A DNA stretch of 64,000 bases from Solirubrobacterales bacterium (lineage in GTDB: Bacteria; Actinomycetota; Thermoleophilia; Solirubrobacterales; JACPNS01). The stretch is taken from contig JASGFX010000004.1 of the NCBI GenBank assembly GCA_047605325.1, forward strand, positions 14,957 to 78,956, read 5' to 3'. Positions 1 to 64,000 of the stretch are shown in pieces (the first letter of the stretch is position 1; each line of letters begins with the position of its first letter). The position numbers were made by a program, and so were the translations under genes. The notes below the pieces were generated by a model. The model was given only the letters and a program-made list of their open reading frames with translations. It was not told the DNA's origin and did not search any database.

Positions 1-539
1 TCAGTTTCGGACAGCACCATTTTCTCGCGAGCATTTATGTCGCCATGAAACTTCACGACCTCGCGCATGCTCGGATAGTGGCGACGGGCGCTTAGAACTT
101 CGGGAAAGTCAGCCTCTTGGACTAGCCGTTGACAGCGTCCGCCAGCGAGAGAAATGGAGCGTTCGATGAAACTGTCGTAGTTCGTCGTGTAAATCACCGG
201 GCAACCTTCCAGGGCGGCCAATTTCACGTGAATCGCGGAGAGAAGGAGCGCCTCATCAGGCGCATCCAGCTGAGTGAAAAGCCAGTTCAAGAGTTCGTCC
301 TTCTTGCCCTTTCGAGCGAGGAACTCAAGAATCTGCAGATCGGTTCCACGCACCCGAAGCAAGTCTGCATCTTCGAACTCCAGAATCTTTGCCGCCTGGT
401 TGACCAACTCGGGCCAGTTGGGGGGCCGAAATTCCTTTTCGTCAACTTTCCATCTCACAGACGCGGAAACACCAGCACCCACAAACGGGATCAATCGGCC
501 CTCTGCGTAGGAGCTTTTCAGGTCGGGCGGGATCTCCAC
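1..539 (-). CDS. SIR2-like (defence-type SIR2_2) domain protein, N-terminal part only; gene runs off the left edge
   Basis: Absent from the ORF track because it has no stop inside the window. My minus-strand translation from GTG at 539 reads VEIPPDLKSSYAEGRLIPFVGAGVSASV..NWPELVNQAAKIL..CPVIYTTNYDSFIERS..REVVKFHGDINAREKMVLSETD. The ordered GAGxS, TTNYD..E and xHGD motifs are typical of SIR2_2 domains. The GTG shares one base with the TAG stop of the upstream methyltransferase gene. Confidence 0.7.
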   Translation of the reverse strand, partial: MEIPPDLKSSYAEGRLIPFVGAGVSASVRWKVDEKEFRPPNWPELVNQAAKILEFEDADLLRVRGTDLQILEFLARKGKKDELLNWLFTQLDAPDEALLLSAIHVKLAALEGCPVIYTTNYDSFIERSISLAGGRCQRLVQEADFPEVLSARRHYPSMREVVKFHGDINAREKMVLSET

Positions 540-1162
540 TAGTCCGAAGCCTTTCGGGCAATGATTCTCGTCATGCTGTGAACATGCGGGATCCGATTGT
601 GAGGGTGCGACTCTTGGAGATCCTCGTCGGTGGCGTGCTCAAGGCGCCAGCCAGCAAAGCTCCCTAGGTACTCGTCGTGCGGAACTAGCGTCGGTTCAAA
701 ACCCGGGTGCGCCGTCAAATCTTGGTGGCGATCGTTGAAGGCGCAGAGCACGAACAGGCCGCCCGGCCGAACCGATATCTGAATTTTTTCAACGAGTTCG
801 AAAACCTCATCACGATTGGCCATGCAATGGGTTAGGCCGTACGCGATCGCCATGTCGAAGACCCCCTCACCGAGTTTGGACTCGCGAACGTCCGCGGTGC
901 GCCAAGTGACACTCTTAGGGATCCCGCCAAATTGCGTCACTCCGTTCTGTCTAGCCGTCGAAGAAACCTCAATTGCGAGGACGTCAGCCCCGAGGTCCGC
1001 TAGATGTACGGCGTTCTTTCCCTCGCCCGCTCCCACGTCGAGGACGTTCGCCCCAACGGGATCGAATCCGCTCTCGAGTGCAATTTTGACGAGCGAACCC
1101 GGTCCCTCACCCCAGAGGCACGGAACCGCCTGATATCCGTCTTCGTATCCGCCAGCCATCAA
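539..1162 (-). CDS. class I SAM-dependent methyltransferase (TehB-like)
   Basis: 207-aa ORF. SAM-binding motif I VLDVGAGEGKNAVHLA and acidic loop VLAIEVS are present. Overall layout resembles small-molecule TehB-type methyltransferases. Confidence 0.75.
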   Translation of the reverse strand: MMAGGYEDGYQAVPCLWGEGPGSLVKIALESGFDPVGANVLDVGAGEGKNAVHLADLGADVLAIEVSSTARQNGVTQFGGIPKSVTWRTADVRESKLGEGVFDMAIAYGLTHCMANRDEVFELVEKIQISVRPGGLFVLCAFNDRHQDLTAHPGFEPTLVPHDEYLGSFAGWRLEHATDEDLQESHPHNRIPHVHSMTRIIARKASD

Positions 1163-1260
1163 AGTTCACCCATCAAAGATTCGATAACTCATCCAGCGTG
1201 TAGATTCGCGCCGAATGCGCGTGGGGAAGATACCGGATATTTGGGGGCACAACTCTGGCT

Positions 1261-2145
1261 ATGACCCAGTCCTTCATTAAGTGGGCGGGCGGGAAATCCT
1301 GGTTGGCCGAAGCGGTGGGCCAGCTCCTCGGGGAACCCCGAGGTCGCTACATCGAACCCTTTGTCGGATCAGGGGCTGTGTTTTTTGAGCTCGAGCCGGC
1401 GAGGGCCGTTCTCTCGGACGCCAATTCTGAGCTCGTAAATGCACTCAAGGTGGTTCGCGACAACCCTGGGGCACTTAAGGGCCAGCTGCGCCGAAAAACG
1501 ATCTCTGCGGAGCATTTTCTCGCTATACGTGCGAGTAGGCCAAAGAGCGAAGTCGGTCGTGCGGCACGATTTGTGTATCTAAACCGGACCGCGTTTAACG
1601 GCATTTGGAGGGTGAACAGGCAGGGTGACTTCAACGTTCCGTTCGGATGCAAGCCAGGCACTGTCTTGTTCTCATCCGACGGGATCGACGCGTGCTCAAT
1701 TGCCCTCGCAAACGCAGATTTAGAAGTAAATGACTTTCGAGCTTCCCTGACCAAAGTTCAGACGAAAGACTCCGTCTATGTCGACCCGCCATACACGGTG
1801 AGCCACAACAACAATGGCTTTCGTCGCTACAACGAGAAGATTTTCAGCTGGGACGACCAACGGGATCTCGCCGCACGCGTGAACGGGCTCGGCAAACGCG
1901 GCGTCCGAGTCGTGGTTTCAAACGCTCACCACCGTCAGCTCGCGGAGTTGTACAGCGACGAGTGGCTCTCGTTCGCCGAGGTTCGTCGTCAAACCCGTAT
2001 TGCAGGCAGCGCAGAGCACCGTGGAATCACGTCTGAGCTCGTGATTGCGACGAAGCAGATCGCCCCGTCCAACAAAGTGCTTGCTGCTCGGCTTCGTGGT
2101 GCTGGAGTGGCGGCACGCGCTCTGCCCGTTCGCCGGGGGGATTGA
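1261..2145 (+). CDS. dam: DNA adenine methyltransferase, Dam / D12 class N6-MTase
   Basis: 294 aa. N-terminal KWAGGK, motif I EPFVGSGAV and catalytic DPPY are all present in the alpha-group order. Confidence 0.88.
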   Translation: MTQSFIKWAGGKSWLAEAVGQLLGEPRGRYIEPFVGSGAVFFELEPARAVLSDANSELVNALKVVRDNPGALKGQLRRKTISAEHFLAIRASRPKSEVGRAARFVYLNRTAFNGIWRVNRQGDFNVPFGCKPGTVLFSSDGIDACSIALANADLEVNDFRASLTKVQTKDSVYVDPPYTVSHNNNGFRRYNEKIFSWDDQRDLAARVNGLGKRGVRVVVSNAHHRQLAELYSDEWLSFAEVRRQTRIAGSAEHRGITSELVIATKQIAPSNKVLAARLRGAGVAARALPVRRGD

Positions 2146-3683
2146 TGGGCCACTTTCTCCGAGTTGCTGAAAAGGTTCTTCGCACAACGTCGAGGCCGAT
2201 GAGCGCTCGCGAGATCGTCGATGTCGCACTTCGAGATCGGATGCTCGAGTCCGCCGGAAAGACGCCGTCACAGACGATGAAGGCGAAGCTCAGCGTGGAG
2301 ATTCGCAGCAAAGGTCCCGAGTCGATGTTCGTGCGGACGTCGCCTGGCAGGTTTTATCTGAGATCCCTGCTCGAAGACGAAAGCGGAATCTACGAGGCAC
2401 CGCCATTGACCCCTCCGCCCCCCGAAGAACAAGTCCTTGTGTATCCGGCGACGCTCTTCGATGCGATCAACCGACCCCAAGGGCTCATCGTTCGAGGAAA
2501 GGCCTTCGATGACTTGCGGCGGCTCTTGCGCGAAACTGACTCGCATTACATTGACCGTCTTGAGGCGGAGGCGACAGAGGATTTCAAGCAAGCTCTCACC
2601 TACGTGCTGGTCACCCGGGGAAACCAAGTGCTTTGCTTCCAGCGGGGCAGCTACAACCGCGTGGCGGATTTTCTTCGCGGTGCTCGTTGCATCGGCTTTG
2701 GCGGACACGTCACATCTGCGGACGCCACGCTGTTCAGCGCCGAGGACAACGGAATTCTTGGAAACGCCGCCCGGGAGCTAGCCGAAGAACTGAAGCTCCC
2801 AGACGCCGACAAACGTCGGCTTGAGTTCGGTGAGGGGATCGAGCTCGTCGGGATCATCAATGACGACTCGTCGTCTGTTGGCCGAAGACACGTTGCAGCT
2901 GTGTACAGATACGAGGTCAGCGACTCGTCGTCGTGGTCCGAACCCGAACGTGGCGAGAAATCGATAACCCAACTCGGGTGGCTTGATATCGGCAGTGAAA
3001 CTGTCCGGCTCGAAGAGTTCGAGTATTGGTCGCAGTTGTGCCTAAGTGGGTACTTCGGTTCTTCCGTCAAGGGTGCGCCCTCATTCAACATCCGGCGAAA
3101 GCTTGACCTCTCTGGCAAGCACATTCTCGTGATCATGGGAGAAATCGGAAGCGGTAAATCATCAATGACTTCCGTACTCACGAGCGATTTTGGTTACACC
3201 GAGGTCAACAGCGGTGCTGCACTTGCGGAACTCCTTGACCTGCCAAAGTTGGCGCCTGCGGGCGAGTCTGGGCGCGCGGAATTTCAGAACGCCGCGGCTT
3301 CGTTCATCAATTCGCCAGACGGCCCGCGAAAGCTCGCGATCGAGATACTTCGTCGCGCTCGCGAGTCCGGCGCGGATCGAGTGGTCGTCGATGGGATCCG
3401 TCAACGCGCGACACTGGATGCAATTCGTGACGCAGCCGAACATCCGATATACACAGTGTACGTGCATACCCCCCCGGATGTAGCCTTCCGCCTGTACAAG
3501 AGCCGTCGCGGTGACAATCCGACCGTTCAGGAGTTTGTCGAGGTGCGGGAAGCGGAGGTTGAGAGCGAAGTGGCTGAAATGATCCAAGTGGCCGACACGG
3601 TCGTGTACAACTGGATTGGCCAGGGGGCATTCCGAACTGTGATCCGCTCGGTGATGGGTGACCTCGGAGTTACTCGATCCTGA
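2142..3683 (+). CDS. three-domain fusion: HARE-HTH winged helix + Nudix-like hydrolase + P-loop nucleotide/nucleoside kinase-like domain
   Basis: 513 aa. The N-terminus MSAREIVDVAL..GKTPSQTMKAKLSVEI..FVRTSPGRFYLR matches the HARE-HTH pattern. The middle has a Nudix-box-like GGHV..GNAARELAEELKL. The C-terminus has Walker A ILVIMGEIGSGKSS and Walker-B-like RVVVDGIR. The ATG overlaps the dam stop (ATGA). Confidence 0.7.
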   Translation: MMGHFLRVAEKVLRTTSRPMSAREIVDVALRDRMLESAGKTPSQTMKAKLSVEIRSKGPESMFVRTSPGRFYLRSLLEDESGIYEAPPLTPPPPEEQVLVYPATLFDAINRPQGLIVRGKAFDDLRRLLRETDSHYIDRLEAEATEDFKQALTYVLVTRGNQVLCFQRGSYNRVADFLRGARCIGFGGHVTSADATLFSAEDNGILGNAARELAEELKLPDADKRRLEFGEGIELVGIINDDSSSVGRRHVAAVYRYEVSDSSSWSEPERGEKSITQLGWLDIGSETVRLEEFEYWSQLCLSGYFGSSVKGAPSFNIRRKLDLSGKHILVIMGEIGSGKSSMTSVLTSDFGYTEVNSGAALAELLDLPKLAPAGESGRAEFQNAAASFINSPDGPRKLAIEILRRARESGADRVVVDGIRQRATLDAIRDAAEHPIYTVYVHTPPDVAFRLYKSRRGDNPTVQEFVEVREAEVESEVAEMIQVADTVVYNWIGQGAFRTVIRSVMGDLGVTRS

Positions 3684-3698
3684 CGATCCCAGCCTGGC

Positions 3699-5210
3699 CT
3701 AGCAAAGATCAAGATCCTGCGTCACGACGGGATTCCTCGCCGCAGCCGCCTCATCCAAACGCCGCACCGGCGTCGTGTACGGCGCGTTCTTCACGAACTC
3801 AGCGTCGCGCTCGGACTCTTCGAGGATCTGATCGAGAGCGTCGATGAAGCCGTCGAGCGTCTCCATCGTCTCGGTCTCGGTCGGCTCGATCATCAGCGCC
3901 TCGTCGACGAGCAACGGGAAGTAGATCGTCGGCGGGTGGTAGCCCAGATCAAGCAGGCGCTTGGCGATGTCGGTGGCGCGCACGTCGAGGTCGCGCTTGG
4001 CCGGTGAAGCCGAGAGCACGTACTCGTGCTTGCACGTGCGATCAAACTCAACCGGCAGGTACTTCGCAACGCGCTCCTTCTTCTTGCCCTGCTCGAGCAT
4101 GTAGTTGGCGTTCAGCACGGCCGTCTCGGAGGCGGCCTTCAGGCCCTCGCCGCCGAGCGAGAGGATGTACGCGTAGGTGCGCACGAACACGCCGAAGTTG
4201 CCCTGGAAGCCGCGCAGGCGGCCGATGCTCTTGGGCTGGTCGAAGTCGTAGGCAAAGCGGCCGTCCTTCTTTGCAACCCGCGGCACCGGCAGATACGGGG
4301 CCATGCGCTCGGAGACCGCGATTGGGCCGCTGCCCGGACCGCCGCCGCCGTGCGGCTGCGTGAACGACTTGTGCAGGTTCATGTGGACGATGTCAAAGCC
4401 CATGTCGCCCGGGCGCGAGATGCCCATCACCGCGTTGAGGTTCGCGCCGTCGTAGTAGAGCGTCGCGCCTACCGAGTGCATGATCTCGGCGATCTCCTCG
4501 ATGTTCTCGTCGAACAGGCCCAGGGTGTTGGGGTTCGTGAGCATCAGGCAGGCGACATCCGTGGTCGCCTTCTCGCGCAGGTCGTCGATGTCGACTCCCC
4601 CGCGCTCGTTGGTCGCCACCTTGACCGTTTCGTATCCGGCCATCGTGACCGTCGCCGGGTTGGTGCCGTGCGAGGTGTCGGGGGCGAGAACCTTCGTGCG
4701 GTGCTCGCCGCGGTCCTCGTGGTAGGCCTTCGTCAGCAGCACTCCGGCGAGCTCGCCGTGGCTCCCGGCGCTCGGCTGGAGGCAAACGTGCGGCAGGCCC
4801 GTGATCTCGCTGAGCGCGCCCTCGAGGTAGTACATCAGCTCCAGCGCGCCCTGGGCACGGTCACTGTTCTGCAGCGGGTGCAGACGAGAAAAGCCGGGCA
4901 GCGCCGCGGCGCGCTCGTGCAGCTTCGGGTTGTGCTTCATCGTGCACGAGCCGAGCGGGTAGAAGCCGCTGTCGAGGTCGAAGTTGCGGCGGCTGAGCTT
5001 GTTGTAGTGGCGGACGATCTCGGGCTCGGCGATCTCCGGCAGACGCGCCGGCGCCTTGCGGATCGCGCCCTCCGGCAGCAATTCGGAGACGTCGCGGTCG
5101 GGCACATCGAGTGCTGGCAGCGCGCTCGCGCGGCGGCCCGGCTTGGACTTCTCGTAGATCGTCGTGGCCTTCTCGGCCTGCATCGGGGTTTCGGTGACGT
5201 TGACGGTCAT
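3699..5210 (-). CDS. gcvPB: glycine dehydrogenase (aminomethyl-transferring) subunit 2
   Basis: 503 aa. PLP-lysine region [18 protein letters not shown] is present. Overlaps the gcvPA stop. Confidence 0.93.
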
Positions 5211-6580
5211 GCGCTCACCCCCACGGTCGAGGCAGTCGCAATCGCCGCGCCCAGCCGTTCTGCGAGCAGGTCGATCTGCTCGCGGCTGCGCTTCTCGGTG
5301 ATCGCCACGAGGATCGCGTCGCCCAGCTCGGGGTAGTCGATCCCGAGCCGGTAACCACCGTTGATGCCGTCGAGCGCGAGCTGGTCGAGCACGGCGCGCG
5401 CCGGGGCGTCGACCTTGATCGCAAACTCGCGGAAGACCGGAGCGTCGAACAGCAGTTCCACGCCGTCGACAGCCGAGAGCGCCTCGCGCGCGTAGGCCGT
5501 GCGCTTGAGCATCAGCTCGCCGAGTTCGACGATCCCCTTGCGGCCGAGCCAGCTCAGGTAGATCGTGCCCGCGAGCGCGTTCAGCGCCTGGCTCGTGCAG
5601 ATGTTGCTGGTCGCCTTCTCACGGCGGATGTGCTGTTCGCGCGTCTGCAGCGTGAGCACCCAGCCGCGGCGGCCGTCGGCGTCGACGGTCTCGCCGGCGA
5701 TGCGGCCGGGCATGCGGCGGATCAGCTTCTTGGTGGCGGCGAAGAAACCGAAGCTCGGGCCGCCGAAGTCGAGGCGGTTGCCGAGCGTCTGGCCCTCGCC
5801 GACGCAGATGTCGACGCCGAAGTCGCCTGGAGGCGCGAGTACGCCCAAGGTGAGCGGGTCGGCAACGCAGACGACGAGCGCGCCCTTGGCATGGGCGGCC
5901 TCGGTCAGCGCGCCGAGATCCTCGATCGAGCCGAAGAAGTTCGGGTACTGGATGAAGATCGCCGCGGTCTCGTCGTCGATCTGCTCGGCGAACGTGGCCG
6001 GGTCGGTGACGCCGTTCTCGGCGTTCACCTCGACGACCTCGCCGCCATAGCCGTGGGCGTTGGTCTTGAGCGTCTGGCGGTACTGCGGGTTGACGGCCGA
6101 CGAGACGACGAACCTGGTCCGCTTGTTCTCGTTGTAGGCGAGGTAGCCGGCAGCGGCCATCGCGCTCGGACCCTCATACACGGAAGCGTTGGAGACGTCT
6201 AGACCGGTCAGTTCGGCGATCGCCGTCTGGTACTCGAACATCACCTGCAGGTTGCCCTGACTGACCTCAGGCTGGTACGGCGTGTACGGCGTGAGGAACT
6301 CGCTGCGCGAGATGATCGAGTCGACCAGCGCGGGGACGTAGTGGTCGTACATCCCGGCGCCGAGGAAGCTGATCTCGCGGTCGGCGTGGATGTTCTTCTC
6401 GGCGAGCGCGGCGAGGTGGTCGAACACCTCGAACTCGGCCTTGCCCGCAGGCAGGTCGAGCGGGCGCTGGAGCCGCACCCCATCGGGGATGTCGGCGAAA
6501 AGGTCATCGATCGAATCCGCCCCGATCGCGGCCAGCATGGCGGCGCGGTCGTCGGGCGTGTCAGACGTGTACGTGCTCAA
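5207..6580 (-). CDS. gcvPA: glycine dehydrogenase subunit 1
   Basis: 457 aa with a typical GcvPA N-terminus ([23 protein letters not shown]). TTG start preceded by a GAAGGA RBS. Confidence 0.92.
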
Positions 6581-6739
6581 ACGCGGTCCTTCGTGAGTCG
6601 GGGAGACGCGCCGCCTGGGGTCGGCGGGGCGTTATGGAGACTTTAGAAGGTGGGCTGGCGGGAGGTTGAGATGGATCGCGGTGGAGTTTTGGCGATCAAA
6701 AGGAGTTTTGCGGCACGGCGCAAATTGCGTGTCCCGCAT

Positions 6740-6806
6740 AAACAAGCGGTAAATCTTCCTAGGTCTGCGCTCGCGGCGCAGACCTAGGAGCAAATCGCCC
6801 TTGTTT
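6740..6806. repeat. palindromic REP-like element, copy 1
   Basis: Perfect 13-bp stem CCTAGGTCTGCGC (6758-6770) / GCGCAGACCTAGG (6776-6788) with a 5-nt loop. It is flanked by imperfect arms AAACAAGCGGTAAATCTTCC / GGAGCAAATCGCCCTTGTTT. Related copies lie at 60285-60345 and 60542-60606. Confidence 0.7.
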
Positions 6807-6845
6807 GCGCAGGTCCGAGCGAAGGGCTGACCCCTTCGCCGGAAT

Positions 6846-7235
6846 TCAGCCGGCGAGCAGCCCTTCGTATCCGGCCTTGTCGAGCAGGCTGCTCGTCTCG
6901 CTCGGGTCCGAGAGCCGGATCTTGACCATCCACCCCGCTCCGTACGGGTCGTCGTTGATCGTCTCGGGCGCGTCGCCCAGGGCCTCGTTGACCTCGATGA
7001 TCTCGCCGCTCAATGGCGAGACGACCTCGGATACGGCCTTGACCGACTCGATCTCGGCGTAAGAGGCATCCTTGGTGACGGTCGACCCGACGGCCGGCGG
7101 CTCGAAGAACACGACCTCACCCAGCGCATCCTGCGCGAACCAGGTGATTCCGAATGTGGCGACGTCGCCCTCGATCTTGGCCCAGTCGTGCTCGGGGTGG
7201 TACAGCAGACCGTCGGGGTAGTTCTCTTCAGCCAC
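6846..7235 (-). CDS. gcvH: glycine cleavage system H protein
   Basis: 129 aa. Lipoyl-lysine motif EIESVKAVSEV is present. Confidence 0.93.
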   Translation of the reverse strand: MAEENYPDGLLYHPEHDWAKIEGDVATFGITWFAQDALGEVVFFEPPAVGSTVTKDASYAEIESVKAVSEVVSPLSGEIIEVNEALGDAPETINDDPYGAGWMVKIRLSDPSETSSLLDKAGYEGLLAG

Positions 7236-7280
7236 TTTGGAAACCTTTCAGGGGTCGATTGCTGGGCGCAATCCTAATGG

Positions 7281-8381
7281 TTAGGCAGGCTTGACGTAGA
7301 GCGGGCGCTTGCGCACCTGTGCCGGGCGCAGCTTGCCGCGGATGTCGATCTCGATGTCGCTGCCCGACTCGGTGAAGCGCGAGTCGATATAGGCCATCCC
7401 CACGCCGCTGTCGAGCGACGGCGAGAGCGTGCCACTGGTGACGACGCCGATCTCATCGCCGCCGCGGACAACCGGGTTGCCCTGGCGCGGAATGCCGGGG
7501 CCGACGATCGTGAACGGCACGAGCTTGCGCTCCGGCCCGTTGGCGGCGATCTCCTTGAGCGCGTCAACCCCGACGAAGTCGGTCTCCAGCGCGCAGGCCC
7601 ACGAGAGGCCGGCCGAGATCGGATCGACATCGCGCGAAAGGTCGTTGCCGTAGAGGTGGAAGCAGACCTCGAGTCGCAGCGTGTCACGCGCGGCGAGGCC
7701 GATCGGCTTGGCCCCGGCGATGATCAGGTCTTCCCAGACGATCGGGGCGTCGGCCGGCGAGACGAGGATCTCCACCCCGTCCTCACCGGTGTAGCCGGTG
7801 CCGGCGATCAGCGCCGGGTGGTTTGCGACCTTGCTGTCGACGATCGTCATCCGCTCGGGCGCCGCGGCGCCACCGAGCAACTGCGCGAGCACCGTGCGCG
7901 CCTGCGGACCCTGCAGCGCGATCATCGCGTACTCGTTGGCACGGTCGATCACGTCGACGTCGAAGCCACCGGCGTTGCCTGCGAACCACTCGAAATCGGT
8001 CGGATGGTTGGCCGCGTTGGTGACGGTCAGATAGCGGTTCTGACCGAGCCGGTAGGTGAAGAGGTCGTCGATCACACCGCCGTCGGCCTGACATATCAGC
8101 GAGTACTGCGCGCCACCGATCGGGATCTTGCTGACGTCGTTGGTGAGGATCGACTGCAGGAACTGCTCGGCCTGCGGGCCGGTCGTCTCGATCTGGCCCA
8201 TGTGCGAGACGTCGAAGATTCCGGCATGCTGGCGGACCTGCTGGTGCTCGGCGCGGATGCCGTCCTGGTACTGCACCGGCATCTCCCAGCCGGCGAACGG
8301 GACGACCTTGGCGCCTTCGGCAACATGGCGGTCGTAGAGCGGAGTGCGGCGCAGCGGCTGCGCGGATTCGGTCTCGGTCAT
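7281..8381 (-). CDS. gcvT: aminomethyltransferase (glycine cleavage T protein)
   Basis: Track ORF 7281-8564 trimmed to the ATG at 8381 (MTETESAQPLRRTPLYDRHVAEGAKVVPFAGWEMPVQY). That ATG overlaps the stop of the upstream kinase gene (ATGA). Confidence 0.9.
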   Translation of the reverse strand: MTETESAQPLRRTPLYDRHVAEGAKVVPFAGWEMPVQYQDGIRAEHQQVRQHAGIFDVSHMGQIETTGPQAEQFLQSILTNDVSKIPIGGAQYSLICQADGGVIDDLFTYRLGQNRYLTVTNAANHPTDFEWFAGNAGGFDVDVIDRANEYAMIALQGPQARTVLAQLLGGAAAPERMTIVDSKVANHPALIAGTGYTGEDGVEILVSPADAPIVWEDLIIAGAKPIGLAARDTLRLEVCFHLYGNDLSRDVDPISAGLSWACALETDFVGVDALKEIAANGPERKLVPFTIVGPGIPRQGNPVVRGGDEIGVVTSGTLSPSLDSGVGMAYIDSRFTESGSDIEIDIRGKLRPAQVRKRPLYVKPA

Positions 8382-9373
8382 GATTGGCGCGAGACTAGCG
8401 CCGCCATTCGGCTTCGCAGGATTCGCCACCGCGAGGCGCCTGTCAGCCGGGCGATCCGGCGAGCGATCGATCGCGTTGCGCCACGCGAGCCGCCGCCCGC
8501 AAAGAAGTTCCAGATCTCGATCTCGTGGTAGAGCCAGTAGGCGTCGAACACGCGATCGAGCCACGGCGGCGGATCGCCGTAGCCATCAAGCATCGCCCGC
8601 CACAGATCGGCGCGCGGCGGAAAGCGATGGTGATGCGTACGCACGAGGTCCATCGCCGGATCGCCGCCGAAGCTGATCTCGAGGTCGAGCGCGCCCACGA
8701 TCCGCAGCGCTCCATCGACCTCCGCGACGCGCAGGTTCGCCGGATGCATGTCGCCGTGACAGAAACGTGGACCGGGACACTCGTCAAGCCCCGCACGGTG
8801 TTCGGCGAACCAACGCTCGACGCACCACGCGAGGTAGCGATTGGCGCCGTTCTCGCGAAAGGCGCGCAGCGCGAGCACGACGCGATCGTCGAACCACGAG
8901 ACGTTGTCGTCAAAGCCGCGACCGGGTTCATCGAGAAGTGGCCAGAAGTGCGGCAGCTCCACCGCGTGAAAGCGCGCCAGCAACTCGCCGATCTCGCGGT
9001 ACAGCGCGACCAACTGGGCATCGCCCAGGTCGGCGAGTTTGGTGTTCATCGGCGTGCCCGGCGCCAGCGACATCAGGAGGTAACCGTGCGGAGCGCCCTC
9101 GAACCCGAGCGCGCTGGACACCACCTTCGGCACCTGCGGAACAGCAGACCCGAGCACGGCGTAGGCCCCGAGTTCACGGCGAGCGGCGTCGGGTTTCACG
9201 TAGAGCTTCAGTGCGAGCGGCTCGCCGTGCTCGAAGTCGAGCCGCAGCACGCGTGCCTTGACGCCTTCGCCGATCTCGGATACGCCCGTGAGCGCACGCT
9301 CGATCCCGGCGGCGCGGACGATCCGCTCCGCAATCGCGAAGTCAGCTGAGGGCGGAGCTTCCGCCCCGGCCAA
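8378..9373 (-). CDS. aminoglycoside-phosphotransferase-fold (APH/ChoK family) kinase
   Basis: 331 aa. Catalytic loop CHGDMHPANL and a downstream DLE (DFG-equivalent) are present. Apparent TTG start two nt after the ftsZ stop. Confidence 0.75.
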   Translation of the reverse strand: MAGAEAPPSADFAIAERIVRAAGIERALTGVSEIGEGVKARVLRLDFEHGEPLALKLYVKPDAARRELGAYAVLGSAVPQVPKVVSSALGFEGAPHGYLLMSLAPGTPMNTKLADLGDAQLVALYREIGELLARFHAVELPHFWPLLDEPGRGFDDNVSWFDDRVVLALRAFRENGANRYLAWCVERWFAEHRAGLDECPGPRFCHGDMHPANLRVAEVDGALRIVGALDLEISFGGDPAMDLVRTHHHRFPPRADLWRAMLDGYGDPPPWLDRVFDAYWLYHEIEIWNFFAGGGSRGATRSIARRIARLTGASRWRILRSRMAALVSRQS

Positions 9374-9374
9374 A

Positions 9375-10511
9375 CTAATCCTCGCGGAGGAAGTCCGGGA
9401 CGTCGATGTCGTCGTCGGAGATCTCGAGCGATCCGCGATCGACGTCCTTGCGTCCGACGTCGCGACGTGGACGGCGCGAGGAGCGCTCAGTCGTGAAGTC
9501 GAGTGCGCCGCGACTGCTCGAAGCGCCGCGGCGATCGAAGCCGGTCGCGATGACGGTCACACGGACCTCATCACCGAGCGACTCATCGATCACGGCGCCG
9601 AAGATGATGTTGGCGTTCTGATCCGCGGCGCTAGAGACGATCTCGGCGGCCTCGTTGATCTCGAACAGACCGACTTCCTTGCCGCCGGTGATGTTGAGCA
9701 GGATGCCGGTGGCACCCTCGACGCTCTCTTCGAGCAGCGGCGAGCTGATCGCGTTCTTGGCGGCCTCACCGGCGCGGCCTTCACCACTACCGGCGCCGAT
9801 GCCCATCAGGGCGCTGCCGGCATCGTGCATGATCGTGCGCACGTCGGCGAAGTCGAGGTTGATCAGACCGGGAGTGGTGATCAGGTCGGTGATGCCCTGG
9901 ACACCCTGGCGCAGCACGTTGTCGGCGTCGCGGAAGGCGTCGAGGATCGAGGTGCGGCGCTCGACGGTGCTGAGCAGCCGCTCGTTCGGAATCACGATCA
10001 GCGTGTCGACCTGCTCGCGCAGTCGCTGGATGCCCTCGTCGGCCTGCTTGGCGCGCTGGGATCCTTCAAAGGAGAACGGCCGGGTGACCACGCCCACGGT
10101 GAGCGCGCCGACTTCCTGCTTGGCGATCTCGGCAATCACCGGAGCAGCGCCGGTGCCGGTGCCACCGCCCTCTCCGGCGGTGACGAAGACGAGGTCGGCG
10201 CCCTTGAGCGCCTCCTTGATGTCGTCGCGGCTCTCGGACGCCGCGCCCGCGCCGATCGACGGGTCGGCGCCCGCGCCGAGACCCTTGGTGAGCGTCGAGC
10301 CGATGTTCAGCTTGACGTCGGCGTCGCACATCTGCAAAGCCTGTGCGTCGGTGTTGACCGCGATGAACTCGACACCCTTGAGTCCGGCGTCGACCATGCG
10401 GTTCACTGCGTTGGTACCGCCGCCGCCGACCCCCACGACCTTGATCACGGCCAGGTAGCTGCCTGCGTCACGGCCAGCGCCGCCCTGCGGGTTGTAGTCA
10501 AAGTCGTTCAT
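9375..10511 (-). CDS. ftsZ: cell division GTPase FtsZ
   Basis: 378 aa. Tubulin signature GGGTGTG and N-terminal [13 protein letters not shown] are present. Confidence 0.97.
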
Positions 10512-10579
10512 AGTGCGGAAATTAACGGCCTCCGGGCCGGCTCGTGTGACGCTGGCAAGGTTTGTTGCAGTTCAAACCC

Positions 10580-11680
10580 TCAAGCTTGGCTTGAGAGATA
10601 GGCCACTCTCAAGTGCAGCTTCACGGTTTGAAGGTTGAGGGTGCACTTGTGAGTTATACATGGTTCAAGCAGGGATTTGCCGATCGTCAGCCGGTCGGCG
10701 CCGCCCCACCTGCGGCTGCAGGAGTCTGTGCAGGCTGCTGCTCGGTCGTCGTCGATTGAGTCTGCTGGGTTGTTTCTTGCGTGGTCGTCTGCTGGTGCGC
10801 CGCGTGTCTGGTCGGCGTCGGTCGCGGTGGAAGTCGTCGTCGCCGCTGCCCCGTCGGTCGTCGAATCGGTGCTCACGTTCGTGGCCTCGGGCAGCGGCGC
10901 CCCGCCGAGGCCGCCGACGGCCGTGCGACCGGGCACCCGCAGATCGAGGTACGCCGCACCGCGCGACTGTTCGCTGGCGAGCACGGTGGCGGCGTCGCGC
11001 CACTTGGCGGCGGCGTCATCCTCCGTTCCGAAGTAGAGATCCGGGCCGCCCCGGAGCGAGACGACGATCCCGAGCTTGCCCCAGTCGATCTTGTCGACCT
11101 TCCGGAGCAGCACGTCGGGGGCGGCGCCGAGAACCTTCACGGCCTGGAGCGCGCGGCCGGAGACGACGTGGTCGTCCGCGATCCGGCCGACAGTCTCGAT
11201 CTTCGGCAGTCCGGCGACGGCGTGAGTCGGATTGATGATCTCGCCGGCCTGAGAGAGCGTGACGGCGCGGCCGTTGATGCGCGCGATCAGCACCGGTCGG
11301 CGCACGTCGAAGCGAATCGTCGCTCCGTGCGGGAAGTCGGTCTCGACGTGCACGCCGGCGACATCAACGAACTGCGCCGCGGCCTGCTCGACACGTGCGT
11401 CGTCAAAGTTCATCGTGGTCATCTGCATCGCCTCGTCGACGACGGCGGCGCGGGCATCCTTGTCGTAGTAGCCGGAGAGGCCGACGATCTTGACCTGCTG
11501 CACCGCGACGAGCGACGAATTGCGCACGAGCAGCCACGCGCCGGCAAGCACGACGGCCAGCACGAGCAGGGCCGCGAGCAGTCCGATGCGCGACGGGCGG
11601 CGCGACGGCACCCCGACGCGCGGGATGCTGACTCGCGGAAGCTGGATGCGACGCGGATCGATCGCGGCCGGGAAGCTCAT
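10580..11680 (-). CDS. ftsQ: cell division protein FtsQ/DivIB
   Basis: Track ORF 10580-12169 trimmed to the ATG at 11680 (MSFPAAIDPRR..), which overlaps the murB stop (ATGA). It has one TM segment (IGLLAALLVLAVVLAGAWLL) followed by a POTRA-like region (VQQVKIVGL). Confidence 0.8.
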   Translation of the reverse strand: MSFPAAIDPRRIQLPRVSIPRVGVPSRRPSRIGLLAALLVLAVVLAGAWLLVRNSSLVAVQQVKIVGLSGYYDKDARAAVVDEAMQMTTMNFDDARVEQAAAQFVDVAGVHVETDFPHGATIRFDVRRPVLIARINGRAVTLSQAGEIINPTHAVAGLPKIETVGRIADDHVVSGRALQAVKVLGAAPDVLLRKVDKIDWGKLGIVVSLRGGPDLYFGTEDDAAAKWRDAATVLASEQSRGAAYLDLRVPGRTAVGGLGGAPLPEATNVSTDSTTDGAAATTTSTATDADQTRGAPADDHARNNPADSIDDDRAAACTDSCSRRWGGADRLTIGKSLLEPCITHKCTLNLQTVKLHLRVAYLSSQA

Positions 11681-12591
11681 GCGCCCTCCCACAGAGCAGA
11701 ATCGACCTCGCCGAGCACCTGAACCTCGGTCTCGAGGCGCAGGCCGTCGAACTCGGAGGCGACGCGGCGACGCCCCTCGGCGATCAGCGCCACGACATCG
11801 GCGGTCGTGGCGTCGTTGAAGTTTTCGACGAAGTTCGCATGTTTCGGCGAGAAGCGCGCGCCGCCATGCTCGAGGCCCTTGCACCCTGCCGCCTCGAGCA
11901 GCTGACCCGCCGTGCGTCCTGCGGCGCGCGGGTCGTCCGGGTTCTTGAACGTGGAACCGAAAGTCTTGATGCCGGAGGGCTGCGCCTGTTTGCGGCGGTC
12001 GCGCAGATCGGCGAGCGTCGCCTTGACCGTCTCGGCTTCGGCGGCGGCGAGCCTGAACTGCGCCCGTGTGACGACCTGCAGGCCCGTGATGTTGCTGTGG
12101 CGGTAGCTGAAACCGAAGTCTTCGGCCGTGCGGCGCTCGACGCCGTCCGGCGTAGCGACTTCGGCCCACTCGAGCACCTTGGCGAGCTCGCCGCCGTAGG
12201 CGTTCGCGTTCATGCGGATCGCGCCGCCGACCGTGCCGGGGATGTTGACCCCGAACTCGAGGCCGGCGAGGCCGTGCTCGGCCGTCTTCGCAGCGACACG
12301 CGGCAGGCGCGCTCCGCCGCCGGCGAGTACGCCGTCAGCTTCGAAAGTCACTTCCGTGAGGTGTCCGTCAAGTTTGATCACGAGGCCGCGGAATCCCTTG
12401 TCCGCAACCAATAGATTCGATCCCGAGCCGATCACCCCTACCGGAAGATCCTGTTCTTGCGCCCAGGCGAGCAGTTCGACGACCTGGTTGTTCGTACGCG
12501 GACGCGCGTAGAAATCGCCCGATCCGCCGGTGCGGACGGTCGTCAGGCGAGCAAGCGGAAAGTCGCGCTCGATCCCGTCCGGCTCGCTCAC
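11677..12591 (-). CDS. murB: UDP-N-acetylenolpyruvoylglucosamine reductase
   Basis: 304 aa. FAD-binding N-terminus LARLTTVRTGGSGDFY..GSGSNLLV is present. Position in the dcw cluster supports the call. Confidence 0.9.
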   Translation of the reverse strand: MSEPDGIERDFPLARLTTVRTGGSGDFYARPRTNNQVVELLAWAQEQDLPVGVIGSGSNLLVADKGFRGLVIKLDGHLTEVTFEADGVLAGGGARLPRVAAKTAEHGLAGLEFGVNIPGTVGGAIRMNANAYGGELAKVLEWAEVATPDGVERRTAEDFGFSYRHSNITGLQVVTRAQFRLAAAEAETVKATLADLRDRRKQAQPSGIKTFGSTFKNPDDPRAAGRTAGQLLEAAGCKGLEHGGARFSPKHANFVENFNDATTADVVALIAEGRRRVASEFDGLRLETEVQVLGEVDSALWEGA

Positions 12592-13967
12592 GTGGCGACC
12601 CCGGTGAGACGGCGGGTGAGTTTGAAGATGTCGCCGGCGCCGATTCCGATGCAGAGGTCGCCGTCCTTCAGGATGCGTTCGAGCGCGGCTTCGGCGTCAT
12701 CCTGGGTCGGCTCGTAGTAGACGGGCTTGCCGGGCGCGGCGTCGGCCGCGCGCACTGCCTGCATCCAGCCGGTCACTCCGGGGAAATCCTCGGCATTCTC
12801 GCGCGCCGGATAGACATCGAGCACGACGATCACGTCGGCCAGGTCGAGCGCCTCGCCGAACTCGCGGGCATAGGCCTGGGTGCGCGAGTAGAGGTGCGGC
12901 AGGTAGGCGACGACCACTCGCCCTCCCCCCGCGCTCTGGCGTGCCGTGGTCAGCGCGGCGCGGACCTCCGTCGGATGGTGGGCATAGTCGTCGTAGACCA
13001 CTGCTCCCGAGCGGTGCGTGCCGATCAACTCGAAGCGTCGGGCGACGCCGCTGAACGATTTGATCGCCGAGATCGAGCGCTCGCGTGAGATGCCGGCCGC
13101 CTCCAGCGCGGCGATCGCCGCCAAGGCGTTCTTGACGTTGTGCTCGCCACGCACCGAGAGCGCCACAACCATCTCGCCGAGACGAAAGCTCGTGCCGCGG
13201 TCCGACTCGCTCGGAGTCTCGATCGCGGCGGCCGCGAAGTCGGCATCTTCCGGTGCGATGCCGAAGCTGATCGCGCGACCGGCCGGGTCGATCTCGTCAC
13301 GGCGCGGCTGCGCCAGCGGCAGGATGATCGCCCTCGACGGCTCCGCAAACTTCGCAAATGCGACAAGCAGTTCGTCCAGACCGCTCCAGGTCTCGGGGTG
13401 CTCGAACTCGACGTTGGTGATCACGGCGACGTCGGGGGCGTAGCGCAGGAACGAACCGTCGGACTCGTCGGCCTCGATCACGACGATCTCGCCCGCACCG
13501 ATGTGGGCGTTGGTCGTGCGCGGTCCGATCGTCACCTCGCCGCCGACGAAGTACGACGGGTCCTCGCCGAGTTCGTCGAGGATGTGGGCGATCATCGCGG
13601 TGGTCGTGGTCTTGCCGTGTGTGCCGGCGACGGCGATCGTCGTCGGACGCGTCGCGGCGAGCTCGGCGAGCAGGTCGGAGCGGTGCAGGATCGTCATGCC
13701 GCGCTCGCGGGCGGCGGCAAGCTCGGGGTTGGCGTCAGTGATCGCGGTCGAGCGCACGACTTCGGCGTCCTCGGGAAGGTTCGCGGCGTCCTGACCGATC
13801 GTGACCGCGATTCCGAGCGACTCGAGTCGCTCGGTGTAGCTCGAAGCTTCCTTGTCCGAACCCGAGACGATCGCACCGAGCGAATTCGCCGCGATCGCAA
13901 GACCACTCATACCGGCGCCGCCGATTCCGATCAGGTGGAGCCTGCGCCCCTCGAAGGCGGCACTCAT
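12588..13967 (-). CDS. murC: UDP-N-acetylmuramate--L-alanine ligase
   Basis: 459 aa. Contains IGIGGAGMSGLA and Mur ligase P-loop GTHGKTTTT. Confidence 0.93.
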   Translation of the reverse strand: MSAAFEGRRLHLIGIGGAGMSGLAIAANSLGAIVSGSDKEASSYTERLESLGIAVTIGQDAANLPEDAEVVRSTAITDANPELAAARERGMTILHRSDLLAELAATRPTTIAVAGTHGKTTTTAMIAHILDELGEDPSYFVGGEVTIGPRTTNAHIGAGEIVVIEADESDGSFLRYAPDVAVITNVEFEHPETWSGLDELLVAFAKFAEPSRAIILPLAQPRRDEIDPAGRAISFGIAPEDADFAAAAIETPSESDRGTSFRLGEMVVALSVRGEHNVKNALAAIAALEAAGISRERSISAIKSFSGVARRFELIGTHRSGAVVYDDYAHHPTEVRAALTTARQSAGGGRVVVAYLPHLYSRTQAYAREFGEALDLADVIVVLDVYPARENAEDFPGVTGWMQAVRAADAAPGKPVYYEPTQDDAEAALERILKDGDLCIGIGAGDIFKLTRRLTGVAT

Positions 13968-15055
13968 CCGACTGCCTCTTCGAGTTGGTCGGCGATCCGT
14001 TCAGCGGCGTCGGGCATCGCGAGTTCGAGCGCGTTCGCGCGCATCTCGTCGAGCCGGCCGGGCGTATCGAGCATCTCCCCGAGCAGTTCGCGCAGCACGG
14101 AGCCGGTCAGCGCCTCGTCGCGCACCATCACGGCGGCATCGCCGTCAGTCAGCCATTTGGCGTTCAGCGCCTGGTGGTCGGCGGTCGCATGGGGATATGG
14201 CACGAGGATCGCCGGCAGACCGGCGGCGGCGAGCTCGAAGATCGAACCCCCGGCGCGGCAGACCGAGATGTCGGCAGCCGCGAGCGCCACATCGAAATCG
14301 GTCGTGAAGTCGAACAGGCGGTAACGCGCATTGGCGGCGGCCTCGGCGAGCGCCGAGCGCGAATCGAGAATCTCGCGCGCGGCGGTGAAGTCGCCGCGAC
14401 CGGTCAGATGCATCACGCAGAGCCCATCCGGCACGCCATCTTCGAAGGCGTCGAGCGCGGCGCGGTTGATGTTGCGCGCGCCGAGCGATCCTCCGAAGAC
14501 GAGCAGGCAGCGGCCCTCCTCGGGCAGACCGAATTGGGCGCGTGCGGCAGATCTGGTCAGCCCCTCACGCCGCGGCGCGATCGGGCGTCCGGTGACGACG
14601 TACTTCTCCCCCGCGTGACCTTCGAGCGCGAAGGCGAGGCAGACACGCCGCGCGAACGGTGCGAGCAGCTTGTTCGCCACCCCGAGGTGGGCGTCGGCCT
14701 CGGTGACGATCAGCGGCAGTCGCAAAGTGATCGCGGCGGCCCCGACGGGTCCGGCGACGTACCCGCCGCCGGCCATCACAGCCTCGATCTTCTTGGCCTT
14801 CAGCGCCTTGCGCGCGGTCAGCACGCCGCGAAAGGCCAGCCAGACGGCGCGCAGCGCCTTCAGCGGGTTGCGCCTGTCGAGCCCCGCGAGGCGCAGCTGA
14901 TTGAACTCGTAGCCCGCTGCGGGCACAAGTTCGGCTTCGGCGCGCTCTCCGCCGAAGAAGACGACTTCCGCCCCGCGCTCCTCGAGCGCGTCAGCGACGG
15001 CCAGGGCCGGAACGGCGTGACCCGCTGTCCCCCCCGCGGCGATTGCGATTCTCAT
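13964..15055 (-). CDS. murG: undecaprenyldiphospho-muramoylpentapeptide beta-N-acetylglucosaminyltransferase
   Basis: Track ORF trimmed to the ATG at 15055 (MRIAIAAGGTAGHAVPALAVA), the canonical MurG N-terminus. Confidence 0.9.
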   Translation of the reverse strand: MRIAIAAGGTAGHAVPALAVADALEERGAEVVFFGGERAEAELVPAAGYEFNQLRLAGLDRRNPLKALRAVWLAFRGVLTARKALKAKKIEAVMAGGGYVAGPVGAAAITLRLPLIVTEADAHLGVANKLLAPFARRVCLAFALEGHAGEKYVVTGRPIAPRREGLTRSAARAQFGLPEEGRCLLVFGGSLGARNINRAALDAFEDGVPDGLCVMHLTGRGDFTAAREILDSRSALAEAAANARYRLFDFTTDFDVALAAADISVCRAGGSIFELAAAGLPAILVPYPHATADHQALNAKWLTDGDAAVMVRDEALTGSVLRELLGEMLDTPGRLDEMRANALELAMPDAAERIADQLEEAVG

Positions 15056-16304
15056 AGCTGCCTCCACGCGTGCGGCCGCCGGCGCCTGCCGCCGCGACCT
15101 TCCGCGTCTGCTGCTGCCTGCCCGCGCCCTGCGCCGATCCGCGTCCACCGCCGCGCAGCACACGCACGCGCGCCTGATGGCGGCCGGAGGCGACGTTGAT
15201 CAGCAATCCCATGGCCGAGAGCATGATTATCAAGTTGCACCCGCCGTACGAGATGAACGGCAGTGGCACGCCTGTCAGTGGCGCCATCCCGAGCACGGCA
15301 AAGAAATTCAGCAGCGCCTGACAGGCGAGCATCGAGGTGATTCCGATCGCCAGCAGGCGGGCGTAGATGTCGCGACTGTTCTTGGCCGCTCGCAGTCCGA
15401 CGAAGATCAGGCCGGTGTAGAGCGTCGCGAGACCGAGGACGCCAGCCAGACCGAGTTCCTCGCCGATCACCGCGAGGATCATGTCGGTGTGCGCCTCCGG
15501 CATGTACCAGATCTTCTGCACCGATTCTCCGAGGCCGACCCCGAAGACACCGCCCGATCCGATCGCGATACGTGCCTGCTGCGACTGGTAGCCAATTCCG
15601 CCCGGGTCGTGATTGGGGTTCAGGAACGACGTGAGCCGCGCCATGCGGTACGGCTCGACGATGCTCAGCAGCACGATCCCGGCGACCAGCACTCCGGCGA
15701 CCTTCGCGAGGTCCTTGAGCTGCGCGCCTGCGGCGATCAGCAGAAGTCCCATCGTGCCGCAGATCACGAGGTCGGTGCCCATGTCGGGCTGGAGCATGAT
15801 CAGCGCGCAGGCGCCGCCGACCACGTAGAACAGCGGATTTGCGAGCGAACTCAGCGATTTGACCCGCTTTGGATCTTGCGCGATCAACATCGCCGTGTAG
15901 AGCACGAGCGCGATCTTCATCACCTCGGAGGGCTGGAAGCGCAGCATTCCCGCGCCGAGCCAGCGCTTCGCGCCGTTGACCTCCACCCCGAAGCCCGGCA
16001 ACAGCACGAGCCCAAGCATCACGAACGCGCCGATCAGGAGGTAGGGCGTCAGCTCCCGCACCCGGCCCAGGTCGATCCGAGACGCAAAGTGCATGATCAC
16101 GAGGCCCGCTGCGCCGATCACTAGGTAGCGCTTGAGGTATCCCATCGGGTCCCCGCCGACCTGCAGCGCCGCGTTGCCGGAACTCGCCGAATAGACCATC
16201 ACCGCGCCGGCGGCGAAGAGCGCAATCGTGATCGTCCAGAGCAACTGCTCGTCGGTCGACTTCTTGCCTCCCTTCGCCGTCTTCGGAATGCGCGGAATCC
16301 TCAT
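14991..16304 (-). CDS. ftsW: SEDS-family peptidoglycan polymerase FtsW
   Basis: 437 aa polytopic membrane protein with the SEDS pattern (..PSEVMKIALVL.., ..GLGESVQK..YMPEAHTDMIL..). Its R/G-rich C-terminal tail overlaps the murG start by 65 nt. Confidence 0.88.
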   Translation of the reverse strand: MRIPRIPKTAKGGKKSTDEQLLWTITIALFAAGAVMVYSASSGNAALQVGGDPMGYLKRYLVIGAAGLVIMHFASRIDLGRVRELTPYLLIGAFVMLGLVLLPGFGVEVNGAKRWLGAGMLRFQPSEVMKIALVLYTAMLIAQDPKRVKSLSSLANPLFYVVGGACALIMLQPDMGTDLVICGTMGLLLIAAGAQLKDLAKVAGVLVAGIVLLSIVEPYRMARLTSFLNPNHDPGGIGYQSQQARIAIGSGGVFGVGLGESVQKIWYMPEAHTDMILAVIGEELGLAGVLGLATLYTGLIFVGLRAAKNSRDIYARLLAIGITSMLACQALLNFFAVLGMAPLTGVPLPFISYGGCNLIIMLSAMGLLINVASGRHQARVRVLRGGGRGSAQGAGRQQQTRKVAAAGAGGRTRGGSYENRNRRGGDSGSRRSGPGRR

Positions 16305-16343
16305 CCCGACTGAGTTCGACGCCCTGCATGCGACCCCTTGCCG

Positions 16344-17645
16344 CTACGAGGCCAGCGCAGCGAATAGTTCGCGAAATGCGTCGCCGCGGGCTTCGTAGTT
16401 CTTGAACTGGTCGAAGCTGGCAGCGGCCGGACTCAGCAGGACGGTCTCGCCGGCCTCTGCTTCTCCTGCGGCGGCCCTGAAGGCTTCTTCGAGGGTCTCG
16501 AAGCTGGCGATCCGCACGTCTGCCCCGTCGAGGGCCGCTTCGAGCTGTGGCGCCGTGGCGCCGTTGAGGTAGACGACGGCGCAGGCGGCCTCGACCGCGG
16601 GCCGCAGCTCTGAGAGGTCTTCGCCCTTGGCCGATCCGCCGATCACCAAACGAGCGTTCTTCTCGAATCCGCCCAGCGCGGCGACGGTGGCGGCGACGTT
16701 TGTCGCCTTCGAGTCGTTGACGTAGCTGACGCCGCGTCTCACGCCGACCAGCTCCACGCGGTGTGGCAGCCCGGCGAAGGTGGCGAGCGTACGCGAGATC
16801 GAGAGCGGATCGACGCCCATCAGCATCGCCGCCTGCGTGGCGATCAGCGCGTTCTCCTTGTTGTGCGCGCCCTGCAGCGCGATCGAGTCACCGACCTTCG
16901 CGAGGTCGGGCTGGGGCACGTGGTAGGTGCGCGCCTCGCCGGGGATCTCGAAGTCGATCGACGGGCCGATCACGGCGAACTGACCCTCGTGCTGGCCGGC
17001 GAACATCTCGAGCTTGGCGGCGCGGTAGCGCTCGAAGCTGCCGTGGCGGTCGATGTGATCGGGCTTGACGTTGAGCAGCACGCCGCACTCTGGCGCGAAT
17101 TCGGGTGAGTCCTCGGACTGATAGCTGGAGACCTCGGCAATGATCGTGGCCTGTGGGTCGATGTTGCCGACGTACTCGCTGAGCGGGGTGCCGACGTTGC
17201 CGGCGACCACGACCGGCAGGCCGGCGTCGCGGTAGATCTGACCGAGCAGCTCAGTCGTGGTGGTCTTGCCATTCGTGCCGGTCACGGCGATCACGGGATT
17301 GGGCAGCAGCCGCCAGCCGAGTTCGAACTCGCCGAAGAGCTCTTTGCCCTCCGCCCTGGCGGCTTCGACGGCCGGTATCTCCTGCGGCACGCCCGGGCTC
17401 TTGACGAGGACGTCGATCTCGTCGACGTACTCCACTCCGTCGGTCTGCAGGTGTGTTTCGACGCCGAAGTCGCCGAGTGTGTCGGCGCCTTGCGGTGACC
17501 CGGAGTCGACCGCGATCACGCGGTGACCACGAGCGGCGAGGAGCCTGGCGGCTGCCTGGCCCGATTTGCCGAGGCCGACGACGAGGTAGGTGCCCCGCGG
17601 GATCGGTGGACGCTCCACGGGGGTGTAGGTGAGCTTGGGCGGCAC
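16344..17645 (-). CDS. murD: UDP-N-acetylmuramoylalanine--D-glutamate ligase
   Basis: Track ORF 16344-18353 is fused to the out-of-frame mraY region. The real N-terminus is near PIPRGTYLVVGLGKSGQAAARLL. Candidate GTG starts are at 17645 or 17618, so the start is uncertain. Mur ligase P-loop GTNGKTTTT is present. Confidence 0.85.
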   Translation of the reverse strand: MPPKLTYTPVERPPIPRGTYLVVGLGKSGQAAARLLAARGHRVIAVDSGSPQGADTLGDFGVETHLQTDGVEYVDEIDVLVKSPGVPQEIPAVEAARAEGKELFGEFELGWRLLPNPVIAVTGTNGKTTTTELLGQIYRDAGLPVVVAGNVGTPLSEYVGNIDPQATIIAEVSSYQSEDSPEFAPECGVLLNVKPDHIDRHGSFERYRAAKLEMFAGQHEGQFAVIGPSIDFEIPGEARTYHVPQPDLAKVGDSIALQGAHNKENALIATQAAMLMGVDPLSISRTLATFAGLPHRVELVGVRRGVSYVNDSKATNVAATVAALGGFEKNARLVIGGSAKGEDLSELRPAVEAACAVVYLNGATAPQLEAALDGADVRIASFETLEEAFRAAAGEAEAGETVLLSPAAASFDQFKNYEARGDAFRELFAALAS

Positions 17646-17713
17646 AGCGGAAACGCTATCTGGCGCGACCCGGGCCGTGGAGTTTGGCCGCTTCGCGGCC
17701 CAACTCCACCGGC

Positions 17714-18682
17714 CTAGAGCGGGTTCAAGAACAGCACGAAACCAACCGCCGCCAGCCCGGCGGCAACGATCCAGAACCGCAAAATGATCTTCGTCTCGGA
17801 CCAGCCGCGCATCTCGAAGTCGTGGTGGATCGGGGCCATCAGGAAGACGCGCTTGTGGAACATCTTGAACCAGAAGACCTGGATCGCCACCGACAGCGCC
17901 TCGATCACGAAGATGCCGCCGATCAGCACCAGCAGGATCTCCGTGTCGGTCATCACCGCCAGCGCCGCTATCGCGCCGCCGAGCCCGAGCGAGCCCGTGT
18001 CGCCCATGAAGATCGCGGCGGGAAACGAGTTGAACCAGAGGAAGCCGATGCAGGCGGCGGCCAGACACGCGCTGATCAGCATCAGGTCGTGCCAGTTGTA
18101 GTTGGCGGCCATGAACGTGTAGGTCGTGAAGACGATCGCCGCGCAGCCGGCCGCCAGGCCGTCGAGGCCGTCGGTCAGGTTGACGCCGTTGGTGGCGCCC
18201 ATCACGACGAGCAGCACGAAGACGGGATAGAAGTAGCCGAGGTTGATCGAGGCGTCGAAGATGCGGATGAACACGACGTTGTCGAGGCCGGCGCGCTGGG
18301 TCGCGACGTACCAGAGGCCGGCGGCGATCACGGCCTGCCAGAAGAGCTTCCATCGCCCGGACAGCCCCAGTGAGCGCTTGCGCACGATCTTCGTCCAGTC
18401 GTCGGCGAAGCCGAGCGCCGCGCAGGCGAGCGCGGTGCCCATCACCGCGACCGTGGCTGAACTGGTCACATCGCCGAGGATCAGGACCGGGATCACCACC
18501 GCGACGAAAATGATGATTCCGCCCATCGTCGGGGTGCCGGCCTTGGCGTGATGCTCGATCGGGCCCTCGTCGCGGATGTGCTGGCCGAACGAACGCCAGC
18601 GCAGGAAGCGGATGAACTGCGGACCGAGGAAGATCGCGATCAGCAGCGTCGACATCGCGCCGATCAGCACTTCGCCCATCAT
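17714..18682 (-). CDS. mraY: phospho-N-acetylmuramoyl-pentapeptide-transferase
   Basis: 322 aa polytopic membrane protein. Contains GFADDWTKI, NGVNLTDGLDGLA and FMGDTGSLGLGG motifs. Confidence 0.95.
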   Translation of the reverse strand: MMGEVLIGAMSTLLIAIFLGPQFIRFLRWRSFGQHIRDEGPIEHHAKAGTPTMGGIIIFVAVVIPVLILGDVTSSATVAVMGTALACAALGFADDWTKIVRKRSLGLSGRWKLFWQAVIAAGLWYVATQRAGLDNVVFIRIFDASINLGYFYPVFVLLVVMGATNGVNLTDGLDGLAAGCAAIVFTTYTFMAANYNWHDLMLISACLAAACIGFLWFNSFPAAIFMGDTGSLGLGGAIAALAVMTDTEILLVLIGGIFVIEALSVAIQVFWFKMFHKRVFLMAPIHHDFEMRGWSETKIILRFWIVAAGLAAVGFVLFLNPL

Positions 18683-20043
18683 GCGGGGGCCTCTCCGGGC
18701 GCGCGACTGGCGCGCGCGAGGATCTCGCCGACCTTCTCCAGTCCGACCGACCGCGACCCTTTCACGAGGACCGTGTCGCCGGGCTGCGCGACGCGGCGCA
18801 CCACGTAGGCCGCCGCTTCGGGGCTGGCGACGTGCTCGATCGAACCGTCGTACTGGTCTCCGTACGCCCCGCCCAACTCGCCGACGCTGATCAGGAAGTC
18901 CACTCCGCTGTCGGCCGCGTGTTGTGCGACTTCATGGTGAAAGCGGTCGGAGTCGGCTCCGAGCTCGCCCATCCCCCCGAGCACGGCGATCGTGCGCCCC
19001 TCCGCGCGGGAGAGATTGTCGAGCGCGGCACGCATCGAGACGGGGTTCGCGTTGTAACAGTCGTTGATCAGGGTTACGCCTCCGAGCACCTCGGCGACCT
19101 CGCCGCGCAGCGCTGAGAAGTTGACGACCAGCTCGCCCTCGACCGGCGCACCGATCGCCTGCGCGCAGGCCACGGCGGCCAGCAGGTTGCGGGTCAGATA
19201 CCGCTCCCTGAAGGACGGGCGGATGGAAACCTCGCCATGGGGCGTCGAGATCTCCAGATCGCCTTCGGCATCTTCATCCCCGAGCCGGACGTCGCCGCCG
19301 GGCCCGAAAGTGACGGTTGCAACGTCTGCGCGAAAGTGTGGAGTGAGCAGCGGTTCGTCGGCGGGCATCACAGCGGTCGCCCGGGCGCCGAGCGCGGCGA
19401 TCAGCTCGGCCTTGGCGGCGGCGACGTTCTCGACGCTGCCGAGCTGCTCGAGGTGGACCGGACCGACGTTGACGATGCAGCCGACGTCCGGCTCCGCGAT
19501 CCGCGCGAGCAGATCGATCTGACCGGCGCCGCGCATCGCCATCTCAAGCACGAGCACTTCGGTGCCGCGCGGCGCGGAGAGCAGCGTGAGCGGCAGACCG
19601 ATCTCGGTGTTGAAGTTGGCCGGAGTCGCAACGACGCTGAGCGAGCGGCCGAGCAGCGCGGCGAGAATGTCCTTCGTCGAGGTCTTGCCGGTCGATCCGG
19701 TGACGCCGATGACCTTCGCGCCGAGCTCGCGGCGCCAAGCGTTCGCAAGCGCTCCGAGCGCCGCTGTCGGATCCTCGACGGCGAAGACGTTCGCCACGCC
19801 GCTCTCGCTCGCCTCCGCAAAATGGTCAGGCGCCACCACCGCGCCCCACGCGCCGCGCGCGATCACGTCTGCGGCGAAGCTGCCGCCGTCGACATGCTCG
19901 CCGGGGATCCCGAAGAAGAGGTCGCCCGCCCCCGCGGTTCGCGAGTCGATCACGGCGCGCGCCGGATGCCCCTCGGCCGCAGCTTCGGAGAGCTGAACGG
20001 CGCCGACAACATCGGCGATCTGACGCGCGGAGAACTCGATCAT
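18679..20043 (-). CDS. murF: UDP-N-acetylmuramoyl-tripeptide--D-alanyl-D-alanine ligase
   Basis: 454 aa. Mur ligase P-loop GVTGSTGKTSTKD is present. Overlaps its neighbours at both ends. Confidence 0.92.
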   Translation of the reverse strand: MIEFSARQIADVVGAVQLSEAAAEGHPARAVIDSRTAGAGDLFFGIPGEHVDGGSFAADVIARGAWGAVVAPDHFAEASESGVANVFAVEDPTAALGALANAWRRELGAKVIGVTGSTGKTSTKDILAALLGRSLSVVATPANFNTEIGLPLTLLSAPRGTEVLVLEMAMRGAGQIDLLARIAEPDVGCIVNVGPVHLEQLGSVENVAAAKAELIAALGARATAVMPADEPLLTPHFRADVATVTFGPGGDVRLGDEDAEGDLEISTPHGEVSIRPSFRERYLTRNLLAAVACAQAIGAPVEGELVVNFSALRGEVAEVLGGVTLINDCYNANPVSMRAALDNLSRAEGRTIAVLGGMGELGADSDRFHHEVAQHAADSGVDFLISVGELGGAYGDQYDGSIEHVASPEAAAYVVRRVAQPGDTVLVKGSRSVGLEKVGEILARASRAPGEAPA

Positions 20044-21494
20044 GCCGGGAGCGCGCCGCGCCGTTCGAGCGATTCTCGGGCTACGGCCCTGTCGTCGAAG
20101 GGAATCTTCCGGCCACCAGCGAACTCCTGACCCTGCTCGTGACCCTTGCCGAAGATGAAGACGATGTCGCCGCGCTCGGCGTCGCCGATCGCGCGCTCGA
20201 TCGCGGTGCGGCGATCGACCTCGTCCTCGAGGCGCGCGCCGCTCGCTTCAGCGGCGGACTCTGCGCCGGCCAGAACCTCGGTGATGATCGCGGCTGGATC
20301 TTCGGAGCGCGGATTGTCGGAGGTGATGTAGACGACGTCCGATCCGTGAGCCGCCGCAGCGCCCATCAGCGGACGCTTCGTGCGGTCGCGATCACCACCG
20401 GCGCCGACCACGCTGATCACGCGGTTGTGCGGCAGGCGCTCGGCCGCGCGCAGGACGTTCTCGATCGAATCCGGGGTGTGTGCGTAGTCGACGTACACGC
20501 CGAACTCCGTGCCGCCCGCCACCGGCTCGAAACGCCCGGGTGCGCCGGTCGCGCGCGCAAGACCTTCGACGGCCCGCTCCGGCGCGATGCCCAACTCGAT
20601 CACGGTCGCCAGCGCAGCGAGCGCATTGGAGACATTGAACATCCCGGGCAGCGCGATCGACGCCGGCATCGTCGCCTCCCCGCGTACCAGGGTGAAGCGC
20701 GAACCGCTCGCGTCGAACTCGACCTCCTCGGCGCGGTAAGTGGCAGCCGGGTCGCCCTCCGCCGAAAAGGTGATCGCGTCGAACTCGGCGGCGAGCCGGC
20801 GGCCGTACTCGTCGTCGATGTTGACGATCGAGACCTTCGGACCAGCGGCGAAAAGCAGCCGCTTGGCCGCGAAGTAGTCGTCCATCGTCTCGTGGAAGTC
20901 GAGGTGGTCCTGTGTGAGATTCGTGAAGATCGCGGCGGCGAAGGAGAGCTGATCTGCGCGCCCGAGTTCGAGGGCGTGCGAGGAGACCTCCAGCGCGCAG
21001 GCCTTCTCGCCCGAGTCGGCCATCTCGCGCAGCGCGTGCACGAGATCGATCGCCTCGGGCGTCGTGCGCTCGGCCGGGCTTTCGACACCGGCGACGACCC
21101 AGGCGACCGTGCCGATCAATCCGCAGGGGCGCCCGGCCGATTCGAGGATCTGGCGCACCAGATAGCTCGTGGTCGTCTTGCCGTTCGTTCCGGTGATCCC
21201 GATCAGGTCGATCTCGGAGCTGGGGTCGCGGAAGAAGCGCTTGGCGATCCGCGGCATCTCGGCGCGGGCGTCCTCGACGATCAGCTCGGGCACGCCGAGA
21301 CCGAGCGGACGCTCGCAGACCAGCGCCGCCGCGCCACGCTCGACGGCATCGGCCGCGAAATCGTGACCGTCGACGGTGAAGCCGCGCACGCAGAAGAACA
21401 GCGAGCCGCCAGCGACGTCGCGACTCGAGTAGGCGAGATCGGAAATGTCAGTTCCCGCAAGGGTTGCGTCGCCGGTCAGCTCACCGAGATCCAT
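20040..21494 (-). CDS. murE: UDP-N-acetylmuramoyl-L-alanyl-D-glutamate--2,6-diaminopimelate ligase
   Basis: 484 aa. P-loop GITGTNGKTTTSY and C-terminal DNPR motif (ITSDNPRSEDP) are present. Confidence 0.92.
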   Translation of the reverse strand: MDLGELTGDATLAGTDISDLAYSSRDVAGGSLFFCVRGFTVDGHDFAADAVERGAAALVCERPLGLGVPELIVEDARAEMPRIAKRFFRDPSSEIDLIGITGTNGKTTTSYLVRQILESAGRPCGLIGTVAWVVAGVESPAERTTPEAIDLVHALREMADSGEKACALEVSSHALELGRADQLSFAAAIFTNLTQDHLDFHETMDDYFAAKRLLFAAGPKVSIVNIDDEYGRRLAAEFDAITFSAEGDPAATYRAEEVEFDASGSRFTLVRGEATMPASIALPGMFNVSNALAALATVIELGIAPERAVEGLARATGAPGRFEPVAGGTEFGVYVDYAHTPDSIENVLRAAERLPHNRVISVVGAGGDRDRTKRPLMGAAAAHGSDVVYITSDNPRSEDPAAIITEVLAGAESAAEASGARLEDEVDRRTAIERAIGDAERGDIVFIFGKGHEQGQEFAGGRKIPFDDRAVARESLERRGALPA

Positions 21495-21552
21495 CGCAAA
21501 TCAGCATAACCCCGGCCCTTGCGGCCCAGATCGCCGACAGCGGGCAGGACGG

Positions 21553-23214
21553 TCAGCTGGGCGGGATCTTGAGGTACGGCAGGGCGAAGTTGAGGATCTC
21601 CTGGAAGGCCGGCGCTGCGACCTTGCCTCCGTAGATCTCGCCCTGCGGCTGGTTCACCACGACCGAGACCAGCACCTTCGGGTCCTTGGCCGGAGCGAAT
21701 CCGATGAACGACGCGACGTACTTCGACTTCGAGTACTCCCCGAGCGAAGTGTCGAAGATCTGCGCGGTGCCGGTCTTGCCCGCGAGCTTGTAGCCCGGGA
21801 TCGAAGCCTCGGAGGCGGTGCCGCCCGGGCCGAGCACTCCTTCGAGCATCGTGCGCAGCTGCGAGGCGACCTTCTCTGAGATCACGCGCTTGCCCGCGGG
21901 CTCGCCGGTCGATTTGCCGCCGACCGATTCGACGATGTGCGGAGCGCGCAGGATGCCGCCGTTGGCGACCGCGGCGAATGCCGTGGCCATTTGGATCGGC
22001 GTGACGTCGAGGCCCTGGCCGATCGCGAAGTTGGCCTTCGAGACGCCGGAATACTCGTTGTGATTCAGCACCAGTCCGCGCTCCTCGCCGGCGAGGTCGA
22101 CACCGGTCGGCTTGCCGAATCCGAACTTGTGCACCCAGCCGTCGAACTCCGCGTCCTTCATCGTCTGGGCGATCTTCACGGTTCCGACATTCGACGACTG
22201 GGCGATGATCTGATGCACCGGCAGTGCGAGCGGTCCGCGCTCTTCGGCGTCTTTGATCACGCGGTCCTCGACGGCGAGGTTGACCGGCAGGTCGAAAACG
22301 GTGTTCGGCGTGACCTTGTGGTCAGAGAGCGCGCCGGCCACGGTGACCGCTTTGAAGGTCGAGCCCGGCTCGTAGGTGAAACCGACAGCGCGGTTCTGCA
22401 TCTCCTCGGGAGTGGCGTCTGCCGGGTCGTCGGCATTGAAGGTCGGGTAGTTGGCCATCGCGAGGATGCTGCCGTCGCGCGGGTCCATCACGATCGCCGA
22501 CGCGCCCTGCGGCGAGTAGCGCGCAGCGACGCCCTTGAGCACGGCCTCGGTCTGGAGCTGGAGCTGGCTGTCGAGCGTGAGTTTGAGATCTTCGCCCGGC
22601 TTGACCTTGGTCACGTCGACCGTGGAGATCGCGTCGCCCTGGCCGTCCTTGACGATGCGGCGCTCACCGTCGGTGCCGTGGAGCTGTTTCTCCCAGGCGT
22701 ACTCGAGGCCGGCGAGCCCCTTGCCCTCGGTGCCGACGAAACCGATCACCTGGGCGGCCATCGACTTCGACGGGTAGAAGCGCTTGGTCGTCGGCGTGGT
22801 GTCGATGCCGGCGATCGCAAGCTTGTTGATCTTTGTGACGTCCGAGCCCGGGACGCTGCGCGCCAGATAGACGAAGCCGCTCTTGCGGTCGGCGAGCTTG
22901 GCGGCGATCTGCTCGGGCGTCTGGCCGAGCAGCGGCGCAAGCTGCTGACTGGCCTTGGTCGGATTCTCCACCAGGTACGGCGTCGCCGAGACATCGGCCG
23001 CGTCGGTCGACACAGCGAGTTCGTTGCCGTGTCTATCGAGGATCGCGCCGCGCGGCGCGGGGACGGTGATGTCGCCGACCTGCTGGCCGGTCGCCTGTGC
23101 TTGGTACGACGCGTGGTTGACGACCATCAGCTGGGAGGCGCGCAGGATCGCCAGCACGAACAGCGCGAGAAAGATCGCCGAGAGCAGGCCGATGCGGCGC
23201 TCGATCAACTGCAT
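21553..23214 (-). CDS. ftsI: class B penicillin-binding protein (FtsI/PBP3-like transpeptidase)
   Basis: 553 aa with an N-terminal TM segment. SxxK (STFK), SxN (SSN) and KTG (KTGTA) motifs are present. Confidence 0.92.
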   Translation of the reverse strand: MQLIERRIGLLSAIFLALFVLAILRASQLMVVNHASYQAQATGQQVGDITVPAPRGAILDRHGNELAVSTDAADVSATPYLVENPTKASQQLAPLLGQTPEQIAAKLADRKSGFVYLARSVPGSDVTKINKLAIAGIDTTPTTKRFYPSKSMAAQVIGFVGTEGKGLAGLEYAWEKQLHGTDGERRIVKDGQGDAISTVDVTKVKPGEDLKLTLDSQLQLQTEAVLKGVAARYSPQGASAIVMDPRDGSILAMANYPTFNADDPADATPEEMQNRAVGFTYEPGSTFKAVTVAGALSDHKVTPNTVFDLPVNLAVEDRVIKDAEERGPLALPVHQIIAQSSNVGTVKIAQTMKDAEFDGWVHKFGFGKPTGVDLAGEERGLVLNHNEYSGVSKANFAIGQGLDVTPIQMATAFAAVANGGILRAPHIVESVGGKSTGEPAGKRVISEKVASQLRTMLEGVLGPGGTASEASIPGYKLAGKTGTAQIFDTSLGEYSKSKYVASFIGFAPAKDPKVLVSVVVNQPQGEIYGGKVAAPAFQEILNFALPYLKIPPS

Positions 23215-24129
23215 CTAGAGACCGGCCCCCGTATCGGTCGCGACTCCCGTCGCGACAGTGGCGCCGGTGGCGGCGGTGGGGCCGGCAGAGGTCGGGGTCG
23301 CGGCCGTCAGCGGCGCGGTGAGGTTCTTGGCCGCGCGAGCGGCATCTCCGCGGCGGTGACTGAGGTATTCGAACTGCTCGGGCGCCGGCATGACCATGCC
23401 CTGCTTCTCTGCGTAGAGCTTGATCCGCTGCGCCGCTCCGAGGTTGGCGATGCGCGAACGCAGCACGGTGTTCTCGCGCTGCAGCTCAAGCGACCGCTCG
23501 GCGTACTTGGCGTAGCCGTCGCCGTACTCGAGCTTCCCGACGTTGATGTAGATCAGCCCCGCCGCAAGTACGCCGACGAGCAGAATCAGCATGCGTCCGC
23601 GCGCGATCGGCGTGGCGCGGTTTGCCGCCTGCGGGATCGCCTCGATGCCGCCGGAAACGACACGGAGCACCGGTCGTGTGACGGCCGTGACCGGACGTGC
23701 AACCTCCTGCACGACCCTTGCCGCACCGGCCGCCGCCCCGCCGCCGGCGCCGACGGCCACCGCGCGGACCGACCCGCCGCCACGCGGAGCGCTCGCTGCT
23801 CCGCGCGAACCGCCAGAGCGAGGACGTGGCGAGGCCTGGCCCATCGTGCTGAGCGACTGGCGGCGTGTCTCTGCGACGCGGCGATCGACCTCGGAAACTG
23901 AACGCGGTGCGGCCTTGCCACGCGACGATGGGGCGACCTTGCGGCGTTTGACCGGTCCGCCGGGGCCGCGCGAGGCCTTGATCTGCGGACGCGGCGAGTT
24001 GCGCGTGACCTTGATCTGCGGCTCGGATTTCTTCGCGCCGGCGCGCTTGGGCGCGGCCGGACGCGCCGCTGCCGCGCGGCTTCTCGCGGGCGCCTTGCGA
24101 CGCCCGCCACTGGTAGCCGGGCGCTTCAT
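23215..24129 (-). CDS. ftsL: FtsL-like septation protein with a long basic N-terminal region
   Basis: Track ORF trimmed to the ATG at 24129, which overlaps the rsmH stop (ATGA). About 180 aa of R/A/P/K-rich sequence precede a single TM (MLILLVGVLAAGLIYI) and a coiled-coil-like segment (LELQRENTVLRSRIANL). An internal ATG at 23592 would give a short FtsL instead. Confidence 0.65.
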   Translation of the reverse strand: MKRPATSGGRRKAPARSRAAAARPAAPKRAGAKKSEPQIKVTRNSPRPQIKASRGPGGPVKRRKVAPSSRGKAAPRSVSEVDRRVAETRRQSLSTMGQASPRPRSGGSRGAASAPRGGGSVRAVAVGAGGGAAAGAARVVQEVARPVTAVTRPVLRVVSGGIEAIPQAANRATPIARGRMLILLVGVLAAGLIYINVGKLEYGDGYAKYAERSLELQRENTVLRSRIANLGAAQRIKLYAEKQGMVMPAPEQFEYLSHRRGDAARAAKNLTAPLTAATPTSAGPTAATGATVATGVATDTGAGL

Positions 24130-25106
24130 CGCAGCGGCTCCAGACCGAGCGGCGGCTCGGGCGAACGGTCGGCGGCGATCTTCTTGGCGACGCGCAACTT
24201 CGCCGAGCGAGCGCGTGAATTCTCCGCCACTTCGTCTTCGCTCGGCGCGATCGCGCGACGGCTGACGAGTTCGGCCTGCGGCGTGCGTCCACAGGTGCAG
24301 ATCGGAAACTCCGGCGGGCAGATGCAGCCGTTGGCAAGGTCGGCGAAAAACCGCTTGGTCATGCGGTCCTCGAGCGAGTGGAACGAGATCACTGCCATGC
24401 GGCCCCCGATGCTGAGGGCGTCCCAAGCACTCGGCAGCGCGCGCTCGAGCTGGCCGAGTTCGTCGTTGACGGCGATCCGGATCGCCTGGAAGACGCGCTT
24501 TGCCGGGTGGCCAGCACCGAAGCGTGCGGGGGTCGGAATCGCAGCGACGATCGCTTCGACGAGCTGCTCCGTGCTCTCGATCGGATCGGACTCGCGGCGC
24601 CGCACGATCTCCCGCGCGATCTGCCTTGAATAGCGCTCCTCCCCATACCTGTCAAAGATGTTCGACAAACGTCGCTCATCCCATGCATTGACCAGGTCGG
24701 TCGCGTTGAAGTCCTGCTGCGGATCCATGCGCATGTCGAGCGGCGCGTCGTAGACATATGAGAAGCCGCGCTCGAGCGAATCGATCTGGAAAGACGAGAC
24801 ACCGAGATCGAGCAAGATCACGTCGGCGCCGAGCTGCTCCTCGGCGAGTTCGGCGAGCGCTGCGGAGAAGTCCTCGTGGATGAAGCGGGTCTCGCAGCGC
24901 GCCTCGGCCGCGAAGTCCTCGAAGCGCGAGTGCGCGGCCGGGTCGCGATCGATCCCGATCACGAGCCCGTCGGGACTGACGCGCTCCGCCAGCAGGCGTG
25001 CGTGACCACCGCCGCCAAACGTGCAGTCGACGACCGTCTCGCCGTTCACCGGCGATGTGAGGTCGATGACCTCCCTGCTCAGCACGGGTACGTGTGCGCT
25101 CGTCAT
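24126..25106 (-). CDS. rsmH: 16S rRNA (cytosine1402-N4)-methyltransferase
   Basis: Trimmed to the ATG at 25106 (MTSAHVPVLSREVIDL). Contains DCTFGGGGH and ILLDLGVSSFQ motifs. Confidence 0.93.
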   Translation of the reverse strand: MTSAHVPVLSREVIDLTSPVNGETVVDCTFGGGGHARLLAERVSPDGLVIGIDRDPAAHSRFEDFAAEARCETRFIHEDFSAALAELAEEQLGADVILLDLGVSSFQIDSLERGFSYVYDAPLDMRMDPQQDFNATDLVNAWDERRLSNIFDRYGEERYSRQIAREIVRRRESDPIESTEQLVEAIVAAIPTPARFGAGHPAKRVFQAIRIAVNDELGQLERALPSAWDALSIGGRMAVISFHSLEDRMTKRFFADLANGCICPPEFPICTCGRTPQAELVSRRAIAPSEDEVAENSRARSAKLRVAKKIAADRSPEPPLGLEPLR

Positions 25107-25107
25107 C

Positions 25108-25542
25108 TCAGCCAGCACTGACAATCTTCGCCACCGTCGTCTTGAGATTGGCCGCCACATCGGCGCTGCGCGCGGCCCAGCCGTCCGGGCTCCAGAGCTG
25201 CACGTGGTCGAAGGCGCCGACCACGACGACTTCCTTCTCTATCCCGGCGTGACCGAGGATGTCGGTCGGAATCATCGCGCGGCCGGCCTTGTCGAGTTCG
25301 CTGTCGAACGAGTTGCCCGAGAACCAGACGTTCATCGCACGGGCTTCTTCACTCAGCGGGTGCAGGTCGCGCAGGAAGCCGTCGGTGTAGGCGTCGAATC
25401 CATCCGGAGTCCAGATCGCGGCGCAGGCCTCGAGCGATTTGCCGATCACGACCTCCCCGCCGAGCTGATCGCGCAGCTTCGAGGGGATCGTGAGGCGGTT
25501 CTTCGCGTCGAGTGTGTGTTCGTAGTTGCCGCGGAAGGCCAT
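25108..25542 (-). CDS. mraZ: transcriptional regulator MraZ
   Basis: Trimmed to the ATG at 25542 (MAFRGNYEHTLDAKNRLTIPSKLR). A duplicated DxxxR/SpoVT-AbrB pattern is present. Confidence 0.92.
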   Translation of the reverse strand: MAFRGNYEHTLDAKNRLTIPSKLRDQLGGEVVIGKSLEACAAIWTPDGFDAYTDGFLRDLHPLSEEARAMNVWFSGNSFDSELDKAGRAMIPTDILGHAGIEKEVVVVGAFDHVQLWSPDGWAARSADVAANLKTTVAKIVSAG

Positions 25543-25631
25543 CGGGTGAATCCTGAAATCGAGGAGCTTTGACGCGAGACCGGGGAGATCGAGCGGGAGG
25601 AACTCCACCTCCCCGGCCCGCGAAGCTGGTT

Positions 25632-25663
25632 GCCACTTTACCCCACATCGACCCACTTTTCAA
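25632..25663 (-). promoter_or_regulatory. candidate dcw promoter with three overlapping MraZ-box direct repeats
   Basis: The minus strand reads TTGAAA-17 nt-TAAAGT. Within and after it are GTGGG(tcgat)GTGGG(gtaaa)GTGGC, three pentamers with exact 10-nt phasing, about 90 nt upstream of mraZ. Confidence 0.6.
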
Positions 25664-25774
25664 CACAATTGAACATTTCTTGTTTTCGCAACCGCGATTG
25701 CAGGCCGCCGGGCGAAGCAGGACCGGAAGCGGCGAAAAACCGGCCCCGATCATCTGTCCAGCCAGCCAAACATG

Positions 25775-25791
25775 ACTCGCGACTCGCGAGT
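25775..25791. promoter_or_regulatory. palindrome ACTCGCGA-C-TCGCGAGT, candidate TetR-family operator
   Basis: Perfect 8-bp inverted repeat in the mraZ/tetR divergent intergenic region, about 95 nt upstream of the TetR start. Confidence 0.35.
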
Positions 25792-25885
25792 ACGATCGAT
25801 TCACGCTTCGAACTTCGCCGGTCTGGGGAAAGAGATCGGACGAGGCCGAAGACAACTAGTCCGCCTCCTGAATGGGGAGCTCAAA

Positions 25886-26584
25886 ATGAAGACCCAACGA
25901 ATCTCGAACGCGACCGGGGTTCCTGAAACCAACCAAGGCGCCGCCGCGCGCGCCCGACTGCCACGGCCGGTACGCGAGCAGCAGATGCTGGAAGCCGCCT
26001 CCGTGCTGTTCGGCGAGCAGGGCTACCACGCGGTCTCGATGGATCAGATCGCTGACGCCGTCGGAATCTCCAAGCCGATGCTTTACGCCTACTTCGATTC
26101 GAAGGAAGGCCTCTGCGCCGCATGCCTCAAGCGGGCCGGCGCCGATGCGATCACAGCGATCAGCACCTCATACGAGCCGGGCTCGACACCCGAGCAGTCG
26201 CTCTGGTCGGGCTTCCTCGCCTTCTTCAACTTCGTCAAGCGCGAGCCCCAGAGCTGGCGCCTGATCCGCAGCCAGGCCAGCTACGACGTCGGGATCTTCC
26301 AGGAGATGGTCGCCGACATCCACAACGATCTGCTGTCGGTGATCCAGGAGCTCGAAAAGGTCGCGTCACGCGAGACGGCCGGCGATCCCTTCGCCGACGA
26401 CGAGACGCGGATCGCGGCTTCCTACGCGCTGTTCGGCGCGGCCTCCTCACTCGCGGACCGCTGGCTCGACAGCGAATGCGAGACGCCGGCCGAGGATTCC
26501 GCGACCCAGTTGATGAACTTCTTCTGGGTCGGGATTCGAGCGATGGCCGACGGCGAGAACTGGACCCCGCTCACAGAATCCTGA
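25886..26584 (+). CDS. TetR/AcrR family transcriptional regulator
   Basis: Trimmed to the ATG at 25886, preceded by GGGGAG. HTH region is VSMDQIADAVGISKPMLYAYFDSKEGL. Confidence 0.85.
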   Translation: MKTQRISNATGVPETNQGAAARARLPRPVREQQMLEAASVLFGEQGYHAVSMDQIADAVGISKPMLYAYFDSKEGLCAACLKRAGADAITAISTSYEPGSTPEQSLWSGFLAFFNFVKREPQSWRLIRSQASYDVGIFQEMVADIHNDLLSVIQELEKVASRETAGDPFADDETRIAASYALFGAASSLADRWLDSECETPAEDSATQLMNFFWVGIRAMADGENWTPLTES

Positions 26585-27431
26585 GATCGCCCCTCGCGAT
26601 CGCGGCGACGACGATCGCGGCGAGGCCGATCATCGCCCCCGGCACGATCGTCGCCGAGACGATCAGCTGAATCTTCGGTCCGGCGCGTGCGCCGCGTTCG
26701 ATCACCTCACGGTTGTGCGCAAGCCGCGCATCGCTCGCCTGCGCGGCGATCACCGGCGCGAGCGGTGAACCGTGGCGCTCGGCCTGCCGGATCGCCGACA
26801 CGAGCGCGCGCACCTCGGGCTCGGGGTTGCGGGCCGCGAGACCGTCGAGCGCGGTGTTCTGGGAGATCCCGAAAGCGGTCTCGGCGGCGACGCAGGCGAA
26901 CTCTCCGGCGATCGGCTCGGCGCAGTGGTCTGCGACCAACGAGAGCGATCGGCGCAGCGGGAGACCGGCGGCGAGGCAGGCGCGCAGCAGGTCGAGGGCG
27001 TCGGGGAGCGATTCGCGCAGCGCATCTGCGCGCCTGGCGGCGCGACGCGCCAGCAGGTGCAATGGCAGTTCGGCCGCGGCCCACAGGATCAGCGGCAACG
27101 CGAGCGGAAGCATGCGCGTCGGGAGCATCGCGGAGAGCCGCGGCGCAAACGCCAGCGCGCCGAACACGCAGGCGACGCGCGCGGCCGCTACGTCGCGCGG
27201 AAGGATCCTCCCCTCGAGGCCGGCGCGCTGGATCGCAAGCTGCGAGTCACGGCTGGCGAAGGCGCCGACGAGCCCAGGGAGCATCCTGCGGAGCTGCGCC
27301 AGCGCCGAGAGGCCGATCTCGGATGGTCGCCTTGGCAGCCGCTTGGACTGGCTTCGCGCGCGCCCCAGCAGGGCGGAGACCACGAGACCCGCGGCCACGG
27401 CCGCGAGCACGACTGCGACGACACGCGTCAT
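26571..27431 (-). CDS. tadC: type II secretion system F-domain protein (TadC-like)
   Basis: 286 aa with TM segments at both ends. Last gene of the cpaF-tadB-tadC string. Confidence 0.65.
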   Translation of the reverse strand: MTRVVAVVLAAVAAGLVVSALLGRARSQSKRLPRRPSEIGLSALAQLRRMLPGLVGAFASRDSQLAIQRAGLEGRILPRDVAAARVACVFGALAFAPRLSAMLPTRMLPLALPLILWAAAELPLHLLARRAARRADALRESLPDALDLLRACLAAGLPLRRSLSLVADHCAEPIAGEFACVAAETAFGISQNTALDGLAARNPEPEVRALVSAIRQAERHGSPLAPVIAAQASDARLAHNREVIERGARAGPKIQLIVSATIVPGAMIGLAAIVVAAIARGDLRIL

Positions 27432-28288
27432 CCCCGCACCGCGCTGATCCGGCGTGCCGCGACCACCCCGAAGGTCATGAGCGCGGACGATGCAAGCAGC
27501 ATCATCGCCGTCGGCACCAGCCGCAGCGCGCCGGTCACCGCGCCCGGGCGCGCCAGCTCTAGTAACACCGCCACGACCACCGGAATCGCCGCAACCACAT
27601 ACGAGGTGTAGCGCGCCTGTGCGCTGGCCGCCCGAGCGTCGGCGAGCGCGCGGTCACGCGCGCGAAAGGCCTCTGACAACTCTCGCATCAGCTTCACGAG
27701 ATCGCCGCCGCTCCCGCGGTGCAGCTCGATCGCGCCGGCCAGCGACTCGATGCGCGGCGAGCCGGTACGCGAGCGCAGGGCGGCGAGCGAATCGGTGACC
27801 GTTCCGCCGAGCGTCATGTCGACGGCCGCGCGGTCGAGTTCGGTCGCGAGCGGCTGCGGGGTCGCCGCCCCGGCGGTCAGCAACGCGCCGCGTACCGACC
27901 TGCCTGCGGCGAGCGACGAGGCGAGTGCCTGCGCGAGCTCCGGCGCGCAGGCGTCGACTCGCGTGGCGTAGCGCCGCCGACGTGCACGGATGAAGCCGCG
28001 CAGCGCGAATGGACCGAAAAGCGCTCCGAATGGCATGCCCGGAAGCCCGAATACAGAGAATCCGAGAATCGCCCCCACCCCCGCTGCGGCGAGCAGCAAC
28101 TTGCGCCCGCCGAACGATTCATCGAGCGTGCCCTCGCTGGTGAGCTGGCGCAGCAGAGCGCTCCATCGCTGCGCGGCAGGCGTCGAAAGCGGCGATGCGT
28201 CGTTTGACCGCAACGCGCGCACCAGCGAGAACACGGCAAATCCCGCCGCAGCGGCGGCGCAGAGCGCGGCCAGCGCCCGCTCGCTCAC
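27428..28288 (-). CDS. tadB: type II secretion system F-domain protein (TadB-like)
   Basis: Trimmed to the GTG at 28288, which overlaps the cpaF stop (GTGA). 286 aa with the same architecture as TadC. Confidence 0.65.
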   Translation of the reverse strand: MSERALAALCAAAAAGFAVFSLVRALRSNDASPLSTPAAQRWSALLRQLTSEGTLDESFGGRKLLLAAAGVGAILGFSVFGLPGMPFGALFGPFALRGFIRARRRRYATRVDACAPELAQALASSLAAGRSVRGALLTAGAATPQPLATELDRAAVDMTLGGTVTDSLAALRSRTGSPRIESLAGAIELHRGSGGDLVKLMRELSEAFRARDRALADARAASAQARYTSYVVAAIPVVVAVLLELARPGAVTGALRLVPTAMMLLASSALMTFGVVAARRISAVRG

Positions 28289-29493
28289 TGCCGCTCGCTT
28301 TCCGCGGCGATCTCGCCCAGGCGGGCCCCGGCGGGCTCGCTCCAATGCTCGGCGCCATCCGCTCCGAGCTGCATCAGTGGCCGCGCGAGCAGCGCTCCGC
28401 CGTCCTCGGTCACCTCGGCGATGGCGGCGATCCTGCGTGCACCGCCGGCGACGCGCGCCTGATGCACGATCAGGTCGAGCGCCGATGCCGTCATTCGACG
28501 GATCGCCTCGTGCGGCACGTCAACCCCGGCCATCAGCGCGAGCGTCTGCACGCGATCAAGCGCGCCGGCCGGAGAGTTGGCGTGGACCGTGGTGAGAGAA
28601 CCGTCGTGCCCGGTGGTCATCGCGGCGAGCATGTCGAGTGCCTCACCTCCACGCACCTCTCCGACGACGATGCGGTCGGGCCGCATGCGCAGCGCGGTGC
28701 GAACCAGCGAGCGGATCGTCACCTCGCCCCGGCCCTCGAGGTTCGCCGGACGCGCCTCGAGGCGCACGACGTGGCCCTGCCGAAGCCGCAACTCGGCCGC
28801 GTCCTCGATCGTCACGATGCGCTCCCGCTCTGGAACAAAGGCCGACAGCGCATTCAGCGTCGTCGTCTTGCCCGAGCCCGTCCCGCCGCTGACGAGCAGC
28901 GAGAGTCGCCGCTCGACACAGAGCGCAAGCAGCGCGTGCGCGCGCGTCGAGAGCGTGCCGTTCTCGACCAGCGCAGCGGGATCAAAGTGCGAGTGCCGGA
29001 AACGGCGGATCGTCAGTGCCGGACCGCCAAGCGCGAGCGGCGGAATCACGACGTTCACGCGTGAGCCATCTGGAAGGCGGGCATCGCAGATCGGCGAAGC
29101 CTCGTCGACACGGCGGCCGAGCGGCGCGATCATCCGCTCGATCAGCTCTTCCAGCTCCTCGCGCGAATCGAATGAGACTTCGGTCGGGACGACCACACCG
29201 CCGCGCTCGACCCAGATCTGCTCGTGACCGTTGACCATGATCTCATCGACGGTCTCGTCGGCGAGCAGCGGCTCAAGCGGCCCGTATCCGACCGACGCGG
29301 TGACCACGCGCTCGATCAGCTGGTCGCGCATCGCGAGCGACAGCGCAGGAGCCTCACGCTCGACGAGCGACCGCACATGCTCGCGAACGCTCTCGCCCTC
29401 GCCTCGCAACGAGACGCGGCGCGCGCGGGCGTCCGCGATCGCGCGCTCGCGCAGTTCTGCGGCGAAGCGATCGAGGTGAGGCGAGTCGCTCAT
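28285..29493 (-). CDS. cpaF: CpaF/TadA-family secretion ATPase
   Basis: 402 aa. Walker A VSGGTGSGKTTTLNAL, Walker B RIVVGEVRG and a His-box-like region are present. Confidence 0.9.
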   Translation of the reverse strand: MSDSPHLDRFAAELRERAIADARARRVSLRGEGESVREHVRSLVEREAPALSLAMRDQLIERVVTASVGYGPLEPLLADETVDEIMVNGHEQIWVERGGVVVPTEVSFDSREELEELIERMIAPLGRRVDEASPICDARLPDGSRVNVVIPPLALGGPALTIRRFRHSHFDPAALVENGTLSTRAHALLALCVERRLSLLVSGGTGSGKTTTLNALSAFVPERERIVTIEDAAELRLRQGHVVRLEARPANLEGRGEVTIRSLVRTALRMRPDRIVVGEVRGGEALDMLAAMTTGHDGSLTTVHANSPAGALDRVQTLALMAGVDVPHEAIRRMTASALDLIVHQARVAGGARRIAAIAEVTEDGGALLARPLMQLGADGAEHWSEPAGARLGEIAAESERQ

Positions 29494-30104
29494 CGCCCGC
29501 CCACCACCACCGCGCGCAGTTCGCGCGCGAAGACGTCGGCGCGGATCACCGGGCCGACCTGCGCAGCGGCCAGTCGCAGTGTTGCGAAGCTCCGCCCCTG
29601 GGCACCTTCCTGAGCGGCGAGCACTTCAGCCCCGGCCAGGACCTCGTTCGTCGCCTGGCCGCCGCCGAAGCCGCTGGCGAAAAGGTCCACGCGATCACCG
29701 GCCGCGAGCTGATCCCCAGCGGGCGAGACGAGCACGTCGACTGTGAGCGCACGCTCGCCCGGCCGCAATTTCGCGGCGCGCGACGACGAATCCGTACCGG
29801 CCAGCAGTGCTGCGGTCACGTAGCTCCCGGCGGGAAGATCCGCGATCGCCCTTGTGCCGGCCGCTTCGGCGGGGTCGCCGAGCGCGCCGGCCGGGGCGAA
29901 GCGCCGCGGCAGCAGACGAACTGCAAGCGTCGCGAGCGCGGCGTCGTCGAAGCGATCCCCGGCCGAAACCGCCCGGGTCGTCACGACGACGGCAGTCGCC
30001 GGGCCGTCGCCCCGCGCCGCGCGCCCGGTGTAGCTGAAGGTCAGCCAGCCCGCGAGCGCGGCGCAGATACCGGCCGCCGCGAGCGTGCGTGCCTGTGGAC
30101 TCAT
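29490..30104 (-). CDS. cpaB: Flp pilus assembly protein CpaB (SAF domain)
   Basis: 204 aa with an N-terminal TM anchor followed by a SAF-like region (VVVTTRAVSAGDRFDD). Located directly upstream of cpaF. Confidence 0.65.
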   Translation of the reverse strand: MSPQARTLAAAGICAALAGWLTFSYTGRAARGDGPATAVVVTTRAVSAGDRFDDAALATLAVRLLPRRFAPAGALGDPAEAAGTRAIADLPAGSYVTAALLAGTDSSSRAAKLRPGERALTVDVLVSPAGDQLAAGDRVDLFASGFGGGQATNEVLAGAEVLAAQEGAQGRSFATLRLAAAQVGPVIRADVFARELRAVVVGGR

Positions 30105-30883
30105 TCGCCCACCCGCGAGGGGAGCTGGACGGGCCGGTGAACGGCCGGCACGGTGAAGGCGAGCGTGGCGCCGGAAGCTGAAGGCGCGCTCGCAAGCCGC
30201 CCACCGAGCTGCCGGGCCGACTCGCGCGCGATCGAGAGTCCGTGCCCATGCTCTCCGCGCTGCGGCCTGCGGGTCATCCCCGAGAGTGGCCGCGGCAGAC
30301 CCGGGCCTTCATCTGAGACCTCGATGCGCAGGCTGTCACTGCGCATCCTCGCCGAAAGCGTGATCGTGCCGTTGCCATGGCGGATCGCGTTGGCGAGGAG
30401 GTTCGCCACCACCTCGACGAAGCGCCGCTTGGGTCCGTTGGCCCAGACGCCGTCTTCGGGACCGCTCCATTCGAAGCGCAGCTCGCGACCTTCTCGGCGG
30501 GCGGCCTCGGACCAGATCATCGCCAGCCGCTCGAGCTCGACCCGCGCATCGAGCCGCAGCCGCCGCGCACGGCGCATCGCGCCGGCCTCGGCCAGGCCGT
30601 CGCGTGTAAGTGAGGGCGCGACGAGCCGAGAGTGCAGCAGGACCTCGAAATCAGAGAGGGTCGCGTAGGTCCGCTCGAGTTCGTCGGAGGCCGCGCGGCA
30701 GACGCCTGGCTTGTCGAGATCGAGCACAGGCATCAGGTCGACGGCAAGGCGCGCCGAGGTGATCGCGCCGCGCAGTTCGTGCAGCTCGCGAGCGAGCGCA
30801 CCGCGACGGCGACGGGCCAGGGCGACAAGCGCGAGCAGAGCGATCGATCCGATCAGCCAGAGCGCGGCGATCACCGTGAACAT
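30101..30883 (-). CDS. sensor histidine kinase
   Basis: Trimmed to the ATG at 30883 (MFTVIAALWLIGS..). H-box ELHELRGAIT, N-box LLANAIRHGNG, G1 DEGPGL and G2 GHGLSIA are present. The start shares one base with the response-regulator stop. Confidence 0.85.
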   Translation of the reverse strand: MFTVIAALWLIGSIALLALVALARRRRGALARELHELRGAITSARLAVDLMPVLDLDKPGVCRAASDELERTYATLSDFEVLLHSRLVAPSLTRDGLAEAGAMRRARRLRLDARVELERLAMIWSEAARREGRELRFEWSGPEDGVWANGPKRRFVEVVANLLANAIRHGNGTITLSARMRSDSLRIEVSDEGPGLPRPLSGMTRRPQRGEHGHGLSIARESARQLGGRLASAPSASGATLAFTVPAVHRPVQLPSRVGE

Positions 30884-31614
30884 CAGCGCGCCTCCCCGTG
30901 AGCGAGGAGCCGGTACCCCACTCCCCAGCTGTTGATCACGTACGCGCGACGACCGCCGCTGAGCTTGCGCCGCAGGCGACAGGCGTGCTGGTCGAGCGTG
31001 CGCGATGACCCGACGCGGTAACCCCATATCTCGCGCAGCAGGCGCTCGCGTTCGAACACACGCTCAGGCTCTGCCGCGAGCGCCATCAGCAGTGCGAATT
31101 CCTTGTGCGTGAGGTCGATCTCGCGGCCACGGAGCGAGACATGCCTGCTGTTCGGATCGATCAGCAGCTCGCCGACCGAGAGGACGTCGTCGGTCGGCTC
31201 GATGTTTCGACGACGCAGGACGGCCGCGACACGGCTGCGCAGCTCACCGAATGAATAGGGCTTGGTCACGTAGTCGTCGCAGCCGCACTCGAAGCCTCGG
31301 ATGCGGTCGAACTCCGCGCTGCGCCCGCTGACCATCACGACGGGAAGACCCGACAGCGTGCATTCGCTCGGACGCACCCTGCCGGCGCGCAGGTCGCGCA
31401 GCAGGTCGTAGCCGGCCCCGTCGGGAAGGTTGACGTCGAGCAGGACGAGGTCGAAGCGTCCGTGAGTCAGTGCGCGAGCAGCGGTCGCGAGATCCTCCGC
31501 GCCGCGCGCGCGGTAGCCGTCGAGCTCGAACGCCTCGATCAGTCGCTCGCGGACCGCTTCGTCGTCGTCGACGACGAGCAGTCGCGCCGGAGTGGCAGAG
31601 ACGGTGGTGGTCAT
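30883..31614 (-). CDS. OmpR-family response regulator
   Basis: Trimmed to the ATG at 31614, preceded by AAGAGGAGGG. Receiver domain (LLVVDDDEAV..LVLLDVNLPDG) and winged-helix output (SRTLDQHACRLRRKL..VWGVGYRL) are present. Confidence 0.9.
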   Translation of the reverse strand: MTTTVSATPARLLVVDDDEAVRERLIEAFELDGYRARGAEDLATAARALTHGRFDLVLLDVNLPDGAGYDLLRDLRAGRVRPSECTLSGLPVVMVSGRSAEFDRIRGFECGCDDYVTKPYSFGELRSRVAAVLRRRNIEPTDDVLSVGELLIDPNSRHVSLRGREIDLTHKEFALLMALAAEPERVFERERLLREIWGYRVGSSRTLDQHACRLRRKLSGGRRAYVINSWGVGYRLLAHGEAR

Positions 31615-31973
31615 GAGACCCTCCTCTTTGTGGTTTTGATCAGGCGCGCGCTCGCGCCGGGCACGAGGCCGACTCGGGCGGCTTCGCCAGGTGCGAGTTC
31701 GAGCACTTCGCGAGCACCGAGGTGGACCGCGGCTCGCCACGGGCCAAGCGTGCACGTGCGCAGCACCGAGCCGCCGTGCCCCAGGAAGACGACGTCGATC
31801 GACCGCCTCATCGCGACGGTGTGGACGGAGCTGCAACGGGTGAAGCACAGCGCGCAGCCCGGGGCCGGGAGCCTGCGGCCGATCAGTCCGGTCGCGCGGC
31901 GCAGGCCGGTTGCTCGCTGCACATCGAGGTGCACGCCCTCGCTTGTTCTCCATTGCTCGGCGATAATTCCCAT
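31611..31973 (-). CDS. DUF192-family protein
   Basis: 120 aa. The pattern ..SIDVVFLGHGGSVL..AREVLELAPGEAARVGLVPG.. resembles DUF192 (COG1430). The stop overlaps the response-regulator start (ATGA). Confidence 0.55.
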   Translation of the reverse strand: MGIIAEQWRTSEGVHLDVQRATGLRRATGLIGRRLPAPGCALCFTRCSSVHTVAMRRSIDVVFLGHGGSVLRTCTLGPWRAAVHLGAREVLELAPGEAARVGLVPGASARLIKTTKRRVS

Positions 31974-32143
31974 CAGTCCTTTAAGTGATCCGGGCCGCCG
32001 CGCTTACTCCCCCAAACGCGGTATTTGCTGAAGAAAGCCAAATCACAGCGCGCAAGGTCGCTTGCACCGCTCGCGTCGAAGCAGGAATCGGCCGTAACCT
32101 CCCGACGCAGGGATGCAAACCGCTCCCGCCGACTACTGCTCAC

Positions 32144-32608
32144 ATGGATCCCTACCGCCGACAGAACTACGACTCGGGCTCGGACTACGTCCTCGAGTAC
32201 GGAGAGCTCCGCTTCACGTTCAACGAACGTGACTTCTGCGAGCGCGTCGAGCAGGCGGCCATGAAACTCGGGTTCATCGAGCGCCGACTCGCCTTCGAAG
32301 AATCGGAAGACCTCGTCAACCTCGTCGTCAACGGTGAAGTCGACGATGCGGTCTCGGCGCTCGGTCATCACATCAACGAGTGCTGGTGCGAGCTCTCGGG
32401 CAACGACGAGGGGTCACTGGTGCACTGGCTGCGCCGCCTCGTCTTCCGCGGCGCATGGCTCGATCAGCGCGTGATCGAGGGTGAACTCGACATCGTCTAT
32501 GACGAAGAACACGCCGAGTTCCTCTACGCCCAGCCCGATCGCGGTTACGAACCGATCATCCTCGCGACCGGCCCCTCGTGGCAGCAGGTCGCGTACCACA
32601 CTCATTGA
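32144..32608 (+). CDS. hypothetical acidic protein
   Basis: Strong GC3 bias in this frame, against the antisense ORF 31973-32371. Start taken at the ATG at 32144. I recognise no family. Confidence 0.55.
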   Translation: MDPYRRQNYDSGSDYVLEYGELRFTFNERDFCERVEQAAMKLGFIERRLAFEESEDLVNLVVNGEVDDAVSALGHHINECWCELSGNDEGSLVHWLRRLVFRGAWLDQRVIEGELDIVYDEEHAEFLYAQPDRGYEPIILATGPSWQQVAYHTH

Positions 32609-32612
32609 ATTC

Positions 32613-32637
32613 GTCAAACGGGCTTGCCCCGTTTGAC
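32613..32637. terminator. hairpin between convergent genes
   Basis: GTCAAACGGG-cttgc-CCCGTTTGAC, a 10-bp perfect stem 5 nt after the stop at 32608. A second hairpin, GCGCACC-aaa-GGTGCGC, lies near 32750 just downstream of the Rho-like gene. Confidence 0.5.
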
Positions 32638-32776
32638 GTCCCGCTTGGCTGAGGGGTGCGCTCGGGAGACCCCCGCGCACCTTGGACGGGCAGCTGGGTG
32701 GAGTGAGCCTGTAGTGAACGCTGCCGGCCGCAACGCGCCCGATCTCAGCTGCGCACCAAAGGTGCGCGGTCGGCGG

Positions 32777-34060
32777 TCAGTTGCCGCTCCAGCTGGCCTT
32801 CTTGTCGAGCTTGAGCTTGCGGCCACCGGCCACCACGCCGATCGCGCTGGCCTGAGCCTCGAGGGGCGAACCCGCGCCGGCCGAAGCGGCGATCGTGAGG
32901 GCGCCGCCCTGGGCGAGGTTGCGGGCGCTGACGAAGATCTCATTGGCCTTTTCGGCCGGAAGCAGATCGAGTCCGTCGACCAGCACCGCAGTGTCGCGGC
33001 CGGTCTCGGCAAGGCGACGGTCACGGTCGAGTGCGAGCTCAAGTGCGGGCAGCACGTCTTCGGGCGCCTTGGTGGCGTCGCCAGCGATGACTTCGACCCC
33101 ACTCATCGCTTCGGACTGCTCCGGACGCGCGGTCACGATCACCAGCGTCGTCACGACGCCGTCGGACGCCAGCTCACCGGCGAGCTTCTTGAGCATCTCC
33201 GAGGCGGCGGCGCGGGTCGGGCCGGTCACGACAAGGCGCGATCCCGCGCCGATCGGGGCGTGCTTGAAGGTCTTCTTTGCGTAGCGACCGGCAATTGCGA
33301 CAGCGTCGCGCTTCTCGAACGGCTGCGCCGGCTGCTTGCGAGCCTCTTGATGCTGGCCGTTGACCGAGTCGATCGAGCCGACGACGAAGTCTGTGCGACC
33401 GCGGCGAGCCTTCTTGACCTGCGCGTTGATCAGGTCTCCACGCGTGAGATTCCAACGGCGAACTTCGCCGCGCGGCACGTCGGCGTCGCCGCGAACTCGG
33501 CGAGTCAGATCTGTTCGCAGGCGCCCGCCTCCGCCCGAGCCCGGCTCGAAAACACCGGCCAGTGGCGTGGTCGGCTCGTCGCGACGCTCCTTCGGGGCCT
33601 TCTCGCTCTTTTCAGAGCCTGCCGCTGCTGCGGCGCCGGCCTCGGCCTTGGCCTGCTGCTGCCGGCCACCGCGTCCACGCGGGGTGCGTCCTGAAGTCTG
33701 CTTCTCGCCTGCGGCGGATCCTCCGCGGCGACCGCGACCCCCGCGCTGGCCGCGCGAACCACCGCGGGCACGCTCGGCGGCTGCCTCCTGGCGTGCGGCC
33801 TCGCGTTCTGCTTCTTCGGCCTCTTCCTTGTCGGCGAGCGCCTTCTCACGCTCTGCCCTGATGCGGCCGAGCTCGGTCGCCTTGGCCTCGACGGCCGGGC
33901 GGATCTCGTCGCCGATCGCGCCGCGCGATTCGAGGATCGCGATCGTGAGGTCGGGCTTCTTGAGCAGGCGGTAGCCCTCGATGTCGAGCTCGCCCGCGAT
34001 CGCGTGCAGATCGGAGAGCGGACTCTCGAGGAGGTTGTCGATGTCGAGTACCGGAGTCAT
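32777..34060 (-). CDS. Rho-like protein with a degenerate, truncated ATPase domain
   Basis: 427 aa. It has a Rho_N-like helix (LSDLHAIAGELDIEGYRLLKKPDLTIAIL) followed by an R/G/E-rich insertion. An OB-fold RNA-binding region aligns to E. coli Rho (GVFEP..GGRLRTD..VPRGEVRRWNLTRGDLINAQV). The RecA-like region shows PIGAGSRLVVTGPTRAAAS in place of PIGRGQRGLIVAPPKAGKT. Confidence 0.7.
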   Translation of the reverse strand: MTPVLDIDNLLESPLSDLHAIAGELDIEGYRLLKKPDLTIAILESRGAIGDEIRPAVEAKATELGRIRAEREKALADKEEAEEAEREAARQEAAAERARGGSRGQRGGRGRRGGSAAGEKQTSGRTPRGRGGRQQQAKAEAGAAAAAGSEKSEKAPKERRDEPTTPLAGVFEPGSGGGGRLRTDLTRRVRGDADVPRGEVRRWNLTRGDLINAQVKKARRGRTDFVVGSIDSVNGQHQEARKQPAQPFEKRDAVAIAGRYAKKTFKHAPIGAGSRLVVTGPTRAAASEMLKKLAGELASDGVVTTLVIVTARPEQSEAMSGVEVIAGDATKAPEDVLPALELALDRDRRLAETGRDTAVLVDGLDLLPAEKANEIFVSARNLAQGGALTIAASAGAGSPLEAQASAIGVVAGGRKLKLDKKASWSGN

Positions 34061-34097
34061 GTTCGGGCGGCATCCTAATCGACACGGCCGCGGCCGC

Positions 34098-35006
34098 TCA
34101 CGGGGCGGCGACCCGTCGCTTCTCGAGATCGAGCGTCAGATCCTCTTCAACACTCAAGTCGCCGGTGAGCGCGGCGCGGACGACGAGGAAATCCGCTGCC
34201 GCCGCGACATCGTGGATGCGCGCGATCGCGACTCCCGCCTCCACACCGGCTTCGAGCGCTGCCAGTGTGCCGGCTTCGCGCTCGCGTGGCCCCCGATCGG
34301 TCAGCGCCCCGATGAAGTCCTTGCGGCCCGCGGCGAGCAGGATCGGACGGCCGAGCTCGCGAAAACGCGGGACCGCCCGCAGCACCTCGATCGTCTGGGC
34401 CGGCGTCTTGGCGAAGTCGGGACCCGGGTCGAGGATGATCCGCTCACGCGGAACCCCCTGCGCCTCGGCGCGCTCAATCGCGTCAGCGAGGAAGTCATGC
34501 ACGTCGGTCACGACGTCGTCGTAGTGGGGAAAGAGCTTCTGCTTGGGCGCCGCGCGGGTGTGCATCAGCACGAGCGCGGCGTCGCCCTCGGCGGCAGCAG
34601 CGGCGAGATCGTCGTCGGCCAGACCTGAGACGTCATTGACGATCCTCGCCCCGGCGGCGATCGCCGCTCGCGCAACCGCAGGCTTGTAGGTGTCGACGCT
34701 CACGACCGCGCCCGGCAGCGCTGCCACGGCCTCGATCACCGGCACGACGCGAGAGATCTCCTCGCCGGCGTCGACCGCCGGCTTGTTCGTGATCCCAGAC
34801 TCGCCGCCGATGTCGATGATGTCGGCGCCCTCGGCGATCAGCTCCCGCGCGAGCGCGAGACGCTCTTCGATCGGTTTCGCGCCGGGTGCGTCCGAGAAGG
34901 AATCGGGCGTAGCGTTGACAACGCCCATCAGATACGGCCGCCAGCGCGGGCGTCTTGCCAGCCCCAGGTGCTCACGCAATGCCGCGTCGATCAGATCCCC
35001 GCTCAT
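34098..35006 (-). CDS. folP: dihydropteroate synthase
   Basis: Trimmed to the ATG at 35006. Contains GVVNATPDSFSD and DIGGEST-like (DIGGESG) motifs. Confidence 0.9.
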   Translation of the reverse strand: MSGDLIDAALREHLGLARRPRWRPYLMGVVNATPDSFSDAPGAKPIEERLALARELIAEGADIIDIGGESGITNKPAVDAGEEISRVVPVIEAVAALPGAVVSVDTYKPAVARAAIAAGARIVNDVSGLADDDLAAAAAEGDAALVLMHTRAAPKQKLFPHYDDVVTDVHDFLADAIERAEAQGVPRERIILDPGPDFAKTPAQTIEVLRAVPRFRELGRPILLAAGRKDFIGALTDRGPREREAGTLAALEAGVEAGVAIARIHDVAAAADFLVVRAALTGDLSVEEDLTLDLEKRRVAAP

Positions 35007-35067
35007 CGCCCGCACTCTACGCGAGCACCCCGGCGCCCACATCCGCTCGATCTGTGAAGCTGCCCGC

Positions 35068-35670
35068 GTGAACAGCGAACCGAAGTTCGAAGCCGTGCTG
35101 ATGCGCCATGGACAGACCGAGTGGAGCGCAAGCGGCCGCCACACCGGCAACACCGACATCCCGCTGACTCCCGAAGGAGAGGTCGAAGCCGCCGCGATGA
35201 CGCCGCACATCTCCGGCCACCGCTACGAGCTGGTGCTGACCAGCCCGCTCGAGCGCGCGCGCAAGACCTGCGAGCTGGTCGGCCTCGGCGAGCGAGCGCA
35301 GATCCGCGAGGATCTGCGTGAGTGGGACTACGGCGACTACGAGGGATTGACCAGCCCACAGATCCATGAGCTCGATCCGAACTGGAATCTCTGGCGCGAC
35401 GGATGCCCCGGCGGCGACTCGCCGGACGACGTCTCCGCGCGCTGCGACCGGGTGATCACCGAGCTGCTCGCGCAGGCCTCAGGAGGGGACGGCGACGCAA
35501 TCGTCTTCGCGCACGGCCACATTCTGCGCTCGCTCGGCGCGCGCTGGTGCGGACTACCGGTGGCCGCGGGCGCCCATCTGCTGCTCTCGACCGCCGCGGC
35601 CAGTTCACTCAGCTTCGAACATCAGATACCGGCGATCAAGTTTTGGAACCGCACCTCGCAGGATCGCTGA
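35068..35670 (+). CDS. histidine phosphatase family protein (phosphoglycerate-mutase-like)
   Basis: GTG start at 35068. RHG motif (LMRHGQTEW) and downstream SPLERARKT are present. Confidence 0.8.
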   Translation: MNSEPKFEAVLMRHGQTEWSASGRHTGNTDIPLTPEGEVEAAAMTPHISGHRYELVLTSPLERARKTCELVGLGERAQIREDLREWDYGDYEGLTSPQIHELDPNWNLWRDGCPGGDSPDDVSARCDRVITELLAQASGGDGDAIVFAHGHILRSLGARWCGLPVAAGAHLLLSTAAASSLSFEHQIPAIKFWNRTSQDR

Positions 35671-35685
35671 CCGCAGGCTCGACTC

Positions 35686-40398
<4,713 letters not shown>

Positions 40399-40401
40399 CG
40401 C

Positions 40402-42384
40402 TCAGCTGAACTCGAGCGCGAGTCGGCCGCCCGGCACGCCAGGCGGCTGCTCGGCGACCGCCGCCGTAGCGAGATCCGCCGCCGTCATGCCTTCGCTCCA
40501 AAGCGCGCCGCCGTAGCGGAAGGCGATCACCGCACCGCGCTCGGAGTAGCGCTCGTCGTCGGTCAGCTCCCGCACCGAGTCGATGCAGCGCGCGGCGACA
40601 TCGTCGACGTGCTGGCGGTGGTGCGCGCGGATGATCACCGCGTACTCGTCACTGCCGATCCGGTAGACCTCTCCGGTGCCGCTGGCCGCATCGCGCAGCG
40701 CCCCAGCGATCTCGAGCAGCAGGAGCTCGATTCCTGCGTGTCCGAGCCGGAGGCGCAGATTCTGGAAGTCAGCGATGTCGAGTGCGATCACGGCCGGCGG
40801 ACCGTCGAGCTTCTCGGCGCGCCCCTGCGAGCCGCCCGAACCGCGAGGAATCATCGCGATCAGGTCGCGCTCGAACGCCCGGCGATTCTTCAGTCCGGTC
40901 TGTTGGTCGACCAGCGAGAGTTCTGCCGCACGACGCTCGGAAAGCGTGAGCCTGCGGCTGTTGCGCTGGACCGTGTCGGCGATCACCGCGATAGTCACGA
41001 GGATCGTCAGCGCCCTCGTCTGGTCGGCCGACGAGACCCCTCCGGCCACCGCGACGGCGGCAACGAGCGAGACTCCGGTCGCAAGCGTCGCCAGCAGCGT
41101 CTCGCCACGCGAGCCGAACGTCGCGAAGTAGGTCACCGACAGGATCGCCAGGGAGATCAGCACGCTCGAGGCGCCCCCCGTGAGACCGATCACGATGCCC
41201 AGCAGCAGTGCCGCGCCGAGCGCGACCAGCGTGCCGGTCGGAGCGCTGACGCTCGCGATCGAGACCGATCGCGCACTCTCGCGCGACTCGTCGAGCAGTT
41301 CGCGCAGATGGTCGGCACGTTCGGCCGCCGTCTGCGCCTGACCCGCCGCAACCGGCGCCATGTCGGTGAAGTCTTCGGCCGCGTCGTCGGCCTCGGAGAT
41401 CAACTCCGCGAGCTCGACGCCCTGCCCGCAGGCGCAGCCGACGCTGGCCGCGACGGCGTCCCCGGCCGTGTGATTGGCGATCTCGAGCCGTTCGTGGAAT
41501 CGCGCACGCCAGCGCTCGGCGCCGGCCGCATCGGAGCCGGGCAACACCACCGCGAACTCGACTCCGCCGACACGCGCGACCTGGTCGACATCGAGGCTTG
41601 AAGCTCGCATCGCGGCAGTCACCCGCCGCAGCGCCTCGTCTCCCGCAAGGTGTCCCATCGCGCGATTTATCTCGTCGATCCCGTCGACGCGTACGTAGGC
41701 GACTGCGTAGGGCGAGCCTGCCTGTACGAGGGCGGCGGCGTACTCGTCGAGCGCGCGCCGGTTGGCGGCTCCCGTCAGCGGATCGAGGTAGGCCAGCTTG
41801 CGCGCGCGAAGCTCGGCGTTCACGGCGGAGACGCGCTTGAGCGCGATCAGCGCCGCCGAGATCGCCCAGACGACCACCGCGATCACGATCGCCGGGATGA
41901 AATTGTCGTCGACGGCGTCTGCCCAGTCGTAGGCGATCGGCGCGAGCGCGCAGAGGCACGCGAGCACGATCAGCGCCAGACGCATCGCGGCGCGCTCGAC
42001 GAAGGCCGCCACGAAGACGACCAGCACGGCGTAGAAGTAGACGTACGGACTGCTGGCGCCCCCACTGGCGACCACGAGAGCAAGCGCTGCCAGGGATGTA
42101 GCGGCGTTCATCGCGACCTCGAGATTCAGAGCCTTGTGCACCTCGAGCCGCGGAAAGACCCAGAACCACAGACTCAGCGCGACGATCGCAGTGCAGAACA
42201 GCGCCGCGAAGGCACCCCAGCCGATCGCGTTGACACCGGTGATCTGAGCCACGCAAACGACGACGACAGCGATCAACCAGTCGCGCATACCGACCAGGCG
42301 ACGTAGGTCCATGTCGAAGACGCGCTCAAGGCGCAGCGTCAGGAATCCGTCCCCGCGCTCGGCAGTCGTTTCCGGTGCCATCAC
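40402..42384 (-). CDS. membrane protein with two GGDEF-type domains, both with degenerate signatures
   Basis: 660 aa with two blocks of TM helices, each followed by a GGDEF fold (DPLTGAANRRAL..GGVEF and DQQTGLKNRRAF..GSDEY). Confidence 0.8.
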   Translation of the reverse strand: MMAPETTAERGDGFLTLRLERVFDMDLRRLVGMRDWLIAVVVVCVAQITGVNAIGWGAFAALFCTAIVALSLWFWVFPRLEVHKALNLEVAMNAATSLAALALVVASGGASSPYVYFYAVLVVFVAAFVERAAMRLALIVLACLCALAPIAYDWADAVDDNFIPAIVIAVVVWAISAALIALKRVSAVNAELRARKLAYLDPLTGAANRRALDEYAAALVQAGSPYAVAYVRVDGIDEINRAMGHLAGDEALRRVTAAMRASSLDVDQVARVGGVEFAVVLPGSDAAGAERWRARFHERLEIANHTAGDAVAASVGCACGQGVELAELISEADDAAEDFTDMAPVAAGQAQTAAERADHLRELLDESRESARSVSIASVSAPTGTLVALGAALLLGIVIGLTGGASSVLISLAILSVTYFATFGSRGETLLATLATGVSLVAAVAVAGGVSSADQTRALTILVTIAVIADTVQRNSRRLTLSERRAAELSLVDQQTGLKNRRAFERDLIAMIPRGSGGSQGRAEKLDGPPAVIALDIADFQNLRLRLGHAGIELLLLEIAGALRDAASGTGEVYRIGSDEYAVIIRAHHRQHVDDVAARCIDSVRELTDDERYSERGAVIAFRYGGALWSEGMTAADLATAAVAEQPPGVPGGRLALEFS

Positions 42385-42429
42385 AAATAGGTATAGCGGT
42401 AGACGCTCAGGTACGCAACAAATCGCAAG

Positions 42430-42459
42430 AAAAAGGGCCCCGCCGCGAGGCAGGGCCCT
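42430..42459 (-). terminator. intrinsic terminator downstream of the sigma factor gene
   Basis: The minus strand reads GGGCCCTGCC-tcgc-GGCGGGGCCC followed by TTTTT, a 10-bp stem with one G-U pair. Confidence 0.7.
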
Positions 42460-42556
42460 GATTCAGACTTCGTTTGAAGCGAGTGCCTAGGCGGCGCATG
42501 GCCGCGCCGCTTGCGGTGCGGCCAATCGGGCACAGAGCGCTTTGCGTTTCGCGCCG

Positions 42557-43615
42557 CTAGGCGGCGCGCAACGCTACTGCCTCCGGGTCCTGCGCGAGGC
42601 GCTTGAGTGCGGCGTTCTCGATCTCACGGACGCGGGCGGCAGTCATGCCAGAACCGCGCGCGATCGCCTCGGCGGTGCGGGGCTCGCCGCCAGCCAGGCC
42701 GTAACGCTCGGCGAGCACGTGGCGCTCGTCCGGTGAGAGGCGGGAAAGCAGGCGCGTGATCTTGCGCTGACGCTCAGCCTCGACCGCGAACTCCTCCGGA
42801 GTGATGGTGTCTTCGTCTTCGAGGAAGTCACCGAATTCCGAATCGCCCTCACCAACGGGCAGAGAAAGCGAAGTCGGCTTGAGCGCGGCAAGCTTGACGC
42901 GCTCGACCTCCTCGATCTCCATGTCGGTCGCCTCGGCGATCTCGGCGTCGGTGGGCTCGCGGGCGAGCTCGACGGCGAGACGACGGGTGGCCTTCTGGAT
43001 CTTGGCCAGCTGCTGCGCGACGTGAACCGGGAGACGCACGGTGCGGCCCTGGTTCTGGGTCGCGCGCTGCATCGACTGGCGGATCCACCATGTCGCGTAG
43101 GTGGAGAACTTGAAGCCCTTGCGCCAGTCGAACTTCTCGGCCGCGCGGTTGAGGCCGATGACGCCCTCCTGGATCAGGTCGCCGAACTCAAGACCCTGGT
43201 CGCGGTACTTGCCCGCGAGCTTGATCACGAGCTTCATGTTGTTCTCGATCAGCTGACGCTTGGCGACTTCGTCGCCGCGCTCGATGCGCTTGGCCAGGGT
43301 GACCTCCTGCTCGCGCGTGAGGATCTTGTGGCGGCTGGCGCGGTTGATGAAGTGACGGGTGAGGTCGCTCGGCAGCTCGGCGGAAACGGCGTGGTCGCTC
43401 AGCGCGCGCTTCTCGATCGCGGTCGCCTCGTCGTCTTCGCCCTTGATGATCGTGACATCGGCTTCGACCAGACGCGAGCGGACGTCGTCGAGCATGACCT
43501 CTTCGAGCTCGTGAACTTCAGCGAGCTCGAGCAGGCGCTCTTCGGTGACCGACTCGGCCTCGAGCAGTGCCCCGATCTCGGGAATCTCAAAAATGTCCTG
43601 CGTGAATGTTGCCAA
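42557..43615 (-). CDS. RNA polymerase sigma-70 family factor (RpoD/SigA-like, group 1 or 2)
   Basis: 352 aa. Region 2 (DLIQEGVIGLNRAAEKFDWRKGFKFSTYATWWIRQSMQRA) and region 4 (TAEAIARGSGMTAARVREIENAALKRL) are present. Apparent TTG start. Confidence 0.9.
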   Translation of the reverse strand: MATFTQDIFEIPEIGALLEAESVTEERLLELAEVHELEEVMLDDVRSRLVEADVTIIKGEDDEATAIEKRALSDHAVSAELPSDLTRHFINRASRHKILTREQEVTLAKRIERGDEVAKRQLIENNMKLVIKLAGKYRDQGLEFGDLIQEGVIGLNRAAEKFDWRKGFKFSTYATWWIRQSMQRATQNQGRTVRLPVHVAQQLAKIQKATRRLAVELAREPTDAEIAEATDMEIEEVERVKLAALKPTSLSLPVGEGDSEFGDFLEDEDTITPEEFAVEAERQRKITRLLSRLSPDERHVLAERYGLAGGEPRTAEAIARGSGMTAARVREIENAALKRLAQDPEAVALRAA

Positions 43616-44084
43616 TGTGTGCCTTGCTTTGTTGGGGATCTCTGCTGCTTTTACAGCCTGCGGCGCATGCGCGCCTGCCTCTTGAAAGGTCTGAGCCCTT
43701 GTGGGAGGCCCTGTACTGCGTATGAAGATGGTTGGCGCTCGGGAGGGGGATGGGGGCTCGGGCGCCGGATGGGGTTTGTTACTAAATGTTACAAGCTGCG
43801 TCTGACGGATGTCTCACTTCGTGAGGAGACTTCAACCTACCTGTTTCCTGCGTTTTTTGCGGCGACCTCACGCGGGGAACGAGTCAACCCACGCTTTGTC
43901 ACCTGAGCCGATCTCGGCCGCCGTGCGGTCCAAGTACGACCGTTCGCACTATAAGGAAAGATCCGGTCAATTGCAAGCCCAAATTGGGTATTGCCAGCCG
44001 GTTTTCAGCCTTTCGCCTATTGCACGTACCAATAACAACGGCATTCGGCGGAAAATGTTTCGCTTCCTGCGCTTTTCTGGACGG

Positions 44085-44756
44085 TTATGCGACTGTTGAT
44101 GAGTGAGCCCGCTCACTCGCGGGCTCCGGCCACTCCAGCGAGTCGCGCTGTTTGAGGCGCGCGAGCATGCGGATCAGCAGCGGCCCGGCGAGCATGTAGA
44201 AGCCGAAATTGGCGACCGCGTGAGCGATGTCGAAGGGCGCGGACGTGGTGGTCTGGATCCAGAAGCTCGTCTCGATGTCCGAACTAGCAAGATTGACAGC
44301 CGAGCCGAAGTTCACGACCACGCCGTAAGCCAGACCAGCCAGCGCGCAACAGAGCGCCATCGGGACGCGCCGGCGCGCGCTCGATCCGGCGCCGACGCCC
44401 GCACGCGCCAGCAGCGCACCGAACAATCCGCAGAGCCCCCAGGCGAGCATCTGCCACGGGGTCCACGGACCCTGCGCGAAATAGAAGTTCGAGACGAGCG
44501 CGGTCAGCACTCCGACCATCCAGCCCGGCGCGAAGCCGAGTGCGAAGCCGGCGATGATCACGATGTCGGTCGTCGGCTTGACACTCGGGAACGGCGCAAA
44601 CAACACCCGTCCGATCACTGCGAACGCAACCATCGCCGCGACCGTCGCGACGATCCGCGCATGCGGCCGGGTCTGTTCGAACCAGACGAAGCCGGCCCCG
44701 ATCACCGTGACGAGCAGCGCCGCACTGCCGAGTTGCCAGAGTTCGCCGCTGGTCAT
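44085..44756 (-). CDS. ECF transporter S (substrate-capture) component-like membrane protein
   Basis: 223 aa with about 6 predicted TM helices. Last gene of the riboswitch-controlled ECF operon. The start overlaps the ATPase stop (ATGA). Confidence 0.6.
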   Translation of the reverse strand: MTSGELWQLGSAALLVTVIGAGFVWFEQTRPHARIVATVAAMVAFAVIGRVLFAPFPSVKPTTDIVIIAGFALGFAPGWMVGVLTALVSNFYFAQGPWTPWQMLAWGLCGLFGALLARAGVGAGSSARRRVPMALCCALAGLAYGVVVNFGSAVNLASSDIETSFWIQTTTSAPFDIAHAVANFGFYMLAGPLLIRMLARLKQRDSLEWPEPASERAHSSTVA

Positions 44757-46333
44757 GCGCCGTCCTCGCCGAGCAACTCTGCGCCCTCGGCCGGCGTCAG
44801 CGCTCCGGACCCTTCGAGCAGCCGCGCAGTCGCCGTTGCGTAGTGCCAGCCGCCGCCGAGCACGTCGCGCGCGGCGCCGTCTGCAGCCACCCGGCCCTCG
44901 CCGAGGACGATCGCGCGCCGGGCGAAGCGCGCCGCGAATTCAAGGTCGTGCGTGGCGACGAGCACGGATGTGCCTTCGGCCCCGATCTCGCGCAGCAGCT
45001 CAGCCAGCGTGAGCTTTCTCGCCTGATCCATCCCTCTCGTCGGCTCATCGAGCAGGAGCACCGCCGGTCGCTCCTGCATCACGATCGCGAGCGCCAGCCG
45101 TTGGCGTTCGCCGCCAGAGAGGTCGCGCGGATCGCGGTCCGCCATTGCGCCGAGCCCAAACCGTTCGAGCGCGTCGCTCGGCGCTTCATCCCCCACGCGT
45201 TCGTGGATCAGGTAGTCGTTCGGGTTCTGCAGCAACAGCGCGACCTCCCCCGCACGCTCGATCTTCCCGCGGTCGGCCCCGAGCACGCCGTGCGCGATCC
45301 GCAACAGCGTCGACTTGCCGGAGCCGTTCGCGCCGAGCAGCACCGCGCACTCGCCCGCCGCCAGCGTGAGATCAACATCTTCGAGTGCCGGATGCCCCGA
45401 TCCGGAATAAGTCTTGGCGACGCCCCTCAGACGGAGCGCCTGCGGACGCTCGGCGCGGTCGGTGTTTTCGGTCCGGCGGCGCACTTCGATCCCCGGAAGC
45501 ACGCTCCGCGCCTCCTTCGCCGACAGCGGCAACGGAGCGATCTCGGCGCGCCAGAACAGTTCGGCTAGCGGCGGGAGCAGGTGCTCGAGCCGCGGATCAG
45601 CGGCGGCGAGTGCAAGAAACTCCCGCGGCGGAGCGTCGATCGCGACCCGTCCGCCTTCGAACACGACCACCCGGTCGGCAACCTCGAGGGCACGTTCGAT
45701 GCGGTGGTCGGCGAGGACGATCGTCGTGCCGAGGTCGGTATTCAGACGTCGGAGCGTCGCGATCAGCTCGTCGGCCGCGACGGGATCGAGCTGAGAACTC
45801 GGCTCATCGAGCACGAGCAACTGCGGACGTGGCGCAATCGCAGCGGCGAGCGCGACACGCTGGAGCTCGCCGCCGGAGAGCTCGTCGGTGCGACGGGAGA
45901 GCAGCCGTTCGATCCCGAGCGCGGCTGCGGCCTCCTCCACCCCGAGCGCGACCTGTCCGGAGTCCCAGCCGAGATTCTCAAGCGGAAACGCAATCTCGGC
46001 GCGCACGCTGTCCATCACGATCTGTGCCTCGGGGTCTTGGAGCAGCGTGCCGCAGACGGCGGCGAGCTCGCCCGCATGGTGGTCGCGAAGTGCCAGTCCG
46101 CAGATCTCGGCGTCGCCGGTCGCTGCGCCGCCGAAGTGATGTGGCACCAGCCCGCTCAAGGCACGCAGAAAGGTCGACTTGCCTCCGCCCGAGTCGCCGC
46201 AGACGAGCACGTACTCGCCGCGTCGGGCGCCCAGCGACAACTCGCTGACGGCGTCGACCTCCGAGCCGGGATAGCGATAGCCGAACGCGCTGAAGGCGAA
46301 GGCCTGCGATCGCAGCGACGAGGCGACGCTCAC
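44753..46333 (-). CDS. ECF/ABC transporter ATPase with duplicated ATP-binding cassettes (EcfA-EcfA' fusion)
   Basis: Track ORF 44753-47131 trimmed to the GTG at 46333, which overlaps the T-component stop (GTGA). Two Walker A sites (GDSGGGKST, GANGSGKST) and two signature motifs (LSGGELQR, LSGGERQR) are present. Confidence 0.88.
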   Translation of the reverse strand: MSVASSLRSQAFAFSAFGYRYPGSEVDAVSELSLGARRGEYVLVCGDSGGGKSTFLRALSGLVPHHFGGAATGDAEICGLALRDHHAGELAAVCGTLLQDPEAQIVMDSVRAEIAFPLENLGWDSGQVALGVEEAAAALGIERLLSRRTDELSGGELQRVALAAAIAPRPQLLVLDEPSSQLDPVAADELIATLRRLNTDLGTTIVLADHRIERALEVADRVVVFEGGRVAIDAPPREFLALAAADPRLEHLLPPLAELFWRAEIAPLPLSAKEARSVLPGIEVRRRTENTDRAERPQALRLRGVAKTYSGSGHPALEDVDLTLAAGECAVLLGANGSGKSTLLRIAHGVLGADRGKIERAGEVALLLQNPNDYLIHERVGDEAPSDALERFGLGAMADRDPRDLSGGERQRLALAIVMQERPAVLLLDEPTRGMDQARKLTLAELLREIGAEGTSVLVATHDLEFAARFARRAIVLGEGRVAADGAARDVLGGGWHYATATARLLEGSGALTPAEGAELLGEDGA

Positions 46334-47229
46334 GCGTCCACCCTCCGAGCAATCCCCGGGATCGCAGCGGCCAGAAAGATCATCGCGGCGAACGCAAAGT
46401 CCTGCGCGCCGAGCGCGATCACAGTTCGCGGGTACGGCGTGAAGGCCGCGAGTCCGGCTGCCTCTCCGCCGATCGTGAGCAGAGCGACGAGCAGCGCGGC
46501 GAGGATCAGCAACCAGTCCGCGGCGCGCCTTCGTGCCGGGGCCACCCGCAGCGGACGCGCGAGCGCAAAGCCGCGTGTCTCGAGCGCAAGGGCCGAATCG
46601 CCGGCGCGCTCGAGCGATCTGGCGAACGCCGCGCGCACGATCGTCGCCGTACCGGGGGGCTCGCCGGGACGGCATGCCCGCGCGACGGCGAGGTTCGCCC
46701 CATCCCGCGCGAGCGTCGGCACGAACCTGACGGCGAGCGACGCCGTGATCGCCGATCTGACCGAATAGCGACGTAGCACGCGCAGCAGTACATCGGGGCT
46801 GACGCAGGCGACGTAGAGCGCGCAGATCGCGAAGATTGCCGAGGTACGCAGGCCGAGGATCAATCCATACACAACCGCCTCCTGCGTGACATCGAAGGTG
46901 CCGAGCAGCGGAAGGCGGATCCCGGCGATCAGAACGGTGACCCCCTGCTGCGAGGCGATCGGATTGACCAGGGCGATGGCAACCGAGAGCGGAAGCGAAA
47001 ACGCCAGGGCGAGGCCGAGTTCCGAGAGCACGCGGCAACGCCAGGCGAGCACCACGACCGCAAGCATCACCGCGACGAGCACGAGCGGGTTCATGAACAG
47101 GGCGACGGCGAGACCCAGAGAGACGCACCAAGCGACGACCGTCGTCGCTCGCGCCTGTTGCAGCGGTCCCCCCCGGTCGCGGTAGCCGAAACTCAGCAGC
47201 TTGACTGCCGTGTCGGCCGCGCGGCTCAC
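46330..47229 (-). CDS. ECF transporter transmembrane T component (CbiQ/EcfT family)
   Basis: 299 aa polytopic protein with the conserved coupling-helix A-x-x-x-R-G pattern (ALETRGF). GTG start overlaps the preceding stop. Confidence 0.75.
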   Translation of the reverse strand: MSRAADTAVKLLSFGYRDRGGPLQQARATTVVAWCVSLGLAVALFMNPLVLVAVMLAVVVLAWRCRVLSELGLALAFSLPLSVAIALVNPIASQQGVTVLIAGIRLPLLGTFDVTQEAVVYGLILGLRTSAIFAICALYVACVSPDVLLRVLRRYSVRSAITASLAVRFVPTLARDGANLAVARACRPGEPPGTATIVRAAFARSLERAGDSALALETRGFALARPLRVAPARRRAADWLLILAALLVALLTIGGEAAGLAAFTPYPRTVIALGAQDFAFAAMIFLAAAIPGIARRVDA

Positions 47230-48101
47230 TCGCCCGCGCCCTCCGGGAGCGGATCTGAGCCAGACGGACTGGTGAGGAGGGCGAAGCGGTTCTTCAGCTT
47301 CTCGGCGCCACCGTCGAGCAGCCTGGCGGCGCTCTCGACCCCGGCGTCATCGACGCCGGTCACCACCCAGACCACGTTCTTGCCGTCCTGGGCGAACGGT
47401 GCGAGCAGACCGGCCTTCGATTTGAGCGCCCTGCCCTCGGAGCCGTCGGCCGAGAACGGCGTGAGCTTGCCGCCGCTCGATGAGAACTGCGCGAACGCGC
47501 CGTTTGTCTCGCCGTCACTCGTCAGATCGGGCACGCCGTCAAAGCCTTGGATGTCGGACCAAGTGCCGACGACCACGCGCGCGCTCCCCTTCGAGTTCAC
47601 GGCGATCCCGCTCTCGACGAGTCCTTCGCGCGTGACGCGGCAGGCCTGCGACCGCTCGGGCGCGCAGATCAGCCGGACTCCGCCTGTCTTCAGCGGCTGC
47701 GGATACGCGCCGACGATTGCACCGCCGGTGCGAATCGTCTGCCACGCGTGGAAGTCCCACTGCACGGTCTGGCCGGCCTTCAGTCGCTCCGAACTCGCAG
47801 CGTTGGTCGACTCGATTCCGTTCACGTAGTAGAGCCAGGACGAATCGCCGTCCTCTTTGAGACCTTCGATCGAGTCGACGTAGCGACCTCCGTACGAGGT
47901 GGTCGCGGTGTGGACGCTCTGGAGCTGCCGCATCGCCGTCAGACCTGAAGTCGCGTCGACCTCCGTGGCCGTTGCCACCACCTTCGCGCCGAAATCGCGC
48001 GTGACGACGACGTGCGTCGCCGGGCCCGACGAACCCGAGCCGCAACCCGCGCCGAGCGCGGCGCAGGTTGCGATCAGGACGAATGCGGAAGCGAGCTTCA
48101 T
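47226..48101 (-). CDS. DUF4430 (transcobalamin-like C-terminal domain) lipoprotein
   Basis: 291 aa. Lipobox LGAGC follows a signal peptide. DUF4430-like core is SSWLYYVNGIESTNAASSERLKAGQTVQWDFHAW. Confidence 0.7.
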   Translation of the reverse strand: MKLASAFVLIATCAALGAGCGSGSSGPATHVVVTRDFGAKVVATATEVDATSGLTAMRQLQSVHTATTSYGGRYVDSIEGLKEDGDSSWLYYVNGIESTNAASSERLKAGQTVQWDFHAWQTIRTGGAIVGAYPQPLKTGGVRLICAPERSQACRVTREGLVESGIAVNSKGSARVVVGTWSDIQGFDGVPDLTSDGETNGAFAQFSSSGGKLTPFSADGSEGRALKSKAGLLAPFAQDGKNVVWVVTGVDDAGVESAARLLDGGAEKLKNRFALLTSPSGSDPLPEGAGE

Positions 48102-48105
48102 CGTC

Positions 48106-49119
48106 TTACTGACGGCCGATCCGGTTGGCGTCTCGGATGCACTTCACACGCGAGCCGCTCCCCGAGTTCGGGTAGAGCTTGACGCACTTCTCGCGGGCGG
48201 CGATGCGCTTCTGCTTCGCCGTGAGCGTGCGACCCAGCTGGTTCGCCGCGCGGATGCATGACTTGTATTCGTCACTGCTGCGCGACTTGATGTTCTGGCG
48301 GCAGGCGGCACGAGCTGCGATGCGCCGTTGCTTGTTGATCTGCTTCTGGGTGACCGGAGCCACCGGCGTGGTGTTCGCGTCTTCAGCGATCGTGATCCAC
48401 CTCGAACCGCGCAGGGCGCCGGACTTGTTGGCGCTCACGAGGTACCTGCCCGCAGCGGGGAACGTGATCTGGAAGCTGCCGTCAGAGGCGCTGGTTGTGC
48501 TCGATGCGCCGCCGGTCACGCTCACTCCGCTGCCGGCCGACTTGGTGTCGTCGGCGGTGTTGTAGGAGTCGACGTAACCAGTGATCGTCTGCCCCGGCTT
48601 CGCCGTGGCTGGAAGGTTCAGCTCGAGGCTTGCGGTGTAGTAGCCATAGGACGGGCTGAAGAACAGCACGACACTGTCGTTGTTGCTCAGCGGGTCGGTC
48701 GCGAGCACGTATCCGTTGGGTGAAGTCGAGTCCTGCTGGTTGATGCGCACGAGCCAGCCGCCGTTTGAATCGGTGGACGCCTCGCCGTCGACGTTGCAGA
48801 CCAGCGTGCCCCAGCTGTAGAACGTGCCGCTGGTGCCGACCTTGTCGCCGCCGAGGGCCGCTGCGGCCGCGGTGATCGTGTTCGGATTCGCAAAGACCGA
48901 CGCAGTCCCGTTCGAGCGGCAGTTCGGCTGGTCGGCCGCCGCCGCGACGCTGCCGGCGGTCGTGTCGACGTCGCCGCTGAAGTAGGTCTTGCTCTGTCCT
49001 TCGATGCGTAGGTGCACGTTGACCGCCGCTGCGGTCGACGCGGCCAAGGCCAGCATCGTGATGGCTGCGATCGCAATCAGTGCGACGCGAAGGTGCAAAG
49101 GCCTCAATGCCTTCGACAT
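48106..49119 (-). CDS. secreted DUF4430-domain protein with Ig-like middle domain and Cys-containing basic C-terminal repeats
   Basis: Trimmed to the ATG at 49119, six nt after AAGGGGA. It has a signal peptide (ALIAIAAITMLALAASTAAA) and a DUF4430-like core (GGWLVRINQQDS..NNDSVVLFFSP). The tail carries a duplicated about-35-aa unit, KQ(R/K)RIAAR..C..(15-18)..C IR.AN..GR. Confidence 0.7.
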   Translation of the reverse strand: MSKALRPLHLRVALIAIAAITMLALAASTAAAVNVHLRIEGQSKTYFSGDVDTTAGSVAAAADQPNCRSNGTASVFANPNTITAAAAALGGDKVGTSGTFYSWGTLVCNVDGEASTDSNGGWLVRINQQDSTSPNGYVLATDPLSNNDSVVLFFSPSYGYYTASLELNLPATAKPGQTITGYVDSYNTADDTKSAGSGVSVTGGASSTTSASDGSFQITFPAAGRYLVSANKSGALRGSRWITIAEDANTTPVAPVTQKQINKQRRIAARAACRQNIKSRSSDEYKSCIRAANQLGRTLTAKQKRIAAREKCVKLYPNSGSGSRVKCIRDANRIGRQ

Positions 49120-49154
49120 GGTCATTCCCCTTTCCACGAGGGATCGATATGTGT

Positions 49155-49355
49155 TGGGAACGGCCGGGAGAGGTTTCCTGGCTGACGGGGACGATTCAGC
49201 GCGCCTTCCCAGCAGTCTCACTGCCAGTGGCTCGACGCCGATGCGAGTTGCGCTTGCGGCGGCGATGCGATGAACACGCCCGATCACAGTGGCGGGTCCG
49301 CGCCGGTTTCACACCGGACTTCCCTCGTCACGACCGAGTGGTAGCGAGGGTAGCG
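49155..49355 (-). promoter_or_regulatory. cobalamin (B12) riboswitch
   Basis: The minus strand reads ..GGTCGTGACGAGGGAAGTCCGGTGTGAAACCGGCGCGGACCCGCCACTGTGATCGGG..GAGCCACTGGCAGTGAGACTGCTGGGAAGGCGCG..CAGCCAGGAAACCTCTC. It contains the conserved AGGGAA/GGTG.AA.CC/CCCGCCACTGT core and the GCCACTG B12 box. It sits directly upstream of the first operon gene. Confidence 0.85.
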
Positions 49356-49386
49356 GTCGCCGGGAGCGTCCGTAGGATCGACAGCG

Positions 49387-50712
49387 ATGGAGGGCAGCTC
49401 GCAAAACGCGTCGGACATCGATCGCGACCTGCGCGCAGCGGTCACGGCGACACGCTATTTCAAGTTGCGGCTGTGGCTGGTGAATCAGCTCTGGATCCCG
49501 GTACTGATGCTGAACCTGCTGGCGGTGGCCCTGTCGTTCGTGCTGCCCCAGGCCGACGATTGGTTCGGTCGCACGGCCCCGATCACCAACTCGGTGATGC
49601 AGTCGCTCTACGCAGCGCTGGCCGGCAGCATGATCACCTTCACCGGCATCGTCTTCTCGGCGCTGTTCATCGCGGCTCAGATCCAGACCTCTGCCTACTC
49701 CCCGCGCCTCGCCGCCCAGTTGCGCGGCGACCCGGTCATCATGGGCACGCTCGTGCTCTCGACGGCGACCGCGGCGTATTCATTGGGAGCGCTGATCTCG
49801 ATCGATCGCCTGCCGGCCGATGACCGCGCTCCGCTGATGACCGTCGGCTTCGGACTCGTACTCGCGCTGGCGACGCTCGCCTGGTTTGCGGCGCTCGTGC
49901 AGCGGGCGTTCGAGAACATCCAGATCGGCGGGATCCTGCGCACCCTCGGCCGCAAGGCGTGGCGAGCGATCGACGACATCCACCCGTCGCCCGAATCGGC
50001 CCAGGTACTCCCGGTGCCGGTTCGGCCGACCGACGGCGCTGTCGCCGAGATCGAGCATCGCGGCAAGCCCGGCGTACTCGCCGCGGTCGACCGCGCGGCG
50101 CTGGTCAAGCTGGCCGAGGTGACCGGCGGATTCGTCGAGGTGCTGCCGCAGGTCGGCGAGTACATCTCACAGCGCAGCGGCGCGGTGCGGATCTACGACG
50201 GCCAGAACGAGCCCACGCGCAAGCAGGTCTCGGCGGTGTTCGTGCTCGCGCGCCAGCGCACACCCGATCAGGACCCCGCCTTCGTGCTTCGCATCCTTGT
50301 CGACATCGCGATCCGCGCGCTCTCGGCCGCGATCAACGACCCGACGACGGCGGTCCAGACGCTCGACCGCGTAGAAGCGCTCTTGATCCGGCTGTACGAG
50401 CGCCACCCCGGGCCGACCTACGTGGTCGACGCAACCGGCAAACCGCGCGGCCTCGTCCACGCACCGACCTGGATCGAATACTTCGAACTGGGCACGACCG
50501 AGGCACGCATCTACGGCGCGAACTCGGTGCAGATCCACCGCCGCCTGCGCGCGATGCACCTGCACCTGCTCGATGTCACCGACGGGCCCGAGCGCGAGCG
50601 CGTCGAACTCGAGATCGAGCAGCTCGACCGCGAGGCCGCGGAGGATTTTTCCGCCCCGCACGACATCGAGCTCGCGCGCGAGCCGGACCGGCTCGGGATC
50701 GGCGGGAGCTAG
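49387..50712 (+). CDS. DUF2254-family membrane protein
   Basis: 441 aa with an N-terminal block of 4 TM helices followed by a soluble domain. Family assignment is from overall pattern recall only. Confidence 0.5.
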   Translation: MEGSSQNASDIDRDLRAAVTATRYFKLRLWLVNQLWIPVLMLNLLAVALSFVLPQADDWFGRTAPITNSVMQSLYAALAGSMITFTGIVFSALFIAAQIQTSAYSPRLAAQLRGDPVIMGTLVLSTATAAYSLGALISIDRLPADDRAPLMTVGFGLVLALATLAWFAALVQRAFENIQIGGILRTLGRKAWRAIDDIHPSPESAQVLPVPVRPTDGAVAEIEHRGKPGVLAAVDRAALVKLAEVTGGFVEVLPQVGEYISQRSGAVRIYDGQNEPTRKQVSAVFVLARQRTPDQDPAFVLRILVDIAIRALSAAINDPTTAVQTLDRVEALLIRLYERHPGPTYVVDATGKPRGLVHAPTWIEYFELGTTEARIYGANSVQIHRRLRAMHLHLLDVTDGPERERVELEIEQLDREAAEDFSAPHDIELAREPDRLGIGGS

Positions 50713-51899
50713 CTGTCGCTCTTCGCGTCGCCCCGCCCAAGCATCCGCAGTGCGAGCGACGGGAAGATCAGCACGGTCAGCACCGCTGCGGTGACCAGCG
50801 CGGCGGCCGTTGCAGGACGCATCCGGTCGTTCTCAAGGCCGATCGTGGTGATCGCGACGACCAGCGGTAGCTGCGTCGAGGCCAACAACGCCATCGGCTT
50901 CAGTTGCTCGCGCGGAAGAACATTGCGGTAGAGCGCCATCACGGGCAGTCCGCGTACGAGCAGCATCAGGAAGAAGAAGATCGGCAACAGGACGATTCCG
51001 CGCGTACTCGAGAACAGCGCGTTGATGTCGAGATTCATCCCGCTGACCACGAAGAAGAACGGAATGAGAAAGCCGAAACCGACGGCTTCCATCTTCGAGT
51101 CGAACACCTCGAAGTCGCCGTCGCCGACGATCAGGCGCATGATCATGCCGGCGGCGAACGCCCCGAGGATCACATCCATCCCGAGCGACCCGGCGATCAC
51201 GACCAGCGCAAAGACGAGCAGCACCGCCAGGCGCACCGGGAGCTGGCCGCTGTTGTCCATGCGAGCGGTGATGAAGTCGAACCAGCGGCTCGCCGCGCCG
51301 GTCGCGGCGATGCCGGTCAACACGGCGACGACGATGAATGCGACCAACAGCACGATCTGCTCAATCGCGCCCTCGGTTGCGGTCAGCAGAACCGTAACGA
51401 TCAGCACTGGTCCGAATTCGCCCACGGCACCGATCGCGAGGATGTTCTTTCCGAAGCCACCCGTCAGGCGACCCTCATCGCGCAGGATCGGGATCAGCGT
51501 TCCGATTGCGGTGGTTACGAGCGCCGAGCCGGTCAACAAGCCCGACCAGACGACGCCGGTCTCCTGCAGGACTGCTGCGATCGAATATGCCAGCCCGAGT
51601 GAGAGCAACCAGCCCCAGCCCGCAAATTTCAGGGGCTCGCCGCGGATCTGCTGCACACGGATCTCGTAGCCGGCGAAGAAGAACAGAAAGCCGAGGCCGA
51701 GCTGGCTGAAGGCGTTCAGCACGTCGTCGACATGGGCGACCTTCAGCACCTGCGGCCCGATGATCACTCCGAACAGCAGCTCGAGCACGACCACTGGCAG
51801 AACCAGGCTGCGCAGGCGCAGCGTTACAAGCCCGGCGACGATTGGAGCGAGCGCCGCAACGAGCAGAACAATCAGAAATGACTGGGTGTTGTCGAACAC
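50709..51899 (-). CDS. cation:proton antiporter (CPA family, Na+/H+ exchanger fold)
   Basis: 396 aa with about 12 TM helices. Glycine-rich helices are typical of PF00999-type exchangers. Confidence 0.7.
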   Translation of the reverse strand: MFDNTQSFLIVLLVAALAPIVAGLVTLRLRSLVLPVVVLELLFGVIIGPQVLKVAHVDDVLNAFSQLGLGFLFFFAGYEIRVQQIRGEPLKFAGWGWLLSLGLAYSIAAVLQETGVVWSGLLTGSALVTTAIGTLIPILRDEGRLTGGFGKNILAIGAVGEFGPVLIVTVLLTATEGAIEQIVLLVAFIVVAVLTGIAATGAASRWFDFITARMDNSGQLPVRLAVLLVFALVVIAGSLGMDVILGAFAAGMIMRLIVGDGDFEVFDSKMEAVGFGFLIPFFFVVSGMNLDINALFSSTRGIVLLPIFFFLMLLVRGLPVMALYRNVLPREQLKPMALLASTQLPLVVAITTIGLENDRMRPATAAALVTAAVLTVLIFPSLALRMLGRGDAKSDS

Positions 51900-52001
51900 G
51901 CCCCGCCCATCCTACGGGCAGCCGTTTTGGACAAATCGGCGACTTGCATCCTTCACAAGTGGATGACGACCGATCAGCGAGTCGCACCTAGAATCCGCCG
52001 C

Positions 52002-53762
52002 ATGGACGGATTCCCGGCCGAGTCCCCCACAGCCACCTCAGCGCGCACCCGAAGGCGTCTCTCGACGCTCGCGCTGGTGCTGCTCGCAATCGCAATGGGC
52101 AGCATGATCCAGGCGATGGGCTGGGCGCAGACATCCAACTACGCGCTCGTCCGCGCGCTCGAGAACGGCAGCGCCGTGATCGACGAGTACTCCTGGGAGA
52201 CGCGGGACACCTCGTACTACAACGGCCACTTCTACAGCGTCAAAGCGCCCGGCATGGCGTTTCTGGTGCTTCCGTTCGACGTCGCGCTGAAGGCCGTCGG
52301 CGTCGATCAACTCGGGCCGAAAATGATCGAGGGAGCGAAGAAGGGCAATGCGCTGCGCTGGGCGCGCGCCGGCGTCCCGAGCGGGATGTACGCCAATTCG
52401 CTGAAACTCGCGCACGAGACCCGGGCTCGGATCACCAACTACACCCCGTTCGTCTGGCTGCTCTCGCTGATCGCCTGCGTGTTGCCTGCGCTCGGGCTGA
52501 TGTTCATCATCCGCGCGATCGGCGATCAACTCGCTCCCGGGATGGGCACGCTGGCGGCGGTCGCCACTGGCGCCGGCACGTTGATCCTCCCCTTCTCCAC
52601 ACTGTTCTTCTCACACGTGATTTCGGCTGCAATGGCGCTCGCCGCGTTCGCGCTGCTCTGGCGGGAGCGCAGATCCGATCAGAAGCTATGGCTGATCTTC
52701 GTCGCCGGACTGATCGCCGGCTTCTCGATCACGACCGAATATCCGCTCGCGCTCGCCGCGGTGATCATCGGTCTCTACGGAATGCTGCGCTTCGGCTGGC
52801 GCGAAAGACGGCCGCTGCTCGAGCGCACGGGTATCTATGCACTCGGGGGACTCCTAGGCGTGCTGCCGCTCGCGATCTACAACCAACTCGCGTTCGGTTC
52901 GATCTCTCACTTCTCGTACACGAACGCCGTCGCGATCCAAGGAGAGAGCGGTCACGAGGTGCTCGGCCTCAACGACGGCGGCTTCTTCGGCATCACCGAT
53001 CCGAAACTCACAAACACGTTCGACCTGCTGTTCTCGGCCAAGGGACTGTTCATCCTCTCGCCGGTACTGCTGATGGCCGCCTACGGGTTGGTGCTGATGT
53101 GGCGCGGCGGACGCAGGCCCGAAGCTGCAGTGATCGGCGCGATCTTCTTCGCCTACCTGGCCTACAACTCCGGATACTGGCTGCCGTTCGGTGGAGGCTC
53201 GCCGGGGCCGCGATTCCTCGTACCCGTGATCCCATTCCTTGGTCTCGCGCTCGCCCCCGCCTTCAAGAAGCTGCCGGCGACGGCCTTCGCCCTGACGCTC
53301 CCCTCGGTCGCGATCATGGCCACGGCGACCGCGACCCTGCCGATGATCGGAAATGGCGACGTCGGGATCTGGCCGCGCCTCGTGCAGATGGTCAACTTCG
53401 AGCAGACCTGGGTCAACGCCTTTGGCGTGGACAACAAATGGTGGGGCATCCTGCCGTTCGTCATACCGCTCGTGGCCGCACTCGCCGTCACGGTCGCGGC
53501 GACCGTACCGGTGCGGATACGACCGCGTGACGCATGGGTCGGGATCGCGGCGGTGACGGCGTGGGCCCTCGTCGCATGCGTGACACCACGTCACCCGGTG
53601 CCGACCACCCCCGGCAACGATCATCCCTTTGCGCCGTTCGTCGTGATCCTCACGATCGCGGCGATCACTTCGATCGGCGCGGCCTCAGTCGCGGACCGCG
53701 CGCACTTCGCCCGTCGCCGGCGCCAGCTCGTAGACGACCAGATCGCCCTGGACTCTGCGTGA
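52002..53762 (+). CDS. large polytopic membrane protein, putative GT-C-fold glycosyltransferase (ArnT/PMT-like)
   Basis: Start uncertain (ATG at 52002 or 51963). The first extracytoplasmic loop has DEYSWETRDTSYYNGHFYSVKAPGMAF, resembling the acidic loop plus aromatic motif of GT39/GT83-like enzymes. More than 10 TM helices. Confidence 0.45.
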   Translation: MDGFPAESPTATSARTRRRLSTLALVLLAIAMGSMIQAMGWAQTSNYALVRALENGSAVIDEYSWETRDTSYYNGHFYSVKAPGMAFLVLPFDVALKAVGVDQLGPKMIEGAKKGNALRWARAGVPSGMYANSLKLAHETRARITNYTPFVWLLSLIACVLPALGLMFIIRAIGDQLAPGMGTLAAVATGAGTLILPFSTLFFSHVISAAMALAAFALLWRERRSDQKLWLIFVAGLIAGFSITTEYPLALAAVIIGLYGMLRFGWRERRPLLERTGIYALGGLLGVLPLAIYNQLAFGSISHFSYTNAVAIQGESGHEVLGLNDGGFFGITDPKLTNTFDLLFSAKGLFILSPVLLMAAYGLVLMWRGGRRPEAAVIGAIFFAYLAYNSGYWLPFGGGSPGPRFLVPVIPFLGLALAPAFKKLPATAFALTLPSVAIMATATATLPMIGNGDVGIWPRLVQMVNFEQTWVNAFGVDNKWWGILPFVIPLVAALAVTVAATVPVRIRPRDAWVGIAAVTAWALVACVTPRHPVPTTPGNDHPFAPFVVILTIAAITSIGAASVADRAHFARRRRQLVDDQIALDSA

Positions 53763-55394
53763 AACCCCGAGGCCGCTGATCGGCTTCTCGGCGGCGCCTG
53801 CCCAGCGGGTTCCGATCAACAGATAGGGATGCAGGACCACGGTGCTGACTTCGAGCCTTCGGAGCGCCGCGATCGACTCGCGGTCGGGGAAGCCCGAGAC
53901 CTCCGCCGTGAGCTGCGTGAACGAGGTCGGATCGATGCTCGCGCGACCGTTCACGATCTTCGGAAAGCCATCGGTCGACCAGTACACGTAGCGCCGGTTG
54001 GCCGCGATCGTGATCGGCAGGTGCAGTTGCGGCTCCGCGATCGCGACGTAGCCGGCCGGCCCGGACGGAGACTTCGGGAACACCTCGCCCGAGAACTCAA
54101 AGGCGATCAGCGCGACCAGCGCACCGCCGAGCGCAAGCGCCCCGGCCGGTCGGCGCAGCGGTTCCGATCGGCGGGCGAGCCAGCCGAGCAGCGCCTGCGC
54201 CCCCGCCGCGGCGAGCAGTGCGAAGATCAGCGAGGTGAGTGTGTACAGCCGCCCGGGCGTGCGCACGCCCTGCCAGCCAGGCGCGAACTCATAGAGCAGC
54301 CGGTACGGCATGTACTGACCGATTCCGCCGGAACGCACGCCGAGCGAAAGCAGCATCAGCACCGCCGCGCCGCCGCCGAGCATCCAGCGGGTCCGCCGGC
54401 TCAGCACCGGCGCCGCGAGACCGGCGACCACAAGCAGCGCGATCACCAGCCCCGGAAAGAGTGTCTGCTCGGCGATCGAGGTGAGGTGCCCGTGGCGGAT
54501 CGAATCGGTCGCCGCTCCCCACACACGGCTGTTCTCCGGCGCCGCGATGAACGACGCGATCGGACCGCTGCCGCGCGAGACGCGCTCGAGACTGCGACCG
54601 GCCTCGGGGTGAGCGTCGAGCACTCGCTGATAAGGCAGCGATAGCAGCACCGCGCTGACCAGAAGGATCAGCCCGCCGCCGATCGTCGCGAGCACAATTC
54701 GCCGCGGCGGCCTGCGCTGCGCTCCCCCGCGCCAGACCCAGACGACCAGGCACGCGCCGAGGAACGCCAGCAGATATCCGAGCTGCAGGCCGAGCGTGAA
54801 GCCGATGCTGACCTGCCACGCCGCGACGACCCAGCCGAACAGGACCATCCTCACACTGCCGGTCCGATATCCGCGCGCGAGCAGAAAGAGCGTCAGCGGG
54901 ATGCCGCCGCTCGAGAGCACGTGAAGGTGCCCGTCCTGCTCGAGCCGCCAGGGTGCGTAGGCGTACGCGGCGCCGGCGACGGCCGCGGCGGCAGGTCGCA
55001 GCCTGAACTCTCGCGCCAACAGATAGGCGCCGGCGAAGGCGAGCGCGTAGGCAAACAGGAACAACAGGTTGTAACGCACGGTCGCCGCCTCCACCCCGCG
55101 CCCGATCATTCCGGCCGGCGCGTAGCCGATCAGCGCGTCGCTGAAGGCGAGCGTGTCCTTCAGCGGCCAAAACTGGTTCGACTGGAAGAACTCGAACGGC
55201 TGATGGAGCAGCGCGTGTCCGCCCCACGCAACCTGCCAGCTCTGCACGATCGGGTCGCCGAGGTCACGTGGAAAAACACTGGCCAGATGCAGCGGCAAAG
55301 GCCAGAAGACGACGCACGCGAGCAGATACGAGCCGCCGGCAAGCAGAAGGATCTCGCGCAGGGTGACGCGAGCGGGATCGCCGGCGGGTTGCAT
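53685..55394 (-). CDS. large polytopic membrane protein, putative GT-C-fold glycosyltransferase
   Basis: 569 aa with many TM helices, an early loop RDLGDPIVQSWQVAWGGHAL and a C-terminal soluble domain. Its 3' end overlaps the convergent gene by 78 nt. Confidence 0.4.
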   Translation of the reverse strand: MQPAGDPARVTLREILLLAGGSYLLACVVFWPLPLHLASVFPRDLGDPIVQSWQVAWGGHALLHQPFEFFQSNQFWPLKDTLAFSDALIGYAPAGMIGRGVEAATVRYNLLFLFAYALAFAGAYLLAREFRLRPAAAAVAGAAYAYAPWRLEQDGHLHVLSSGGIPLTLFLLARGYRTGSVRMVLFGWVVAAWQVSIGFTLGLQLGYLLAFLGACLVVWVWRGGAQRRPPRRIVLATIGGGLILLVSAVLLSLPYQRVLDAHPEAGRSLERVSRGSGPIASFIAAPENSRVWGAATDSIRHGHLTSIAEQTLFPGLVIALLVVAGLAAPVLSRRTRWMLGGGAAVLMLLSLGVRSGGIGQYMPYRLLYEFAPGWQGVRTPGRLYTLTSLIFALLAAAGAQALLGWLARRSEPLRRPAGALALGGALVALIAFEFSGEVFPKSPSGPAGYVAIAEPQLHLPITIAANRRYVYWSTDGFPKIVNGRASIDPTSFTQLTAEVSGFPDRESIAALRRLEVSTVVLHPYLLIGTRWAGAAEKPISGLGVSRRVQGDLVVYELAPATGEVRAVRD

Positions 55395-55426
55395 CGCCAG
55401 AGATTACGGGCGGCGAGAAGTCGGCT

Positions 55427-56020
55427 TCAGGCGGCGCTCAGGCGATAGCCGGCGCAGTGATCGAGAACCCGGCGCCAGAAGATCTCTGCGGCGCGCGCGT
55501 CGTATTCGTCGGGCAGCGAGGAATCCGTGAACAGGTGGCCATCGCCTTCGTAGGCATAGACGTCGACGACAGCGCCGGCCGCGTCGATCGCTGCCGCGAC
55601 CTCTTCGACCGCGCCCGGGTTGCGGTATGGATCGGAATCCATGTAATGGATCTGGCCGCCCACGCCCTCAGGCCAGGCGCCGAGCCCAGCGGCCTCGAGC
55701 GAAGCCGCCCCGCTGAACATCAGAACGCTCGAGACATCGCGCCGACCGGCGATGTGCTGAGCGACCCCGGCACCCATCGAGAAGCCGGCCGCGATGAAGC
55801 CGTCGGGGAGGTGACGCACCTCGCGCACCGCCTTCTCCATGAGTCGCTCCCGGCCCCGGCTCTCCGCAAAGTCAAACGCCTCGCGGTAGTCGTCGAAGAT
55901 CCAGCCGTCGTAGAGGTCGACGATCGTGACCTGATGTCCGCGGAAGCGAAGGATCTCGCCGGCACGGACGACGCCGCGCCTGACGCCAAGAATTGAGGGA
56001 AAGATCGCAACATCGGCCAC
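55427..56020 (-). CDS. dienelactone hydrolase family alpha/beta hydrolase
   Basis: 197 aa. Nucleophile elbow GFSMG and C-terminal GDGHLF are present. Confidence 0.7.
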   Translation of the reverse strand: MADVAIFPSILGVRRGVVRAGEILRFRGHQVTIVDLYDGWIFDDYREAFDFAESRGRERLMEKAVREVRHLPDGFIAAGFSMGAGVAQHIAGRRDVSSVLMFSGAASLEAAGLGAWPEGVGGQIHYMDSDPYRNPGAVEEVAAAIDAAGAVVDVYAYEGDGHLFTDSSLPDEYDARAAEIFWRRVLDHCAGYRLSAA

Positions 56021-56067
56021 GGTTGCCGTTTACCCGTCAATTGCAGGCGGCAACCACGAGCTGCGAG

Positions 56068-57945
56068 TCAGATCTCGAGATTTGATCCGAGGATCACTGC
56101 GCGCTCCTGCGGCAGACGGAAATACGCCGCGGGGTTGCTCGAAATGTGTGTGAGCGCGACGAACAGCGCCTTCTGCCAGCGCGGCATCCCGTCGCCGTCG
56201 CCGCGATGCAGCTCGACGTGAGACAGGAAGAACGTCGCGCGGTAGGCCGAGAGCTTGAAGTCGAACACCCCGGCCGCGTCGATCGCCCGCATCACCTTCG
56301 GCACGTCGGGGACGTCCATGTAGCCGAGCGTGACCGTCACCTGGACGATGCCGTCTTCGTGCTGGCCGGGATCGACGAATTCGAGGATGCCGCCGGGCGG
56401 AAGGTGCGCGGCCGGTGAGGTCTCGAGCGTCAGGACGATCACCCGCTCGGGCAAAGCGTGCATGTGTTTGACGAGTGCTCGCATCGCCAGCGGCGTCGAG
56501 CGCGGATCGCGATCGAGGAAGACCGCGACGCCCGGAGTTCGTGGCAGCGGAGGAACCTGCCGGTCGATCTTGTCGATGAACTCGTCGAGCGATCCCTCGA
56601 GACGATCTCGGCGTTCGGCGACTATGTCGAGGCCGCGTTTCCAGGTCATCATCACGAGGAAGACGATCCCGCCGACGACGAGTGGCAGCCATGCGCCGTG
56701 GAAGAGCTTGATCAGGTTCGCCGAGAGGAAGAGCAGATCGATCGCGACCAGAATCGCGCCCCCGGGGATCACCACCCAGAGCGGCCAGCGCCACTGCTGG
56801 CGCGAGAAGTAGAAGAACAGCAGCGTCGTGGCCGTGATCGTTCCCATCACGGCCACGCCGTAGGCGAACGCCAGCTTGGCCGAGTGTTCGAACACAAGGA
56901 TCAGGGTGATCACCGAGAACATCAGCAGCCAGTTGATCCACGGCACGTAGATCTGGCCGCGCGAGGTGACGGACGTGTGCAGCACACGCAGTCGCGGCAG
57001 GTAGCCAAGGCGAATCGCTTGGTGGGTCACCGAGTAGGCGCCGGTGATAACGGCCTGCGAGGCGATCACCGTGGCCATCGTCGCGAGCACCACGACAGGC
57101 CACTGCGACCACTCGGGACCGAGCAGGAAGAACGGACCCTGGTGCGCCGTCTCCGGGTCGCCGAGGATCAGCGCGCCCTGCCCCATGTAGTTGATCGTCA
57201 GCGCCGGCAGCACGAGCGCAACCCAGCCGATGCGGATCGGCGAGCGGCCGAAGTGGCCCATGTCGGCATAGAGGGCCTCGGCGCCGGTTACGGCGAGCAC
57301 AACCGATCCGAGCGCGAAGAACGCGATCCCGAAGTGGCCGGTGACGAACTCGAATGCGTAGGTCGGCGAGAGCGCCTTGAGGATCTCCGGGTTCTGCGAG
57401 ATGCCGTTGATTCCGAGCGCCGCGAGCGCCAGGAACCAGAGGATCATGACCGGGCCGAACGCTCGGCCGACCTTCTCGGTCCCGAAGCGCTGGAAGGTGA
57501 AGAGGACGGCGATGATCGCCACGGCGATCGGGATGATCAGGTGATCGAGCGATGGCGCGACGACTCCGACCCCCTCGACGGCCGAGAGCACGGAGATCGC
57601 CGGCGTGATCATGCTGTCGCCGAAGAACAGCGACGCGCCTGCCAGCCCGAAGCCGACGAGGAACATGCGGGTGTGCCTCGATCCCTTTGTGCCCTTCGAG
57701 GCGAGCCGCGTGATCAGCGCCATGATGCCGCCCTCGCCGCGGTTGTCCGCACGCATCACGAGCACCACGTAGGTGAGCGTGACGATCGTCATCACCGACC
57801 AGAACACCAGTGAGATCGCGCCCATCAGACTGGTGTCCGTGACCGCGATCGGATGCGGATCGTCGGGACTGAAGATCGTCTGGACCGTGTAGATCGGACT
57901 CGTGCCGATGTCGCCGAAAACGACACCGATCGCACCGAGGATCAA
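56068..57945 (-). CDS. kup: KUP/HAK/KT potassium transporter
   Basis: 625 aa. Signature GVVFGDIGTSPIYT is present. TTG start; the in-frame upstream sequence (HKAAKSA) still looks Kup-like but has no canonical start codon before a TAG. Confidence 0.9.
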   Translation of the reverse strand: MILGAIGVVFGDIGTSPIYTVQTIFSPDDPHPIAVTDTSLMGAISLVFWSVMTIVTLTYVVLVMRADNRGEGGIMALITRLASKGTKGSRHTRMFLVGFGLAGASLFFGDSMITPAISVLSAVEGVGVVAPSLDHLIIPIAVAIIAVLFTFQRFGTEKVGRAFGPVMILWFLALAALGINGISQNPEILKALSPTYAFEFVTGHFGIAFFALGSVVLAVTGAEALYADMGHFGRSPIRIGWVALVLPALTINYMGQGALILGDPETAHQGPFFLLGPEWSQWPVVVLATMATVIASQAVITGAYSVTHQAIRLGYLPRLRVLHTSVTSRGQIYVPWINWLLMFSVITLILVFEHSAKLAFAYGVAVMGTITATTLLFFYFSRQQWRWPLWVVIPGGAILVAIDLLFLSANLIKLFHGAWLPLVVGGIVFLVMMTWKRGLDIVAERRDRLEGSLDEFIDKIDRQVPPLPRTPGVAVFLDRDPRSTPLAMRALVKHMHALPERVIVLTLETSPAAHLPPGGILEFVDPGQHEDGIVQVTVTLGYMDVPDVPKVMRAIDAAGVFDFKLSAYRATFFLSHVELHRGDGDGMPRWQKALFVALTHISSNPAAYFRLPQERAVILGSNLEI

Positions 57946-58056
57946 GGCGCTCTTGGCGGCCTTGTGTGAGTTCTCTTCGGAAGCTTCGATTGCGCGATAC
58001 TCCGCCCGACGGTGGACGGAATCGACCCACCTGAGACCGCAGTAGGGTTGACCGAA

Positions 58057-58842
58057 ATGCCAGAGCTACCCGAAATGACCGCATACCGCGAGAAGATCGC
58101 GGGCGCATTCGAAGGCGCAACGCTCGTCGAATGCGAGTTCACGCCAGATTGCAAGCTCGACGCGCCTGCAGAAGCGGTGACCGCGGCGATTCGCGGCGCC
58201 CAGCTCTCGCAGGTCGAGCGCAACGGCAAAGAACTCTTCCTCCACTTCGCGACCGGCGACACGGTTGCCGTGCATCTGATGCTCGGCGGACGGTTCAACG
58301 TCGCGCCGATCGAAGATGAGCCCCCGGACACGCGCGTCGCGACTTTCAAGTTCGACAACGGCAAGGCCTTGTACGTGCGAGACCGCGACGCCTGGGCGCG
58401 AATCAAGTTCAACCCGGAGGCGCCCAAGGCGCCTGACGCGCTCTCGTCCGAATTGAATGCGGAGTACCTGAAGAAACGCTTGGCCAGGTCTCGCAAAGCA
58501 ATCAAGGCCTTTCTGACCGACCAGGATCGCGTCAGGGGAATCGGCAACGCGTACTCAGACGAGATCCTCTGGGCCAGCCGCGTCGCTCCGCAGTCAACAT
58601 GCAACAAGGTGCCCGACGAGGCAGTGGAGGCTCTGGCCGAGGCGATCCACGAAGTGTTGGCCGAGGCCGTCGAGAACGTCTGCGCGCTGGACGATCCATC
58701 CGACTACCGAAAGGCTCGCCTGCGTGATCTGAAGGTCCACAACCACACCAGAGAGTTCTCACCGGGTGGCGCAAAGATCCAGACCGGCGAGGTTTCAAAG
58801 AGCAAGACTTACTTCACGGACGAGCAGGTCCTGTACTCGTAG
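58057..58842 (+). CDS. Fpg/Nei-family DNA glycosylase (zincless-finger type)
   Basis: Trimmed to the ATG at 58057 (MPELPEMTAY). H2TH motif RGIGNAYSDEILW is present. No CxxC zinc finger at the C-terminus. Confidence 0.85.
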   Translation: MPELPEMTAYREKIAGAFEGATLVECEFTPDCKLDAPAEAVTAAIRGAQLSQVERNGKELFLHFATGDTVAVHLMLGGRFNVAPIEDEPPDTRVATFKFDNGKALYVRDRDAWARIKFNPEAPKAPDALSSELNAEYLKKRLARSRKAIKAFLTDQDRVRGIGNAYSDEILWASRVAPQSTCNKVPDEAVEALAEAIHEVLAEAVENVCALDDPSDYRKARLRDLKVHNHTREFSPGGAKIQTGEVSKSKTYFTDEQVLYS

Positions 58843-58859
58843 TTCGATCGACCCGGGCG

Positions 58860-59282
58860 ATGACGAAAGCGCGGAACAAAACGCAGCCCACGACGTCGTC
58901 GGTCGAGGAGTTCCTGGATGCCGTGGCAGACCAGAAGCGACGCGAGGACGCCTTGGCGCTCTGCTCGATTCTGGAGGCGGCGACCGGCGTCGAGCCGGTG
59001 ATGTGGGGATCATCGATCGTCGGCTTCGGAACGCTTCACTACAAGTACCCGTCAGGACGCGAAGGCGACACCCCGGTCGTCGGTTTCTCGCCGCGCAAAG
59101 CGGCGTTGACGATCTACGGGTTGAAGTCCTACGAGAACAACGCCGAGGCTGTCGAACGGCTCGGTCCGGTGACCACCGGAAAGGGCTGCGTGTACATCAA
59201 GGACCTCGCCGCGATAGACCGCGAGATGCTCGGTCAGTTGGCTCGCGACGCATTCGCCGAGCGTTCGGCTACTCGTACCTGA
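58860..59282 (+). CDS. DUF1801 (YdhG-like) domain protein
   Basis: 140 aa. Pattern [35 protein letters not shown] fits the family. Confidence 0.6.
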
Positions 59283-60201
59283 CGGCCGTGGCTGTCGTAT
59301 AGGGAAGCCCGTCGGAGTGCACCTCCGCGGATTCGGACATACCCAGCACGAGACCGTCGCCCGCGACCACAGGCTGGTTGATGTCGACGAAGCACGTCGC
59401 AGTGTCGCCGGCCGACAACAGCCACCCGAGAAACATCGTGCAGCTGCCCAACGCCGCCGAAGGTGAACCGCTCGAAAACACGCCAGTCGTCGAATAGAGC
59501 GTGAACGACACGACAGGCGGATATTCGAAGAAATGCATCTGGTTCACCACCATCGACACTCGCAGTGACTTGATCGTGACGTCGCCCGGCGTCTGCTGGA
59601 TGACGCTGTTCCAGTTCGGGTCGTCTGCATTGCCGATGCCCGACACGGGAAGCCAGTCGGGAAGAGAGCCCAGTCCGATGGTGAGAGAGGATGCTCCGCT
59701 GTTGGCGAGCAGGACGCTGTTGCCCGGGGCGCCGTCTTCGCCGTCAGCGCCGTCAGCGCCCGAGGGGCCTGTCGCACCGGTTGCGCCCGTGGCACCCGGG
59801 GCGCCGTCGGTTCCGGGAAGGCCGGCGGCGCCGGTCGCGCCCTTCGTGCCGGCCGGGCCCGTTGCGCCCGTGGCACCGGCGGCGCCGGTCGCGCCCATGG
59901 CGCCGTCCACCCCGTTCACGCCGGCCGCGCCGTTGGCTCCGTTCATGCCGTTGGCTCCGTTCGCGCCATTTGCGCCATCGATGCCGGCGGCATTCCAAGC
60001 GATCTTCTTCGCGCCCTTCGGGCACTTCTTGCTCTGGCTCGAAAGTGTGATCACGCTGGTCTTCTTGGCGACGCAGGCATAGATCACAGCCGCGCCCGCG
60101 CGGTCAGCTGAAAGAGCGCCCAGCAGCAACGTCGCGACGGTAAGAACGAGAATGGCGGCGAGGGCGCGAACGCCCACACGCGAGGGGATCGATGAAGTCA
60201 T
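59269..60201 (-). CDS. secreted collagen-like triple-helix repeat protein with a globular C-terminal domain
   Basis: Trimmed to the ATG at 60201 ([29 protein letters not shown]). There are 29 uninterrupted G-X-Y triplets (about 59722-59985), followed by an about-150-aa non-repetitive domain. Confidence 0.8.
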
Positions 60202-60284
60202 CGGGCCAGCGTAGAGCCAGCCGGAGCGGCCGACCGCAAGAAAGCGCCGTGAGTCCAGACGAGCCAGAACGGCGATCCCCATTT

Positions 60285-60345
60285 CAAGGGCGATTCTCTC
60301 CAAAGTCTGCGCTAGAAGCGCAGACTTTGGACGATTTCCCGCTTG
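60285..60345. repeat. palindromic REP-like element, copy 2
   Basis: Perfect 13-bp stem CCAAAGTCTGCGC (60300-60312) / GCGCAGACTTTGG (60318-60330). It is flanked by imperfect arms CAAGGGCGATTCTCT / GACGATTTCCCGCTTG. It shares the GTCTGCGC..GCGCAGAC core and the CAAGGGCGATT / AAATC..CGCTTG arms with copy 1, in inverted orientation. Confidence 0.65.
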
Positions 60346-60411
60346 CGAGCGGGTAGGCCGGATTCACGCCAGAAAGACGAAAACCCCGCTGGATCAGCGA
60401 GGTTTGCGTAG

Positions 60412-60484
60412 TACCGCCACGGGGATTCGAACCCCGGTTTCCGCCGTGAGAGGGCGGCGTCCTAGTCCCCTAGACGATGGCGGC
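60412..60484 (-). tRNA. tRNA-Glu (anticodon CUC)
   Basis: Minus strand reads GCCGCCATCGTCTAGGGGACTAGGACGCCGCCCTCTCACGGCGGAAACCGGGGTTCGAATCCCCGTGGCGGTA. It folds as a cloverleaf with T-loop GGTTCGAATCC and anticodon loop C-U-CUC-A-C. The acceptor stem has 7 bp, with a G1-U72 wobble. CCA is not encoded. Confidence 0.85.
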
Positions 60485-60541
60485 AGGATGCATGCAGGCT
60501 AGCAAGTGGGGCATGTCCGGCTATGTCGCGCGGCAGCGCGT

Positions 60542-60606
60542 AAACAAGCGGCAAATCTTCCCACGGACCACCCCGCGGGACGGCCGGTGGGAAGATTTGC
60601 CGCTTG
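60542..60606. repeat. palindromic REP-like element, copy 3
   Basis: Perfect 20-bp inverted repeat CAAGCGGCAAATCTTCCCAC (60545-60564) / GTGGGAAGATTTGCCGCTTG (60587-60606). The left arm AAACAAGCGGCAAATCTTCC matches copy 1 at 19 of 20 positions. Confidence 0.7.
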
Positions 60607-60656
60607 CCGCCGCCCACCTGACCACCAAAACGCTCGCACGCGATTCAATAGATCAC

Positions 60657-61424
60657 ATGAGCAGCTTCAACCTCGGCGGCGAGATCGCCATCTCGCGGAT
60701 CGGACTCGGCACCAACCGCATCGATGAAGAGCCCGAGTCGGCGGTGATCCTCGAGGCCGCGCTCGATCGCGGCATCAACTTCATCGACACGGCCGACATC
60801 TACACCGGCGGTACCAGCGAGCGCGTCATCGGGGCGACGATCGGCAGCGACCCGCGGGCGTACATCGCCACGAAGGGCGGTTACCACGGCGCCGAGCCCG
60901 AGAAGATCGCCGCCGCGATCGACGCCAGCCTCGTCCGCCTCGGCAGGGACACGATCGACCTCTATTACCTGCACAAGCCCCACCCAACGATCCCGATCGA
61001 GCAGTCGGTCGATCCGATCGTCTCGGCAAGGGCCGATGGGCGCGTGCGACTGATCGGCCTTTCGAACGTCTCGATCGACCAGATCGACCGCGTGCGCAAG
61101 CTCACCCCCGTCGCCGCCGTGCAGAACATCTACAACTGCGAGAACCAGGACAACGAGGACGTGATCGACTACTGCGAGCGCAACTCGATCGCGTTCGTCC
61201 CCTACTTCCCGCTGCGCGGAGCTGAACGCGCGCAGAAGATCGCCGATCGCCTCGGGGCGACGCGCACGCAAGTCGTGATCGCGGCGATGCTGGCCCGCTC
61301 TCCGGTGGTCACCCCCATCCCCGGGACAAGAAACGTCGCGCACCTCGAATCGAATCTCGCGGCGCAGAACCTCACGATCACCAGCGCTGACCTCGAAGCA
61401 CTCGGCTTCGGCTCACGGGCCTGA
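60657..61424 (+). CDS. aldo/keto reductase
   Basis: Trimmed to the ATG at 60657, since the listed N-terminal extension runs through the repeat and the tRNA region. Contains GLGTNRI..ALDRGINFIDTADIY..SERVIG and GLSNVS motifs. Confidence 0.82.
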   Translation: MSSFNLGGEIAISRIGLGTNRIDEEPESAVILEAALDRGINFIDTADIYTGGTSERVIGATIGSDPRAYIATKGGYHGAEPEKIAAAIDASLVRLGRDTIDLYYLHKPHPTIPIEQSVDPIVSARADGRVRLIGLSNVSIDQIDRVRKLTPVAAVQNIYNCENQDNEDVIDYCERNSIAFVPYFPLRGAERAQKIADRLGATRTQVVIAAMLARSPVVTPIPGTRNVAHLESNLAAQNLTITSADLEALGFGSRA

Positions 61425-63341
61425 GACGAGCCCACTCGGCCTGCGCTCAAGGATCATCATCTGCGGGTACGTCGCGGCATCGTCCTCCCCCACGTAGCGC
61501 GCACCGAGCGACTTGGCCAGTTCGAAGTACTGCGAGTCGGCGATCACGACGGCGTCGAGATCGAGCGTGCCCAGCACGTTCGCGTCGAGATCGAATGGCG
61601 TCAGCTTCACCACCGTTCGCCTTAGGTGCGGCCCGAACAGCACGTACTCCTGCGCATCCTGCGTGCCGACAAACCCGACGCGGCCGTCCTCGGGCAACAC
61701 CTGGTCGAGCTCGCGAATCTTGCCGGCGAACCCGGGAAGCTGCGCCCCCATCTGCACGGTTCGCGTCGCGCTGATCAGGTCCGGATTCGAGAACGACTTC
61801 AACTGGCCGCCGAAGGCCATCGGCAGGGCGCTACACGCGACCAGCAGCACGATCAACGCCCGCACGATTCCGCGTCGCATCAACGCAGCCGTGAGCGGCG
61901 CCGCAGCGAATGCGCAGGGCATCAGAAAGCGCGCGATCCAGATGTTCGAGCGCAGGGTCGCCACGATCGCGAAGAACCCGACAGTCGCAAAACATGCGAG
62001 AGCGAACGCCTCGCGGCGACCTGGCCTCGCGAGTGCCAGCAGAACCGCGATCAGCAGGACCAGTCCGAGCAGTCCGATCCCGACCTTGTCCTCGACCCGT
62101 GAATGGCCCATCGTCGGCGAGAACACCTGGTAGAAAACCGAGTCCGGCGGCGAGGTGGTCCATCCGAAGAGATGCGTACCGACCGAGTTCACGCTGTCGT
62201 CGATCCAGCTGAACCGATCGCTCGGCATGTCGAACGTCGCCAGCCACGAGATCCGTGCGAAGTTCTTCGGCAGCTCAGTCGCCGAATGCACGCGCAGCTC
62301 GTCCGACCCCGGTGACGCGGTGAGGCTTCCGGTGTGCCAGACGTTCTGCGCGTAGTTGAAGCTCGAAAGAAGAATCACGGCGACGATCGCGGCGGTCACG
62401 GGCGGTGTCAACCGCCTCCACTCGCGGCCGGCGAGTACGGCGCCGGCGACGATGAACGCGGGCAGCATCGGCAGCGCCACCGACTTGGTGCCGATCGCCA
62501 GCGCGAGCGACGTCGCGAAAAGAATCGAGTGGAGCAGGCTCTTCGCACGGATCGCTGGGATCAGAAACAGCACGGCGGCGATCGTGAAGAAGGCGAAGAT
62601 CAGGTCGTTCTGGGCGCTGCTCGCCTCACCGACGACGATCGGGAATCCGGCGGCGACGGTCCCGGCGATGAACGCTCGATTCACAGGCTGCCCGAGCCGA
62701 CGCGCGATCACGTAGACCGCCGCGACCGCCCCGAGGCCGCAGGTCCATTGCACGAGCTGCACCGTGCGGTCGCCGTGCGCGAGCATCATCGCCCAGGCCT
62801 GAAGCACTTCGCCGTTGATCGGGAACGCGGCCTGGCGCTCCGTCGCGCCGAAGAACCACGCGACGGAGTGGAACTGGATCCAATACGCCGCGCGGGTCAG
62901 GTGGTAGGCCAGCGCATCGAAACCGTTCGGCGCGACGGCCACCGCCGCGATCAACTCTGCGAGCAAGACCACGACGAGCAGCGCCCCAGCCGACACGAAG
63001 GTCGCTCTGCCGTCGACCTCTCCCCAGATCCGTCGCGCGCTCCCGAGCGGGACCCGGGCGGCGGCGCGCAACTCAGGCGCCGCATACGGCCGGCACCGGT
63101 GCGACCAGGCCACCGAACCGATGGCCGCGATCATCAAGAAGATCAGCCCCCACGACCAACTGAATCCATGCAGGAGCGAGAGCAGCTCGGCGACCAGCAC
63201 CAGTTCGGCCGCGGCGATCACCAACGCCGCGACGAAATTCTCCGCGGCCCGTCCGGCCGGGAAGAGGCGCAGCACGGCGTGGACCGTCGCGAAAAGCGCG
63301 AGGCCGGCGAGCAAGGTGAGCATGAAGCCGAGAAAGGTCAC
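61413..63341 (-). CDS. large polytopic membrane protein, putative GT-C-fold glycosyltransferase
   Basis: 642 aa with more than 12 TM helices. Architecture resembles ArnT/PMT-like enzymes, but no soluble catalytic motif is recognisable by eye. Confidence 0.4.
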   Translation of the reverse strand: MTFLGFMLTLLAGLALFATVHAVLRLFPAGRAAENFVAALVIAAAELVLVAELLSLLHGFSWSWGLIFLMIAAIGSVAWSHRCRPYAAPELRAAARVPLGSARRIWGEVDGRATFVSAGALLVVVLLAELIAAVAVAPNGFDALAYHLTRAAYWIQFHSVAWFFGATERQAAFPINGEVLQAWAMMLAHGDRTVQLVQWTCGLGAVAAVYVIARRLGQPVNRAFIAGTVAAGFPIVVGEASSAQNDLIFAFFTIAAVLFLIPAIRAKSLLHSILFATSLALAIGTKSVALPMLPAFIVAGAVLAGREWRRLTPPVTAAIVAVILLSSFNYAQNVWHTGSLTASPGSDELRVHSATELPKNFARISWLATFDMPSDRFSWIDDSVNSVGTHLFGWTTSPPDSVFYQVFSPTMGHSRVEDKVGIGLLGLVLLIAVLLALARPGRREAFALACFATVGFFAIVATLRSNIWIARFLMPCAFAAAPLTAALMRRGIVRALIVLLVACSALPMAFGGQLKSFSNPDLISATRTVQMGAQLPGFAGKIRELDQVLPEDGRVGFVGTQDAQEYVLFGPHLRRTVVKLTPFDLDANVLGTLDLDAVVIADSQYFELAKSLGARYVGEDDAATYPQMMILERRPSGLVSGP

Positions 63342-63348
63342 GCGGGAC

Positions 63349-64000
63349 TCAGCGCACGCCGTTGAGCTTGTCTACGACCTTGAAGAGATCGCCGACGCGG
63401 TAGAAGTCGACGGCCACCATGTTCGGGAAGTGCGCGCGCTCTTTCCGGCAGCGCTCCACTCGATCCCACAGGAAATCGAACGCGTTGACCCGGCGCGCGA
63501 CGCTCGGCCTGGGATTGGGCGGCGTGTCGACCCAGTGGTTGATCAGGAACATCGGATTCTCCGGCGAGCCGCGCTTCTCGTCACACGAGCTCGGCGCGGC
63601 AAGCGAGGCGATCGTCGGGAAATTGAACGGGGTCTCCTGGAAGAACTCGTATACGTTGTGCATCCAGGGCACGTCGGGCCGGGCGTTCTCTGTCAGGAGC
63701 AGCACGCGGCGATTGCTGCCGATCATCTCGTCGAGCTTGGGCAGCTCGCCGCTCCACGGACCGCGATAGCCGTACTTGGCGATCCCGCTGGCCTGCAGCT
63801 CTTCTGCGATCGACTGCCATGGGGCGTAGTCCTCGAAGACGATCGAGATCACCTCACGTGGATTGGCTTTGAGGAAGTCCTCGATCTCCCCGAGCGCGTC
63901 GGCGAATTTCGTGGCACCGAGCTCACAGAATCCATGGCACAGGTACAGCTGCGGCGCGACACCCTGCGGACGCGAGAGCGAGCGGCGCACGCGATCGGCC
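63349..64000 (-). CDS. PLC-like phosphodiesterase (PI-PLC X-domain-like), probably truncated by the window edge
   Basis: The frame stays open to position 64000. Contains LYLCHG..LGEIEDFLKANPREVISIVFEDY and C-terminal VAVDFY, as in bacterial PI-PLC-X-like TIM-barrel proteins. Confidence 0.55.
   Translation of the reverse strand, partial: ADRVRRSLSRPQGVAPQLYLCHGFCELGATKFADALGEIEDFLKANPREVISIVFEDYAPWQSIAEELQASGIAKYGYRGPWSGELPKLDEMIGSNRRVLLLTENARPDVPWMHNVYEFFQETPFNFPTIASLAAPSSCDEKRGSPENPMFLINHWVDTPPNPRPSVARRVNAFDFLWDRVERCRKERAHFPNMVAVDFYRVGDLFKVVDKLNGVR

Follow-up and report, generated by a model that had tools for sequence, protein, structure and literature searches.

The low-G+C island at positions 1-3690 of the window (the whole 64,000-nt stretch analysed) is interpreted, with a probability of roughly 0.6, as the right-hand segment of an abortive-infection module against phages that comprises five genes, was acquired horizontally and belongs to the Kongming type; its signal would be a methylated nucleotide. 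Kongming (KomA-KomB-KomC; Zeng et al., bioRxiv 10.1101/2024.12.20.629578; KomBC structures 8zsf-8zsi, PMC13454610) produces dITP with its adenosine deaminase KomA and a dNMP kinase that it borrows from the phage (bioRxiv 10.1101/2024.12.20.629578). Judged from its genes, the variant described here may use a methyltransferase, a three-domain fusion protein and a Dam methylase in place of the KomA deaminase, with a methylated nucleotide as its signal. The original prediction had matched the island to no named system; Kongming was found to be closely related, with the SIR2 protein resembling KomC and the HAM1 protein resembling KomB.

Composition and layout of the island

The G+C content was 57.7% in 1-3690 and 67.4% in 3691-64000 (z = -6.5), and the lowest value among 284 other 3.69-kb segments was 63.6%, above that of the island. 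GC3 was 64-66% across the four island genes versus 86-92% in gcvPB, gcvPA, gcvH and gcvT. The compositional dip originally proposed from four 60-nt counts therefore survived window-wise G+C and codon-usage analysis. The counts were exact (48.3%, 48.3%, 63.3% and 71.7%), the two 48% values (1-60 and 1681-1740) being local minima and not an island-wide value. On the right the island gives way to gcv genes, as had been stated, and their identity was confirmed with Pfam; the fusion gene stop codon lies at 3681-3683 and the stop codon of the convergent gcvPB gene starts at 3699. The island is bordered here by a housekeeping operon (gcv) and not by a defence island.

Two divergent, overlapping gene pairs were present, as first described. 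The TAG of the methyltransferase gene and the GTG of the SIR2 gene share base 539, in agreement with the earlier reading. The Dam and fusion genes also overlap, but through a TGATG junction (TGA 2143-2145, ATG 2145-2147) and not the ATGA previously given; an alternative fusion start is TTG at 2142. The 98-bp divergent intergenic region read from the sequence at 1163..1260 presumably contains the promoters of both pairs. A sigma-70 consensus, which is uninformative for an actinobacterial host, gave no match in 1163..1260. The same divergent layout was seen in the related locus L009. The island had been treated as a four-gene unit; it is cut by the left edge of the window, and a fifth core gene, HAM1, is expected beyond that edge.

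SIR2 and HAM1 proteins

The first 179 codons of a KomC-like NADase gene are located at 539..1 on the minus strand (GTG 539-537) and were matched to Pfam SIR2_2 with E = 1.1e-8. A PDB search with this fragment gave KomC (8zsf_D) as the top match, E = 1.8e-15, and the catalytic KFHGD histidine was present. The full-length SIR2 of this MAG, a Solirubrobacterales protein (P0121) identical to the window fragment, has 281 aa, and the gene therefore runs ~306 nt past position 1. Matches of P0121 in the PDB were 9v0g_E at 3.8e-34, KomC at 2.8e-33 and ThsA at ~1e-8. The Pfam SIR2_2 assignment and the KomC-type PDB matches upheld the view that this is a defence-type SIR2_2 protein and not a CobB-type sirtuin, and by homology it is a stand-alone KomC-like NADase. 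The best PADLOC model for SIR2 was ThsA (6.7e-23); mislabelling of Kongming as Thoeris because of the ThsA-model match to SIR2 has been described in a 2026 NAR paper.

The core HAM1 protein of related loci has 216 aa, and its gene follows SIR2 in all 55 loci with sequence available. In this MAG the gene is expected just beyond the left edge, its presence here resting on synteny. HAM1 of L009 was matched to 9v0g_A (1.1e-22) and KomB (8.9e-22), with housekeeping ITPases at 1e-10 or worse. Histidine replaces the HAM1 catalytic aspartate in 53/53 loci, a change regarded by the Kongming authors as the hallmark of defensive HAM1 (bioRxiv 10.1101/2024.12.20.629578). On sequence grounds the SIR2 and HAM1 pair matches the KomBC NADase effector of Kongming. 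Gln141 of KomB touches the hypoxanthine O6 and the 2' carbon (PMC13454610); the equivalent position was tyrosine (FYWD) in 50 of the 53 loci, and a ligand other than that of KomB is therefore likely. The constant pairing of SIR2 with a ligand-sensing HAM1 implies a small-molecule trigger.

HARE-HTH/Nudix-like/kinase fusion protein

The fusion protein (512 aa; 2145..3683, plus strand, from the sequence) starts at ATG 2145, overlapping the Dam TGA by one base. Its family comprises proteins of ~510 aa with ~50% identity across phyla, and its homologues were grouped into 142 clusters (50% identity, E <= 1e-30). The AlphaFold2 model had a mean pLDDT of 87.9. The HARE-HTH DNA-binding domain called in the original prediction was recovered at residues 6-76 (2157..2369, plus strand; Pfam 7.6e-14) and is kept in essentially all fusion homologues.

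The Nudix domain, which had also been called, was assigned at residues ~93-305 (2421..3059, plus strand) as a Nudix fold of the TM1382/YmaB type. No Nudix domain was detected in the window fusion protein by Pfam at E <= 0.1, but the call was supported by a profile match to TM1382 (3e57, 1.1e-11) and by Foldseek to the same structure (E = 1.1e-11, TM-score 0.81 normalised to target). The domain was also matched to phrog_8902 at 4.5e-23. Of the Nudix box, the REUxEE portion is kept (R210, E211, L212, E214, E215; 57/60 family members), the first Glu is not conserved, and the TM1382 match is itself without an assigned activity. Stand-alone homologues of the domain are encoded directly after nrdE-nrdF and also in phage SP-15.

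The P-loop kinase domain at residues ~320-506 (3102..3662, plus strand) has a nucleoside-monophosphate-kinase fold and a Walker A GSGKS, present in 56/60 fusion family members; it is weak in Pfam and clear by profile and structure. Profile matches were led by the Sulfolobus AdkA-like 3lw7/3h0k (3.3e-12), with adenylate kinases down to 1e-5, and Foldseek gave AMP-bound 3lw7 (TM-score 0.80 normalised to target), with AK and UMP/CMP kinases next. A P-loop kinase had thus been predicted correctly, but of the wrong type: it is NMP-kinase/AdkA and not NadR-like. The suggested ADP-ribose handling was not supported, the Nudix-like domain being of the TM1382/YmaB type linked to nrdEF and deoxynucleotide metabolism. 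The types of the two domains therefore favour nucleotide-messenger chemistry over ADP-ribose handling.

SAM-dependent methyltransferase and Dam

A class-I SAM-dependent methyltransferase of the TehB-like small-molecule type (206 aa) is encoded at 539..1159 on the minus strand (ATG 1159; alternative TTG 1162). Pfam matches were Methyltransf_25 (7.9e-11), Methyltransf_11 (1.1e-10) and TehB (1.5e-4). A family profile searched against the PDB gave the Methanosarcina methyltransferase 6mro (2.5e-18), TehB (1e-15) and phosphoethanolamine methyltransferases; of these nearest relatives with a solved structure, some are uncharacterised and the others have tellurite or phosphoethanolamine as their substrate. 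Orthologues adjoin the fusion gene in 57/64 loci, and 53 of these 57 carry SAM motif I, [LI]DxG[CA]G[ED]G. In distant relatives a class-I SAM methyltransferase is fused to the C-terminus of the HARE-HTH/Nudix/kinase protein, which argues for functional coupling of the two. We propose that the methyltransferase modifies the base of the signalling nucleotide.

The Dam-family N6-adenine DNA methyltransferase (294 aa, DPPY motif; 1261..2145, plus strand) was matched to TIGR00571 at E 1.7e-59 (201.7 bits; cut-off 114.85) and to Pfam MethyltransfD12 at 1.7e-39. Orthologues were found in 25/64 loci, where they mostly precede the fusion gene immediately and overlap with it; 22/28 non-alphaproteobacterial and 0/23 alphaproteobacterial loci carry one. 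In the tree the window falls in the Dam-carrying clade. Dam appears to be an accessory component that was already present in the ancestor of the non-alphaproteobacterial clade. A DNA methylation mark had been placed at the centre of the module; Dam is not a core gene, and because it is lacking from the alphaproteobacterial clade such a design cannot be general.

Distribution and mobility

Loci were surveyed with one genome per GTDB species, and neighbours were analysed by tblastn and ORF clustering. The 64 related loci obtained span >12 phyla and have a common core of the HARE-HTH/Nudix-like/NMP-kinase fusion, the TehB-like methyltransferase, the 280-aa SIR2 and the 216-aa HAM1. These genes are adjacent and mostly overlapping in 53-57 of the 64 loci, so the suggested association of fusion, methyltransferase and SIR2 genes recurs well outside this genome. 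Catalytic motifs are kept in all parts of the module. Module G+C was below that of the flanks in 46/46 loci, the module tree was incongruent with taxonomy, and the distribution was patchy across phyla. Neighbouring genes are not conserved among loci; they include integrases, resolvases, GajA and type I restriction-modification genes, with defence or mobility genes being only a minority of neighbours. Together these data support one conserved, horizontally mobile module. PADLOC 2.0.0 had no model for the fusion or HAM1 protein, and the system call therefore has no independent classifier behind it.

Proposed mechanism and alternatives

By homology to KomBC, the effector would consist of the stand-alone SIR2 NADase and a catalytically dead HAM1 (Asp to His). 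By analogy with KomB, HAM1 would bind a non-canonical purine nucleotide triphosphate and turn on NAD+ hydrolysis by SIR2, which would kill or arrest the infected cell. The methyltransferase and fusion protein may together produce a purine (deoxy)nucleotide methylated on its base and keep it under control: base modification would fall to the methyltransferase, the kinase domain would lift a monophosphate towards the triphosphate, and the Nudix domain would either supply the monophosphate substrate or clear basal signal. The HARE-HTH domain may link these reactions to DNA or act as a regulator of the operon, and the accessory Dam may barcode the chromosome with N6-methyladenine.

A refinement of this explanation, and no true alternative to it, gives the methylome the leading part: Dam (here) or CcrM (in Alphaproteobacteria) would barcode the chromosome, its breakdown upon phage attack would free N6-methyl-dAMP, the kinase domain and host NDK would convert this to N6-methyl-dATP, and its binding by HAM1 would switch SIR2 on, with the core methyltransferase and Nudix domain tuning or amplifying the signal. 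It is held only tentatively and is rather unlikely in this form. The dam gene immediately precedes the kinase-bearing fusion gene, with an overlap, in 22/28 non-alphaproteobacterial versus 0/23 alphaproteobacterial loci, and Alphaproteobacteria generally carry CcrM N6-adenine methylation. With the Gln-to-Tyr change, the HAM1 pocket loses its reader of the O6 carbonyl, and Dam-derived m6-dAMP, the reported trigger of PUA-Cal-HAD, provides a precedent (bioRxiv 10.64898/2026.01.15.699771). However, the universally conserved SAM methyltransferase would be left without a necessary role, Dam has been lost from five non-alphaproteobacterial loci, and its distribution coincides with one deep split between clades and may therefore reflect ancestry rather than the host methylome. 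The mechanism first suggested, in which HARE-HTH reads Dam methylation directly to unleash NAD+ destruction by SIR2, with ADP-ribose or NAD precursors processed by the Nudix and kinase domains, is improbable: 39/64 loci are without Dam yet have HARE-HTH, the module has no nuclease domain, a small-molecule trigger is implied by the constant presence of a ligand-sensing HAM1 beside SIR2, the Nudix-like domain belongs with the nrdEF-linked YmaB/TM1382 type and not with ADPRase/NrtR, and the kinase is not NadR/AAA_28. It is favoured by the adjacency and translational coupling of Dam and the HARE-HTH protein, by the occurrence of HARE-HTH domains in restriction-modification contexts and by the use of SIR2_2 NADases as defence effectors.

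Every domain family here has housekeeping members, the window flank is gcv, and homologues bear the JGI names 'XTP/dITP diphosphohydrolase' and 'NUDIX phosphoesterase/dephospho-CoA kinase', all of which would suit an operon with a housekeeping or stress role that cleans the nucleotide pool and serves NAD metabolism (ITPase, Nudix hydrolase, kinase, methyltransferase, sirtuin deacetylase). This is nevertheless very improbable in view of the HAM1 Asp-to-His change in 53/53 loci, the SIR2_2/KomC rather than CobB type of the SIR2, the lower G+C than flanks in 46/46 loci, the patchy cross-phylum spread with a tree that does not follow taxonomy, and the variable flanking genes with recombinases and defence genes. 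A biosynthetic cassette making a modified (methylated) deoxynucleotide for hypermodification of the cell's own DNA, with SIR2 and HAM1 serving chemistry and not immunity, is likewise very improbable. Methyltransferase, kinase, Nudix and nucleotide-binding HAM1 would form a plausible nucleotide-modification pathway, Dam is co-located, and Nudix-like homologues occur in phage SP-15, which has hypermodified DNA; but no polymerase, glycosylase or base-installing transferase is conserved nearby, and the closest solved homologues of SIR2 and HAM1 form a ligand-switched NADase effector.

Comparison with known systems

The Kongming-type variant shares several features with Kongming: the SIR2_2 NADase is a stand-alone protein of 265-280 aa that carries the catalytic KFHGD histidine, HAM1 is encoded next to it and has His at the position of the catalytic Asp, KomC and KomB are among the best PDB sequence matches for SIR2 and HAM1, and the operon is short and mobile. 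It differs in being without the KomA adenosine deaminase, in its gene order (SIR2 then HAM1), in adding the TehB-like methyltransferase, the HARE-HTH/Nudix/kinase fusion and, in this clade, Dam, in having a built-in kinase where Kongming takes a phage dNMP kinase, and in having tyrosine in place of KomB Gln141, which reads the dITP base and sugar. KomBC candidate types without KomA have been placed beside 5'-nucleotidase, UDG, NTPase or SAM-dependent methyltransferase genes (bioRxiv 10.1101/2024.12.20.629578, Fig. 6E, fig. S19A). They are mentioned there in one sentence and a supplementary cartoon. As far as the sentence describes them, these types share with the variant the lack of KomA and nucleotide-modifying neighbours including a SAM methyltransferase and an 'NTPase', and the window architecture is very probably one of them; the sentence holds no fusion domain dissection, Dam link, clade structure, FYWD change or experiment.

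Thoeris (ThsA SIR2 and ThsB TIR) likewise has a SIR2_2 NADase effector and a small-molecule signal. The variant has no TIR protein, its SIR2 carries neither a SLOG nor a Macro sensor domain, and the ThsA match is far weaker than that of KomC (1e-8 vs 1e-33). Related fusion proteins occur elsewhere: in L065 and L066, on alphaproteobacterial plasmids, a HARE-HTH/Nudix-like protein with 28-32% identity over both domains accompanies a CHAT protease, and P0448, P0476 and others are four-domain HARE-HTH/Nudix/kinase/methyltransferase fusions with 26-30% identity over three domains. Their contexts are rich in defence or mobility genes, but their partners are a CHAT protease, a small membrane protein, and AAA or HATPase proteins, with no SIR2/HAM1. 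None of these (L065/L066, P0448, P0476) is characterised.

PUA-Calcineurin-CE-HAD, which is triggered by Dam-derived m6-dAMP during phage-induced chromosome degradation (bioRxiv 10.64898/2026.01.15.699771), is a conceptual precedent for conversion of a Dam mark into a soluble methylated deoxynucleotide danger signal. Its proteins are unrelated, its effector depletes dNTPs and not NAD+, and the system responds to the monophosphate itself and depends on the Dam of the host. This precedent would give the Dam and the kinase of the operon a role.

Composition and layout of the island

Four reading frames, arranged as two divergent pairs, were found in window positions 1-3690. The reverse strand carried a SIR2_2 gene cut by the window edge (539..1; Pfam SIR2_2, 1.1e-8) and a gene for a class-I SAM methyltransferase of 206/207 aa (1159/1162..539; Pfam Methyltransf_25/11, weak TehB), base 539 being common to the methyltransferase TAG stop and the SIR2 GTG start. 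The forward strand carried a gene for a Dam-family N6-adenine DNA methyltransferase of 294 aa (1261..2145; TIGR00571, 201.7 bits, cut-off 114.85) and a gene of 512/513 codons (2145/2142..3683; Pfam HARE-HTH 7.6e-14, weak P-loop kinase signal). The product of the latter, a HARE-HTH, Nudix-like and NMP-kinase-like protein, is referred to below as the fusion. The overlap of these two genes had been noted as ATGA; the sequence is TGATG, with TGA at 2143-2145, ATG at 2145-2147 and one base in common. Scanning the region between the two pairs for sigma-70 promoters gave no match, a result that is uninformative for this phylum.

The four 60-nt G+C counts of the original prediction were all exact on recount, although the 48% values mark only local minima and the whole island has a G+C content of 57.7%. 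The rest of the window has 67.4% (z = -6.5), and the island lay under all 284 other 3.69-kb windows, the lowest of which had 63.6%. The island genes had a third-position G+C of 64-66%, the neighbouring genes one of 86-92%. The right-hand neighbours were confirmed as gcvPB, gcvPA, gcvH and gcvT, the gcvPB stop lying 15 nt from the fusion gene stop. On these grounds of composition and gene content the island and its right boundary were taken as real.

Smaller G+C dips, against a window mean of ∼67%, were present at 25001-26000 (63.0%), 43001-44000 (61.5%), 51001-52000 (62.7%) and 58001-59000 (62.8%). The sole tRNA in the window, a tRNA-Glu (anticodon CTC) at 60411-60484 on the reverse strand, lies far outside the island, to which nothing visible connects it. 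The canonical Dam site, GATC, had a density of 7.6 per kb within the island and of 13.4 per kb over 3691-64000; both are raw densities, and the island itself is lower in G+C.

Related loci and mobility

The fusion profile was scanned against one genome per GTDB species, yielding 64 loci. Gene counts in these loci were obtained by tblastn with the window proteins and by all-against-all clustering of ORFs. Hosts belonged to the Actinomycetota, Acidobacteriota, Alphaproteobacteria, Gammaproteobacteria, a 'delta proteobacterium' MAG, Myxococcota, Bacteroidota, Ignavibacteria, Verrucomicrobiota, Nitrospira, Chloroflexota, Armatimonadota, Binatia and Sericytochromatia; cultured carriers include Bradyrhizobium, Rhodopseudomonas palustris BisB18, Methylobacterium and Sulfitobacter. 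The co-occurrence of the gene families elsewhere was confirmed for the methyltransferase, which adjoins the fusion gene in 57/64 loci, and for SIR2 (53/64), Dam being present in only 25/64 and absent from 39/64. ORF clustering also placed a gene of ∼216 aa directly after SIR2 in 53/64 loci; this gene is of the HAM1 family, as described below. In the commonest gene order (fusion, methyltransferase, SIR2, HAM1) stop and start codons overlap. One locus, L009, has the same divergent layout as the window, with HAM1, SIR2 and methyltransferase on one strand and Dam and fusion on the other.

The G+C content of the module was below that of its flanks in 46/46 loci with enough flanking sequence, with a mean difference of 9 points. 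Neighbour genes were not conserved, the biggest neighbour cluster having 4 members, an AAA_28 kinase upstream of Dam. The 150 immediate-neighbour ORFs, from ∼40 loci, included 4 resolvases, 4 phage-type integrases and 2 GajA proteins, together with type I restriction-modification subunits, HNH proteins and ordinary metabolic genes, which is only modest support for a location in defence islands. The flank seen in the window consists of housekeeping genes. The module is horizontally transferred, and these observations fit a defence cassette that is small and mobile and has entered many sites.

In four loci (L032, L054, L057 and L064) the fusion gene was alone or shortened (∼220-300 aa matched), SIR2 and HAM1 were absent and the methyltransferase was absent or degenerate. 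These loci look like decayed remnants of the module.

SIR2 and HAM1

The best PDB match of the window SIR2 fragment was KomC, the SIR2 protein of the Kongming system (8zsf_D, 1.8e-15), and the fragment contains the KFHGD motif with the catalytic histidine. An identical full-length protein, P0121, was located on a 108,599-nt contig of the same Solirubrobacterales MAG. It comprises 281 aa with a SIR2 domain only, so the window cuts the module and ∼306 nt of the SIR2 gene lie left of position 1. P0121 matched 9v0g_E at 3.8e-34, KomC at 2.8e-33 and ThsA at ∼1e-8. The window SIR2 has the features of a KomC-type stand-alone SIR2_2 NADase with its catalytic histidine. A CobB-type sirtuin was rejected on the KomC top match and the SIR2_2 family assignment, and Dsr2 and pAgo-associated SIR2 gave weak partial PADLOC/NCBIfam matches only.

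The ∼216-aa gene directly after SIR2 in the related loci was assigned to the Ham1 family (Pfam Ham1p_like 5.6e-15). By tblastn, SIR2 was followed by HAM1 in 55/55 loci having downstream sequence. The HAM1 protein of L009 matched 9v0g_A at 1.1e-22 and KomB, the Kongming HAM1 protein, at 8.9e-22; housekeeping ITPases reached no better than 1e-10. Defensive HAM1 proteins invariably have His for the catalytic Asp (bioRxiv 10.1101/2024.12.20.629578), and an E-H-x-x-L motif carrying this replacement was present in 53/53 HAM1 proteins. The related loci thus hold a KomB-type HAM1 with the Asp-to-His change beside SIR2. The partner is widespread, with >1,300 clusters at 90% identity. From synteny, the HAM1 gene of the window's own module is expected to sit left of position 1; a HAM1 profile search gave 1,300 matches, and a HAM1 from the same MAG was not among the 120 matches listed. 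Exact look-ups of the fusion (with either start codon), the methyltransferase, Dam and two proteins of the 108,599-nt contig (P0001 and P0121) gave no match, nor did a scan of JGI metagenome contigs with exact 60-mers.

KomB recognises dITP at O6 of hypoxanthine and at the 2' position through F140-Q141-W142, residues whose mutation abolishes defence (PMC13454610). The corresponding position was FYWD in 50/53 HAM1 loci and FQWD in 3/53, so most members lack the dITP-reading pocket in its KomB form. FYWD instead of FQW argues for a ligand other than dITP.

Fusion protein and methyltransferase

No Pfam NUDIX match was obtained in the window fusion at E ≤ 0.1. A profile of 21 family sequences matched Thermotoga TM1382, a putative Nudix hydrolase, in the middle domain (1.1e-11), and a Sulfolobus AdkA-like kinase (3.3e-12) followed by adenylate kinases (∼1e-5) in the C-terminal domain. 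An AlphaFold2 model of the fusion (mean pLDDT 87.9) superposed on TM1382 with a target-normalised TM-score of 0.81 and on an AMP-bound AdkA-like protein with one of 0.80, the next matches being AK and UMP/CMP kinases. Across the family, the Walker A motif hardly varied, nor did the REUxEE half of the Nudix box. ADP-ribose or NadR-type handling had been proposed for these domains; the TM1382/YmaB and AdkA-like matches speak against it. Homologues that consist of the middle domain by itself are of YmaB type, and their genomic settings, described next, tie this domain to deoxynucleotide metabolism, not ADP-ribose.

Such a YmaB/TM1382-type homologue (phrog_8902) lies directly 3' of nrdE-nrdF on a Bacillus licheniformis plasmid (L067, 4944-5561). 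Bacillus phage SP-15 encodes a stand-alone Nudix-like homologue annotated as similar to B. subtilis BSU17400 (L068, 3812-4471), and large phages of Bacillus, Listeria and Geobacillus encode further ones beside replication and nucleotide-metabolism genes. Speculatively, the phage copies could counter nucleotide-based signalling.

The fusion family comprised 142 clusters at 50% identity (E ≤ 1e-30), some being fragments or distant fused relatives without SIR2/HAM1. The best match among GTDB species representatives had 55% identity, and no full-length homologue was found in PLSDB plasmids or INPHARED phages. In distant relatives of 738-753 aa (26-30% identity) the three domains are followed by a fourth, a class-I SAM methyltransferase domain at the C-terminus, and this speaks for the fusion protein and a methyltransferase acting in one pathway. 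For the methyltransferase itself, the closest solved relatives of the family profile were an uncharacterised Methanosarcina enzyme, TehB and phosphoethanolamine methyltransferases, pointing to a small-molecule type and not a DNA or RNA methyltransferase.

The four-domain proteins (P0448, P0452, P0463, P0476 and P0498; loci L069-L073) are all encoded without SIR2/HAM1. Their genes lie among XRE-HTH/Peptidase_M78, AAA, PIN, Fic, transposase and SMC-like genes in L069, before a gene for a 216-aa protein with a transmembrane helix in L072, and between genes for a HATPase_c_3 protein and a second methyltransferase in L073. The 216-aa gene after P0476 was considered as a divergent HAM1 and rejected (hhalign probability 0.1, transmembrane helix). 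On the Leisingera plasmid NZ_CP081057 (L065, 6992-9600) and Agrobacterium pTi CFBP5877 (L066, 7001-9618), a HARE-HTH and Nudix-like gene overlaps the start of a CHAT-protease gene; its product of ∼308 aa has no kinase and is 28-32% identical to fusion residues 1-306. Genes for TIR, caspase, CHAT and S8-peptidase proteins surround the Agrobacterium copy. Here the HARE-HTH/Nudix-like unit seems to have been re-used with another effector, the CHAT protease.

Distribution of Dam

Dam orthologues were present in 22/28 complete non-alphaproteobacterial loci and 0/23 alphaproteobacterial loci. A neighbour-joining tree of the fusion and methyltransferase contained two deep clades, the alphaproteobacterial one without Dam and a second, including the window, in which branching ignores taxonomy. 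Dam looks ancestral in the window's clade, with approximately four losses. From this distribution and tree Dam was classed as a clade-specific accessory to the system and not as its core. The related loci showed no conserved nuclease partner for Dam. In an unrelated defence system the trigger is Dam-derived m6-dAMP released by phage-induced chromosome degradation (bioRxiv 10.64898/2026.01.15.699771), and by analogy with this precedent a role for Dam in supplying a signal precursor is plausible here. The distribution of Dam could equally reflect ancestry.

A gene for an AAA_28 (NadR-like) kinase of ∼200-230 aa lies directly upstream of Dam in L003 (8524-9114), L013 (1732-2712), L014 (8450-9136) and L017 (1-747), and may encode a further accessory kinase of the system.

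Comparison with Kongming and other systems

In Kongming, the adenosine deaminase KomA and a hijacked phage dNMP kinase produce dITP, which is bound by KomB (HAM1), activating KomC (SIR2) and depleting NAD+ (bioRxiv 10.1101/2024.12.20.629578). Other KomBC modules, with other nucleotide enzymes, are predicted to use other messengers (bioRxiv 10.1101/2024.12.20.629578; PMC13454610). The SIR2 and HAM1 of the present module are homologous to KomC and KomB, including the dead-enzyme His. The module differs in having a SAM methyltransferase and the fusion in place of KomA: no KomA deaminase (PF00962) was found in the island, the conserved genes of the 64 loci or the 25 commonest Pfam families of the 150 neighbour ORFs. 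The kinase domain within the fusion indicates a kinase supplied by the system and not borrowed from the phage, and the HAM1 pocket is mostly FYWD where KomB reads with F140-Q141-W142. To our knowledge, no messenger for KomBC modules other than Kongming has been identified to date.

Several other assignments were weighed on the same gene content and rejected. Thoeris shares a SIR2 NADase, but no ThsB TIR protein was present in the island or among conserved neighbours, and the SIR2 lacks a SLOG/Macro sensor domain. Identity with DSR2, SIR2-HerA or SIR2-pAgo was rejected because the SIR2 is not a large multidomain protein and HerA and Ago are absent from the conserved module. The presence of Dam would suit a type II restriction-modification system; the gene coupled to it has no nuclease domain, and Dam is missing from most of the loci. 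The combination of HTH, Nudix-like and kinase domains recalls NrtR and NadR. NrtR joins an ADPR-binding Nudix domain to a C-terminal winged HTH, whereas the HTH here is an N-terminal HARE-HTH and the Nudix-like domain is of TM1382/YmaB type; NadR combines an HTH with NMNAT and an AAA_28 ribosylnicotinamide kinase, whereas the kinase here is of the AdkA-like/adenylate kinase type and an NMNAT domain is absent.

Literature searches for HARE-HTH with Nudix and SIR2 found no papers, none were found characterising the methyltransferase variant, and nothing relevant was found on PDB 9V0G. The original prediction of a single NAD-linked defence module was borne out by the conserved gene set and the KomC/KomB homology; its statement that no named system was known gave way to Kongming as a named relative (KomC for P0121, KomB for the L009 HAM1). 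Judged by homology, the module, which the window edge cuts, belongs to the Kongming/KomBC kind as a so far uncharacterised variant.

Proposed mechanism and significance

The preferred reading, a KomBC-type module with methylated-nucleotide signalling, was given a probability of about 0.6. That the module encodes a defence effector of KomBC type, a narrower claim, is likelier still and, from sequence homology, quite probable. The computed support consists of the gene set and its conservation, the retained catalytic motifs, the KomC/KomB homology of SIR2 and HAM1 with the dead-enzyme His, the changed HAM1 pocket residue and the evidence of horizontal transfer. By homology, SIR2 and HAM1 would form a ligand-gated NADase leading to abortive infection. 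The anatomy of the module suggests that the methyltransferase, kinase and Nudix domain would make and police a base-methylated purine (deoxy)nucleotide messenger, that the HARE-HTH would couple signalling to DNA or regulate the operon, and that Dam may give a methylated precursor.

A more extended and unlikely version is a self-contained 'methylome-to-messenger' immune pathway. The chromosome would be barcoded by the operon Dam, or by host CcrM in Alphaproteobacteria, and a methylated deoxypurine monophosphate would arise from phage-driven DNA breakdown or through methylation of free dNMPs by the core SAM methyltransferase. The NMP-kinase domain would promote this monophosphate towards the triphosphate, with the Nudix domain setting a threshold, and HAM1, with Tyr for KomB Gln141, would read the methylated dNTP, upon which the SIR2 NADase would fire. 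The particular route in which Dam gives rise to m6-dAMP and this to m6-dATP is similarly doubtful. If the pathway exists, bacteria would have a new immune messenger in a methylated nucleotide triphosphate, and the KomBC effector would have been re-tuned to a second ligand; Kongming provides the precedent that a base-modified nucleotide, dITP, can serve as an immune messenger.

The interest of the module is that it predicts a second, probably methylated, nucleotide immune messenger, with a possible link to chromosomal methylation. Its testable predictions are a SAM-dependent methylation step, a kinase of its own, a Nudix brake, an altered ligand pocket and a clade-specific Dam. The variant is widespread, with hosts in the Acidobacteriota, Actinomycetota, Alphaproteobacteria and numerous further phyla. 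Its elucidation would identify a second ligand for KomBC and would reveal whether a second, unrelated defence system also draws on chromosomal methylation for its immune signal.

Follow-up and report, generated by a model that had tools for sequence, protein, structure and literature searches.

A HARE-HTH, Nudix and kinase fusion protein encoded beside dam, methyltransferase and SIR2 genes in a Solirubrobacterales bacterium: a candidate component of a Kongming-like defence cassette

The window, which is the whole stretch of DNA analysed here (64,000 nucleotides of contig JASGFX010000004.1 of a Solirubrobacterales bacterium), opens inside a gene encoding a KomC-like SIR2 protein (NADase), of which only the first 179 codons are present (1..539, minus strand), the remainder lying beyond the left window edge. 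Its GTG start codon (539-537) overlaps the stop codon of the gene encoding a TehB-like class I SAM-dependent methyltransferase, of the kind that modifies small molecules (539..1162, minus strand; Pfam Methyltransf_25/11, TehB). A tblastn search of the window with SIR2 proteins from related cassettes gave an unbroken frame (E 2e-51), and by BLASTP the fragment 3-545 (minus strand) presented 31% identity to KomC of E. coli (E 9e-24). Moreover, this fragment carries the GAG and TTNYD motifs and the catalytic His of KFHGD. The profile of the methyltransferase matched TehB and 6mro in the PDB with E values of 1e-16 to 1e-17, and two invariant motifs, GGYDxGY..CFWG and HPHNxIxHxHS, are specific to its family. 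The closest solved relatives, TehB among them, act on non-nucleotide substrates.

A divergent intergenic region of 98 bp (1163..1260) separates this arm from a second one on the plus strand, formed by dam and the target gene. As a search of 1163..1260 gave no match to the sigma-70 consensus, promoters are only presumed to lie there; a search of the same 98 bp for operator-like repeats was negative too. The product of dam (1261..2145, upstream of the target) is a Dam-family DNA adenine-N6 methyltransferase, recognised by TIGR00571 (E 1.7e-59, 201.7 bits against a cut-off of 114.85) and by PF02086 (E 1.7e-39), with a DPPY motif in its translation (VDPPYT). The island has a GC content of 57.7% against 67.4% and a GC3 of 64-66% against 91% in the adjoining gcvP genes. 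It is foreign in composition, and the cassette was horizontally acquired. As SIR2 is truncated by the window edge and a HAM1 gene would fall beyond it, the presence of the complete cassette at this locus is predicted by analogy with a related locus (L009), which has the same divergent layout and in which HAM1 is located beyond SIR2.

The target ORF (2142..3683, plus strand, 513 codons) is a genuine gene encoding a HARE-HTH, Nudix-fold and nucleoside-monophosphate (NMP)-kinase-fold protein. The TTG codon at 2142 directly precedes an ATG at 2145, and as the protein has 512 amino acids in its public copy, translation probably starts at 2145, where the dam stop codon (TGA, 2143-2145) overlaps it. 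Database searches returned 675 homologues, most of them full length and with 45-56% identity, which indicates that this is no chance ORF; the family, of about 700 members, is spread over at least 10 phyla. The AlphaFold model of the protein has a pLDDT of 90.2. An initial annotation made from the sequence had proposed the three domains, and Pfam, profile searches of the PDB and the AlphaFold model all agree with them. The motifs that it quoted are likewise present in the translation: SAREIVDVAL (residues 21-30), KTPSQTMKAKLSVEI (40-54), FVRTSPGRFYL (63-73), GGHV (187-190), GNAARELAEELKL (207-219), GEIGSGKSS (333-341) and DGIR (417-420). Its count of 14 residues after GGHV has to be corrected, as 16 residues stand between GGHV and GNAAREL.

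The HARE-HTH winged-helix domain occupies residues 6-76 (2157..2369, plus strand) and matches PF05066 with an E value of 7.6e-14 and 52.3 bits, the gathering cut-off being 25.9. Pfam detected it in all 34 members of the family that were searched. Domains of this type are recurrently tied to adenine methyltransferases (PMC4738411), and their modification specificity is disputed, being 6mA according to one report (PMC6591016) and cytosine modifications according to another (PMC11037411). The combination of HARE-HTH with Nudix is also found in other settings. Genes encoding it overlap genes for CHAT proteases on pTi of Agrobacterium and on Leisingera plasmids, and a further one has genes for a methyltransferase and a PNP_UDP_1 protein as neighbours. 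Because the pair also occurs without a methyltransferase, beside CHAT, an effector type not known to bind nucleotides, the role of the Nudix domain may be sensing and not signal chemistry.

A TM1382-like Nudix-fold domain follows (2415..3071, plus strand, residues ~92-310). The target protein itself gave no match to the Pfam NUDIX family, and PF00293 was detected at E < 0.01 in 18 of the 34 aligned homologues. The family profile matched 3e57 (TM1382, described as a 'putative Nudix hydrolase') with an E value of 4.7e-13, and Foldseek aligned the AlphaFold model with the same structure at a TM score of 0.79 (E 1e-11), NUDT15 and NadM-Nudix (2qjt) being matched as well. The best structural relatives are TM1382 and the NUDT15-type enzymes, and not ADP-ribose (ADPR) hydrolases. 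TM1382, which is of the COG4112 type and is the closest match in sequence and structure, shares with the target the GGHV motif, the long loop and RExxEE; however, it is an uncharacterised single-domain protein, whereas the Nudix domain of the target is fused to HARE-HTH and kinase domains in a putative defence operon. The variant Nudix box (2703-2798, plus strand, residues 188-219) consists of G188, five residues, D194, a loop of 16 residues and the REUXEE half. The initial annotation was therefore right in calling it non-canonical: in GX5EX7REUXEEXGU the loop has seven residues and the position of D194 is held by E, and in the target the G of XGU is replaced by K. The REUXEE half is kept (R211, E212, L213, E215, E216) and invariant, as are G188, D194 and N240-D242 across the 34 aligned sequences. 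The proposal that the domain is a ligand sensor rather than a hydrolase finds no support in this invariance, which favours a working hydrolase and leaves room for sensing.

The C-terminal part of the protein is a P-loop NMP-kinase-like domain (3099..3656, plus strand, residues ~320-505), with a Walker A motif at residues 333-340 (3138-3161) and a DGxR motif at residues 417-420. The Pfam matches to it (AAA_33/18/17) were under their cut-offs. Nevertheless, the family profile aligned over the whole length with SSO1041 (3lw7, AMP-bound; 3h0k) at an E value of 1e-11, followed by adenylate and UMP/CMP kinases, and Foldseek gave the same order with a TM score of 0.82 to SSO1041. With all these proteins (SSO1041/UPF0200, adenylate and UMP/CMP kinases) the domain shares the fold over its full length, the Walker A motif and DG(V/I)R, the counterpart of DGFPR in adenylate kinase. 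In the family alignment G333, S337, G338, K339, G418, R420 and R455 are invariant, the motifs reading GxxGSGK(S/T) and (D)GxR. SSO1041 is a stand-alone archaeal protein with an unproven substrate, whereas the kinase domain of the target is part of a fusion; the one pointer to the substrate is the AMP-bound relative 3lw7, which suggests an NMP. A comparison with the phage dNMP kinases that trigger Kongming revealed no specific similarity.

The genomic surroundings of the family were studied in 62 related loci from 185,579 species genomes, by clustering the neighbouring genes and naming the partners by Pfam. A TehB-like methyltransferase was found beside the target in 54 of them (54-55), a Ham1p_like protein in 53 and a SIR2_2 protein in 52, while Dam was present in 24 of the 62, all of them outside the 27 alphaproteobacterial loci. 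The methyltransferase is therefore the most constant partner, usually placed directly downstream of the target, and the trio of methyltransferase, SIR2 and HAM1 is nearly constant. The initial annotation had described the target as coupled to dam. The overlap of the two genes and the link with methylation genes stand, but Dam is not the defining partner, and the methyltransferase and the start of SIR2, which lie upstream of dam in the window, had been left unconnected. Junctions between the genes of the cassette, SIR2-HAM1 included, are mostly of -4 nt, and dam and the target typically overlap by 4 nt. The target is the first gene of most of these operons or, as in the window, faces a divergent promoter region.

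The association was also seen from the other side, as three of three independently chosen methyltransferase homologues adjoin a target homologue and the two families have similar sizes (702 methyltransferases and 675 target proteins). In addition, relatives of 740-753 amino acids exist in which HARE-HTH, Nudix and kinase domains are fused to a class I SAM methyltransferase, which argues for a functional link between the two proteins. One locus (L126) is an exception, having the target and the methyltransferase with a second Nudix protein and an HhH-GPD protein in place of SIR2 and HAM1. The cassette is rare and patchy over the phyla, and its neighbours include type I and MmeI-like restriction-modification genes, HEPN_Swt1 with DUF499, a Mokosh-like helicase, a relaxase and integrases. 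Cultured hosts of the cassette include Rhodopseudomonas palustris BisB18 and Afipia clevelandensis, together with strains of Bradyrhizobium, Methylobacterium and Granulicella.

The SIR2/HAM1 pair is homologous to the effector pair of the Kongming system. In canonical Kongming the adenosine deaminase KomA and a phage dNMP kinase produce dITP, which binds KomB, switches on the NADase KomC and leads to the death of the infected cell (Zeng et al., bioRxiv 10.1101/2024.12.20.629578). With the KomB and KomC sequences of Table S1 of that work as queries, KomC presented 33% identity over the full length to the SIR2 of L009 (E 5e-47), and KomB 32% identity to the cassette HAM1 (E 1e-27). The motifs GAG and TTNYD and His146 are invariant in the alignment of the cassette SIR2 proteins, which are of the ThsA/KomC NADase type. 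This homology probably places the target within a defence system and not among stand-alone metabolic regulators. KomA is missing: no adenosine deaminase was found among the conserved neighbours in the 62 loci, and no partner is a deaminase by Pfam. Its place is taken by the TehB-like methyltransferase and the target. The authors of the Kongming work noted that KomBC modules without KomA associate with, for example, 'NTPase, and SAM-dependent methyltransferase', as untested candidates (bioRxiv 10.1101/2024.12.20.629578), and a later paper states that other nucleotide-metabolising enzymes may take the place of KomA. Further differences are that the cassette has its own kinase, whereas Kongming relies on that of the phage, that its order is methyltransferase-SIR2-HAM1 and not komA-komB-komC, and that Dam is optional.

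The HAM1 proteins differ from KomB in the ligand pocket. All 18 cassette sequences carry H65, the change of the catalytic Asp to His that is typical of defensive HAM1 and by which KomB loses hydrolysis, together with K12 and E15. F140, W142 and D143 are invariant as well. The canonical KomB pocket is formed by N9, H/Q11, T66, Q141 and R168, and in the KomBC-dITP structures the contacts to hypoxanthine are H11, Q141 and R168 (PMC13454610). All five positions are exchanged in the 18 cassette proteins, where they read S9 (N in one), F/Y/W11 (H in one), A66, Y141 and S168. These changes are evidence for a ligand other than dITP, as judged from the sequences.

Taken as a whole, the target is best read as the sensor or signal-enzyme subunit of a horizontally acquired anti-phage variant of Kongming, to which we give a probability of roughly 0.6; the anti-phage function itself is suggested by homology and genomic context. 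The parts of this cassette would be an optional Dam, the target, the TehB-like methyltransferase, a KomC-like SIR2 NADase and a KomB-like, catalytically dead HAM1 as sensor. We infer that the methyltransferase and the target together produce or regulate a nucleotide signal with a methylated base. The methyltransferase would methylate a purine nucleoside monophosphate on its base, the kinase domain of the target would phosphorylate the product towards the triphosphate, with the host NDK completing the reaction, and the altered, more aromatic pocket of HAM1 would sense the methylated (d)NTP and activate the SIR2 NADase. That the Nudix and kinase domains act on a modified nucleotide, as the initial annotation had suggested, stays the best reading. 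On paper the two domains run in opposite directions. The Nudix domain could act on the same nucleotide pool either by converting the NTP to the NMP precursor or by hydrolysing the signal, which would hold the system inactive in cells free of phage. The latter arrangement would resemble Rel/SpoT, in which opposed synthetic and hydrolytic nucleotide activities and a regulatory domain are joined in one polypeptide; there is no homology between Rel/SpoT and the target, and the likeness is a hypothetical analogy.

Having its own kinase, such a cassette would be active at all times if nothing gated it. As it would not depend on the phage kinase, its trigger would have to be another one, perhaps the state of DNA methylation. 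The HARE-HTH domain may anchor the enzyme to DNA and may read the adenine methylation set by Dam on self DNA, thereby gating the signal. It is tentatively proposed that the messenger is a base-methylated purine (deoxy)nucleoside triphosphate, for example N6-methyl-dATP, made by the methyltransferase and the target, read by the aromatic pocket of HAM1 and gated by a HARE-HTH that reads host adenine methylation, due to the Dam of the cassette or to CcrM in alphaproteobacteria; this more specific version is possible but doubtful.

Other roles can be considered for the target. It could be an accessory of the NADase, with the Nudix domain hydrolysing ADPR or other NAD-derived products of SIR2 and the kinase acting on a pyridine or adenine nucleoside or nucleotide, thereby blocking the phage pathways that regenerate NAD+ from ADPR and nicotinamide. 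ADPR is indeed the product of SIR2 NADases, ADP-ribose pyrophosphatase domains are among the structural matches (NadM-Nudix), four loci have an AAA_28 gene (NadR-kinase-like) upstream of dam, and published accounts describe phages as answering NAD+ depletion by remaking NAD+ from ADPR. We consider this role unlikely, as the nearest structural relatives of the domain are not ADPR hydrolases and neither the obligatory methyltransferase, the methyltransferase fusions, the missing KomA and the changed KomB pocket nor the re-use of HARE-HTH with Nudix beside non-NADase effectors would be explained by it. Control of cassette expression in the manner of NrtR, with HARE-HTH on the operon promoter and the Nudix-like domain sensing a nucleotide such as ADPR, or the cassette's signal itself, is very unlikely. 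The N-terminal winged helix, the non-canonical box and the position of the gene fit such a regulator, but the REUXEE and the kinase Walker A and DGxR residues are invariant, the 98-bp region has no operator-like repeat, and translational coupling with enzymes and the methyltransferase fusion point to an enzyme. NrtR and NadR do resemble the target in joining a DNA-binding HTH to nucleotide-handling domains. Nevertheless, NrtR is a repressor with an N-terminal degenerate Nudix and a C-terminal wHTH, the reverse of the order in the target, which retains the catalytic motif, and NadR combines an HTH with an NMN adenylyltransferase (NMNAT) and a ribosylnicotinamide kinase, whereas the target has no NMNAT domain; the parallel with both drawn in the initial annotation is therefore an analogy only.

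A housekeeping role can also be imagined, in which turnover of Dam-methylated DNA yields N6-methyl-dAMP and the Nudix, kinase and HAM1 proteins clear or recycle methylated purines, with no part in immunity. HAM1 and Nudix are classical sanitising families, human MTH1 hydrolyses N6-methyl-dATP, and Dam adjoins the target in the 24 loci mentioned. There is little probability in this, since the HAM1 partner has the Asp-to-His change, the SIR2 partner is of the NADase type, most loci have no Dam, and the cassette is rare, patchy, compositionally foreign and placed in defence and mobile contexts. The least probable role, and a highly improbable one, is that of the initial annotation, namely a stand-alone DNA-targeted enzyme paired only with Dam, which would act at methylated DNA to interconvert a ligand (a nucleotide or an NAD derivative) and in which the Nudix would be a non-catalytic sensor. 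The overlap of the dam stop with the target start and the recurrent link between HARE-HTH and adenine methyltransferases (PMC4738411) speak for it. It is already contradicted by the neighbourhood analysis, in which 38 of the 62 loci have no Dam and the trio is nearly constant, and the catalytic Nudix residues are invariant.

The preferred reading is that of an uncharacterised Kongming variant, with its KomBC-like effector pair in mobile and defence contexts, in which the methyltransferase and the target stand in the place of KomA. The cassette would have swapped the deaminase for a methyltransferase and a self-contained Nudix/kinase enzyme, keeping the KomBC effector and re-tuning the sensor pocket. 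Kongming established that a base-modified nucleotide, dITP, can serve as an immune messenger (bioRxiv 10.1101/2024.12.20.629578). If the present reading is confirmed, signalling by base-modified nucleotides would extend over a family of reactions, deamination and methylation, instead of a single case. In addition, HARE-HTH with Nudix appears as a reusable module, combined with SIR2/HAM1, CHAT protease and PNP-type effectors, and this re-use opens the old question of what is read by prokaryotic HARE-HTH domains to direct testing. Should the methylated messenger prove true, the self/non-self marking of restriction-modification and abortive infection by a nucleotide second messenger would be united in one system.

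The protein encoded by the target ORF (2142..3683, + strand, 513 codons) is best classified as an input enzyme, belonging to a defence cassette of the Kongming-like type that acts by NAD+ depletion. The ORF opens with TTG directly followed by ATG at 2145, and as the public copy, an 'HTH domain-containing protein' from a Solirubrobacterales MAG, has 512 aa, the real start is probably this ATG, which overlaps the TGA of the upstream dam gene in the string TGATG. The fusion of HARE-HTH, Nudix and kinase domains described in the initial annotation was confirmed by Pfam, by profile matches to PDB entries and by AlphaFold and Foldseek. The HARE-HTH domain covers residues 6-76 (PF05066, E 7.6e-14, above threshold). 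The Nudix fold lies at residues about 92-310, where the family profile matched PDB 3e57 (TM1382, 'putative Nudix hydrolase', E 4.7e-13); Pfam NUDIX gave no match in the target sequence itself, and PF00293 is matched by 18 of its 34 aligned relatives. At residues about 320-505 the family profile matched, over its full length, the NMP-kinase fold of SSO1041 (3lw7/3h0k, E 1e-11), which is AMP-bound and adenylate-kinase-like. An AlphaFold model built on 34 homologues had a mean pLDDT of 90.2, and in Foldseek the best counterpart of its middle domain was 3e57 (TM 0.79) and that of the C-terminal domain 3lw7 (TM 0.82), the next matches being adenylate and UMP/CMP kinases, NUDT15 and NadM-Nudix.

The motifs quoted in the initial annotation are all present in the target, although the gap from GGHV to GNAARELAEELKL is 16 residues and not 14. 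Its reading of the Nudix box as non-canonical also held: the spacing is G-x5-D, a 16-residue loop and REUXEE, with the metal-binding helix intact. When conservation was scored across 34 sequences of the target family from many phyla, the conserved Nudix residues were G188, D194, R211, E212, E215, E216 and N240-D242, and those of the kinase were G333, S337, G338 and K339 of the Walker A motif together with G418, R420 and R455. G418 and R420 belong to a DGxR motif resembling the DGFPR of adenylate kinase. Judged from these conserved residues, the Nudix and kinase domains both look catalytically competent. An origin of the kinase domain by capture from a phage, as a dNMP kinase of the type that triggers Kongming, was rejected, as the domain profile matched seven phage DNKs in the P-loop only.

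A neighbourhood scan of one genome per species (185,579 species) gave 62 loci with relatives of the target, spread over Acidobacteriota, Actinomycetota, Alphaproteobacteria, Verrucomicrobiota, Nitrospirota, Chloroflexota, Bacteroidota and others. Carriers of the operon include Rhodopseudomonas palustris BisB18 (L047) and, with a dam gene, Granulicella sp. L46 (L056). Clustering of all their ORFs revealed exactly four conserved neighbours: a TehB-like class I SAM methyltransferase (about 207 aa, 54/62 loci), a SIR2_2 protein (about 278 aa, 52/62 loci; PF13289, E 1e-27), a Ham1p_like protein (about 216 aa, 53/62 loci; PF01725, E 5e-15) and Dam, a D12-class methyltransferase (about 296 aa, 24/62 loci). 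The commonest order, on a single strand, is (dam)-target-methyltransferase-SIR2-HAM1 with junctions that are mostly 4-nt overlaps, and the methyltransferase-SIR2-HAM1 arm is inverted in about ten of the loci. The cassette methyltransferase is akin to TehB (E about 1e-16) and other small-molecule enzymes, not to DNA methyltransferases, and has the family-specific invariant motifs GGYDxGY..CFWG and HPHNxIxHxHS. With 702 members, its family is about as large as that of the target (675), many members of the two sharing contigs, and a target homologue adjoins each of three methyltransferase homologues picked from other long contigs by protein search and context look-ups; the association is reciprocal. 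A metagenome scan with the methyltransferase alignment, keyed on generic SAM-binding motifs, returned mostly unrelated methyltransferases.

Among the genes around the 62 loci are type I R-M subunits, an MmeI-like enzyme, HEPN_Swt1 with DUF499, a Mokosh-like helicase, a MobA relaxase, an RHS toxin and serine/tyrosine recombinases, and part of them are clearly housekeeping genes. A small AAA_28 gene (NadR-kinase-like P-loop) lies 5' of dam in four loci (L003, at 6536-7129, L013, L014 and L017) and may be an additional facultative member of the cassette. The IMG/VR viral contigs yielded no target relative, and PADLOC (2023) has no model for the target or its HAM1 partner.

In Kongming, KomA is an adenosine deaminase, KomC is a SIR2 NADase and KomB is a HAM1-like dITP sensor in which an Asp-to-His change has abolished catalysis (bioRxiv 10.1101/2024.12.20.629578). 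With the KomB and KomC sequences of Table S1 of that preprint as queries, KomC aligned over its full length with the cassette SIR2 (33% identity, E 5e-47) and also matched the SIR2 fragment of the window (31%, E 9e-24), and KomB matched the cassette HAM1 (32%, E 1e-27). The GAG, TTNYD and catalytic His of the cassette SIR2 are invariant, as are H65 (Asp-to-His) and the phosphate-binding K12 and E15 of HAM1. By this homology and these invariant residues, the cassette carries a true KomBC-type effector module. Nevertheless it differs from Kongming, which has the deaminase KomA, in being without any deaminase. Moreover, the pockets of canonical KomBs (n=3: E. coli, Pantoea and Vibrio, the last adjoining an adenosine deaminase) have N9, H/Q11, T66, Q141 and R168, whereas all 18 of the 18 cassette HAM1 pockets examined have S9 (N in one), F/Y/W11 (H in one), A66, Y141 and S168. 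The hypoxanthine contacts in the KomBC-dITP structures are H11, Q141 and R168 (PMC13454610). With these contact residues replaced it is unlikely that the cassette HAM1 reads dITP, and its pocket is more aromatic (F11, F140, Y141 and W142). KomBC-like HAM1-SIR2 pairs with canonical pocket residues were also seen on Pantoea plasmids (L122 and L123, about 95 records); no adenosine deaminase is annotated alongside these megaplasmid pairs in the PLSDB gene table, which is incomplete.

In the proposed mechanism the methyltransferase would take the deaminase's place in the base-modifying step, and the kinase domain would replace or supplement the phage kinase, lifting the modified NMP towards the triphosphate. 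The HAM1 partner would then sense a methylated (d)NTP and turn on the SIR2 NADase, resulting in abortive infection, and the trigger would presumably come from the HARE-HTH through DNA binding. The Nudix domain might supply, from NTP, the NMP needed by the methyltransferase, in an assembly line of Nudix, methyltransferase and kinase, or it might destroy the signal in resting cells as part of a Rel/SpoT-like switch. It could also be primarily a sensor, since HARE-HTH+Nudix proteins are found with CHAT effectors and without a methyltransferase. The initial annotation suggested that the Nudix-kinase pair could interconvert a (modified) nucleotide or NAD-derived ligand while the HTH brings it to DNA, an interpretation which as a whole is partly supported. 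Destruction of ADPR or NAD precursors by the target, an NrtR-like regulatory function and a Dam-linked nucleotide hygiene each explain fewer observations than a role as input enzyme of the cassette.

The coupling to dam that had been pointed out is real (1261..2145; TIGR00571, E 1.7e-59) but facultative. In a neighbour-joining tree built from the target proteins, the link to Dam occurs in about 24 of the 33 proteins of the non-alphaproteobacterial clade, plus one outlier, and is absent from all 27 alphaproteobacterial loci. The chromosomal adenine methyltransferase of Alphaproteobacteria is CcrM. A function in reading DNA modification has been suggested for HARE-HTH domains on account of their association with restriction enzymes and adenine methyltransferases (PMC4738411), and the ASXL1 domain bound 6mA DNA in a pull-down (PMC6591016), although others hold cytosine modifications more likely (PMC11037411). 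The facultative link is consistent with a self-marking role of Dam that is read by the HARE-HTH. GATC is over-represented in the whole window, with 836 sites where dinucleotide-preserving shuffles predict 491 +/- 19. Selection against Dam/DpnII-type sites is not evident, and the DNA would be densely marked by an active Dam.

An exhaustive search of 1.8 billion representative proteins gave 142 clusters at E < 1e-30, with the architectures HARE-HTH+Nudix (about 310 aa), Nudix+kinase (about 370 aa), the three-domain form (about 500 aa) and the three domains followed by a C-terminal class I SAM methyltransferase (740-753 aa). The last of these (proteins P0208, P0212, P0223, P0236 and P0241; loci L066 5001-7262 and L071 1654-3906) ties the Nudix/kinase protein to a methyltransferase independently, its methyltransferase domain being of a different subfamily from the cassette enzyme. 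The four-domain genes stand alone, away from any SIR2/HAM1, and have integrase, transposase, PIN and Fic genes as neighbours. A 308-aa HARE-HTH+Nudix protein without the kinase is encoded by a gene overlapping that of a CHAT protease (loci L063 5992-8600 and L064 6001-8618) on Leisingera and Agrobacterium pTi plasmids, the latter with TIR, caspase and more CHAT genes nearby; this pair looks like an undescribed two-gene defence module sharing the input domain pair. Another effector combination is present in locus L069 (4238-7840), where the HARE-HTH+Nudix gene lies between a divergent class I methyltransferase and an overlapping gene for a 636-aa PNP_UDP_1 (nucleoside phosphorylase) protein. 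In locus L126 (3464-8032), which adjoins the gene of a large NB-ARC/nSTAND1-WD40 protein, the place of SIR2/HAM1 after the target and methyltransferase is taken by a second TM1382-like Nudix paralogue, a 223-aa protein and a HhH-GPD (DNA glycosylase-like) protein. From the CHAT, PNP_UDP_1 and HhH-GPD contexts, HARE-HTH+Nudix, in many cases accompanied by a methyltransferase, has the behaviour of an input module joined to varied effectors, and the combination of one input module with different effectors is typical of defence systems.

The plasmid collection held no full-length three-domain homologue, only two-domain or Nudix-only relatives, and the context of a relative on an Acinetobacter phage-plasmid was uninformative. 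A stand-alone TM1382-like Nudix gene (locus L065 4944-5561) lies directly 3' of nrdE/nrdF and near a dCMP deaminase gene on Bacillus licheniformis phage-like plasmids, and Foldseek also matched Nudix proteins from phages of Pseudomonas and Acinetobacter. These contexts would fit a Nudix clade that has a (deoxy)nucleotide as its substrate.

The layout in the window is divergent, as in locus L009. The methyltransferase ORF is at 539..1162 (-), and the first 179 residues of SIR2 (539..1, -; tblastn E 2e-51) start at a GTG overlapping the methyltransferase stop and are cut off at the window edge, past which the HAM1 gene would be expected. The island (1-3690) has a GC content of 57.7% against 67.4% elsewhere in the window and a GC3 of 64-66% against 91% in the abutting gcvP genes, and only 15 nt separate its right end from the gcvPB stop codon (gene at 3699..5210, -). 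These features show that the island was recently acquired by horizontal transfer. The repeat search found neither flanking direct or inverted repeats marking the island ends nor an operator-like repeat, and no tRNA or integrase is visible on the right side, the left side being outside the window. Sigma-70 promoter and terminator scans of 1-4200 gave nothing above chance, and Rfam had no match in 1-9500. In the adjoining glycine cleavage operon (gcvPB, gcvPA, gcvH and gcvT, 3699-8564, -) Rfam gave no glycine riboswitch 5' of gcvT, also when the threshold was permissive. As its longest ORF is extended at the N terminus by about 60 residues, gcvT probably starts at a more internal codon. The sole Rfam matches at gathering score in the whole window were a cobalamin riboswitch (49149-49379, -, 67 bits) and a tRNA gene (60412-60484, -).

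The literature search found nothing combining HARE-HTH with Nudix, nothing on COG4112 and, in the anti-phage literature, nothing joining Nudix, SIR2, methyltransferase and nucleotide kinase. Fig. S19A of the Kongming preprint (bioRxiv 10.1101/2024.12.20.629578) may draw this architecture, and a 2026 structural paper restates that KomA may be replaced; in the literature searched the cassette is not characterised and its HARE-HTH/Nudix part is not mentioned. This variant is therefore anticipated in outline and uncharacterised. If confirmed, what would be new is a Kongming-like cassette that brings along a kinase and a Nudix domain of its own as well as one that binds DNA, includes Dam as an optional member and has a sensor whose pocket is re-tuned.

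Follow-up and report, generated by a model that had tools for sequence, protein, structure and literature searches.

A Rho-derived gene predicted to encode an ATPase-dead protein at a conserved chromosomal slot of Solirubrobacterales

What does a Rho relative do once the motifs of its motor are gone? Conservation of the ATPase and RNA-threading motifs of Rho is regarded as nearly universal, and in several actinobacteria the protein is essential. The question is raised by a 427-aa ORF found in the ORF listing of a 64-kb stretch of DNA (the window) from a metagenome-assembled genome (MAG) of Solirubrobacterales; it lies at 32777–34060 on the minus strand, as do all features given below without a strand. 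A first-pass annotation of this DNA had described the product as a Rho paralogue that keeps its RNA-binding module but is ATPase-dead, and had proposed that it works beside a canonical Rho encoded elsewhere. The ORF and the motif changes listed at that stage are all borne out by an alignment of 83 clade members; the position of the gene in the Rho family, and what its product may bind, come out differently.

Domains and motifs of the window protein

The protein is identical to NCBI MFT4048671.1, whose record reads 'Rho termination factor N-terminal domain-containing protein [Solirubrobacterales bacterium]'; ORF, Pfam and homology data together assign it to the Rho-like family of this order, of which it represents the form that we call grade C. 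Two Pfam models recognize it above their cut-offs, Rho_N (PF07498) on residues 12–45 (33926–34027; 31 bits for a cut-off of 24.9) and Rho_RNA_bind (PF07497) on residues 168–238 (29.3 bits for a cut-off of 27); ATP-synt_ab gave no Pfam match in the protein. It stays below the cut-offs of the Rho equivalog NF006886 (71.4 bits for 315), of TIGR00767 (69.5 for 509) and of the short-form NF041509 (58.6 for 628). Rho chains of the PDB align to residues 169–376, with E values of 1e-15 to 1e-12, and set TGPTRAAAS opposite the P-loop. The AF2 model, built from 21 clade sequences (mean pLDDT 79.6), is confident for Rho_N, a helix at 50–99, the OB domain and the RecA-like core, and disordered for the RG-rich stretch at about 100–164 and the last 15 residues. 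Searched with Foldseek against the PDB, this model matched exclusively Rho, with E about 1e-17 over some 280 columns at 3–4 Å.

Rho_N is the best-conserved part (mean conservation 0.89; pLDDT about 90). Between it and the OB domain stands the Arg/Gly-rich insertion that the first-pass annotation had seen; it measures about 115 aa and begins with a long charged helix, predicted at residues 50–99 (33764–33913, pLDDT about 90), after which comes a predicted disordered region (residues 100–164, 33569–33763), with 15 Gly and a net charge of +9, which has the weakest conservation and the highest dN/dS of the protein. The OB-fold domain homologous to Rho_RNA_bind covers residues 165–240 (33341–33568; Pfam, alignment and AF2), and the degenerate RecA-like domain residues 241–412 (32825–33340; PDB alignment, AF2 and Foldseek). 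A short basic tail, GGRKLKLDKKASWSGN (residues 413–427, 32780–32824), conserved in the clade and predicted to be disordered, takes the place of the last 66 or so residues of Rho.

For residue comparison, 83 full-length clade members were aligned with canonical Rho proteins and with E. coli Rho, whose numbering (P0AG30, identical to PDB 1pv4_A) is used here. The P-loop APPKAGKT is replaced by TGPTRAAAS (residues 279–287, 33200–33226), with K181R and with Ala at both G183 and K184 in 80/83 members; the changes of this remnant are seen in 80–83 of 83. No GK[ST] was found in any reading frame of the gene's strand between 32701 and 34200. LIDERPEE becomes IVTARPEQ (308–315), in which TARPEQ (310–315, 33116–33133) carries D210T and a change of the catalytic Glu, E211A, and keeps the Arg valve R212; clade-wide, positions 210 and 211 hold variable small residues, E211 being Ala, Pro or Ser. 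The Q-loop (268–289) is deleted in 83/83, and the junction of this deletion falls in the stretch of D362 and D365: the Walker B remnant AVLVDGL, with D365 directly after it (32966–32989), retains Asp265 as D362, invariant in 83/83. Lys326 of the R-loop is Pro in the window protein, and Pro or Ala across the clade. The early end noticed at first is also real: the protein stops near E. coli residue 353 and about 66 residues, including the Arg finger R366, are missing.

Because every element needed is absent, we infer that the window protein can neither bind ATP, nor hydrolyse it between subunits, nor thread RNA; the ATPase-dead prediction of the first-pass annotation is thus supported by the motif losses. 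What the pocket has kept invites another reading, namely that it still binds a nucleotide or a phosphorylated ligand and acts as a ligand-controlled switch, not as an enzyme. R283, R312, E314 and D362 are conserved in it, and the Walker B Asp, the Arg valve, the RPE motif and K181R show little or no variation across the clade; compared with the closest orthologues, the stretch from P-loop to Walker B gives a dN/dS of about 0.1, and the sister grade A (described below) has a full GK[ST]. However, Gly183 and Lys184 are both Ala in nearly all members, the Arg finger is absent, and the conserved residues are perhaps purely structural, which makes such a switch improbable to us.

The RNA-binding module raises a similar question. 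The OB fold is there, as had been claimed, with R66 and D78 retained; by contrast the primary site, said to align residue by residue with that of E. coli Rho, has lost its pocket residues in 80–83 of 83 clade members: F62G (83/83), F64R (80/83), Y80D (80/83), E108R (81/83), R109T (80/83) and Y110D (80/83), which are G178, R180, D194, R222, T223 and D224 in the window protein. Its OB domain holds three aromatics against eight in E. coli, and has a net charge of +5 against −2. To judge from these residues, the module is kept as a fold, not as the canonical site. The idea of RNA binding being simply retained is not supported, these aromatic residues being lost; if the window protein binds RNA, it would have to do so by another surface, rich in Arg, and by its disordered region of RGG type.

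Selection, synteny and the four grades

A frameshift introduced by sequencing or assembly had been named as what could refute the degenerate reading. We found no point in its support. The same motif changes are common to homologues from independent NCBI, JGI, ENA and Logan assemblies, no frame of the gene's strand restores GK[ST], and the ORF runs without a break, its GC at the codon positions being normal; the hypothesis is rejected on the frame search and the independent assemblies, and its chance appears negligible. A decaying, pseudogene-like relic without function would agree with the stepwise loss of canonical Rho activities along the lineage described below, yet other evidence makes it very improbable. 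The homology search gave, among the matches listed, about 90 further cluster representatives at 39–89% identity, all with the ORF intact and all without PF00006. Mean conservation is 0.76 in the degenerate RecA-like core, 0.81 in the OB domain and 0.83 in the C-tail; 81 positions are invariant in the clade, and a basic C-terminal motif, GGRKLKLDKKxSW, is newly conserved, while the RGG-type disordered region is present with a weakly conserved sequence. Compared with five orthologues (Nei-Gojobori), dN/dS is 0.17–0.31 overall, 0.06–0.16 in the OB domain and 0.11–0.34 in the RecA-like part, approximate values since dS is near saturation (about 1), but well under 1 in every folded domain. The Rho-like gene is under purifying selection; this, with the spread of the homologues and their conservation, rules out a sequencing artefact and a pseudogene alike.

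The surroundings of the gene are shared well beyond its own clade. Scanning the GTDB species genomes yielded 515 loci with relatives, and details were taken from the best 79, all from different assemblies: 6 belong to the window's clade and 73 are others, at 28–35% identity, with the gene order of the window, that is glpD, folP, the Rho-like gene, a convergent small ORF and an RR/HK pair. The order glpD-folP-X-orf155-RR/HK-Tad is common to three grades of the gene, which we call A, B and C, and is also found in a fourth, D, whose family was reached via an intermediate match (P0096). The wider slot of grade D, DUF4430-CbiQ-ABC ... glpD, Rho, convergent ORF, RR/HK, Tad, matches the window, in which the slot includes the ECF transporter ... 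glpD-(folP)-X-convergent 155-aa ORF-RR/HK-Tad. The deepest clade-C branch lies in the same gene context, and a Baekduia sp. locus (L079) and a Capillimicrobium sp. locus (L058) show this synteny with grade A.

Two neighbours deserve mention. The convergent, conserved 155-aa ORF (32141–32608, plus strand) adjoins the Rho-like gene in all four grades; a single-sequence structure model of its product reached a pLDDT of 46. On the other side folP (dihydropteroate synthase; 34098–35006, its start being uncertain within 34931–35210) lies 37 nt upstream on the same strand. Co-transcription with folP, suggested at first, is possible at the window locus: the scan found no promoter-like or terminator-like site in this gap, and its terminator-like matches were of weak consensus and inside coding sequence. 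But folP is directly adjacent in 40/42 grade A loci, in only 6/19 of grade B and 2/6 of grade C. A functional link is thus unlikely, and a functional operon of the two genes was rejected since in grades B and C most loci do not have them side by side. An Rfam scan of 30000–38000 gave no match.

The four grades differ in what they have lost. In grade D the primary RNA site and DERPEE are intact, K184R is found in 118/118, the Q-loop is reduced from 28 to 11 residues, R366 is Ser, Thr or Ala, and the C-terminal tail is kept. Grade A has an intact primary RNA site and an intact GK[ST], with Val or Ala at E211, a deleted Q-loop, no Arg finger and a tail of about 37 residues. Grade B, also with an intact primary RNA site, reads GAGAT (no Lys) at the P-loop; E211, the Q-loop and the Arg finger are lost and the tail has 12–18 residues. 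Grade C, the window's clade, reads RAAAS and has lost the primary RNA site together with E211, the Q-loop and the Arg finger; its tail is of about 14 residues. Common to all four are a shortened or deleted Q-loop and the disappearance of the R-loop Lys and of the Arg finger. NF006886 scores go down stepwise, from 474 for the nearest canonical Rho to 271 in D, 190 in A, 189 in B and 71 in C, for the cut-off of 315.

In a NJ distance tree (365 columns, 100 bootstraps) the four-grade group is nested within actinobacterial canonical Rho, beside a Nitriliruptoria-type family. A+B+C+D and A+B+C were each recovered in 100/100 bootstraps, with D basal; so was C, on a long stem. A and C group together in 78/100, a placement of C that long-branch effects could shift in such a simple distance tree. 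Between C and the A/B lineages the flanking genes are 55–65% identical and the Rho-like gene only 30–32%, and this indicates accelerated evolution on the C stem. As judged from motifs, tree and gene order, these comparisons show grade C to be the most derived form of a Rho-descended gene occupying one slot in Solirubrobacterales/Thermoleophilia. Across the order a single Rho-derived gene is found, of which the window gene is the orthologue by position, in one clade within Rho; the name 'paralogue' is not supported.

Canonical Rho and the activity that may remain

If the window protein were an extra, ATPase-dead copy acting with a canonical Rho, as decoy, regulator or partner in mixed hexamers, such a Rho should be encoded elsewhere. 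None was found in the 64-kb window, where tblastn returned only the ORF itself, and among the best 120–150 matches listed by the homology searches no canonical Rho was labelled Solirubrobacterales. Among the matches listed, the canonical proteins closest to the window protein come from other actinobacteria, in a hom-thrC-thrB-rho-rpmE-prfA-atp context, and the one nearest to grade D is a family (P0269) labelled Egicoccus/Nitriliruptor (Nitriliruptoria). The classic thrB-rho-rpmE-prfA neighbourhood does not occur in the Thermoleophilia sequences compared here, an absence that says nothing for or against a canonical rho. Moreira et al. (2024, NAR 52:8979, PMC11347177) mention Conexibacter woesei and Baekduia soli as being without functional Rho, with only "Rho-like" sequences, the absences being checked there on complete genomes by six-frame translation and tblastn. 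Both species are Solirubrobacterales; the published absence concerns these two, which are probably of grade A.

From these absences, and since the Baekduia sp. locus is of grade A, we take the Rho-like gene to be, at least in cultured members, the only homologue of Rho; for the MAG studied here we infer the same. The soil actinobacteria of the window's group probably have no other gene of Rho type, so that it would not be a spare copy. An extra copy beside canonical Rho is on the other hand conceivable, given that only 64 kb of a MAG are in view and a second rho, e.g. horizontally acquired, could lie outside; that two rho genes are reported in 116 genomes (PMC11347177); and that the RecA-like fold of the ring interface is retained in the model. 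We nevertheless hold it unlikely. The window has no canonical Rho, none labelled Solirubrobacterales is among the matches listed, and functional Rho is reported absent from two complete genomes of the order. The gene moreover occupies the slot that belongs, by orthology, to the order's single Rho-derived gene, with one match per assembly in the best 79 of 515 loci, and its product has neither the Arg finger nor the C-terminal helices by which the site of the neighbour subunit is completed. The decoy and mixed-hexamer proposals are unsupported on the same grounds.

The explanation that we prefer, with a probability of about 0.7, is that the window protein is a stripped descendant of Rho and the sole Rho-family protein of its host, ATP-independent and still functional, probably by binding nucleic acid or RNA polymerase. 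The translocation loops and the Arg finger would have been lost at the base of the order, after which the nucleotide site was no longer needed and may have decayed separately in each sub-lineage, by K184R in D, by loss of E211 in A, and by loss of both in B and C. In grade C the P-loop signature has gone entirely, and with it the aromatics of the primary RNA site; its short tail is common with grade B. On this explanation the gene would survive through an activity independent of the motor. In clade C constraint is strongest on Rho_N, on the OB surface with its many Arg, on the core that gives the RecA-like domain its structure and on the basic C-terminal motif, and it is for this reason, from composition and conservation, that a role at nucleic acid or RNA polymerase is favoured. 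The activity would most likely be nucleic-acid binding, for which the OB surface and the disordered RGG-type region would serve, and/or a contact of the highly conserved Rho_N and the basic C-tail with the transcription machinery; the protein would be an ATP-independent factor associated with RNA or RNA polymerase, not a helicase terminator.

A wider claim can be put forward, although more tentatively, and we would not bet on it at even odds: that in a whole actinobacterial order the Rho ring motor was turned into an ATP-independent protein, strongly selected, which shed step by step its loops, its catalytic site and finally, in clade C, its RNA pockets. If true, Rho would have a motor-independent activity of enough value to persist where termination by translocation has gone. 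Candidates for it would be an allosteric action on RNA polymerase or, alternatively, the scaffolding of RNA or condensates by Rho_N and the RG-rich region, and the OB domain of grade C might have evolved a new ligand surface. Whatever the activity, four natural grades of decay at one locus provide a dissection series for a motorless Rho, of use in the debate on whether termination is driven by translocation or is allosteric. A further question is how transcription is terminated in these high-GC soil bacteria, and how they keep R-loops and antisense RNA in check.

Comparison with known Rho systems

Canonical Rho (E. coli P0AG30; M. tuberculosis 7oqh) shares with the window protein the order Rho_N, insertion, OB, RecA-like, the fold itself, the Walker B Asp, the Arg valve, R66 and D78; the RG-rich insertion is as in actinobacterial Rho. 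Unlike canonical Rho, the window protein is without GK[ST], catalytic Glu, Q-loop, R-loop Lys, Arg finger and the last 66 residues or so, and the aromatics of its primary site are replaced; the loci also differ, glpD/folP for the window protein against thrB-rho-rpmE-prfA. Functional Rho proteins, according to Moreira et al., show no large deletions in their ATPase domain (PMC11347177).

The same paper counts as functional, by its ATPase domain, a short-form Rho without the N-terminal domain (PMC11347177). The window protein resembles it in being a non-standard relative of Rho, which it matches weakly (NF041509, 58.6 bits), and is otherwise its opposite: it keeps Rho_N, has lost the motor and is probably the sole copy.

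IMG annotates the Rho-like proteins of this lineage as 'transcription termination factor Rho'. Genome annotation, and marker-gene sets that include rho, will misjudge the Solirubrobacterales lineages that carry them.

The nearest known relatives are the published "Rho-like" proteins of Baekduia and Conexibacter, from the same order and, as far as that brief mention allows a comparison, of the same gene family and locus; like the window protein they are recognized by no models other than Rho_N and Rho_RNA_bind (PMC11347177). That such proteins exist, and that two Solirubrobacterales species have no functional Rho, is therefore already published (PMC11347177). Neither the gutted RecA-like domain nor a graded series is described in the main text of Moreira et al. 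(PMC11347177). Apparently new here, with no published description found, are this gutted domain and the four-grade series at one locus in hundreds of species, and likewise the extra loss of P-loop and primary RNA site in clade C. The Baekduia sp. and Capillimicrobium sp. loci (grade A), from the cultured genera sampled, keep the aromatic primary RNA site and GK[ST], both of which the window's clade has lost; the window's clade and grade A are only 28–35% identical.

Neighbours of the Rho-like gene

The Rho-like gene is adjoined in all four grades of Rho decay (D, A, B and C) by a convergent ORF of 155 aa, located at 32141..32608 on the forward strand of the window, about half of whose positions are invariant across Solirubrobacterales. 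It has no match in Pfam, NCBIfam or PDB sequences; the raw ORF, 31985..32608, is too long for this product.

On the other side, many grade-B and grade-C genomes (L003-L007 and L086, among the species-genome loci) have folP and the Rho-like gene separated by an inserted block of 3.5-4 kb, which encodes a metallophosphatase, a CpgS_N protein, an ATP-cone protein and a transaldolase-like protein; this block is missing from the window. There, the raw ORFs of folP (34098..35210, reverse strand) and of the divergent His_Phos_1 phosphatase gene (34690..35670, forward strand) overlap, and about 90 extra residues lie N-terminal to the Pterin_bind domain in the folP ORF. The true start of folP is probably near 34931-35006, and that of the phosphatase probably near 35095.

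Insertion and N-terminal domain of the relatives

The grade-B protein of L007, a locus from one Thermoleophilaceae MAG, has in place of the RG-rich insertion an acidic tandem TSEG repeat of about 11 copies; the insertion region is thus compositionally free, even within the lineage. At four loci from long-read MAGs (L029, L038, L050 and L071) the Rho-like gene lacks an in-frame N-terminal domain, which probably reflects frameshift errors of the assemblies, not real truncations.

Degenerate Rho forms in metagenomes

Homology searches also brought out further degenerate forms of Rho in metagenomes: P0268, P0280, P0355, P0361, P0365, P0373, P0376 and P0383. In these eight proteins Walker A reads G-A-T, without the Lys, the catalytic Glu is substituted and a charged segment rich in Arg, Asp and Glu stands in place of the Q-loop; the C-terminal tail is retained, as is, in many of them, the Arg finger. 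Decay of the Rho motor may thus have occurred more than once.
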